From NCBI GenBank assembly GCA_002256025.1, contig NKIB01015205.1:1-37713 (forward strand): a DNA stretch of 37,713 nucleotides. Reading direction: 5' to 3'. The stretch is from Asterionella formosa (taxonomy: Eukaryota). Under the pieces are notes generated by a model. It saw only the letters and a program-made list of their open reading frames with translations, did no database searches and had not been told where the DNA came from. Positions 1-37,713 of the stretch are shown one piece after another. The stretch's first letter is position 1. Each line of letters starts with the position of its first letter. The position numbers were made by a program, and so were the translations under genes.

Positions 1-2
1 TA

Positions 3-650
3 CCGTATACTTCATTGTCCTGGACCCCCCAATGTACACTGCCGTGACTGAATTTGACTGATTTTACTTAAGGGGGGCCCAGGACAATGAAGAGATTTCC
101 CTTATAATGGACCTAAGTAAACTTCTTTAGTTCTACAGGATAGCGCACATTTTTCTAAGATGTATTAATATGACAATTATTTCCGTCTTGTGAAAAATGA
201 GAGAGTTCTTCACCTCGCAAGAAAAACGCGACTTCATGTTGTTATCGGCGATCTCAATTTTCGTTGTCATTATTAGTGTTATTACTTTACTTCTTTTACG
301 ATTGTATTTTCCATGTCATTCTTAATACAGGTAGCAAGTAGCAAAGCGTCGTTCTCTATTTTCGTGGAGATAATTGGTATTTTCGTCATGGTCAAGGTTG
401 CGACAACATCATGAAGGATTCTCCAGCTGCTCACAGCCACTACCTGTCGTCTCTTGTGTTTTGTATGTACAAAAGAATCGCAAAATGGTAGCTAAATTAT
501 TACATACTAGTGCCTACGAGGACAAAAAGAATTATGGCACGTTACTTTGTCTATGACAAGAAAATTATTGGGTGTTTGGTTCCACCTCGAGAAAAATGTA
601 CAGGGGGGTCCAGCAACCATAGGGGGGGTCCAGGACAATGAAGTATACGG
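3..650 (+). mobile_element. Non-autonomous Tc1/mariner-pogo element (MITE) with 28-bp TIRs and TA target-site duplication
   Basis: TA|CCGTATACTTCATTGTCCTGGACCCCCC (1-30) is the exact reverse complement of 623-652. TA lies on both flanks. Partial TIR copies are at 72-91 and 602-613. It keeps the first ~14 codons of a transposase (ATG 197, MREFFTSQEKRDFM), homologous to 29052 on the minus strand. Confidence 0.9.
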
Positions 651-652
651 TA

Positions 653-1770
653 TCTACCACCAGAGAAGATATTGCCAATGATTCAAGTATAGATTCCGAA
701 TTATCCCCTTCCCCTTCGGCTGCTTTTTCATTCCCAGTCCCTGCCGATATTTTATTGGATGAGGATTATTATGAAAAGTCCCAGATTATCATTAAAAAAC
801 GCGGATGACCCCCCAGGCAAGGAAAATAATATAAAAAATGCTGCAACTGCTCCCAAATATATTAAGAAGCACAGCACAGACTACCGAGTAATTAATGTCT
901 TCTTTGATGAGAAACATCGTCAAGATATTTTGGATCTTGGGAATACACCAACTATGAGTGCGCTGGATGCAAGGAAATTTCCCCATAAAGCTGTTTGGGA
1001 CAAGTTATTGGATACCTACATGGACATAGACAATGATACAGTTGGATCCATGACCTTCTTACACAACCAGTTTGAATACCACGGAATTGATTTTAACTAT
1101 CCCCTCACTTTGATATGTTGGATAGCAATTTTTTTCAGAAGTTATGGAATTTCTAAATGCGCATTACAAGATCTGTTTCAATACTAACAAAGTTTCCGGT
1201 CAACATGATAATTTCGATAATTTCACTCAAAACCGGCCTTATTGTTTGTACTATCATTTATGGATTCAACAGGTAACATATTTCCGTGCTACACAGTACC
1301 AAGTTTAAGTGATGGTGTTGCTATGGACAGTCTAATTCATGTTCCTGTGGAGGATGATGTTGCCAAGCTCCCTGTTCAACGAAGAAAAGGGAGAAATTTG
1401 GCAGCAATGAGTTTGAAAATACGTCCAAACAAGTGGTTGAATCTCTTCAAGAATTTTCAAAAGCAAATGAACGCCGTACACAAATGATAATAGCCTCTCA
1501 AAGTTCCAATGCAGAATTTGCATGCGCAAGTTTTGTTGTAAAACCAGAGAAGGAACTAATGGATATTGTACATATGTACCGCGAAAAGTTAAAAGAAGCT
1601 CGTGCTGAAGTAGCAGGCAATGAAGTGTAACAAAAATGTAATGGTAAAGAGTATCAAGAGAATGTCAGTTTTGTTGAATTTTTTAAAGCCAAACTTTTTG
1701 AAGCCATGGATGCACTGACAAAGAATTCTGTAGCTATCATCCAGACAGCTGAGGATGATTCTAATCATAA
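653..1770 (+). pseudogene. Degenerate PIF/Harbinger accessory (Myb/SANT-like) ORF
   Basis: Broken ORFs 759-1187, 1242-1487 and 1433-1630. The motif YRVINVFF...LDARK...VWDKL resembles stramenopile Harbinger-associated proteins. It converges on a Harbinger transposase, as in two-ORF Harbingers. Confidence 0.5.
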
Positions 1771-1824
1771 TTGGTATATTTCTACTTTTAAATCAAATTT
1801 CTTCCAGTTATTTTAGTCTGTATG

Positions 1825-3960
1825 CTACATTAATCCTATTTCAGTCAGCTCACGTTGTCGGCGCAACACATTAGCTGGAGGCCGCCAAAACGCATTGTTG
1901 GTGACAACTTCAAGGATAATTTGCCGAATCTGTGAAGTACCTTGTACTACATCCAACTTCCTGACAGTTGGAAGATAAGCCCACCCAAGAGGAGCATTGG
2001 GCATTGGATCAACAAGCTCCAAACTAGTAGTCAGAAATTCCATTCCATTTGCAAGTTCTTTCTTTTTATCATCATCCAAAAGTAGTCAAAAGCTGTGTAA
2101 GCGGGCACAAACAGAAAGAACTGCAACTGATTTCTTCAGGCTGAAGGACACCAAAAATGTCCTCAGGATCCACCATTGATTGGTGAGCAACCCGAAAGTC
2201 ATCTCATATGTTAACCTCATTTTTTAAGCGCCTCAGCAGAACTACTCTAGGATTAGTAGGGGAGCTTGCATGGCGCTTCCTGGCGCACCAAGCCTGGATT
2301 TTTTAATTGGAAAAGTTTGTAACCCGGCGCCTAGTATCAACCCAACAGTTGTGGTGACTCTAGGTGCATGTGCGCGGGGATGTAATCGTGGTGGATACAC
2401 TCTCTTGAATGAGAGTTGGAGTTTGTTGTTGTGGTGTCGAAATGCTATGATTAAAAGTCAGTCTCCAGCCTTGGGTTTTAACCGGTGAAGAAAGGTGTGA
2501 TCTTGGTTTTTGAGCGAAAAGTATTTTCGGCCACGCTGAGGTTTGGGGAATGTCTTGAGCTTGAGACTTGTGGGGAAGTGTGCTGTAAAATTGATTTGAA
2601 TACTTTTGTCCTTTTTAGGCCATTTTGACTGACTCTTCAAAGAGGAAATCTGCTTTTTCTAGAAATTTATTTTTCTTTCCCAGATTTGCCTTCATTAGAT
2701 CTGGCAAGAGCTGGAAAAACAGGTGAGAATCCCAGGTGTGTATTGTGTGCTGTTTGAGATAGAGTTGCTTGATTTTTTCATCATATCATGCTGAATGTAG
2801 TATATCCCCATGCTGTCGTTTTTGAAGAGTCTCGTTCCTTTCCTCCCATGTTTTCAATACTAAGCTCCAAATTTGGGAGATTGCGTTTTTAGTCCAGTTC
2901 TGTAACTGAGAATCCGTCATTTCTTGTTTGGGGTGAGATAATATGACCTCACTCCACCTTTTGGTGCCCAAAACAAATATCAATTCTAATGTTTAGTTGT
3001 GAAAGGAAATAGTTGTATGCATCTTTTTTTGTTGATTCCCTTTGACTTCCAACAAATGGACAGAGCACTTGATCAGTCAATGTGTAAGCAGCATCACCTT
3101 CTATGTATTGTCCTGGACGAAAGTTGGATACAATCCTCTGAAAAAGCTGTGTTCTTTCAAATGCCTTCTGAGCGATCTGGACATTTTCCTGGTGCCACGA
3201 CACCAAAGTATAGGAAACAACAATTACTAATGCAAACAGCTTGAACATTCAATGCATGTGACATATAATGCCCAGACCAAAATTCTTGAGGGAAACCATC
3301 ACAATCCCTTTTTCTTGGTTTGTTAATAGGCTGTAAATACCCATCTATAGCACCAACACATCCACGAAATAGTTGCTGCTCGTTTTTTCAAGAAATCAAT
3401 CCATTCATCACGGTTTGTTTCTCCTTGTTTGTTGCTGGAAATTGAATTGATAGTGCTGGGCAAGAGTCCACAGCATCAAGGAATGTTTGAGTTATTGCAT
3501 AAAGAGATGGATAAGAAACTCCATAGACATGATGAATGTCTATGAGTTTTCCGCCTGCAAGCCAGCAAAGTCCGATGGCAAGGATCAACTCAGGATAAAT
3601 ATGCCGATTTGTGCTGTATAAACCGGAACTTGCATTTGATTTGACAACATTAACTGTGAAAGAAGGTCGAAGTAGTTCCAGTAGGTGATTGAAAGCTTGA
3701 AGGGACATGCAATATTCATGATGAAACCTATTCTCATGAAGAAGCTGTGTGACATGATCATTCCAGTCAAGTTGTTGATTCTCCCCTTTTGCTGATCGCA
3801 CAGACTTCGAGTTTTGTGTATAGTATGACTCCAAAAATGATAATGCAACTGCTGCAAGAAACAGAAACCTCTGTTGTTCTTCTTCTATTTCCTGTTCTAG
3901 ATCAAGATTGGCAATGACAGCCCAACTGTCAGGTTCTTCCAGTTGATTTGTCATTGTCAT
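1825..3960 (-). pseudogene. PIF/Harbinger (DDE_Tnp_4-type) transposase pseudogene, interrupted by a LINE fragment
   Basis: Motifs FHHEYCMSLQAF, LAIGLCWLAGG, GCVGAIDG (~3345-3366), GDAAY and YNYFLSQL. The C-terminal EMTFGLLTNQW...CARLHSF...RPPANVLR lies at 1825-2220. Stops and frameshifts are present. Confidence 0.85.
2220..2966 (-). mobile_element. 5'-truncated non-LTR retrotransposon (LINE) 3' fragment
   Basis: ORF 2786-2983 has the W-x-IW-x-W-x-RN pattern (WTKNAISQIWSLVLKTWEERN) typical of LINE ORF2 C-termini. It ends on the minus strand in ...GTAGTTCTGCTGAGGCGCTT plus an A6 tail at 2220-2225, where transposase sequence resumes. Confidence 0.55.
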
Positions 3961-4173
3961 TTCAGTGATGATGATGGTCAGACAGGTTGTATAATTGAAT
4001 TGCACATCACTAATATTTTTGCTGTTTTGAGAGTCTGATGCACATGTTGGTGGAGACACGAAAAATGGCAAACTGTTTTACCATTACTGAGATATATTTG
4101 TGAACTGTATCTCTGAAGCAAGAGATTCATTTTTTCTGAAGATTTAATTTAATAATTAAAAAAATTATTTGTA

Positions 4174-4240
4174 TTTAGCTATCTTTATCCTAGGTATATT
4201 AAAATGCTATTTCAAGCAAAATGACCGCACCTTGCTGGTA
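4174..4240. repeat. Terminus of a TA-targeting DNA transposon family (ends ...CTTGCTGG|TA)
   Basis: About 65 bp similar to 35724-35787 (TTTAGCTAT..TTTATCC...AAGCAAAATGACCGCA.CTTGCTGGTA). Confidence 0.6.
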
Positions 4241-4338
4241 AAGGTCCCCAATCTGACATCGATTTCTTGCTTCCTAGCCAAGATACCTCTCGCCACTGTT
4301 GGCGACCATTTACGAAGCAGAATTGGTGTCCAAGAAGC

Positions 4339-6177
4339 ATGCCGCAAGACAAGCTGAAGCTTCGTATCTTTCATGTGAACGATGTCTACCAACTAGACCT
4401 ATTCCCCAATTTCAAGACTTTGGTCGAGAGCAACAAAGGAGACGCCGACAGAGTATTGATAGTGTTAGCAGGTGACTTCCTAGGTCCTTCTTTGTTGAGT
4501 TCATTGGATAAAGGCCGAGGCATGGTGGATACCATGATGAGGTGTGGGTTCACGCATGTCTGCTTTGGGAATCACGAGACAGATGTCCCAACAGAAGCTA
4601 TTGCCGATCGGGTACGTCAATCAAATTTCGTGTGGCTGAATACAAACATGAGGGAGTTGGATGAAAAAATTGACGTAGATACAAGCCCTCATGATGTAAT
4701 CACAGTTAGCAACGGAACATATTCAAAACGAGTAGGTCTGTTGGGACTTTTGACAGAAGATCCTTCTTTGTACAGGCCTGGAAGTTTTGCTGGAGCTGCT
4801 ATCGAACCAGTCTTGGTATGTACCGAAAATTATCTAAGGGATAAAATGCCAAAGGACTGCGATCTCATGATTCCGTTGACTCATCAACGCATGCCTGAAG
4901 ATCGCGATTTCGCCAACAAGTTCACTGGGTCAACGTTCCCACTAATCCTTGGGGGCCACGACCATGATGCCTACGACGAGATTTGCAGCGACTCTCGTAT
5001 CTATAAATGCGGGTATGACGCATTGTTTACAGGGATTATTGACATTGTTTGGGATATTTCAAATGGTAACCTTGCCGAAATTCCAAGGATTGATGTTCGT
5101 CTGGAAGACACCTCGTCCTACAAACCTGATCCCGAAATTGAAAAGTATGTCAATGCTCATCTCTGCATTCTTGAGGAATTGAATAAAGCTAAGCTCTTTC
5201 GGTTCGGGAATTGGATGGACGAAGCAGACGAAAATTCCATGTTCAGCACGTACAATAATCGTTTGGGGCCTTCGAACGGAACTACTATTCTCGCGTCAAT
5301 AATTCGCATGGGCTTAAGGACTCAATGTAGTATTATCAACGCAGGTACGATTCGTGGCAACAAAATATATAACCCTAGGGAGCATGAATGGTTTACATGG
5401 TCAGATTTAAAGGCGGAGATCCCCTTTCCAACAGAAATGGTAGCCATAGAGATCCCTGGTCAGGTTCTATCTGATACTATTGCATACGGCCGTATTGCGA
5501 ACTTAGGCACAGGTGGATACATTCATCACTGCGACGCTATTAAGTGGGATTTTGAGAAGAATTGTATCAAAACAATTCGAGGTGCACCCTTGGTTGCTGA
5601 TCAGATGTATTTGACAGCGTTACCAGCCAAAGCTTTCATGGGACTAGACAATCTCACTCCCCTCTTGGAATGGGCAGAAACCCAACCTTGTCTTGCCTGT
5701 AACGAGGAAAGTGGCCGACCGGCTAAGATTCTAATGGTAGAAATGTTTGCTGCGCTCTTATGGTTGGAAATGGGTTCTTTCGAACAAATCGACACGGACG
5801 GTGATGGAATCTTGACCAGAGACGAAGTCAATCGACAGGCTGCCGCAGTCTTTGGTGAGGAAGTTGCTGACTTGGTCATGGAGAGTATAATGAATGTTGC
5901 CGACTTAAACCGCACTGGAACTATTTCACAGTTGGACATGATGGTGGTTCGATTTGTGGCAACGGATATGATTAATCATGTTTGTACTCATGAAGAACTT
6001 GGCGTCATGCAAACCGTTGTAGAGGAGGTAATGGGTTCTCGTCCATCGTACGCAGATGTTAGGAGGGTTATCAGTGAACTTCGAAATACTTTAGATTTAT
6101 CAGGTGACGGCAAGATTGATCGAGGAGAGGCCATGCAAGCGATTGGTGAAATTAGTAAACGAAGTTTGCTTTCGTGA
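4339..6177 (+). CDS. 5'-nucleotidase/apyrase-family metallophosphoesterase with C-terminal EF-hands
   Basis: Metallophosphoesterase motifs HVNDVY, AGDFL, GNHETD, LTHQ and GGHDH. The 5'-nucleotidase C-domain motif INAGTIRG follows. EF-hand loops DTDGDGILTRDE, DLNRTGTISQLD and DLSGDGKIDRGE. First ATG is at 4339 (4267 is TTG). Confidence 0.88.
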   Translation: MPQDKLKLRIFHVNDVYQLDLFPNFKTLVESNKGDADRVLIVLAGDFLGPSLLSSLDKGRGMVDTMMRCGFTHVCFGNHETDVPTEAIADRVRQSNFVWLNTNMRELDEKIDVDTSPHDVITVSNGTYSKRVGLLGLLTEDPSLYRPGSFAGAAIEPVLVCTENYLRDKMPKDCDLMIPLTHQRMPEDRDFANKFTGSTFPLILGGHDHDAYDEICSDSRIYKCGYDALFTGIIDIVWDISNGNLAEIPRIDVRLEDTSSYKPDPEIEKYVNAHLCILEELNKAKLFRFGNWMDEADENSMFSTYNNRLGPSNGTTILASIIRMGLRTQCSIINAGTIRGNKIYNPREHEWFTWSDLKAEIPFPTEMVAIEIPGQVLSDTIAYGRIANLGTGGYIHHCDAIKWDFEKNCIKTIRGAPLVADQMYLTALPAKAFMGLDNLTPLLEWAETQPCLACNEESGRPAKILMVEMFAALLWLEMGSFEQIDTDGDGILTRDEVNRQAAAVFGEEVADLVMESIMNVADLNRTGTISQLDMMVVRFVATDMINHVCTHEELGVMQTVVEEVMGSRPSYADVRRVISELRNTLDLSGDGKIDRGEAMQAIGEISKRSLLS

Positions 6178-6294
6178 AGTAAGTAGAACATCATTAAACA
6201 TAATTTAGCGTTTGGACGGTCATAAATATGTAAACCGTGCAATTTTCCGCATTAAATAAGACGTCGTGTGGATCACACCGAATGATACTGGCTT

Positions 6295-7659
6295 TCATAT
6301 TTCTGTGCCATTCTCCTCGCTAAAGTCATCACTAGCATCGATTGCAAATTGCACCAATTCAGCCTCCGTCAAAAGCTGTTCTCTAACAAAGTCCGAAGCT
6401 TGGGCCGTTGTGTTAGAATAAACAAGTTCCATTCGCCTTTCTGGCATCAAGGAAGCGAGATAAATGATAAAAATGGCTTCTTGTGCAGTAAGATTGATGG
6501 TTCTGGTAAGATTCGAACGACAATTGGTGCAGGTTTCATTCAATTTCGGATCAAAAGATGGCTCATCAGGGATAAGAGCTTTTGCGAATTTGAAGATAGC
6601 ATCGACTTGCTTTATCTCGTCGGAATCCATAGGTTTCAGCTGCGGCTGCATCATTTCAAAAACAAACTGTGGCTTCGAGCCAGATTGCGTCCAGAAATCA
6701 ACCACTTGCTCCCACGATACTTCATTGCAATTCAAGTTAGCCAAGAACTCTTTATACATGCTTCGAACACCAGATTGGGCATGAGTGCATCGGAGCAGAA
6801 TAGATACCGGCATGCGCGGCGTATGGTTGTCACCTTGAAAAGTTAACAAAACATAGCCTCTACTTCTGTTGGTCGCTGGATCGACAGGTTGCATCGCATC
6901 GAAAAGCGTTTCTAATTGAACCCAGTGTGCTCCGTACTTGAAGCGCGCTGTGTCTAGAATCAAAACTCGATCGGAGTCTTGATCATACGCAGCAATCGGA
7001 GAAAAGTGTCCCGTTCCAGTCTGCCCCAAGATCTGGCGATCGTAGCTTACCACCAGAAACGGATCAGGCAGTTTCGTCTCAGCCTCGTCGCCTTCTACAC
7101 AAGCTAACTTGACGGCTTCTCGGAAAAAATCTACGGCGCTGTCTTCTGCGTGATGGGTTTCCACTTGCAAGCCTTGACACCTTGCTAGACAGGTAAACGT
7201 TTTGATGGTGATGCCTGTTTGCTTTACTCCTTCCAAATCCATACAGCAATTTAACATTGGCTCTGAATACCACCTCCAGGGTCCTTTCCAAATGCGCCGT
7301 GGATCAACTGCAAGCGCATTCAAGACAATCACCAACGTCGAAATCCCGCAAAAAGCAGGTTCCGACTGCGTCGTAAACTGCTCCATGAGTGGAAAGAATG
7401 ACTTCAAGCCGCGATGCAATAGCGCCGATTCAAAATACTTACGTCCCTCCTTGGACGAGAGCGCAGTGCAGGACGAGGGGAGAGGGCGCCGATAAAAAGT
7501 GACGCGAGGTTTGTCCATTTCCAAGTTTGATGTCATTTCAGGATAAGAGCCGAGAGTACTGGTAATACTGCGAGTGAGGGACCACGGCGGGAATGAGTTG
7601 GCGACGAATGGAAGGATTGACAGGGTGACAAGAAAATGTGACGAGGAGACAGCTAGCAT
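6295..7659 (-). CDS. PCS: Phytochelatin synthase (glutathione gamma-glutamylcysteinyltransferase)
   Basis: FYRRPLP, TQSEPAFCG (catalytic Cys), WKGPWRWY, GHFSPI (His) and LILDTARFKY (Asp). The start is placed at MLAVSS (7659), which begins a signal-peptide-like segment. Confidence 0.93.
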   Translation of the reverse strand: MLAVSSSHFLVTLSILPFVANSFPPWSLTRSITSTLGSYPEMTSNLEMDKPRVTFYRRPLPSSCTALSSKEGRKYFESALLHRGLKSFFPLMEQFTTQSEPAFCGISTLVIVLNALAVDPRRIWKGPWRWYSEPMLNCCMDLEGVKQTGITIKTFTCLARCQGLQVETHHAEDSAVDFFREAVKLACVEGDEAETKLPDPFLVVSYDRQILGQTGTGHFSPIAAYDQDSDRVLILDTARFKYGAHWVQLETLFDAMQPVDPATNRSRGYVLLTFQGDNHTPRMPVSILLRCTHAQSGVRSMYKEFLANLNCNEVSWEQVVDFWTQSGSKPQFVFEMMQPQLKPMDSDEIKQVDAIFKFAKALIPDEPSFDPKLNETCTNCRSNLTRTINLTAQEAIFIIYLASLMPERRMELVYSNTTAQASDFVREQLLTEAELVQFAIDASDDFSEENGTEI

Positions 7660-8391
7660 TGGGAGCGCGGAACATACGCGGAGACAGGGGTCTGCACTGA
7701 CTGTCAAAGTCCAAACCTCTTGTCGAGGAGGTGGAAAGCCAAGTGATGGGGAACGACGAAGCAACCATGGAATGAGCAACGAATGACAACAGTTCGATAC
7801 GTCGCATACCGGAATGTTCTGGGATACCCGAATGACATGAATACCGGTGTAGCCGTAAGTCAGATACCGGTACTTGAATGTACCAGGTACCAGAGTACCA
7901 GGTACCAGGTAGAAGGTAGTGACCATCACCAGCAGGTTCCCTATGTATTTGATGCCTGGTCACCAGGGTACTGGTACCCTGGTACTGAACCTACCGGTAG
8001 AACTACACTGGCCCAGGTGCACTCTGCAATGTTCTACATTGAGTACCGAATATTAAATATAATTGTACACGTCTTTGACATAAATTAGTAGAAGTGTATG
8101 TAAGCAAGACAATTTATGCACTGTGGTAATTGATGAAAATCGTTGCTACATGCAGAACTGGATTCGATGATTGTGGTATGTATGTATGCACTATGCGCTG
8201 TTTGCAAATGAATGACAAGGAGCGAGCGATGTGATCCCAAGCTATCAATAGCCATTACAGAAAATACGGGGCCCTTTCCTTGCTCCTGTCCCTGACAAAG
8301 TTCCCCACATACCCGATCAATCCGCTGCACATTTCTAAATAGAGTTCGTTTGATCCTTGCCTCACTGTTGGTAGCCTAGCAAGTGTCAGAA

Positions 8392-9483
8392 ATGAGAATC
8401 TTCTCTGTCGCTGCCTTCTTCATTCCGTTGGCCACTGCCTTTAGCGCCAGTGCAATCGATTCAGCACCCGCTCGTCCGACCACCAAGGATGTAGTCAACA
8501 AGGTCGCAGTTGCGGGTGCCACTGGCCGAACCGGACGCTATGTTGTCGAGGAATTGTTGTCTAGAGGCGTCAACGTGGTGGCAATGGTCCGTGATCTCGA
8601 CAAGGCCAACGACGTGCTCAAGGACCTGCCAAACTTGCAGATTGTCCAATGTGATTTGACACAGAGAGATCAAATTAAATCTCATGTCACTGGATGCGAT
8701 GCTGCCATTTGGTGTGCTACTGGCTTTAGTGATGCTCCTAAAGACACCCTCTGGAGCAAGATCAAGAAACGCTTTGGCGTTGCCTCTGAGTCACAACCGC
8801 CACAGTCCATTGATGCAGTGGGGGTTCCTGCACTTGCGGAATGCTTCTCATCGGAGATAAATGGAGATTCGAGCAGATACCCTAAGGTAGTCATGTTGAG
8901 TTCTGCTGGAGTGACCCGACCAAGTTGGAGTGCCGAACAAAAGGCCATGTTTCCTGGATCAGCCGACATTCCCATCGTGAGATTGAATCCTTTTGGCATC
9001 CTCGATATCAAGGCAGAGAGCGAACAGAAGCTGCGGCAATCTGGCGTCGAATATTGCATCATTCGACCTTGTGGTTTGAACGACAAGTGGCCGACTGGTT
9101 CTCGACCAATCTTTAGCCAAGGTGATATCGCAGTGGGCCGTATTCATAGAAAGGATCTGGCCACTCTGTTGGTCGATGCCTTATCAACCCCGGAAGCAGT
9201 CGGAAAGACCTTTGAAGCCATGACTCTGGCTGGATACCCTCCGGCAACGTCGATTGGACCCGCACTGGAGATGTTTGTTTTGGATAAAGAAGGCGGTCCA
9301 TCCATTGAGCAACTTGCAGCCACATACTCAGCTATGCAGCAGTTACTTCCTGGAGAAAATCAAGATTCTTCTGGTTTGGCTCTTGGTCAAACATATGAAC
9401 AGCTTGACAAAGGCCAAGAAGGTCGATTTGGACAAAAAGGAGAGGAAAGGATTGGAGAAATTCCTATGCGGCCGTCATCTTAA
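8392..9483 (+). CDS. Plastid-targeted NAD(P)-binding atypical SDR (NmrA/Tic62-like Rossmann fold)
   Basis: VAVAGATGRTG, SSAGVTRP, IIRPCGL, GRIHRKDLA and GKTFE motifs. The N-terminus MRIFSVAAFFIPLATA-FSA matches an ASAFAP-type cleavage site. Confidence 0.88.
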   Translation: MRIFSVAAFFIPLATAFSASAIDSAPARPTTKDVVNKVAVAGATGRTGRYVVEELLSRGVNVVAMVRDLDKANDVLKDLPNLQIVQCDLTQRDQIKSHVTGCDAAIWCATGFSDAPKDTLWSKIKKRFGVASESQPPQSIDAVGVPALAECFSSEINGDSSRYPKVVMLSSAGVTRPSWSAEQKAMFPGSADIPIVRLNPFGILDIKAESEQKLRQSGVEYCIIRPCGLNDKWPTGSRPIFSQGDIAVGRIHRKDLATLLVDALSTPEAVGKTFEAMTLAGYPPATSIGPALEMFVLDKEGGPSIEQLAATYSAMQQLLPGENQDSSGLALGQTYEQLDKGQEGRFGQKGEERIGEIPMRPSS

Positions 9484-9750
9484 CATAATGGTTATTTGTT
9501 TGATCCAGTTTAGTGCTATAGCGACAACAGAAACCAGAATATTCAATGCGCCTTTTTAAATGATAGCTTCGGGGAGAAAGTCATCGTTTAAGTGTCTGAC
9601 AGGTTAATGTCCTAGCTTTTTAGCTAAATTATAGCAGTACATGGTATGTAGAACAAAGACCACACGCTATTTATTATGGCCATTAGCAGTAATACGATTG
9701 CCTTGCTTCCTTATTATATTTAGTCAGGAGGCATCCGTATAGACGTATTT

Positions 9751-10235
9751 TTATGCTGCATCACCAACAAGATAAAAACCAGAATCAAATAATGCAGTTT
9801 TGTTGGGTAGAGCAGTTCTCTCAAATGCAACTTGATCACTGCATCGTCCAGGAGCAATCACCCCAAAAAATATAAATCTACTCTCAACATCACAGATAGC
9901 CTGAACATTGATACCATAAGTCATGTAATGTCCAGAATAAAAAGCTCCTGGATTGTTTCCACAGTCACGTAGCGTGGGGCGACTAATTGTGGCTAATAAA
10001 CCATCAATAGCACCAACACACCCTCTGATCAACCCTTCTGTGCTCTTTTGTTCAAAGGCTATAGCCAATTTCACCAAATCACTCCTTGTTTTAGGAAATA
10101 TAATTTTCAGATAATCACAGTTAAGCACGGCTTCAAGAAATAAATCTCGGCATCTATAGATTGAAGCTATGCTACATCCATAGGCATGACGAACGTCAAT
10201 GTAGCTGCCTCCAGCCAACCATCGAATACAATGGA
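9751..10235 (-). pseudogene. PIF/Harbinger transposase fragment (same clade as 1825-3960)
   Basis: IRWLAGGSYIDV, GCVGAIDG, FYSGHYMTYGINVQAICD and YLVGDAA followed by a stop. Confidence 0.85.
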
Positions 10236-10721
10236 TGGACCCATGAACACTATGTGACAAACTTGTTTCTTTTTTCGCCTGATGGAAAAATTCGCTGCTC
10301 ATACTATTTCAATGCACCTGGTGTTCTACATGACTCCACCATGGCAATTTGGTCATCGATCTATGATCAGATTGAAACAGTTTACAGGGATACAGGCAAA
10401 AAAGTAGTTGTGGATTCAGCATTTGCATCTAAAAAATCAAATGAAATGTTGAAATCGCATCAAAATAATGTTGATGCAAATGGTAATCCTCGACAAAGAT
10501 TTGGTATGAATCGCCAAGCCACCTGAATCCAACAGCTGTCGGAATGGGGAATGCGATGCCTTCAGGGATCATTTCCAAGAATCAAAGACAAATTTCGTTA
10601 TGAAGAAAAAGGTGAGAGAAAATTAATTCTCCAAATGATTGTATTGCTCTACAATTTTCGTGCTAGCAAAGTTGGTCAGAACCAAATTGCTTCAGTGTAT
10701 ATGCCCTATTTGCTTGCATAG
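10225..10721 (+). pseudogene. C-terminal half of a second-clade PIF/Harbinger DDE transposase
   Basis: YNGWTHEHYVTNLFLFSPDG, NAPGVLHDS and VVVDSAF, then a stop at 10524-10526, then SEWGMRCLQGSFPRIK...LYNFRASKVGQNQI. Confidence 0.85.
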
Positions 10722-10833
10722 GAATGCAAATAGAAATGCCATGTAATTCAAAGAAATTATTCCTTCATGATTATTTAGCACCACTTCTTTCACATTATTT
10801 TAGAATGAATTAATTTAAAGTTATTCATCATCA

Positions 10834-11673
10834 CTAACTACTACTGCTACCACTGTTGTTTTTTGGTGTTTGACATTGAGTTGAGGCAGACAAAGTTTGT
10901 TGTGCATTGGCACCTGCTGTCGAGGTTAGGTTTTGGCTTTGCATTGTTTGCTGCAATGAAATCATGTTTGAAGCAATAATTGAATTCATAATTCCCTGAG
11001 TGGGATTGGCACTGTCAGTGGAGGTGGTTGTTTGAGATACCCCATGCTGATTCAACAATGATGCCATGATTGACATCATCATCATGTTCATCATGTTCTG
11101 TTGCTCCTGCAGTTGTTGCTGCTGTTGTTGTTGCTGCTGCAGGTTATCAGTGGTATCAGTTCGAGTAGCCTTGTGAAGCAACTGTGTCAAAAGAAGAGAA
11201 AGCACTTTTTCAACAGGCCCAGTATTGTTTGGCACTGCCTTTTCTCTAAATCGAGGGGACACCATAGGTCGAGAATATCTTGAACCAGAAAAATTAGCAT
11301 AAGCGGCAGATGTTGCTCCACCATTGTCTTCACTCTCCCCGCCAGAAATCGCTATAAAATCATCATCAACATTTGGCTCATCAATATTGGGCTCATTGGG
11401 CTCTCTCTCTATTCCAAGATCAGTGGATTCAATCTCAGCACTTGCATCTGCTTGTTGCTCGATTCTTCGAAAAATTTGTTTGGCATATCTCACCTCAGCA
11501 GGGTATGTTGGGTCCCCAGTTGGTTTCTTAACTTTGTGCAGTTGTGAAAACTTTCGGCGAAGTGAAGGTCCTGTCCATTCTTTGTCTGGGAAATTCTCGT
11601 TGTGCTGTGATGCAACAACTTCCCATTCATGGGACTTTATTGAGGAGGTTGATTGATATGTAACTATATGCAT
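10834..11673 (-). CDS. Harbinger accessory DNA-binding ORF (Myb-like/DUF6818-like) with polyQ tract; possibly 5'-damaged
   Basis: EWEVVASQHN...SLRRKFSQL...PTGDPTYPAEVRYAK motif and a Q-rich tract at ~11100-11140. It converges on the 10225-10721 transposase. Confidence 0.65.
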   Translation of the reverse strand: MHIVTYQSTSSIKSHEWEVVASQHNENFPDKEWTGPSLRRKFSQLHKVKKPTGDPTYPAEVRYAKQIFRRIEQQADASAEIESTDLGIEREPNEPNIDEPNVDDDFIAISGGESEDNGGATSAAYANFSGSRYSRPMVSPRFREKAVPNNTGPVEKVLSLLLTQLLHKATRTDTTDNLQQQQQQQQQLQEQQNMMNMMMMSIMASLLNQHGVSQTTTSTDSANPTQGIMNSIIASNMISLQQTMQSQNLTSTAGANAQQTLSASTQCQTPKNNSGSSSS

Positions 11674-11801
11674 ACCTATTTTGGCAAGAGCAAGCCATTT
11701 TGAGTATGAGCAAGCAAGTCTTGAAATATTCCGGGAATTTCTATATAGTCATTCATGTCTAAACATCTTTTTATATAATGCACTGTTATTTATAACTGCA
11801 A

Positions 11802-11899
11802 AAAATTTGTGTTTGTGTTGACCAAATTTGGTAAACCTGGTAGGCACCCCGAGGTGCTTACCAGGTTTACCAAATTTGGTCAACACAAACACAAATTTT
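11802..11899. repeat. 98-bp near-perfect palindrome (47-bp arms, 4-nt spacer)
   Basis: 11802-11848 is the reverse complement of 11853-11899 with one mismatch. The spacer is CCGA. Confidence 0.95.
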
Positions 11900-12163
11900 G
11901 GGGTTATGGGTACAACGATTTGTGTTATAATACACATGATATAATAATTTTTTATTATCAGAGCGCGCCCAGTATTGGTACCGCTATCTTTACATAAAAC
12001 ATTATAATGGTACGCACCCTGGTCGTACCGGAGGAGTATAATTCTTCTATATTGTGGCGACGACGCAATCTACTTCCGGTCCTCCTACAAGTTGTTATTT
12101 TTTTTTTTTTACTCAGACCAGGTTCCACAAATCATTCTGACTCGACCCATTGCCCGCGCTAAC

Positions 12164-13138
12164 ATGAGTCAAGAAGTCGAAGGAGCTCAGGTGAACGAAA
12201 AGCAAGACGAGATTGACGCAATTCTCGATGCTGCGCTTGACGAGCTCGATGAGGAGCAGCAGATGTCCACGTCGCCCTCTGGAGAACCAGTGTCGTCGAA
12301 GCAAACAGTCCGAGATTCAGAGGAACAAATCACCGAGGAACAACACATTGAGGTTATAAACAAAATGATGCAGCAAATGTTAGATGGAAACAGAACTGGA
12401 GGAGATGACGGTGGAGATTTTGGCGCGATTGTGCAAGAAATGCAGAAACACATCCAAACGGAAATGGAAGCAGGTCATCGTGAAAGCGGCAGTGATGTAG
12501 ATCGAGCGATAAACAAACTAATGGAGGATATGGCGTGCATGGGAAACACCGAACCAGAAGGAGGCCAGCAAATTATGGAAGAAATGATGAAGGAATTTGA
12601 GAAAATGGGAGGGAACTTGAATGCGGATGATATGATCGATGGCATGATGGGTCAACTACTGGCCAAAGATCTAATGTACGAACCCATGAAGCAAGTTTCT
12701 GAACGCTTTCCTGAATGGCTAAAGGAAAATAAAAGTAGAATTTCCGAGGAGGATTACACAAAGTGAGTAAAAGATGAAAAGTCTTCTCTGAGTGTGTTTG
12801 TTGAATTCGACAGCGGTTTAGCCAACCATCTTTGCTTGTCCAGTCGCTGTAAGCAGTACGAGTGTTTTCGAAGACTCATTCATCTTTACGAAACGAAACC
12901 TAACGATGTAGAAAGTCTCATGATGCTTATGCAAGAGGTCCAAGAGTGAGTCAAAAGTGGAAACTTCCTGGGTAATTATCAAATTCATCCCTTTTTAACT
13001 CAATTCATTTTATTCCTTAGATATGGCCAGCCACCTCCAGAGATTGTTAAGGAGATTGCACCAGGCCTAGAATTGGATGAAGATGGTATTCCAAAGATGG
13101 ATCTATTGAATGGGAATGAGGAATGCCGAATAATGTAG
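12164..13138 (+). CDS. PEX19: Peroxisomal biogenesis factor 19 (exons 12164-12762, 12844-12945, 13021-13138)
   Basis: N-terminal IDAILDAALDEL (PEX3-binding), MMGQLLAKDLMYEPMK, YGQPPPEIV and a C-terminal CaaX box (CRIM). Two GT-AG introns keep the frame. Confidence 0.93.
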
Positions 13139-13743
13139 CTCCCAATATTGGACTGGTGGCCTCCAATAGCTATCTGATTTGGTGTTCTGGTGGCAAACAT
13201 ATTCTAGCAGAGCCCAGTCACCAAGTAGAGCACATAATACCTGTAACAAGGAAGACCATTCTCTTTGTTCCACCTGATTTTCCAAAACAGTCTCGATGCC
13301 TTCGACCATTAGAAGATGTCGAGTAGGGTAAATTTGCTCTCCGGGAAACCCAAATTTTCATAATTCTCCTCGATGAAGTCACAAAGGTTGGCAATATTTC
13401 AATGTCGTCGTCTTGCGCAGTGCTATGATTTAAATGGAATATCTAAAATCTCTTGTTGATGTTGTGAAGGAGTCCAGTTTGACCAATCTGAATTCCTTTA
13501 TAAGCTACACAATACACAATTGCCAGAAAGTTAAGTTCAGCTTCTCTTAACATCTAGCTCTCATTGGTCGACTGACAAAACCTAATACATTTCTTGTTGC
13601 TGTGGTTTCTATCGCTGCATCCACCGCTAGTAAACAATATTCGGAAACCTCGCACCGGAGTAAGATTGAGTTGTTCCACCAATCTAACTGATATCCACTT
13701 GGTGAAACGGGTTTGTATTACCTCCCCCTTTCCTCAATAGAGA

Positions 13744-14253
13744 TTACTTCTCGCTTTTTTGTGATTTACACAATTCTTTCTTTCGTTGCCAGCAACTCGT
13801 GGCGGATTCCATGTAATGCAAGTCGCTCTTGAAAATGGGACACGCATCTTCCGAGTTGCAATATAGATTGTGAAGATTGCAATAGTTGGTCGAATAATCA
13901 AGAACCGACGTGACTTGACTCTCTGAACACGCTACCAACAAACAACCGGTCTTGTCGCTCTCGAAAAATGCAAAGTCAAAAAGATCCGTGTACTTTCCGT
14001 CTCCAGTCAATCTTGATCCCTCCACAAGGTTACCATTTTCGGCTTGTAATTTGTAGTTGCCTGAATTGTGGGGGTCGACCCAACTGTTTTCTCCAGCTAT
14101 GCGCGCCTTGATTTCTTCCTTCACAATATCACACGATTCGACAAAGGAAACTTCCATGCTACATTTGGCATGAACCGTCGCCGGTGAACCTGGGCATGCT
14201 GCTGCGACCGCAAGGATTAAAGGGAGGATTGAAATTTCTCGATGAAGAAGCAT
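13744..14253 (-). CDS. Secreted cysteine-rich protein of unknown function
   Basis: 169 aa with a signal peptide (ILPLILAVAAA), about 10 Cys, and conserved-looking blocks DPHNSGNY, KYTD and DYSTNYCNLHNLYC. Confidence 0.75.
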   Translation of the reverse strand: MLLHREISILPLILAVAAACPGSPATVHAKCSMEVSFVESCDIVKEEIKARIAGENSWVDPHNSGNYKLQAENGNLVEGSRLTGDGKYTDLFDFAFFESDKTGCLLVACSESQVTSVLDYSTNYCNLHNLYCNSEDACPIFKSDLHYMESATSCWQRKKELCKSQKSEK

Positions 14254-14328
14254 GTTGTTTGCAGTTTCTTGTTGGGTTTATCTGTGTGTTAACAAAAAGA
14301 AAACGAGAAGTAGATTGTGGGTTGATAG

Positions 14329-14591
14329 TGTCGGAGAAATTATTTTAGGAAAGAAAATCCCGGTATAAATTACGAACGAATCAAAAAGAATATGGTACCA
14401 GAGAAAACTCAAAATTCGAAAACAATCTACGGTACATCACCAGTAAAAGCCATAATTCTACTAAAACTCTTAAGAACGATTACAATTGATTACTGCAACA
14501 TCGTTGTTCATATCTACAGCCTATTTGGTCCCTGATGTGTCCTTACAGGATACAAGAAAGCAATAGGGGGCTTCGGGACACAATTTCTACA
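14329..14591 (+). repeat. 5' LTR
   Basis: TGTCGGAGAA...TTTCTACA, a direct repeat of 19118-19400. Confidence 0.92.
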
Positions 14592-14724
14592 GTTTTAGTA
14601 GAATTAGCCAGCCAGGAAGAGCCATGATATTACAATCAACAACAGGTGGACTGGTGAGAGTCCGGAGACAAGATCTGAGGGTACCAGACCATCCAGAGTC
14701 TGAAGAAGTTGCACAAGGCGCATC

Positions 14725-17700
14725 ATGAGTGGCAAAGGAAAATTTACCAAGAAGGCTCAGGCCAAGGGAGGGAGCAAAAATGCTTCTCACACAATCAAGA
14801 AGTCAGTTAATGACTATAACTACTACCTCAGATCAGTGAAAAGGCACCTGATTATGAGACTACTACTGAGTACCTCATAAATCACTTATCAAGAAAGTGT
14901 TCGACTATGGCAACAACATAGGAACTGCGCTGGAGTTATTAGAACCAATGAGCACATTGGCATGGAAGCCAAGAATGCAAGTGAGCATTGCAACAACAGA
15001 AGAAGATCGCACTGCAGAGAATCAACAATATGAGATTGAGTTCAAGGCTGATTATGACACCTACAGTAAAAGGGTACAGGCCTATGAAAATATGCGTTGC
15101 TCTGGGAAAGATGCAGCAAAGCCATGAAGAACAAGATCGAAGCAAGATCCAATTACAATAGGATCAAAAATTGCCCAATAATATTGCTTATGGCAATTAA
15201 AGAACATGCACAAAATTTTCAAGAAAATCGATATTCTATGTCGATCATTTTAGATGCAATGAGAACGCTTTTATTTACAAAGCAAAAGGAAGGAGAAAGT
15301 CTACAAGACTACACCAAGAGATTTCGTGTGGCACGTGATGTGCTCAAGTCACACATGGGAGGACCCATTATCCTCACCAGGTTCGTTGAATCCATGGATG
15401 GATACAATGAGACCAACATCAAGCTATGAGATAAATTTCGAGAACAAGCTTTCAGTCAATGTATGGCCTATTTATACCTCGATAATGCAGATAAAGCCAA
15501 ATATGGATCAATTATGACCGGGCTGAACACTCAACAATAACTCGGCAACAATCAATACCCGAAGAGCATCAGCGAATCAAATAATGTTCTCAGCAACAAC
15601 CATCGGTTTGATGTAACAAATAAACCCAACAGTCACAATAAACCAGGAGATATTGATAAAGAGAGAGAACAAAAGGATGCATGGAAGGAAGAAGAAGATG
15701 TGAACTTATCGTTTGCACAGTTAGAGAGAAAATGTTACTGCTGCAGTAGAGCAGGTCACAAATCTCCTTCGTGCCGAGACAAGAATAAACCCAAAGCGGA
15801 ATGGGCTATCAACAAGGCCCAACAGAGCCATGCACAGGCACAGGCTAATACATCGGACACGAGTACAGTTACCTCTGTTAATTCCAACAACCCACCATCA
15901 TCACAAGCTTCACAACAAGCAAATGTCAATCAATTTGGATGGGCGGGAGCTCATATGAAACTACAATTTTACCAAGCATCTGAGATGCGTGACTGGATAC
16001 TATTGGATAATCAATCAAGTGTCACAGTCTTTTGCAATCCAAAAATGGTTGAAAACATTCAACTGTCAACCAATGGAAGCATGCACCTGGCCACAAATGG
16101 TGGATCCATGGTCACTTATATGAAGGCTGATCTTCCACAATGGGGAGAAGTATTGTTTAATGAAAAGGCAATCACCAACATCTTCAGTTATGCCGAAATG
16201 TCAGATAGGTACAGAATTACCTAAGACTCTGAGAAAGAAGATGCATTTATTTTTCATTTGCCTGACAAGCCAGTTCGATTTGAAAGAATTGGGATGAACT
16301 TATATGATGTTTTCAAGCCAACTACAAGAATTAGAGCAGAGAATGCTCAAATGTTAAATACACTTGAAGAAAACAAAACATTTTACACTGAGCGTCAATT
16401 TGAAAGAACCAAGCAAGCTCGTGATCTATTTCATGCCTTGGGTACACCATCAATTAATGATTTCAAGGCAATAATTCATATGAATACGATCAACAATAAT
16501 CCAGTGACTACCGATGATATCAAAATTGCAGAGAAAATTTTTGGACCTGACATCGGAACACTAAAAGGCAAGACAACTTGTTGCAAGCGACTGCCAGTCG
16601 TAAACGACAACATCGAGATCCCTAAGGAGCTTATCCAAGCTCAACGCGAAGTGACTCTTTGCATGGATGGAATGAAAGTCAATGGACAATCATTTCTCAC
16701 AACAATTTCTCGAAACATTATGTATAGGACAGCGCAATGGGTCAAGAGTCAGACAGCTGATGTCTATTGAGATGCTTTGACTCAGGTATGCTGTGTTTAT
16801 AATACCGGAAGATTTAAAATTACAACAATCCACTGTAACAACGAGTTTTGACCTTTGATGAAACAATTTTCCAATGAATTTCAAGTCACTATGAACTACG
16901 CAAAACCACAAGAACATGTTCCTGAAGCGGAGCGAAATAATCGAGTGATTAAAGAACGCGTGCGCGCAGCTTATCATCGATTACCTTTCAAACATTTGCC
17001 ACGACTGATGATTAAGATTCTAGTCACCGAATCTGCAAAGAAACTGCATTTCTTTCCGGCAAAGAACGGGATATCCCCATATTACAGTCCTCGTATGGTT
17101 TTACATCAATATAACCTGGACTATGCTCGACATTGCCAGTATACATTTGGCACTTATGTCCAAGCACATGAAGAATCTGTGTTTTCAAAAACTAATGCAC
17201 CACGCAGCCTAGATTGCATTTATCTATGCGACAATGACAACGTGCAAGGAGGTCATGAATTATTACACCTACCTACAAATTCATTGATCACTAGACGAAC
17301 AGTTACTACTCTACCACTTACCCCAGCAATTCAGGAAAATATGCCAGATGGTCTCAAGATATCAAATCGAATGGGACAACCATTTTATGATAGTGCTTGG
17401 ATTGCAGGAGTGGATTATGATAATGAAGCATTTGAAGATGCACAAGATGAAGATTATGAAGATCAACACACTAGTGACAATGAAAGCAATGATGAAATTC
17501 TCGGAGAAGACTATGATGAAATGACTCCGGATGAAAAATATGAAGCAGAACAGCTCAAATTAAACAACAATATCCAAGAGGATGACCCTGAACCTGAGGT
17601 CAACAATGAAATTAATGTTGAAATGAATGCAGATCAAATCCAAGATGAGGATGAAGAACCAGTAAATGAAGCAAACTGAGAATAAAGAGGCAATGTTAGA

Positions 17701-19095
17701 AGTCAATCCAAGCACTGAGGATTTCACAGACCCAAATGTTAGAACCACAAGGTCTGGAAGAGTCTCAAGGCCACCATCAAAACAAACTATGGTCCAACAT
17801 CATTTGCATACCCAAGCACACTGTCAAGAAGGATGCACGACTGATAATGCGAAAGTGATCGTAATGACAATGTGTTATATGAATGAGATGTGTATCGATA
17901 AAGAAGCATTTCACTTTGTTCAGTCATGCAGCTTAAGGAAAGGCCTCAAGAAATTTGGCCAGAAAGGAAGAGATGCCGTGTATAAAGAAATGAAACAACT
18001 ACATGATACAGTTGTATTTAAACCGATTAGGATTGGAGACCTAACAGAGATCGAAAAGCGACACGCAATGGAAAGTCTAATTATTTTGGTTGAAAAGCGA
18101 GACAAGAGTATTAAAGGCAGAGCTTGTGCCAATGGCAGTTCGCAACGTGAATACATGGAAAGAGATGAAGCAGCTAGTCCAACTACCATGACTGAATCTG
18201 TTATGATAACAGCAACAATTGATACAAAGCAAAATCGCGATGTTATGACTGCAGATATACCCAATGCATTTGTGCAAGTGGATATCGACGAGAAAGAAAA
18301 AGGGGAACAAATCATTATGAAGATTAGAGGTTTAGCTGCTTGTCAATATGTTGACAGAACTCAGCCCCGAGACTTATGAAAAATATGTTGTTTATGAAGG
18401 AAACAGCAAGGTCCTATATGTTAGGATGATCAAGGCATTATATGGCATGAAAGGAATGTTCCTATGCAAGCAAGGAAGACAGGACATTCAACCAGGAATT
18501 GCATTTCTGGCAACCCGAACTACCCAACCAAATGAAGGCGATTGGGCAAAATTAGTCAAGATCATGAATTTCTTGAAAGCAACTCAGAATGAGGTTGCAT
18601 CTATGAGTGCTGATGACACTCAGAGCATTAAATGGTACGTTGATGCGGCGTTTGCAGTACACAAAGATTTTAAAAGTCACACAGGAGCTATATTGTCACT
18701 TGGAAATGGAATTTTTTGTTCCATGTCTACAAAACAGAAAGTGAACACTAGAAGTTCGACTGAAGCAGAATTGGTTGGTGTCGATGACATTGTATCAAAG
18801 GTGTTGTGGACGAAATTATTTATTGAAGCACAAGGACACAAGGTGGCTGACTACGAATGTCATTTACCATGACAACACTAGCGCAATGAAGCTAGAAGCA
18901 AATGGAAAAGCAAGTTCAGGAAAACGCATGCAACATTTCAACATCAAGCATTTTTACATTACTGATCTTATTGAAAGAAAGGGAGTACAGATTAAGTACT
19001 GTCCAACGGATGCAATGATTGCAGACTACATGACGAAACCATTGGTTGGAATGAAATTTATTCATTTTCATGAGCAAATTATGAATTCAAAGTGA
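14725..19095 (+). pseudogene. gag-pol pseudogene of the CoDi element
   Basis: Zinc knuckle CYCCSRAGHKSPSC, protease ILLDNQSS, integrase EHVPEAERNNRVIKER, RT N-part ADIPNAFVQ...KALYG, and RNase H WYVDAAFAVH, SSTEAELVG and ADYMTKPL. It has many stops and frameshifts, and the RT core is deleted near 18449. Confidence 0.92.
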
Positions 19096-19117
19096 GCATC
19101 CATGCCCAGCAGGAGTG

Positions 19118-19400
19118 TGTTGGAGAAATTATTTTAGGAAAGAAATTCTTGGTATAACTTACCAACTACATATTGAATCGAATGAATCAAAAAGAATATG
19201 GTACCAGAAAAGACTCAGAATTCGAAAACAATCTACATCACCAGCAGTATAACCCATTATTCTACTAAAACTCTTAGGAACGAATACAATCGATTACTGC
19301 AACATCGTTGTTCATATCTAGCGCCTACCGGTATTTGGTCCCTGACGTGTCCTTACAGGATACAAGAAAGCAATAGAGGGCTTCCAGACGCAATTTCAAC
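19118..19400 (+). repeat. 3' LTR
   Basis: TGTTGGAGAA...TTTCAAC, directly after the PPT. Confidence 0.92.
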
Positions 19401-19596
19401 GATACAAAAAGAATCCGCTGGAACCCGGAGTGTCGAATAAAATATTGTGCTGGCGTGGTCGGCAATACCGGTAGCTAAATGTCGTAGGATGTTGTATGTA
19501 AAATCACAAATGTGTTCTTCTCGTGCGTTCACATGTGTTCTGTGTTACCGAAAAGTCAATACCGGTAAGTTCACCTCACTTTTCAAGACGAGTAGC

Positions 19597-21088
19597 ATGG
19601 TGAAGGGTGCGATTGCCATTTTGGACTTGCCCATCGGTAGTGCACTGTCAATCGATGGATGTTCAATGGTTCTCAAGCGGGCTGATTTTGTAGGTGTCTC
19701 TGAGGTACCTAGCGATGGTTTCCACCTGGTAACCGCCCGCCGAGGTGGAGGCGCCGCTCCATCAATGATTTTGCACGGGTTTGTCATTTACGGCGAAGAA
19801 CAGAATTGGATACTGGCTCGGAAATATGACCCAAAGACAGAGGAAGTGTCCACGGCACAACTTGACGAGTTGGGCACGTCCAATTTGCAACAGAAAATTG
19901 CCAGCAACCAAATCGACGATCAACGGATTGTTTCGTACCACAAAATAATCACCGACGAACAATGGAAGGAGGCTACAACTTATATATCTGCTTCACTTAT
20001 ACAGAAGCGAGGTTTCCGCAGCGGAGATAAAATCATGCCAGGTGCATATGTCGGCTACGACGACGTCTCGGAGCAAGCCAGTGACGTGAATGTAGACGGC
20101 AGCTCGATTACCTACCCACCTATTCCCTGCCTTGACCCGTCAGTGTCTCTCCACAAAGCCAAGCATCAAGGGACAAGACAGTTCTTGTCACGGATTTCCC
20201 CAACTGATCGGAGTGCACTCTTCATGGCTGAATATCCTGCTAATCAAGCTCTTGAATCGCTTTTGAACAAGGAGTATAACAACGAATGGGACGACTTGTT
20301 GGGCGACTTGCAGTTAGCTTTCATTCTATTCATCCATCTACACTGCTTTGCGTCGTTGGAACATTGGTAAGTGCCATAGAACTAACTAAAGCTGGTGGTG
20401 GAATCGCCTTCCGTCTGACATCAAACACACAGGCGAGATTTAATTGTCATGCTGTCTCTAGTACAGGCTGATGGAATCTCCGAGCGACCCAATCAGTATG
20501 CTTCATTACTGGAAGTTTTAAGACAACAACTGCTGTCTGTAGAACCTGATTTTTTTGAGGTCAGTTACCTCATGCATGTTGTTTGAGTACAAACTTTCTC
20601 AATTACTCACCATTGCAATGCAACATCGAATCTACTAGGACATTGACTACACAGAAACTTTCTTATTCCCAGCAGTGAAGCGATTGTGCATTGTATGTAA
20701 CACAACGGGCAATGCTGCTTTAGAGAAGAATGCTAGTAAGTCTTTCATGCGAATGGTGAGACAGAGATTTGGATCAGCCTTTGCTCCAGAAAACAATGAT
20801 GGCGACGACTACATTATGGACCTCGGTGAATCTGAAGATACCCCTGTGGTCATCACTTTGGATGAAGTAGAGTCCTCCATAAGTCGATACGAATCATCTG
20901 CAGTGATGTACTCCGGAAAAGAACAACACTCAGATGCTCATAAACGACGGTATCCATTGCTTTTTGCTGCAGTTCAATCTCACGAGGACCTCATGATGAC
21001 TTGTGCACGTGTCCTTGACGAAAAAGTCGACGTTTCATTAGTCAGGGAAGTGGCAGCATACCTAGAAGAAGTTGAAGCTAATAAATAG
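19597..21088 (+). CDS. AAR2: U5 snRNP assembly factor AAR2 (exons 19597-20366, 20433-20559, 20639-21088)
   Basis: ILDLPIGSALSIDG...FVGVSEVPSDGFHLV N-domain, LLGDLQLAFILF...SLEHW and QLLSVEPDFF. Two GT-AG introns keep the frame. Confidence 0.85.
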
Positions 21089-21118
21089 AACTCAAACCTT
21101 TTATTCCGACATGACTCG

Positions 21119-21658
21119 TTACAGGCCGTCAATTTCAAGCCCGGAAATCTTAGAGGCATCGCCATCCTCGAACTGATCGGAAGCAGCTCTTTGTAATATG
21201 TTCGTGTTCTCGTCTTGCTCGCATGCAAAATTTGTTGTTGTTCTTTCAAAGGAATGATCCCTGACGCGATCGAGTCTTCCTTTCAGACCAGCGACTTCGG
21301 CTTGGATTTCTGTGACTGGGGCGTGTTCAGCAAAGATGGCAGTTGCTTGTTTTGTCGGCCCTGGAGCTATCGAGTCTTTCCATGGCTGCTGATCGGTCAA
21401 TGCTTCCGGCTCACGCTCCAGAGAGTCCGCAAATGACTTCCAAAGATTTGCCTGTGCCATAAACATGCGCTTTATTTGATGAACTGATCGATTTAGTTTC
21501 GTTTTGGGTTGCCCATTGTCGTCAGTTGAAGAACGGGCCTTTTTCAATTTAGGAGTCGTATTATTAGTGGCCCTTGGCTTCTTGGATCCGTCGTCACTGT
21601 CTTCGTCGGAATCGGCGTTTAGGCCCCTTTTCTGTGACCCAGAAACACTCGTCACCAT
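21119..21658 (-). CDS. Hypothetical hydrophilic protein (start uncertain; may lack a 5' exon)
   Basis: About 180 open codons with gene-like GC content and an acidic/basic NLS-like N-terminus. No recognised domain. Confidence 0.35.
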   Translation of the reverse strand: MVTSVSGSQKRGLNADSDEDSDDGSKKPRATNNTTPKLKKARSSTDDNGQPKTKLNRSVHQIKRMFMAQANLWKSFADSLEREPEALTDQQPWKDSIAPGPTKQATAIFAEHAPVTEIQAEVAGLKGRLDRVRDHSFERTTTNFACEQDENTNILQRAASDQFEDGDASKISGLEIDGL

Positions 21659-21784
21659 CAATGGACAAGAAACGATGAAGAAGAACAGCAACAAGAAGGC
21701 GCAGAAATGATCTACTGATAGTAGATTGTCGCAGGAGAATTAATTGTATGTATCATTGGAATGTGGTCTACCTGGTACCGTATG

Positions 21785-23000
21785 TCCTGGTCATCCCAAA
21801 CTATTAATTTGGATGATAGAGGTTCCTGATAGGGTGGACTTTATTTCAGTCCCAACTCCCACAATGACTGTTTCATTCACTGTTCGTTTGTCTTCTATAA
21901 TGTATTTGTCCAAGCAAACATGGATGGTTGTGCCACTGTCAAGTAACATCTGATTCTTACAGAAACAAATGAGATTAACTTCCTTTTTGTAACCTAGTTC
22001 CACACACATTGCCACAAACATTCCATGTATAGTTATTGTTAGTTTCTTGTGTTATATTAGTTTTAATTTTTGCACTATTGCTAGTGCATTCTCTTGCAAA
22101 GTGCCCCTTTTCTTGGCCTTTAAAAACACTTGATTGTCTTTCATTTCTCTTTCTGCTCAGGAGTTAACTCTTTCATAGTGCCCTTGCTGCGGCAATCACT
22201 GGCCTTGTGGCCATACTTGCCGAATTTCCTGCAATCTCCTTTGAACTTGCCCTTAAAGACAAAGGCTTGTTCTCTTGTTTGTCTTGCCAACGCTGTGAAC
22301 ATATAATTCAAAGTACTAGTCATGTATGCCCATTTTGACTCCTTCGATTTTAAGTGCATATTGTGCAAGATCAAACTTTGTAGGAATCCGGTAGATTGTT
22401 GATAATGTGTGCCATGTGTGCAACGTCCGAAATCGGCAAGTTAGTGTGACTCAACCGTTCTTGAATACAATCAAGCTCAAAATATCAGATGTCAGGCAGG
22501 GTTCTTGTTTTCTCCAATTGTGCACTTCATCCATGCACTGGACTGTGCAATTGCGCTCACCATGTTGGCAGACTTGTAAGCACTGACTAGTTTCTCCCAT
22601 GCTTCAGATGCATTTCCATTGTGAAACTCAACTCTCCTTGCTCCATTCACATGACCAAGTTTTGACATAGTACCACCATAATCAGGCTTGCATATGATGC
22701 AACAGTGTGATTATACCTGTTGTAGTAATAGTACTTATACCTATTGTTGCTTGCCTTCTGGCTAGTTTTCGTTATTGACCTTCCTCTGTCAATTCTCTCT
22801 GTTTCTTAAAATAATAATCTTACTCTAAAAGCCTAGTTTCAATCCCATTTATCACACTTGGAGAACCTGTTCTTCGTGTTCCTTTTTGTTGATGCAAACC
22901 TTCTTCTGATTGACTTGAAAAATTAATCTTGTTAGCTACCAGTAGTTTCTTTACATTGGAATGCTCCATTTGATTCATTGGACTTCAATCGAGTCCACAA
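21785..23000 (-). pseudogene. Copia-type gag/protease relic
   Basis: GNASEAWEKL gag motif (~22590-22620), zinc knuckles CRKFGKYGHKASDC and GHFAREC, and protease LLDSGTTIH. Many stops. Confidence 0.7.
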
Positions 23001-23173
23001 TTCTCGTGGCACATACCGGCAATACCCATTAAACTTGAAAATAAAGATAAGAAATACTCCTGAGTAGGTTTGTAAAAGACTTACGACATCGTCCTGCCAT
23101 ATTCGTCATCCCTCATCAAAGCACACGATTACACCAACTCTGCATTGCCTCTGCGCGAATCCCTTCTCCAAAG

Positions 23174-24421
23174 ATGACTGACGCACGGAAAAGGAGGCTC
23201 GTTTTGACGTTGTATCGAAAAATATTGCAAGCAACCAACGAAATAAATCCAGAGATTCCGCTGCGCCCGTTCCTCCCTCTCACTGCCAATCCTCTCATCG
23301 TAGAGTCCATTGATAATGTAGCGGAACTAAAGCACTTCATTCGAATCGGATTCCGAAAAGAGACCGGAGATCGGGACAAGTCACTGAAAGAGGCGATGCA
23401 GACGTTGAAACAACTTTACCAAGTTGGCGAGAAACTGAAATTCTTCAGGCTTGCCGACGATGACAAAGTAATCCACGATACAAGCGACAGCTCGGAATCC
23501 ATGAAATCACATGGCGATGAGTGGACTAGAAAAGAAATTGATCAGGTTGAATGGTTGCCGGCTGTCGACGAGAGCCATTCCTCGCCATTGACCGATCCCG
23601 AATATACCATCTTGCCACTGTTTCCACTTTCTGGACCTAGCTATAATCCGTCCGGCCCACTTCCTCGATTTTCCAGTCTCTCTGATGTACCAACCCCGGG
23701 AACGGAGATAAGTCTAAACATCTTCGAACCTCGGTACCGGAAAATGTACAACGACATCATATCCAGTGGACTGCGCAAGTTTGCCGTCCCGTTTGCACAT
23801 CCCACAATCCCAGGAAAATTCGCAGCTTATGCACTCCTCTACGAGATTATGCAAATAAAGGAAGTATCAGATGAAACCAACGGGCAAATCCAATATGTTT
23901 GCAATCATCTTGTCACGAAACCAGTGAAAATGAAAGCGATCATCAATCCCGACGCTTGGGTAACGAAAGAAAGTTATTTGAAGATCAATGGCGTGATTAT
24001 GGACGAAGATCTAATTAGCTCTGAGCAACTAGATCCTCTCATCGCAGTAGTCTCGAAATGGAATTCTCAAGGTGACCAACCACTAGCAAGGCGATTATTG
24101 GAAGGGCTCAAAATTGACGGCATTTGGGGCTTTGTTTCTGTGTGGAATTCACATGTGCAACAGGAGCTTCTACAGATGCAAGTTGGTATTGCTGCTGAAG
24201 TCAAGCTACGATCAATGTTGCTGAGCGATGATGTTTCCGTTCTAGCGGTACAAGCCCCTCATCGAGAGAGATTGCTTTCGTTGCATTTGGATGTGTCATT
24301 GCTCGTACCCACTCTTTTACAGCTCGACAATGCAGGTAAAACAAAACACCTTGTCGGAATAGTTGAAAAGGAACGAAAGAGGCTTAACAACCTTGCTATT
24401 CTCGATAAAATATTAGACTAG
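23174..24421 (+). CDS. Protein with an N-terminal LYR-like motif and a LON substrate-binding (LON-N)-like domain
   Basis: LVLTLYRKILQ...IRIGFR is LYR-like. LPLFPL...PGTEISLNIFEPRYRKMYNDI is the LON-N signature. Confidence 0.75.
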   Translation: MTDARKRRLVLTLYRKILQATNEINPEIPLRPFLPLTANPLIVESIDNVAELKHFIRIGFRKETGDRDKSLKEAMQTLKQLYQVGEKLKFFRLADDDKVIHDTSDSSESMKSHGDEWTRKEIDQVEWLPAVDESHSSPLTDPEYTILPLFPLSGPSYNPSGPLPRFSSLSDVPTPGTEISLNIFEPRYRKMYNDIISSGLRKFAVPFAHPTIPGKFAAYALLYEIMQIKEVSDETNGQIQYVCNHLVTKPVKMKAIINPDAWVTKESYLKINGVIMDEDLISSEQLDPLIAVVSKWNSQGDQPLARRLLEGLKIDGIWGFVSVWNSHVQQELLQMQVGIAAEVKLRSMLLSDDVSVLAVQAPHRERLLSLHLDVSLLVPTLLQLDNAGKTKHLVGIVEKERKRLNNLAILDKILD

Positions 24422-25005
24422 GATGGACTTTCCTCTTTTTTTCTCGAATTGACTCGTCTTTTCATCGAAGATCGTTTCCCTCGCTCAAATTCAGCATACT
24501 CGCACCTCCCAACCAGAAATCTGGCTCCGTTTGTTTGCTCTTGTCCAATGGTCCAAACACATCCACGAATGCTGCAGATGCCAAATTGTTCAGACCAGTG
24601 ATCCGATCGCCTCACTACATGCTCTCCTTCGTCCCAATAGGTGGATCGACTTGATGTAAAATCTGGCTTCCTTTTTGGCGCGTCGCAAACAGTGAAATGG
24701 GCCTTAGTTTTCTTCCAGAAGTTATTCCATGTGACGTGATAGTAGTAGATTCTGTTCAATTCTTTGGGTGGAATATCTTGCACATTGGTAAGAGAAGATA
24801 TTGCCTTTTTATCGTTTTGAGGGAAGTTTTCAACAGCATAAAGAGAAGACGTTGCCGAAAGCGACATATATGAGAAAGTGCAGGGCTTGAAGTAAGCGAA
24901 ACCGTCAACTTGCCCAGCCAATAATGCGAGAATGACGGCCAACATGCCATAATTAGTCGTGATTGTCGACCTTGGGACCATATTCGGCATGTTCTCTTGG
25001 TTCAT
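24418..25005 (-). CDS. Small protein with a signal peptide (likely plastid-targeted) and a bacterial-like domain; start may be 24945
   Basis: MLAVILALLAGQVDG-FAY bipartite-like leader followed by an S/T-rich stretch. Domain NNFWKKTKAHF...PDFTS..STYW...VVRRSDHW...IRGCVW. Confidence 0.65.
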   Translation of the reverse strand: MNQENMPNMVPRSTITTNYGMLAVILALLAGQVDGFAYFKPCTFSYMSLSATSSLYAVENFPQNDKKAISSLTNVQDIPPKELNRIYYYHVTWNNFWKKTKAHFTVCDAPKRKPDFTSSRSTYWDEGEHVVRRSDHWSEQFGICSIRGCVWTIGQEQTNGARFLVGRCEYAEFERGKRSSMKRRVNSRKKEESPS

Positions 25006-27781
25006 CGCACACTAATAAATGCTGTATTCTGTATTGCTAATCGAATGGTCGAGAATACCACTCATCATTTTGGTCGTATTCAATACTTATGGGCGGAGCA
25101 ACTTGTCTGTTCACAACGAAGGGCAAAGCCTTTCCAAAATCGTATCTATGTGTAATTTGTTGCTCATTCTAAACAACACCTACGATGCTATGAAAATGCT
25201 ACATGGTAGGTATACGATTCATCTGCCGATATTTGCTTCTTACATCGACATGAAAAAACAGCCAAGCATTGCTGAAGGCAATTTTCCCGCTCCAGCTATC
25301 GTCTTGCCAATATAAGTAATTTTTAGGCTCTAAGTAATTTCTAAGTAATTTTCTTTTAGGGGCAATATGGGACACATCGAATTTTTTGGGAATAAAAATG
25401 CCGTTTTATTAGCATGACAGCCAGAATAACGGTAATAGAAATAGACATGGTAAAACAAGCATCAAACACACAAGAATGATTGTAACATGCAATATCAATG
25501 AAATTTGAACATGATGTTTGGAGCAACCAAAGTATGTTATACAATGAATGTAATAAGTAGCATCAAATGAGAAATAGAAATTATTGTTTTGGGTTAGAAA
25601 TAAAGTAAAAAATAGGAGTTTCAGTGGAGACCTATGCATTGCAGTACTTACAAAGGCAAAATTCCATCACACAATCGAAGAGCGAAATAAAACAGATAAG
25701 AAGACAAAAGCTGAACCCAATTGAGATCTGCATAATGATGTAGTGTAGATGATCTGGTTGTCGCAACCATGAACATCACTGTAGTAAACACAAGTTGCAG
25801 TCCTTCCGCCCACGGTCCCTCCTGCCACCAAACAACTCTGATCATTCCATTCCATTCTGAGCAAGCGTGATCGCCAGGCTGCTCCACATTTGACTCCCTC
25901 TAGCTGAATGCTGATATGTAGCTTGTGATACGAACTCTGAGTAGAAAGGTAGCAAAGCGCATTTTTCCTAAATTTCTAACCGAAAAAATTCATTTCTCAT
26001 TTGATGATACGAGAAGACAAAGACAAAAACAATGAGTTGGAAGCCCTGGAATCACCAATTGTTGTTGTGGATAATTCAAATAGAACCACCAGATGTGGGG
26101 CGTGCCAACACGGAAATCTTTAACCCATTCCACAGCCACTCACCATCCAATTCTCAGGCTGACGCAAGAAGTGTAGTCATACTAGAGAACTGAGCCAAGA
26201 AGAACAAACCTACCACAAAAAGTTTAAACTACTTCCACACAAGGAAGTGACCACCACCCAAACCTTTCCACCGCCACACCTTATATGGGCCATGAAGCGC
26301 AATGCCGGCAACTCTGGTAATAGAATATAGTAGACTAGGAACTAGGAATGCGCTATAAAAATGATTAAAAAATATTTAATTGTATTCTTTCCGGTCACCA
26401 TCATGAAACAACAATCCACAACAACACGAGCAATGAAAATGACATTTGTGATGAAAATATCCTTGGACTGAGATCTATTTCAACAATCGAAACTTGTTGT
26501 GGCGCAATTATCAAGCTGAATGCTGCAGGCTCAGGCAGTGCTGGTCTTGATATTATCGGCTTGCCGGAAGTAGAATCATCTGATGCCTCATGACGCAGAA
26601 ATATTATGTGCATGTCATAAATCTGGTCGAATAATCATAGAAGTGGCTGATAGGGTTGGCTTATATAAATCTCCATCACAATCCAAGTTGTAGAGCCTAC
26701 ACAAATTATTACCATTGTAGGATTAGGTACAACATGTAAACACACTAGGAATTACTATTGATGCCATCACAAAACTCGGGCGCACCAGTGCACAAAAAAT
26801 AGAAATTCGATTGATCATAGAAACCGTTTGAACGGACAACAATATGTTGCTATTTACGTTTTAGACTATGGGAAAACGGTGGTGAAGTTAGTTTTCTCAT
26901 AACGTTGGATGATCAAAAAGGGGCAAATGTCTTGTACTCCCCTCTACTAAGTAAAATCAGTTCTTGCTTGCTTTGTAGATTGAGGGGTACGAGACACAAA
27001 AAAATGCCGGTCATTGGGGTACCCGGCACCGCTATATTTGCAATATCATAAACATCACATACTATCACTTACTCTATGGCTGGGATATATGAAATGCTCA
27101 GGGTACCCGAAGTAGCCCTTGTAGACACTAGTATAATTATTTAGCCTCGATGTTGCGATTTGTTTCTATGCATAAAACGCTAAAATGTAGTTGTTCTTGT
27201 GAGCAACTGAAGAATAATGGCTGCATCATGTCATCTCAGCCTTGACCATGATGAAAATAACAAATATCTCCATGAAAAATAAAAATGAGGCTTTGCTATT
27301 TGGTCCATATATTAAGCATGACATAGACAATACAAGCAGTCATAAAAGAATAATTTTAATAACTCTAATGTTGACAACGACAAGGAAAGTTGCCTATGGA
27401 ACATTTTTTAAATCTAATTTAAAGCTAGATTCACAATTCAAAGCGATTCAGCACCGGGGGCACCACGTGTACAGAAAACCTTCTTGCGCCACCTAGCCTC
27501 AAAGAACACATGTACGCTGGTACCGTATACTTCAGTGCTGTCCTGGAATCCCCCCTGTCTATTTCACAGTTTATTATCATGTACGGAGTACCAGGCACGC
27601 CTATGTTACTCCCGATAGTATGAATGTAGAAGGCATCGCTTTTAGTATCCTAACAACAAAATGATGCATTTCCATCTTTATTCAAATATGAAAAGTAAAC
27701 ACGATCGATTTGTACACCTGCCTGTACAGATAGTTGGTCTCTTCCTGTGTACAAAGTTGCTTGCTTGACGTCAACATGTTG

Positions 27782-27912
27782 AAGTTAGCAGTCAGCGACT
27801 GCATGTCAGTACTAGTCAGCAACTGAAGTCAGCAGTCAGCGAATATTTCAAATTTTCAGCAAATCAAGTCAGCAGTTAGCAACAAGAAGTCCGCAGTCAG
27901 GGGTAGTCAGCG
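27782..27912 (+). repeat. Degenerate short tandem repeats (AAGTCAGCAGTCAGC)
   Basis: About 5 imperfect copies, near 27782, 27803, 27826, 27866 and 27887. Confidence 0.7.
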
Positions 27913-28513
27913 ATTCTGCGGTGAAAGGTGGCAGCGCTTTTCCGTTTGAAAATTTATAACGGTTACAGGTAGTATAAATACATGGAATATTTTGAGATTT
28001 TTCATCATTTTGGAATTCGTGAGCCGGTCAGACTTCCAATGAAGTAGGTTGAAACCGCTACGTGGAAGTTTTAGTTTATAGTGCGCGCAATTCACTGATT
28101 ACCGGACCTTCCTGGTCAATACTTATTTCTGTATCAACAGCAGCAATCAACTATAATTTCTATGAAGAGCAAAGTAAAATGTCAATGATGCTATCGCAGT
28201 ATTAATGTTGTTGTCATATCTTTTCAAACTATGTTTACATTATTTGACTATAGCTATTGCAACCAATAGGACAAGTTGTAAAAATCGCTGAATAGCATGC
28301 TGATCTTGAATCACTGCTCTGCTTGCTTACGTTGGCAACCTTCAATCAATTGCTTAAACAGACTATAAATATCAAGTAAAATTTTATAGTACGCTATTAT
28401 GAACTTGACAATTGTGGAGGTTGTGAAGTCGCACTTGGCCTAAAAGAGGGCCTTAGACCTGCTTGATGTCTGCCACACCAGCCGGAACCCAAGGAACTAC
28501 ATAAAAAAGCAGG

Positions 28514-28576
28514 TGGAGAATGCGGGAATCGAACCCGTCACCTCAGAAGGTGAGCTAACCAACTAAGCTATTACCC
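28514..28576 (-). pseudogene. tRNA-Ala-derived truncated sequence (pseudo-tRNA or SINE head)
   Basis: The minus strand reads GGGTAATAGCTTAGTTGGTTAGCTCACCTTCTGAGGTGACGGGTTCGATTCCCGCATTCTCCA. It has an A box, a B box, a G3:U70-like pair and T6 six nt downstream, but no normal anticodon arm. Confidence 0.7.
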
Positions 28577-28709
28577 ACTTAAGCAGACTATAAAGTTTTA
28601 TTTCTAGTCACACGCTACACTTTTTGACCAATATATAGTTGTCAAACACTTGCATTTCAACCGACTGAATTAGTTGCATGACGCTCAAGCTAAAATCATG
28701 TACCTGGTA

Positions 28710-29052
28710 CCGAAAAGCGCTTCAGCTCGACAGCAAGCAACATGATCGAACAAGCGTGATTGTAAGTACAAAGCTGGTCATACAAACAAGACAAATTGCA
28801 GCAAATTCAGCTTTACTATTGCTACGAGGCTTGCCTAAATGGAAAGTCTTTGCTTTTTCAATAGAAGACAACCTTCATCTGACAATAAACTTCTTCATCT
28901 GAATATCAAGTCTCGAAAGCATCAAAGTTCGCTTTCCAGCAACAAATTTGGCTGGCGCTGATGACATACTTATGTGCAACAGTCTTGATGTTGCCAGGGA
29001 GTTCCCATGCTTCATCCATGATGTTTTCTTGTAAGGTGAAGAACTTTCTCAT
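28710..29052 (-). pseudogene. pogo-like transposase N-terminal HTH fragment
   Basis: MRKFFTLQENIMDEAWELPGNIKTVAHKYVISASQICCWK resembles the CENP-B/pogo N-terminal HTH (GNxxATARKYxVxxxQIRxWK). Stops occur downstream. Confidence 0.6.
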
Positions 29053-29338
29053 TTTTCACTTTTTGGAAATAGTTGTCATACTAATATAGAACTAATAAAA
29101 TCTACTCAAGTCTAGAATAAGCAAAATCTCATCATATGCCATATTTCTGGACCCCTATTTAGTAAAATCAGTCAAATTCAGTCACGGCAGTGTACACAGG
29201 GGGGGGGCAGGACAATTAAGTTTAGGGTGCTACTCCGAATGTATACCGATATGATTTACTGAACAGCACCCGATTCTTGTTTCTTTTCTACTGTTGTTGA
29301 TCTTCACTTTCCTCTTGCTTGGCAATCTCCCAATCACA

Positions 29339-30538
29339 ATGCATCAATTAGCTCAGAAAATTGCAGTGGCATTGCTGCTTCTGTCGCATTCTATTTGTTG
29401 CTTGGCAAATCAGTCTTCCAACAAAATCCAACATTTCTCGGCTGGCGCTGCCACAAGCGAACAACAATGTGGCAACGCTTGCAACAACGAAAGACTTTTG
29501 CATATTTTAACAAGTTCTCCAACTTTTGCTCCCGTCACTCTGCATCCGACAACAGCACATACTTATTCCTATGCTTCTACTAATTCGCTTGACTATTTTG
29601 TCGCTGCTTTTTTTTTCATTGCGGCGGCTTGGCTTTTATTGGCCCTGTTGTACAGTGTTTTAGTGATCGTGATTATCAGACGTCGAATGAGAGGTGAATT
29701 GGATATCGATGACGAAGATTTTGGGCGCATGTACTTCTTTGGGCGTCGCTGTTTCATTCCCATGGGGTGTGTGCTACGGCAATATGTGAATGTCCTCACG
29801 GAAAGACAAAACCAGGGGACAGAACAAACACTGCGAAATATGTCCAGAGAAGAAAGGAGGGCAGCAATGGAGATACTGCTATCTCGAGGAACAAATGTTG
29901 CATGTGAAAACGATTCTGAAGTTATCGACCAAGAGGTACACAGCGACAAAGCCGTGGAAGCTCCCCCGAACAGTAACGCGGGCCAGGATCAAAAGAGCAA
30001 CTATGGATTGGAACCCATAGACTATGCAACCGACAATACCCCAGCAGGGATTGACAACGATTCGATTGATGTACAGACTTGCAGTATTTGTTTAATGGAG
30101 TACGAAAATTTCAATGAAGTTTTTATTTCAAGGACATGTCGCCACCTCTTTCATCATAATTGTATATGTGACTGGTTGGAACGACGGGCCAACACAGAGT
30201 GCCCTTGTTGTAGAAATCCTCTTGTACTTGAAACTGAAGTTTGGGAGAAAGTAAAAGGATTGCGACGAGAACGACGGAAACGAAGTCATCAGCAGCACAG
30301 AATTTGTTGTTTGAGTCAACTTTGTTGCTGTCCTGTGAAGCCCATCGAAGGTGGTGGTGACAACAACGCAGATGGCAGCAGTAGTGATGAAATTCATGGC
30401 ATTGGCACTGAGAGATTATCTGATCAAATTAGCAGTGAGCTGACATTTCCGGAGAGCTCGTCCTTGCCTGTTGCTGACATTGAAATGGGACACTTTGATA
30501 TTGCTTTAGTCTCTATGGAAATACGCGATCCTCCCTAG
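29339..30538 (+). CDS. Signal peptide plus transmembrane RING-H2 E3 ubiquitin ligase (ATL-like topology)
   Basis: CSICLMEY...CRHLFHHNCICDWL...CPCCR (C3H2C3). TM segment YFVAAFFFIAAAWLLLALLYSVLVIVII is followed by RRR. Confidence 0.87.
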   Translation: MHQLAQKIAVALLLLSHSICCLANQSSNKIQHFSAGAATSEQQCGNACNNERLLHILTSSPTFAPVTLHPTTAHTYSYASTNSLDYFVAAFFFIAAAWLLLALLYSVLVIVIIRRRMRGELDIDDEDFGRMYFFGRRCFIPMGCVLRQYVNVLTERQNQGTEQTLRNMSREERRAAMEILLSRGTNVACENDSEVIDQEVHSDKAVEAPPNSNAGQDQKSNYGLEPIDYATDNTPAGIDNDSIDVQTCSICLMEYENFNEVFISRTCRHLFHHNCICDWLERRANTECPCCRNPLVLETEVWEKVKGLRRERRKRSHQQHRICCLSQLCCCPVKPIEGGGDNNADGSSSDEIHGIGTERLSDQISSELTFPESSSLPVADIEMGHFDIALVSMEIRDPP

Positions 30539-30764
30539 CTGCAGCAACTCTGCGACTCGTAGCCTTTCGAAGTCCTGTTATAACTGCAATTTGTTACAAG
30601 GACAGAATAATGGGTGGCTGTGGTAGAGAAATGGAAAATGCTTATACATAGTAAAACTGTTGATGCATTCATTCACGGCCTAGAAGCAGGTTCTTAATTG
30701 GGAAAAGATCTAAATGCCTAACCATAATACAAAGTTAAGTTGTGCAAAGATTGAAAATGTTACT

Positions 30765-31697
30765 TTATTCTTCTTCATCATCATCGTCGTCAGCCGCGAG
30801 TTCAGCATTCTTGGCGTCCTTTTTGACTTGGACGGCAGCCTTACGCTCATCCCAAGTGAGCTTGCCCTTGCGCTTGAAAGACTTGTCAGGTGAAAAATCT
30901 TTCTTCGGTGCTGCACTGGGGTCTTCACGAATGGCTGTGTGGACACTTTCGTAGAGTTCCTCGAGACCATCGGCGGCAACATCTGCGGCGATGTAAGCCG
31001 CAAAGTGCTCCTTGTATTTTTGGTTATCTTCCTCGTCAAGGTACTCCATGTACTCACCGACATGTCCTCCCATAATACGTTCACGGTGCATGTCAGCGTC
31101 ATATTCCTTCGATTCACGGTCAAATCCGGGGAAACGCTTCTCTGAGTGAGGAATGTCCAAGCCACCATCCGACGCTCCCTTCAAAGCGCCGAAGATACGA
31201 CATCCAGTTGTAGTAGCCTTGGTCCCAACATCGAGAAGAGCTCTGAAAGGGCGCTTATCGTCATCAACCTCAGAGACATAGTATTTCTTCTTCTTATATT
31301 CCGTGGTGGCGATGGCCCCATCGACGTCGGTGTTGCCCTCATATACATCATCAAGGCCAATCTTCTGCAAAAGTCGGCGAGCACAGAGGAGTCCGGTGCA
31401 GTAAGCAGCGGCGTAGTTCTTCAAACCGACAGTGAGTCCGTAGCGAGGGAGCTCAGAAGAAGAAGCCTGGGCGAGGATGCGGTCTCCATCGATAAGAGAG
31501 TAGGCAATCTGGCAGATAACCTGCTTGTTCGTGAAGCGCACAACAAGGCGGTACTTAGGGCTCTGGTACTTGTTCTTGGCTTGGCATACGAGTCGCTTTC
31601 GCTGACGGTAATCAGTCTTTCCTTCGCGACGACGACGGAACTTGACCTGGAATCGCGAGAAATAAGCTCGGTTCTTCTGGACCTTGACGAATGGCAT
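30765..31697 (-). CDS. RPL5: 60S ribosomal protein L5 (uL18)
   Basis: [41 protein letters not shown] and [22 protein letters not shown]. Confidence 0.98.
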
Positions 31698-32182
31698 GTT
31701 GAGGCGTATGTGTGCAGAGAGGTATGTATGTTATTGGTTAGTTTCCAAAACGAAAACCGAGTGAAAACCAGAGGGAAAAGAAAAGCTACAAAGCAAGTAA
31801 ACGAGAAGGGGTAAATCAAAGCAGTCGCATAAGTCGATCAATTTTTGTTCAACTCAACCGGGTTTCCAAACCCAATTTACCTGTAGGCTCATCTTTACTT
31901 ACCGGTAGATACATAGGTACCTGGTAGACTTTTCCCCATCATGGACGAGGCGGCTCCGATTTTGGTTAGTACCTGGCTACCAGGTAACAGTACCCCCTAG
32001 TAGTGTAAATTCGGTGCTGCCTTGTGTTTACACGCCACACTCTCCTGAACCCGTACCGGTATGTCCGCGGCACGATACTTGAAAAATATTTCACCGAAAA
32101 AAAAATCACCGAAACACATCGCTTCGCACTGTCGCCGCATTGAGAAGGAAGCAACAGGGTCCATATATCATAACCTTCTACA

Positions 32183-33026
32183 ATGGCGAGCCACGTCGAG
32201 AGCTACTTTGCCAAGATTTCCAATAGTATTCTGGAGGCTGCTGAGCAGATTGTGGCGCGATTCGATGAAGGCCTGGCGGTGATAACATCTGGAAAAATTC
32301 CCGACAATGCCAACCTTCCACCTAATTTACAAAATGATGTCCTCGGATCTGACGACGTGACAATGGAGATGGAAGAAGAAATGCTAGGTTCTCCCCTAGA
32401 GGGAATGGCCGATAGTGTGCTGAAAGATATTCTGAAGGGGCAATCGGTAAGATTCCTTCGTCCCTGTTCTCAGACCTGATTATTCCTTCCCAGATCAACA
32501 AGCCTTTCTTGTGCACTTCCTCACGTACCTCATTATTCAATCACAAACAATCCAGATTGGCCCACAAACACCCATGGAACACATCAATGCATTTAGATCA
32601 GCCATAACTTGGAACGAGCCCTTTATTATTGGTTTAATTGCCTTCCAGGTAATCATGTTTACCGCAGCTCTTTACGTTTCGAAACGCGATAGAGGAATTG
32701 CCCCACGCCTCACAGTCATGGTCATGATTGGGAGTTTGGTGAAACTATCGCAGCATATCAACTCATATGCCGCAGAGAATTGGGCGTCCTTCGCGACGCA
32801 AAATTACTTTGATAAGCGAGGGGTGTTTATTGGGATCATGTTTTGTGGTCCTCTATTGCTGAATTGCTTTATGATGCTATTTCTTTTCTTGCGAGAGGCC
32901 TCGCAGTTGTTGATTGAAGTAAAGAAATACGAGATTAAGAAACAGAGGGAAAAGGAAGCCAAAGCCAAAGAAGGTGGAAATACTGCTGGTCGAAGGAGCA
33001 AAAAGTCGAACAAGAAGAAGGATTAA
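32183..33026 (+). CDS. TMEM18: Transmembrane protein 18 homolog (exons 32183-32446, 32556-33026)
   Basis: WNEPFIIGLIAF and INSYAAENWASFATQNYFDKRGVF motifs plus a basic C-terminal tail. Phase-0 GT-AG intron. Confidence 0.85.
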
Positions 33027-33871
33027 AATGGTGATCATTGCCAGTTAAATTGAAAATATCCAGATAAACTATCTATTCGGAAATGTGCTTCCATCAGTGA
33101 CAATGATTGTAACTAGAACCTCCTACTTACCATACTCCGTACAATGATTCTCAGCAGCATGGATGGCCATAATCAGTAGACCACCTGTCTATAAATTGAC
33201 AAACATATAACACTCTGTCAGCTAGACTTCAGCATTTGTGCAGCTTCTTCTGTTAAGACATCGACCCTGGAGTAATTTCAGATAAGAATGCCCAATATTT
33301 CTATGCCAGCCAGCTACCAATTATATCATAAAGAAACAGGATAAAATTCTAGTTTTTTTAATGGCTGCACTTCTGTCAACCCTAATGGGAGGTAGTGTTT
33401 AGAACGAAAAATTAGTCGGATGATAGTCGAGCAAACACTTGTTTGTACTTAGTACCATGGTATTGGAACTCAATAACTTTGGCACTAATTTGCAAACCAG
33501 TGTGTACTTAGGAATGATATTCACTCTCATTTTGCTTTGCACATTGACAGAAGTTAGCTTTTAAAAATAGAAGATACATCATGTATGCTCACTCTACTCA
33601 GTTTCCTAATGTAAAAAGTTTTGGGCTAGTGTCATATTTGCTGACAAAAACTAGTTTGTATCACACTTTTCTGTATCATGGCTAGCACTTTCATCATCCT
33701 TTGTGGAAATGCAATACAAATAGTCTAAATAGTTGCAGCTATTCAGTCTAATCAAAGGAATAACCAAGCATAGCCAACTGAGAATCCCAGTGCACCTAAT
33801 TGAGAAATATGTAATTTTTCCCCGTAGTGTGAAAACGTCTTTCACCAGACTTTCCAGTAATATTCAGTCTA

Positions 33872-34005
33872 AATAATCTCAAGATAATACCTGTCATCTG
33901 TCAAAACTTTCTCAGCATCATCAATATTCTGATCCAATTCAGGTATCAGTCTCAATAATCTCAAGATTATACCTGTTGTCTATCAAAAATTTCTCAGCAT
34001 CATCA
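33872..34005. repeat. Diverged direct duplication (~52-bp units, 82 bp apart) in a decayed AT-rich region
   Basis: AATAATCTCAAGAT..TACCTGT...TCAAAA..TTCTCAGCATCATCA at 33872 and 33954. Confidence 0.75.
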
Positions 34006-35680
34006 TGCTCTTTGTTTATTCCAACCATTAACTCACTTGGAATCCTTTTCGATTGCTTGTAACCAAGAAGAAGTATTTCATCTGAAGACATTCTATTATA
34101 ATTGTTTGCACCCTCCTACAAATTTTTCTCGTGTTCATTTTCAAACATTCAATCTTTGTTTGCAAAGATTTTTCTGCAATATCAGATTTTCAACCTTGTC
34201 GTTTTTCATCAAAACTGATTGACCGCCCTCTTCATGATTCATCTGTATCGACAACAACTTCATAGCCATTTTCTGAAAAGATTCAATTTTCTGTGAAAAT
34301 GTTATATGCTGGCTGAGCGAAAGCAGCGTCAATTCTTAGCTATACCTCATCTTGTCACATACACCTTAATGCAATTACTGTATCCTGACAGCCTACCATA
34401 AAACCTGGTGTAAACTGTAACCGTTATTTTACTACATCTTCTAACTGAAAATATTTAATTAATTCATCAATCGAATCCTGATGCTGTACGAAGACTTGGA
34501 TCATGATAGAAATTGAGATGAGCCAACTATTTCACTTATATGATTATTGGACGAGAAGTATGACATGCACGATATATTTCTGCATCATCAAGCAGCAGAC
34601 AAAATGATTTTATGAATGCTTCTGGCAAGCCAACAACATCATGGTCAGCAATGTCTGAGCCTGTAGCATTCAGCTAGATAATCGCACCACAACTAGCTAG
34701 CTTGCAACTTGCAGCTTCGACTGTTGCAATAGAACCCTGACCAAGGATATCGCCATCGCAAATGTAATTGACATCACTAGTGTTGTTGTTGATTGTTGTT
34801 ATATGATGGTTAGCGAGTAAAATATAAAACTTGTTGCCACAATCAAGACAAAAGCATATGCCGCAGGACACAAAGAAAAAATTTACCATGTGATATTCTA
34901 CTAGCTAATGTGAGCTTAAAATATATTTCACTAAAATTGACACCATAATCTCATCAGCACACTGAATGTATGTGCATATCTTGACACCAAGTACACACAT
35001 TATTCCAGTAGGTCAATATGTACGGATATTTTCGTACATCATAATCTCAATATAAATGGACCAACATGATTGCCTGTCAGGTACTACTGTATTCTCATAT
35101 CCCTTGCTAATGGTGACCGGTAATAATACAATTATAGTACATATTTATCAACAACTAGCTAGAATACAATAATATGCTGTTATTTTTTCCTTAGACATAA
35201 AATATTTGCGAGTGTTGCCCCAGCTGTACAAAGGGGGATATGAGGTGTTAAAGTGAGCTTATCTACATAGTTATGACTCGGAGTCAAACGAGTCAAATGA
35301 GTCGATTGAGTCAACTTTGATGTACCAAGCTCTCATCAACCACACATTTCACGTTTTTACTCCGCCTATAATGAGCCAGATGATATACCGCAAGCTATTT
35401 CGGAAGACCGATAGTTTGAAAATGAATGATCTATGGTTATAAACCTATGATCAGTAAGTGTGAGATAGACATGGGCCTATGTATGATTGCATGTTTCTAT
35501 AAATGTACACAGCATTTGGAGAACAGTTCATTTGTTTGTTCAAACCGAACAACCCAAACTAGTTTAGTAAACTCACAATAAGAATATAGAAACGGAAAGA
35601 GAAACGAATGTATCTATCTATAGTCTTCTCTATCTAACTATTTAGATCTATCTAATAAAGGTAATATTTTAACAATGAGG

Positions 35681-35787
35681 CACCAGGTTTTATGCAAGTT
35701 GCGGTAATTTTGCTCAACTAAAGATTTAGCTATTTTTATCCAAGATTAAATTGTTGATTTAAGCAAAATGACCGCAACTTGCTGGTA
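35681..35787. mobile_element. Miniature inverted-repeat element (CCAG...CTGG|TA family)
   Basis: GCAAGTTGCGGTAATTTTGCT (~35694) is the reverse complement of AGCAAAATGACCGCAACTTGC (~35762) with one mismatch. Its right end is shared with 4174-4240. Confidence 0.65.
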
Positions 35788-36030
35788 CTCCACCAGCGAC
35801 TCTACATATGATATACCGTAATATACCGTTATACAATTACATACCGTTATATTTGTCTGATCAGAGCGAGTTGTCGGATTTCGAAGTTTTCACTATATAT
35901 CTAATACCGAGACGGGATGTGATGCTGATATTGATATTGCCAAACTTCGTTTCACTTCGATCACAGTCTTCAAGATCACTGCTGGTCAGAGTAGCGATCT
36001 TCTTTGGGGGAAGAAATTGAAATCCACTCC

Positions 36031-36972
36031 ATGTCGTTCGAAAATTATGCGCCGCAAGTTCAACCGATTGTTTCAATATCGTCGGCGTGGAGACCCGATG
36101 AGGCATTACCAGCGCAACCCCAAAAAGGCATTGACATCAGGCAAGCGCTCGATATATTGTCCTCTAGAGCCTCCAATGATCACGTTCATGGTCATTATCA
36201 TTCTTCTCATGACGGATGCTGCATGAACGTTCCCGAGGAAGCAAAAGTGATGGGTCAAACGATTGACTTGAACCAACAGAGTAATTTCTCCGAAGCGCTC
36301 GCTCACCGTGAGGCTCAAGAGCTATCACAGTCACTAGAAAAGACGCAGAAGCAATTGGAAGAGCTAAGGGGAGAACGAGAGATTGACCTACGAGCTAAAC
36401 TAGAAAGCATGAGCATTAGGGAATTACTTCAAACTGTCGTCGCGACACAAGAAGGGCGCGTGCTAACATATCGCGAGTATGATCGGTGAGTTCATGTACC
36501 TATGGAAGTCGAATCTATGCAGCGAAGTTCGACGTGATAAAAGACAGAAATTGACAACTCTGTCTCTACCGTCATTTGCAGTGGACTCGAGATAGTCTTG
36601 AAGACGGGCAACATGAGCAACTATCCAGAGATTTGCGTGAATGCTACCGCATCCTTTTCTGTCTTATCGGAAACAATCAAAACAATTGACTCCATTTTGG
36701 CACTGACACACAAGAGAAATGATCTGTCAGGGCTATTGCAGTCTTTGCAAAATTCCGAGCGAGAAAAGCTGAATCTTACTGCTGCGTTGCACTTGGAAAA
36801 ATTTCGGTTTAATGGTGAAGCTCAAGGTGAATCGACAGATGACAATCGAGCCGCAAAGCTATTCAGCGAGGGAATCTTAGCGTTGAAGCAACGGGTTCAC
36901 AAATGTGTTGATTGTATCAACGAAGTGTTGGAGGAGCTGAGATGTGCGATTGAGGAGGAGGTGGACAAATAA
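36031..36972 (+). CDS. REX1-B domain protein (exons 36031-36485, 36582-36972)
   Basis: QEGRVLTYREYD-RGL, TASFSVLSETI, LQNSEREKLNLTAAL and INEVLEELR fit the REX1-B pattern. The GT-AG intron keeps the frame. Confidence 0.78.
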
Positions 36973-37273
36973 GCTGATAATGTGATTGGTTGTGCTAGGA
37001 GTACAAAGTATAAGAGTCACCCTAGAGTAGAGAGTTTGACAACACCCCACAAGCAACTCAAAAATAGATGGAAGCAGCCTTCAAAATCATCATTAAGGTT
37101 GCGGCTCCGCAGTTACACATCGCGAGGTCATTTTTTCCCAAAGTAATTTTATGATGTACTTCAATCTACACAGTATGTACAACGAAATGAAATAGTTAAA
37201 GGTAAAATTAGCTTTCACCAATACGACCACTTTGCATATGCTTAGATACAGTCATGGGTCGACTTAGGGGTAT

Positions 37274-37557
37274 TGTTGAATATGTGTAACGGACACGTCG
37301 GTAACGGTTACACCAATTTCACCGATACTGACAGTGACCACACCAACCATGCCAGCGCGCAAACTAACGAACAAGACTGGACTACAGTTGAATCAAGGCA
37401 TTTCAGGATTAGAAATAGAGTGTCTGGTACCAGCGAAACTGGCTCACTTTCATTTAATTATTTGGTTTTATAAACGATACCATCCCGGTGTGCTTTTATC
37501 GTCGGATTCGTTGTTTTATGGACACGAAGACATATTGAGAACATTGTGGTTTCAACA
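37274..37557 (+). repeat. 5' LTR of a second LTR retrotransposon
   Basis: Terminal inverted repeats TGTTGAA...TTCAACA, 284 bp long, followed after 22 nt by a gag-like ORF. The partner LTR would lie outside the window. Confidence 0.7.
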
Positions 37558-37579
37558 TAATTAAATTAAAGTAAATAAG

Positions 37580-37713
37580 ATGGACAAGGTGAAAACAGAA
37601 GGTGGGGACGCCGCCACGAAGGTTGACAAGGATTTCGGCATTGATGCCAAGAAAAGAGGTCGCTTCAACTTCGGAAAGCAACAGGCATCCCGGACACCAG
37701 CCGCAACAAAATT
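37580..37713 (+). CDS. Partial gag N-terminus of the second LTR element (runs off the window)
   Basis: Open from the ATG: MDKVKTEGGDAATKVDKDFGIDAKKRGRFNFGKQQASRTPAATK..., hydrophilic and basic like CoDi gag starts. Confidence 0.5.
   Translation, partial: MDKVKTEGGDAATKVDKDFGIDAKKRGRFNFGKQQASRTPAATK

Follow-up and report, generated by a model that had tools for sequence, protein, structure and literature searches.

We identify a diatom-associated lineage of Ty1/copia-type LTR retrotransposons that most likely prime their own reverse transcription, in a manner resembling that of the fission yeast retrotransposon Tf1. The pairing on which this prediction turns joins a site in the middle of the LTR to a site adjoining the LTR end, where the primer-binding site (PBS) has its place, and it is perfect in family after family even as the paired sequences themselves diverge. 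An earlier note on this DNA had interpreted a single copy as self-priming; comparison with relatives from metagenome contigs supports that interpretation and would widen it from one copy to a lineage.

A decayed copia-type element in a gene-dense window

The window (the whole 37,713-nucleotide stretch of DNA analysed here) is a gene-dense eukaryotic region with genes for phytochelatin synthase, Pex19, AAR2, ribosomal protein L5 and a RING protein. Its further genes, which encode a 5'-nucleotidase/EF-hand protein and an NAD-binding protein, are likewise ordinary eukaryotic neighbours. Elsewhere in the window we noted a minus-strand open reading frame (ORF) with a DUF6818 domain (10834-11748) and, at 33864-34005, two 60-nt direct repeats that are 90% alike, have a start-to-start spacing of 82 nt and are unrelated to the element described below.

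An LTR retrotransposon occupies positions 14329-19400 of the plus strand, to which all of its features below belong, between an unassigned minus-strand ORF (13744-14277) and the AAR2 gene, which begins at 19441. Its 5' LTR (14329-14590, 262 bp, with the A at 14591 as a possible last base) forms a direct repeat with the 3' LTR (19118-19400, 283 bp), which carries insertions of 17 and 6 nt relative to it; the two are 87-89% identical by BLAST. The LTR begins with TG and has a terminal inverted repeat of 4-5 nt, and the 5' copy starts with a conserved hexamer that is also seen after a polypurine-like tract in relatives. The element is flanked by the two copies of a candidate 5-bp target-site duplication (14324-14328 and 19401-19405), which agree at four of five positions and are valid only with an LTR end at 14590/19400, an end that is uncertain by 1 nt.

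Translation of the interior gives gag, which has a CCHC knuckle, then an integrase-like region and an acidic stretch, and finally a remnant of reverse transcriptase and an end resembling RNase H. The gag remnant (14725-15774, with a start codon at 14725 and the knuckle at about 15733-15774) was delimited by three-frame translation and by tblastn to the N-terminus of P0001, an intact polyprotein of 1624 aa, and is disrupted by stops and frameshifts. The integrase-region remnant spans 16225-17340, and its part at 16852-17340 is 91% identical to P0001. A remnant of a copia-type reverse transcriptase (RVT_2) at 18098-18295 is a weak Pfam match (E 3.5e-4) under the curated cut-off. The RNase H or C-terminal remnant (18336-19095, ending in a stop at 19093-19095) matches the C-terminus of P0001 by tblastn at 86.6% identity, and a polypurine-like tract (19107-19117) adjoins the 3' LTR, just as the same tract precedes the LTR start in relatives. 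Because its interior holds many stops and frameshifts, the window copy is old and dead and cannot be active, and the mechanism proposed below therefore applies to active relatives.

Classification is clearer from P0001. Its RVT_2 match scores 44.4 bits against a cut-off of 31.6 and is the only reverse transcriptase family matched; the domain lies near the C-terminus (residues 1142-1372), downstream of a weak match (residues 814-867, E 0.039) to the retroviral/copia integrase SH3-like domain. In P0001 and its relatives RVT_2 was the sole Pfam domain recognised, with no protease, rve or RNase H match at E <= 0.01, and a profile of 31 polyproteins of the lineage matched no solved structure in the PDB. 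We found more than 300 relatives (334 at E <= 0.001), and those with a species name come only from the diatoms Fragilaria crotonensis and Attheya. The polyproteins of the lineage are about 1620 aa long and very divergent. Given the RVT_2 domain of P0001, the apparent order of the domains and the named diatom relatives, we treat the element as a Ty1/copia-type LTR retrotransposon of a large diatom-associated lineage. Membership of the Tf1/sushi group of Ty3/gypsy elements was considered and is ruled out by the copia-type RVT_2 domain, which is C-terminal and follows the integrase-like region.

An inverted repeat between the LTR and the primer-binding site

Within the 5' LTR, positions 14453-14468 (hereafter the LTR arm, and the predicted first 16 nt of the element RNA) are the reverse complement of 14591-14606, the predicted PBS. 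The two form an inverted repeat of 16 nt that is 100% complementary, with 122 nt between the arms, which reproduces what the earlier note had claimed. It is the only inverted repeat in 14250-14700 that is both perfect and longer than 9 nt. The second arm starts at the last base of the 5' LTR or at the first base after it and adjoins the conserved LTR terminus. Directly 3' of the LTR arm lies a short block (14469-14475) that, in a 12-sequence alignment and in lists of flanking sequence, is conserved in closer families.

Two further claims of that note also held. The sequence after the 5' LTR end does not begin with a TGG-type site, and the lack of such a tRNA-type PBS extends beyond the window, since none of the 29 distinct PBS arms described below starts with TGG. 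The core of the arm is kept in the 3' LTR, where the corresponding copy (19257-19272) has a single substitution, at 19258, and 14 of the 16 arm bases remain as a perfect match to the PBS. A tRNA scan of the window found no tRNA gene, and an Rfam scan of 14200-14800 matched no family.

The 154 nt from 14453 to 14606 fold with the arms paired at -41.2 kcal/mol (z = -4.29), and none of 200 shuffled sequences folded as well. A hairpin that had been claimed for U5 (about 14536-14554, with a stem of 7-8 bp and a loop of 3 nt) is present in the minimum-energy and centroid folds of the window and in the fold of L001, the closest intact relative, but is absent from the consensus fold of 12 relatives.

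Recurrence of the pairing among relatives

An alignment of 31 full-length relatives served as the query for metagenome contigs, from which we retrieved DNA of 79 loci; their best segments are 35-99% identical to P0001. In 22 of the 79 the element is circularly permuted, running from the end of pol through one LTR into gag (L001, L005-L009, L013, L014, L018, L027, L031, L038, L039, L048, L053-L055, L059, L061, L063, L068 and L069). The interval from pol end to gag in these contigs contains a longest perfect inverted repeat of 14-16 nt in all 22 cases; across 440 mononucleotide shuffles of these intervals, which span 311-1263 nt, perfect arms reached 11 nt at most. Among contigs in normal order that extend upstream of gag, a perfect pair of 13-19 nt is present in 16 loci and in the window.

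A second pass with script-derived arms found both arms contiguous, at 13 nt or more, in 36 of 46 sources (45 loci and the window). In three further loci (L029, L040 and L056) the LTR arm was found only in the 3' copy of the LTR. Leaving out L077 as non-assessable (the contig starts inside gag, which makes its computed upstream span meaningless), a perfect complement of 13-19 nt, mostly 15-16 nt, is present in 39 of 45 assessable sources, that is, 44 metagenome loci and the window; the 39 comprise the 36 contiguous cases and these three loci. The remaining six (L003, L016, L026, L058, L070 and L078) show no pairing above chance, even with mismatches allowed. L003 and L016 have the conserved LTR end and a candidate site, and the part of the LTR that would hold the arm is off the contig; for L026, L058, L070 and L078 the only explanation we can offer is that they may be decayed or truncated.

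Several loci are of interest for their arrangement. The two ends of the contig overlap by exactly 127 nt in L040, L052 and L056; the overlaps and the circular permutation may reflect two LTRs collapsed in assembly, tandem arrays or circles with one LTR. A real tandem arrangement, in which the 3' LTR is followed by the PBS and the interior again, is seen in L047 and L014, and the 3' LTR of L044 is truncated. Among L044, L047 and L014 there was no second integrated copy with both flanks for comparison of target-site duplications. None of the 79 loci lies on a poly(A)-tailed contig.

Compensated change in the arms

The 36 contiguous cases represent 29 distinct arm sequences, and every pair is perfect. 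The arms have a median pairwise identity of just 0.40, and the families are related, such that these counts are not counts of independent events. Arm length is nearly fixed, at 15-16 nt in 25 of the 29 (15 nt in 17, 16 in 8, 14 in 2, 13 in 1 and 19 in 1), and the spacers between the arms range from 62 to 224 nt. Counting pairs from the LTR end, we find three or four types of Watson-Crick pair at every one of the first 15 positions. Because the arm identities are so low, we infer that many separate compensated changes must have occurred.

Pairing conserved through compensatory change, which the earlier note had suggested looking for, is already visible close to the window. L001, an intact member of the window's own family that is 99% identical to P0001, carries a single change relative to the window in either arm and retains the pairing; at greater distance there are the 29 distinct perfect pairs. 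For a consensus fold we used 12 of the 36 leaders, taken from the window's family and the groups nearest to it. The fold predicts no structure other than the terminal duplex, 12 of whose 15 pairs have changed on both sides, with no one-sided changes; cells that appear broken in this alignment are aligner gaps inside the arms. This 12-leader fold yielded no conserved second stem of the kind that Tf1 has in its U5-IR stem-loop. Folded singly, all 36 leaders have their arms paired in the minimum-energy structure, with at least 12 of 15 pairs formed.

The surroundings of the pairing are conserved to different degrees. The PBS arm adjoins a conserved LTR terminus in all cases; the commonest five-base LTR ending is found with 16 of the 29 distinct arms, and close variants of it with the rest. 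Relatives likewise conserve the start of the LTR and the polypurine-like tract that precedes it, and sources with two LTRs have the arm in each. No motif is common to the sequences that follow the PBS arms. In L010 the short block that related families conserve just behind the LTR arm occurs about four times in tandem (positions 144-176).

A CA boundary and the predicted RNA start

In 28 of the 29 distinct arms, the LTR arm begins right after the dinucleotide CA or with its A, an arrangement found at 11.8% of the other positions of these regions. The corresponding binomial P, about 3e-25, is too small, as related families are not independent. A pyrimidine-purine step of this kind typically marks a start by RNA polymerase II. 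We infer that the boundary fits a transcription start there, which in the window would be at the CA at 14451-14452 and would make 14329-14452 the predicted U3, the promoter part of the LTR.

The single exception to the CA rule is a family in which the pairing extends 4 nt further upstream, across the CA, and in which the PBS is also 4 nt longer, at 19 nt. Such a case is expected if the primer extends to the 5' end of the RNA and serves as the template for the site. Put generally, the rule (an LTR-internal complement of the LTR-adjoining site, starting at CA) offers a prediction of the U3/R border and of the start site from sequence alone.

Relatives in RNA-library contigs

We found 13 sequencing runs, 12 of them on record as RNA, and used contigs only. 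At 85% likeness, libraries X1, X5, X6 and X8, which come from four studies, gave 99, 554, 16 and 42 aligned records, respectively. Relatives of the element are therefore present in all four RNA libraries, a presence in contigs that does not itself show transcription and that yielded no RNA start or end positions.

Coverage is uneven. Summed contig depth near 14536 reaches 33825 in X1 and 7438 in X8 and is tens to about a thousand elsewhere in the element. Several contigs match as far as about 14548 and then continue into unrelated sequence (the regions noted are 14500-14553 and 19333-19400 of the window). A short conserved piece of U5 may be common to many other families or to an abundant RNA. 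In both X1 and X8, which come from different studies, the match of one contig stops at 14585, and the letters beyond it resemble those immediately downstream of the PBS. The contig has the look of a variant in which some 20 nt, spanning the LTR end and the PBS, are missing; a deletion, another subfamily or an effect of the alignment could each account for it.

A model of self-priming and its alternatives

How might such an element start reverse transcription? In the model that we favour, and think likely to be correct in outline, transcription would start at the CA (14452/14453 in the window), which would place the U3/R border there and make the LTR arm the first 15-16 nt of the RNA. The 5' end of the RNA would then fold back over the spacer onto the PBS at 14591-14606, and the element's own RNase H would cut the RNA just 3' of the arm, at 14468/14469, the border between the arm and the short conserved block. 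The freed 3'-OH would prime minus-strand synthesis into U5 and R, and the resulting strong-stop DNA would then be transferred to the 3' R. The PBS would be recopied from the primer in the course of plus-strand strong-stop synthesis. Recopying of this kind would explain why the match is always perfect, why it contains no G-U pairs and why its length is nearly fixed.

Complementarity by itself admits other explanations. The helix might be a long-range RNA structure with a role in packaging, dimerisation or translational control of gag, with some host RNA serving as primer, and the arms do close a stable leader structure. A structural helix should, however, tolerate G-U pairs, mismatches and variable length, whereas the duplex shows only Watson-Crick pairs, no one-sided changes and a length that seldom departs from 15-16 nt. 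Furthermore, the 3' arm always lies exactly at the place of the PBS, adjoining the LTR end, and no other conserved site for a host primer follows it. We consider such a structural role improbable, and rewriting of the PBS probably accounts for pairing without G-U or mismatches better than selection on RNA structure alone. A closer relative of our model is self-priming in trans, in which the 5' end of a second, co-packaged RNA copy would anneal to the PBS. The comparative evidence fits intramolecular and intermolecular pairing alike, and there is no direct counter-evidence; the short spacer and the pairing seen in single-molecule folds nevertheless make fold-back feasible, and we give priming in trans only a small chance of being the actual route.

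Could the PBS instead bind the 3' end of a host tRNA or a tRNA half, with the match to the LTR being secondary? Priming by tRNA is given as the usual mechanism of Ty1/copia elements (PMC6317226), but the absence of TGG at the start of all 29 sites speaks against it here, as do the lack of a tRNA gene in the window and of an Rfam match around the PBS. The sites also differ strongly from one another and each is perfect to its own LTR, such that no single host RNA fits them all; a tRNA primer is, in our view, very unlikely. That the inverted repeat is a chance match or an artefact of assembly deserves mention, given that collapsed or circularly permuted assemblies are frequent among the metagenome contigs. 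Yet shuffled intervals never reached the observed arm lengths, the same architecture recurs across many different assemblies, in 39 of 45 sources with the window among them, and the two arms are on one strand, no more than a few hundred bases apart, and are not separated by an assembly join, which leaves this explanation with a negligible probability.

Self-priming from the element's own 5' end thus remains our preferred model. More tentatively, we put forward a broader proposition: that the whole of this species-rich diatom copia lineage may have abandoned tRNA priming, may prime with the first 15-16 nt from the start-site CA and may rewrite its PBS in every cycle, and that this system may have arisen independently of Tf1/sushi and of the plant TAR elements and may be undescribed in stramenopiles. 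We found no report of self-priming in diatoms or other stramenopiles in the full-text literature, a search outside which most subscription journals lie.

Discussion

Self-priming frees a retrotransposon from host tRNAs, and it would also allow escape from host defences that use tRNA-derived small RNAs aimed at primer-binding sites. If shown in the approximately 29 sequence-distinct families described here, it would define a third major self-primed group, beside Tf1/sushi and plant TAR, and would bear on whether self-priming is ancestral or has been repeatedly invented. There is also a practical side. The rule of a CA boundary and an LTR-internal complement lets annotation pipelines that seek only tRNA-type sites recognise such elements as complete. 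Diatom retrotransposons are described as activated by stress and as shaping diatom genomes (PMC2806351), which makes knowledge of how they replicate useful.

Among known elements, the lineage resembles the CoDi copia groups of diatoms described by Maumus et al. in 2009 (PMC2806351), which are likewise Ty1/copia elements with short LTRs and a single long polyprotein ORF; the main text of that paper makes no mention of tRNA or priming and uses 'PBS' once. Another parallel is the fungal copia element GalEa, which is described as having a Conserved Hairpin Site in place of a PBS and no complementary sequence in its LTR (PMC5445492). Like the elements described here, it belongs to copia, has no tRNA-type site and bears a conserved self-complementary feature at the position of the PBS. 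In GalEa, as described there, a local palindrome or hairpin beside the LTR makes up that feature, whereas here the partner lies 62-224 nt upstream, inside the LTR.

For copia elements, self-priming is not new in principle. The earlier note had stated that they normally use whole or half tRNAs, which is the usual Ty1/copia mechanism but gives an incomplete account: Neumann et al. in 2019 predicted self-priming for the plant TAR elements and cited an earlier proposal for Houba and Osr-1 (PMC6317226). The TAR elements, these two included, are of the copia superfamily, as is our lineage, and in both cases self-priming is predicted from sequence (PMC6317226). They differ in their hosts, which are land plants for TAR, whereas the lineage described here is associated with diatoms.

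Several features set this lineage apart from Tf1 itself. It is of copia type, with an RVT_2 reverse transcriptase and a probable integrase region upstream of it, and its complement is 15-16 nt long, whereas the Tf1 primer is about 11 nt. Unlike in Tf1, no conserved second stem was recovered, and self-priming is here a prediction from comparative data. What the two share is the core of the arrangement. Self-priming has been demonstrated for Tf1 and inferred for Tf2 and Tj1, all three from fission yeasts, and for the Tf1/sushi group of gypsy elements (PMC4600332); in these elements, as in the diatom lineage, a tRNA-type site is lacking and the PBS beside the 5' LTR is complementary to a stretch of the element's own LTR that is taken as the 5' end of its RNA (PMC4600332).

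Follow-up and report, generated by a model that had tools for sequence, protein, structure and literature searches.

Element 2, an LTR retrotransposon whose 5′ end lies at the end of the window (i.e., the whole 37,713-nt stretch of DNA analysed here), most likely primes its own reverse transcription in the manner of Tf1, rather than by a tRNA. This reading is built on the bases that adjoin its 5′ LTR, i.e., the predicted primer-binding site (PBS), and on a complementary segment further upstream in the same LTR, at which the transcript is predicted to begin. The features of element 2 are as follows:

37269..37273 (+): GGTAT, host flank directly 5′ of the LTR, candidate target-site duplication
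37274..37557 (+): 5′ LTR of element 2, 284 nt, TGTTG...CAACA, aligned to the same-family copies L001-L003
37274..37445 (+): predicted U3, with its boundary placed by the arm start and the initiator-like motif
37444..37448 (+): TCACT, match to the diatom initiator-like motif TCAH(+1)W, predicted transcription start at A37446 or C37447
37446..37461 (+): upstream arm, predicted self-primer (first 15-16 nt of the transcript), ACTTTCATTTAATTAT, with a mismatch at C37451 peculiar to this copy
37474..37502 (+): internal hairpin ACGATA...TATCGT in R/U5, stem halves 37474-37479 and 37497-37502
37557..37572 (+): downstream arm, the predicted PBS, ATAATTAAATTAAAGT, starting at the terminal A of the LTR and lacking TGG
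37580..37711 (+): start of the gag ORF, first 44 codons, 100% identical to P0001; the ORF runs off the window

The ends of this LTR are fixed independently, i.e., contigs from public runs diverge before L001:1787 and after L001:2071/2072, which correspond to window positions 37274 and 37557. Alignment to L001-L003 agrees at the 5′ side, where identity begins only at 37274, excluding the GGTAT flank. The two arms are 16 nt each with 95 nt between them, and they are complementary at 15/16 positions; the sole mismatch is C37451 vs. T37567, and the longest perfect run in the duplex of the window copy is 10 nt. Fifteen of the 16 bases of the PBS arm (94%) are A/T. The gag ATG at 37580 lies 23 nt after the LTR and 8 nt after the downstream arm, and no TGG occurs between the LTR end and this ATG. 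No Rfam match was returned over 37200-37713 at E ≤ 1, and ARAGORN found 0 tRNA genes in the window. The initial annotation had described 37446-37461 and 37557-37572 as reverse complements at 15/16 positions, which is exact, and it was also right about the missing TGG, about the ACGATA...TATCGT stem, and about the duplex starting at the terminal A of the LTR in both elements of the window (A37557 in element 2 and A14591 in element 1). Its claim that the two elements have a similar spacing holds only roughly, with 95 nt between the arms in element 2 vs. 122 nt in element 1.

The complementarity of the element 2 arms is not a product of chance. Comparison with shuffled LTRs had been proposed in the initial annotation, and among 2000 dinucleotide shuffles of the element 2 LTR, none contained an LTR-end-anchored match of at least 14 nt with at most one mismatch, the longest being 13 nt. 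The 16-mer of element 2, allowed up to 2 mismatches across the whole window, has two matches (itself and its partner) vs. 0.05 expected. An empirical inverted-repeat scan of the window, which retains the real local composition, gave 44/37413 start positions with a partner matching at 15/16 or better no more than 284 nt upstream. These fall in four loci, i.e., 11801-11900, 35694-35782, the LTR/PBS pair of element 1 (14452-14470 / 14589-14607) and that of element 2, and the latter two sit exactly at LTR ends. The 10-nt perfect run of the window copy, taken by itself, is equalled by 6/1000 shuffles in one count and by 2/1000 in a second. A fortuitous match between two AT-rich stretches would be in keeping with the composition of the PBS arm and with the one mismatch in the window copy. 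However, it is dismissed because the shuffles never equal the match, because only four such loci occur in 37.7 kb, two of them at LTR ends, because the mismatch is restored in relatives, and because four other families exhibit the same geometry with other sequences (both described below); its probability is negligible.

The window contains further repeats. The strongest inverted repeat is the near-perfect palindrome of ~100 nt at 11801-11900, with arms of ~48 nt and a 4-nt centre. The inverted repeat at 35694-35782 spans 21 nt with one mismatch (AAGTTGCGGTAATTTTGCT.../...AGCAAAATGACCGCAACTT), its arms ~47 nt apart in an AT-rich stretch. Two 60-nt direct repeats, 90% identical and spaced by 82 nt, are found at 33864-34005 in a low-GC stretch.

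The 44-residue gag start matches a cluster of short metagenome proteins, and a scan of metagenome contigs yielded three loci of the same family, L001-L003, which share ~96% identity with the window over the LTR and leader. From the upstream arm to the ATG, the four copies differ in three respects only, i.e., the base at the mismatch position, the length of a T-run in U5, and, in L002 and L003, an additional T immediately after the PBS arm. The position of C37451 is occupied by A in L001 and L003, giving a perfect 16/16 duplex, by G in L002, giving a G:U pair, and by C only in the window copy, whereas the PBS arm is invariant in 4/4 copies. A family consensus at 37567/37451, a check raised at the outset, restores the duplex in this way, with A in 2/4 copies and G (G:U) in 1/4. 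The ACGATA/TATCGT hairpin is likewise invariant in 4/4 copies, and being invariant it provides no covariation evidence.

The same copies supply the pol gene, which in the window lies beyond the end of element 2. In L001-L003 the order is the 3′ end of pol, then the LTR, then gag, which is either a tandem arrangement or the joining of two LTR copies by the assembler. The reverse transcriptase (RT) of L001 is of the Pfam RVT_2 type, i.e., the Ty1/copia type (E 1.8e-15), and RVT_2 is also found in the more distant loci L008 (E 1.8e-16) and L009 (E 1.1e-22). An RNase H-like region is the last domain before the polypurine tract and LTR in L001-L003. The copia pol expected for this element is thereby found in its relatives, with an RVT_2-type RT and with RNase H directly before the LTR, and on the type of their RT the elements are assigned to the Ty1/copia superfamily (Pseudoviridae), for which the domain order gag-PR-IN-RT-RH and a 5-bp target-site duplication would be expected. 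The gag-side frame of L001 is open over 2079-3122 (347 aa stop to stop), or 342 aa from the ATG at 2094, and the 1697-residue frame of L008 contains a CCHC knuckle at 346-362 and RVT_2 at 1218-1444, followed by an RNase H-like part only. No integrase was detected by Pfam (E ≤ 1) or by a PDB sequence search of the proteins of the elements. A sequence 'PEAER' precedes the RT in element 1 and in L005, which we take to be an integrase-like motif.

We also observed that the pol frame continues through the polypurine tract (...HRSVL) and ~180-200 nt into the 3′ LTR, e.g., at L001:1787-1965, and likewise in L003, L006, L007 and L012. The LTR region that encodes this tail corresponds to window 37274-37455. 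The tail has a recurring motif, (D/E)x(G/E)(W/F)xxVxx(K/R), followed by basic residues, and the recurrence of this motif makes part of U3 look coding. In intact relatives, the 3′ LTR copy of U3 encodes the C-terminal tail of pol. The pol stop codon TAA lies inside the self-primer arm in L001 and directly after the arm in L012, and C37451 of the window copy abolishes the TAA stop within the arm.

The geometry of element 2 recurs in further families. Element 1, the other copia element of the window, provides one of these, and a scan of genome contigs with a pol alignment yielded nine more loci, L004-L012, on contigs in bins labelled bacterial. The arm comparison covers L008, L009 and L012, which have the LTR-gag junction and enough upstream LTR; outside it are L005, which has the junction with 98 nt of LTR only, and L004, L006, L007, L010 and L011, which are without the junction. 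For L008, L009 and L012, we placed the LTR ends from the conserved terminal motif and the conserved start of the LTR after the polypurine tract (...AGGAGTG|TGTTG...), rather than from a comparison of two LTR copies. The comparators are as follows:

14329..14591 (+): 5′ LTR of element 1, with the 3′ LTR copy at ~19118-19401
14453..14468 (+): upstream arm of element 1, TAATTCTACTAAAACT, perfect over 16 nt and equalled by 0/1000 shuffles
14591..14606 (+): PBS of element 1, AGTTTTAGTAGAATTA, starting at the terminal A of its LTR
L008: pol 62% identical to L001 (tblastn), perfect duplex of 15 nt, arm starting at the terminal A of ...TTTCAACA
L012: pol 58% identical to L001 (tblastn), perfect duplex of 15 nt, arm starting at the terminal A of ...TTTCAATA
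L009: pol 42% identical to L001 (tblastn), perfect duplex of 12 nt, arm starting one base after ...CTCAACA

In these five families (element 2 being represented by L001), the perfect duplex is 12-16 nt long and starts at the terminal A of the LTR in four, and one base later in L009. The upstream arm begins 113-152 nt before the LTR end, and the gap from the LTR to the gag ATG is 16-36 nt. Shuffles equalled the perfect length in 0 of 1000 cases for L001, L008 and L012, as for element 1, and in 2 of 1000 for L009. When each PBS was compared with the LTRs of the other families as a control, the match was 0-6 nt in a foreign LTR vs. 12-16 nt in its own, with one exception, i.e., 10 nt between element 2 and L009. 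At the sequence level, then, the arm and the PBS co-vary across the five families, and the proposal in the initial annotation of a clade-wide geometry with different sequence extends to L008, L009 and L012. The RT/RNase H fragments of element 1 are 45-51% identical to L001.

Several features of these comparators are noted in their own right. Element 1 (14329-19401) is a degenerate copia copy with many frame breaks, its LTRs are ~90% identical, and its 3′ LTR ends in ...CAACG, not ...CA. It is flanked by GATAG on one side and, provided that the terminal A of the 3′ LTR has been lost, by GATAC on the other, which is ambiguous as a target-site duplication. The LTR end of L005, a relative with 62% identity, falls within a local 11-nt hairpin (AATACTTTCAA / TAGAAAGTATT) at 87-119. 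L008 (ends 1-141 = 5432-5572), L009 (ends 1-125 = 6567-6691) and L001-L003 show the order pol-LTR-gag or are circular permutations of one element with a single LTR; such contigs could be assembler collapses of two LTRs, true tandems or 1-LTR circles. For Tf elements, tandems with a single LTR between the copies are known to arise through PBS homology (PMC11042837). L004-L012 are diatom-type copia elements on contigs in bins labelled bacteria, and these contigs are probably mis-binned eukaryotic sequence; in L004, a truncated element is joined to GC-rich, bacterial-looking frames.

The PBS sequences differ among the five families and TGG is found at the PBS start in none of them (0/5), which bears directly on whether a tRNA or a piece of one is the primer, as it is in Drosophila copia, Osser and Bianca. 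A composition such as that of the element 2 PBS, with 15/16 A/T, is unlike nuclear tRNA sequence, and the Rfam search over 37200-37713 described above was also empty. According to PMC6317226 and PMC5445492, tRNA-primed lineages retain one PBS. The superfamily itself lends such priming some plausibility, since priming by a half-tRNA is reported as confined to Ty1/copia lineages (PMC6317226). The PBS of element 2 (37558-37569) and that of L009 have a common core, AATTAAATTA, despite pol sequences that are only 42% identical. This 10-nt core would be explicable by a common trans-acting primer; it could equally reflect shared descent of the primer or chance in AT-rich sequence. Set against the five dissimilar PBS sequences and the absence of TGG, priming by a tRNA or tRNA fragment is very improbable here.

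Self-priming would account for the position of the duplex as well as for its sequence. In reverse transcription, minus-strand synthesis begins at the 3′ edge of the 5′ LTR, and the primer must therefore anneal to the bases adjoining this edge. Since these bases differ among families, lack TGG, and match their own LTR at the predicted start of the RNA, self-priming is the best-supported reading. The rule given in PMC6317226 for predicting self-primers asks for a stretch of 10 bp or more that starts 0-5 bp past the 5′ LTR and is complementary to part of that LTR, and the element 2 family conforms to this rule. In the proposed mechanism, the PBS (37557/8-37572, the 15-16 nt adjoining the LTR) would pair with the predicted 5′ end of the transcript (37446-37461). 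Transcription would begin at the TCA|C initiator-like motif, and the first 15-16 nt of the RNA would fold back over ~95 nt of R-U5 to pair with the PBS. The RNase H of the element itself would then cut the RNA at the end of the duplex, after U37461, and the freed 3′ OH would prime minus-strand strong-stop DNA. Priming from this 3′ OH would explain why the LTR ends exactly where the duplex begins.

The predicted transcription start is suggested by the motif TCAH(+1)W, which has been proposed as a diatom initiator-like motif (PMC4686930). Each LTR contains only 1-4 occurrences of TCAHW, and its +1 base falls on the arm start or one base after it in 4/5 families (element 2, L008, L009 and L012), whereas element 1 has CCATA there. 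The motif is loose, being present in 68% of the 80-nt 5′ flanks of Phaeodactylum (P. tricornutum) genes. An initiator-like motif at the arm start fits the arm as the 5′ end of the RNA, i.e., the predicted start. TATAAA at 37468-37473 may be a TATA box, which would place the arm in U3, or just as well a polyA signal. Three RNA libraries (X16, X17 and X18) contain the family as contigs, which by their nature cannot reveal RNA ends. Contigs of the polyA library X17 cover L001:1994-3113 only, the breaks of RNA contigs near L001:1994-2010 coincide with the T-run length polymorphism at 2007, and no polyA loose ends are listed among the RNA contigs on L001.

We also folded the predicted leader, taken as the sequence that begins with the arm and ends shortly beyond the ATG. 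For each of the window copy, L001 and element 1, the minimum-energy and centroid folds alike are closed by the arm/PBS duplex, with z-scores of −2.6 for L001 and −2.3 for element 1, vs. −0.83 for the window copy, whose fold as a whole is no stabler than those of its shuffles. The ACGATA/TATCGT hairpin appears in the minimum-energy fold of the window copy and is absent from that of L001. A duplex that closes the leader fold, with the gag ATG close behind the arm, might have been selected for a step other than priming, e.g., leader folding in packaging or in dimer formation, cyclisation, or the regulation of gag translation, with a host RNA serving as the primer. Hairpins at the PBS position are known from other copia clades, e.g., the 'conserved hairpin site' of fungal GalEa (PMC5445492). 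However, the downstream arm lies exactly at the LTR edge, where a primer must anneal, in five families, the 16-36 nt ahead of the ATG leave room for no other candidate PBS, and a host primer would need to differ per family. Selection for such another step is thus an unlikely account of the duplex.

A closer relative of the proposed mechanism is the same pairing in trans, in which two genomic RNAs packaged together would be involved, one providing the PBS and the other the primer, either from its 5′ end or from its 3′ copy of R. Pairing in cis and in trans is indistinguishable from sequence alone, and the 3′ LTR copy also carries the arm. However, Tf1, the sole tested case, is described in PMC7175516 as a fold-back in one RNA followed by RNase H cleavage, and the kept R-U5 spacing of 113-152 nt across families suggests an intramolecular loop. 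Priming in trans is accordingly rated as quite improbable, and self-priming by fold-back within one RNA is the form of the mechanism that we compare with known systems below.

The first comparison is with Tf1 and Tf2 of Schizosaccharomyces pombe, in the Tf1/sushi group, in which, as is predicted here, the PBS complements the first RNA bases of the element itself, not a tRNA. The Tf1 duplex involves bases 1-11 of the RNA, and the RNase H cut falls between bases 11 and 12 (PMC7175516). The predicted fold-back across R-U5 is a further likeness, and the PBS of Tf1 also starts with A (ATAAC..., PMC11042837). We note three differences. First, the Tf1/sushi elements are Ty3/gypsy chromoviruses, whereas the elements described here are Ty1/copia (RVT_2, with RNase H last). 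Second, the duplex is 12-16 nt here, longer than that of Tf1. Third, the host is a diatom, and the mechanism here is predicted from sequence. Membership in the Tf1/sushi clade itself, which would entail a gypsy RT and an integrase after RNase H, along with a chromodomain, was considered and is ruled out by the RVT_2 RT and by RNase H being last before the polypurine tract and LTR; because their RT is of the copia type, the elements do not belong to that clade.

Within Ty1/copia, the plant TAR lineage (including Houba and Osr-1) is predicted to self-prime (PMC6317226). It belongs to the same superfamily as the elements here, and the prediction is drawn from the same kind of sequence evidence; however, its hosts are land plants. 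Tf1 is thus a proven self-primer and the plant TAR copia elements are predicted ones, and the diatom copia clade joins the latter. The fungal GalEa copia elements are also without a tRNA-type PBS, and the terminal A of the 5′ LTR is part of the sequence that is conserved in them; however, they possess a local palindrome or hairpin for which their authors found no complementary LTR sequence, whereas the partner here lies 113-152 nt upstream in the LTR (PMC5445492 for GalEa). The CoDi copia elements (Blackbeard, Surcouf and others; Maumus et al. 2009, PMC2806351) have both the diatom host group and the superfamily in common with the elements here. A term search of that paper gave no mention of tRNA, priming or polypurine, and 'PBS' denotes only a buffer there. 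In the available parts of PMC5445492 and PMC3601003, self-priming is mentioned only for other groups. No report of self-priming in diatom copia elements was found in the literature searched, which included few subscription journals and no supplements.

The genes of the window are eukaryotic, including phytochelatin synthase, ribosomal protein L5, AAR2 and others, and the best named relatives of the L5 protein are all diatoms, at 79-84% identity; judged by these genes, the host is a diatom. The closest named relative of pol is an RT of Fragilaria crotonensis (70% identity), and the Atlas clusters nearest to pol are diatom and red-alga RVT_2 proteins, which we regard as a lead only. Public data contain 3743 relatives of pol at E ≤ 1e-20, and scans of viral contigs, both with a single protein and with an alignment, returned none. 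Among the 20 runs listed with the element or part of it, those labelled as metagenomes are mainly from freshwater, lake, river and estuary.

Much of the transposable-element content of diatoms consists of copia elements, some of which become active under stress (PMC2806351). A self-primer would explain why LTR annotation tools that seek tRNA-type sites would mark elements such as these as lacking a PBS. The co-varying arm/PBS pair would offer a simple, testable rule for annotating active copies, and it would be a handle for marked-element experiments in transformable diatoms. Self-priming in this clade would add a third lineage to the few that do without tRNA primers, and bears on the question of whether hairpin priming is ancestral or has evolved repeatedly. 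More tentatively, and with slightly less than even confidence, we propose that self-priming is ancestral and clade-wide in a large diatom copia radiation, that it arose independently of that in the Tf1/sushi gypsy elements (fungal and vertebrate) and in the plant TAR copia elements, and that a handful of bases at the U3/R border hold the primer and the transcription start together and, in some families, the pol stop as well. If this is true, one short motif at the U3/R border would set where transcription starts, where translation of pol ends, and where priming of the cDNA occurs.
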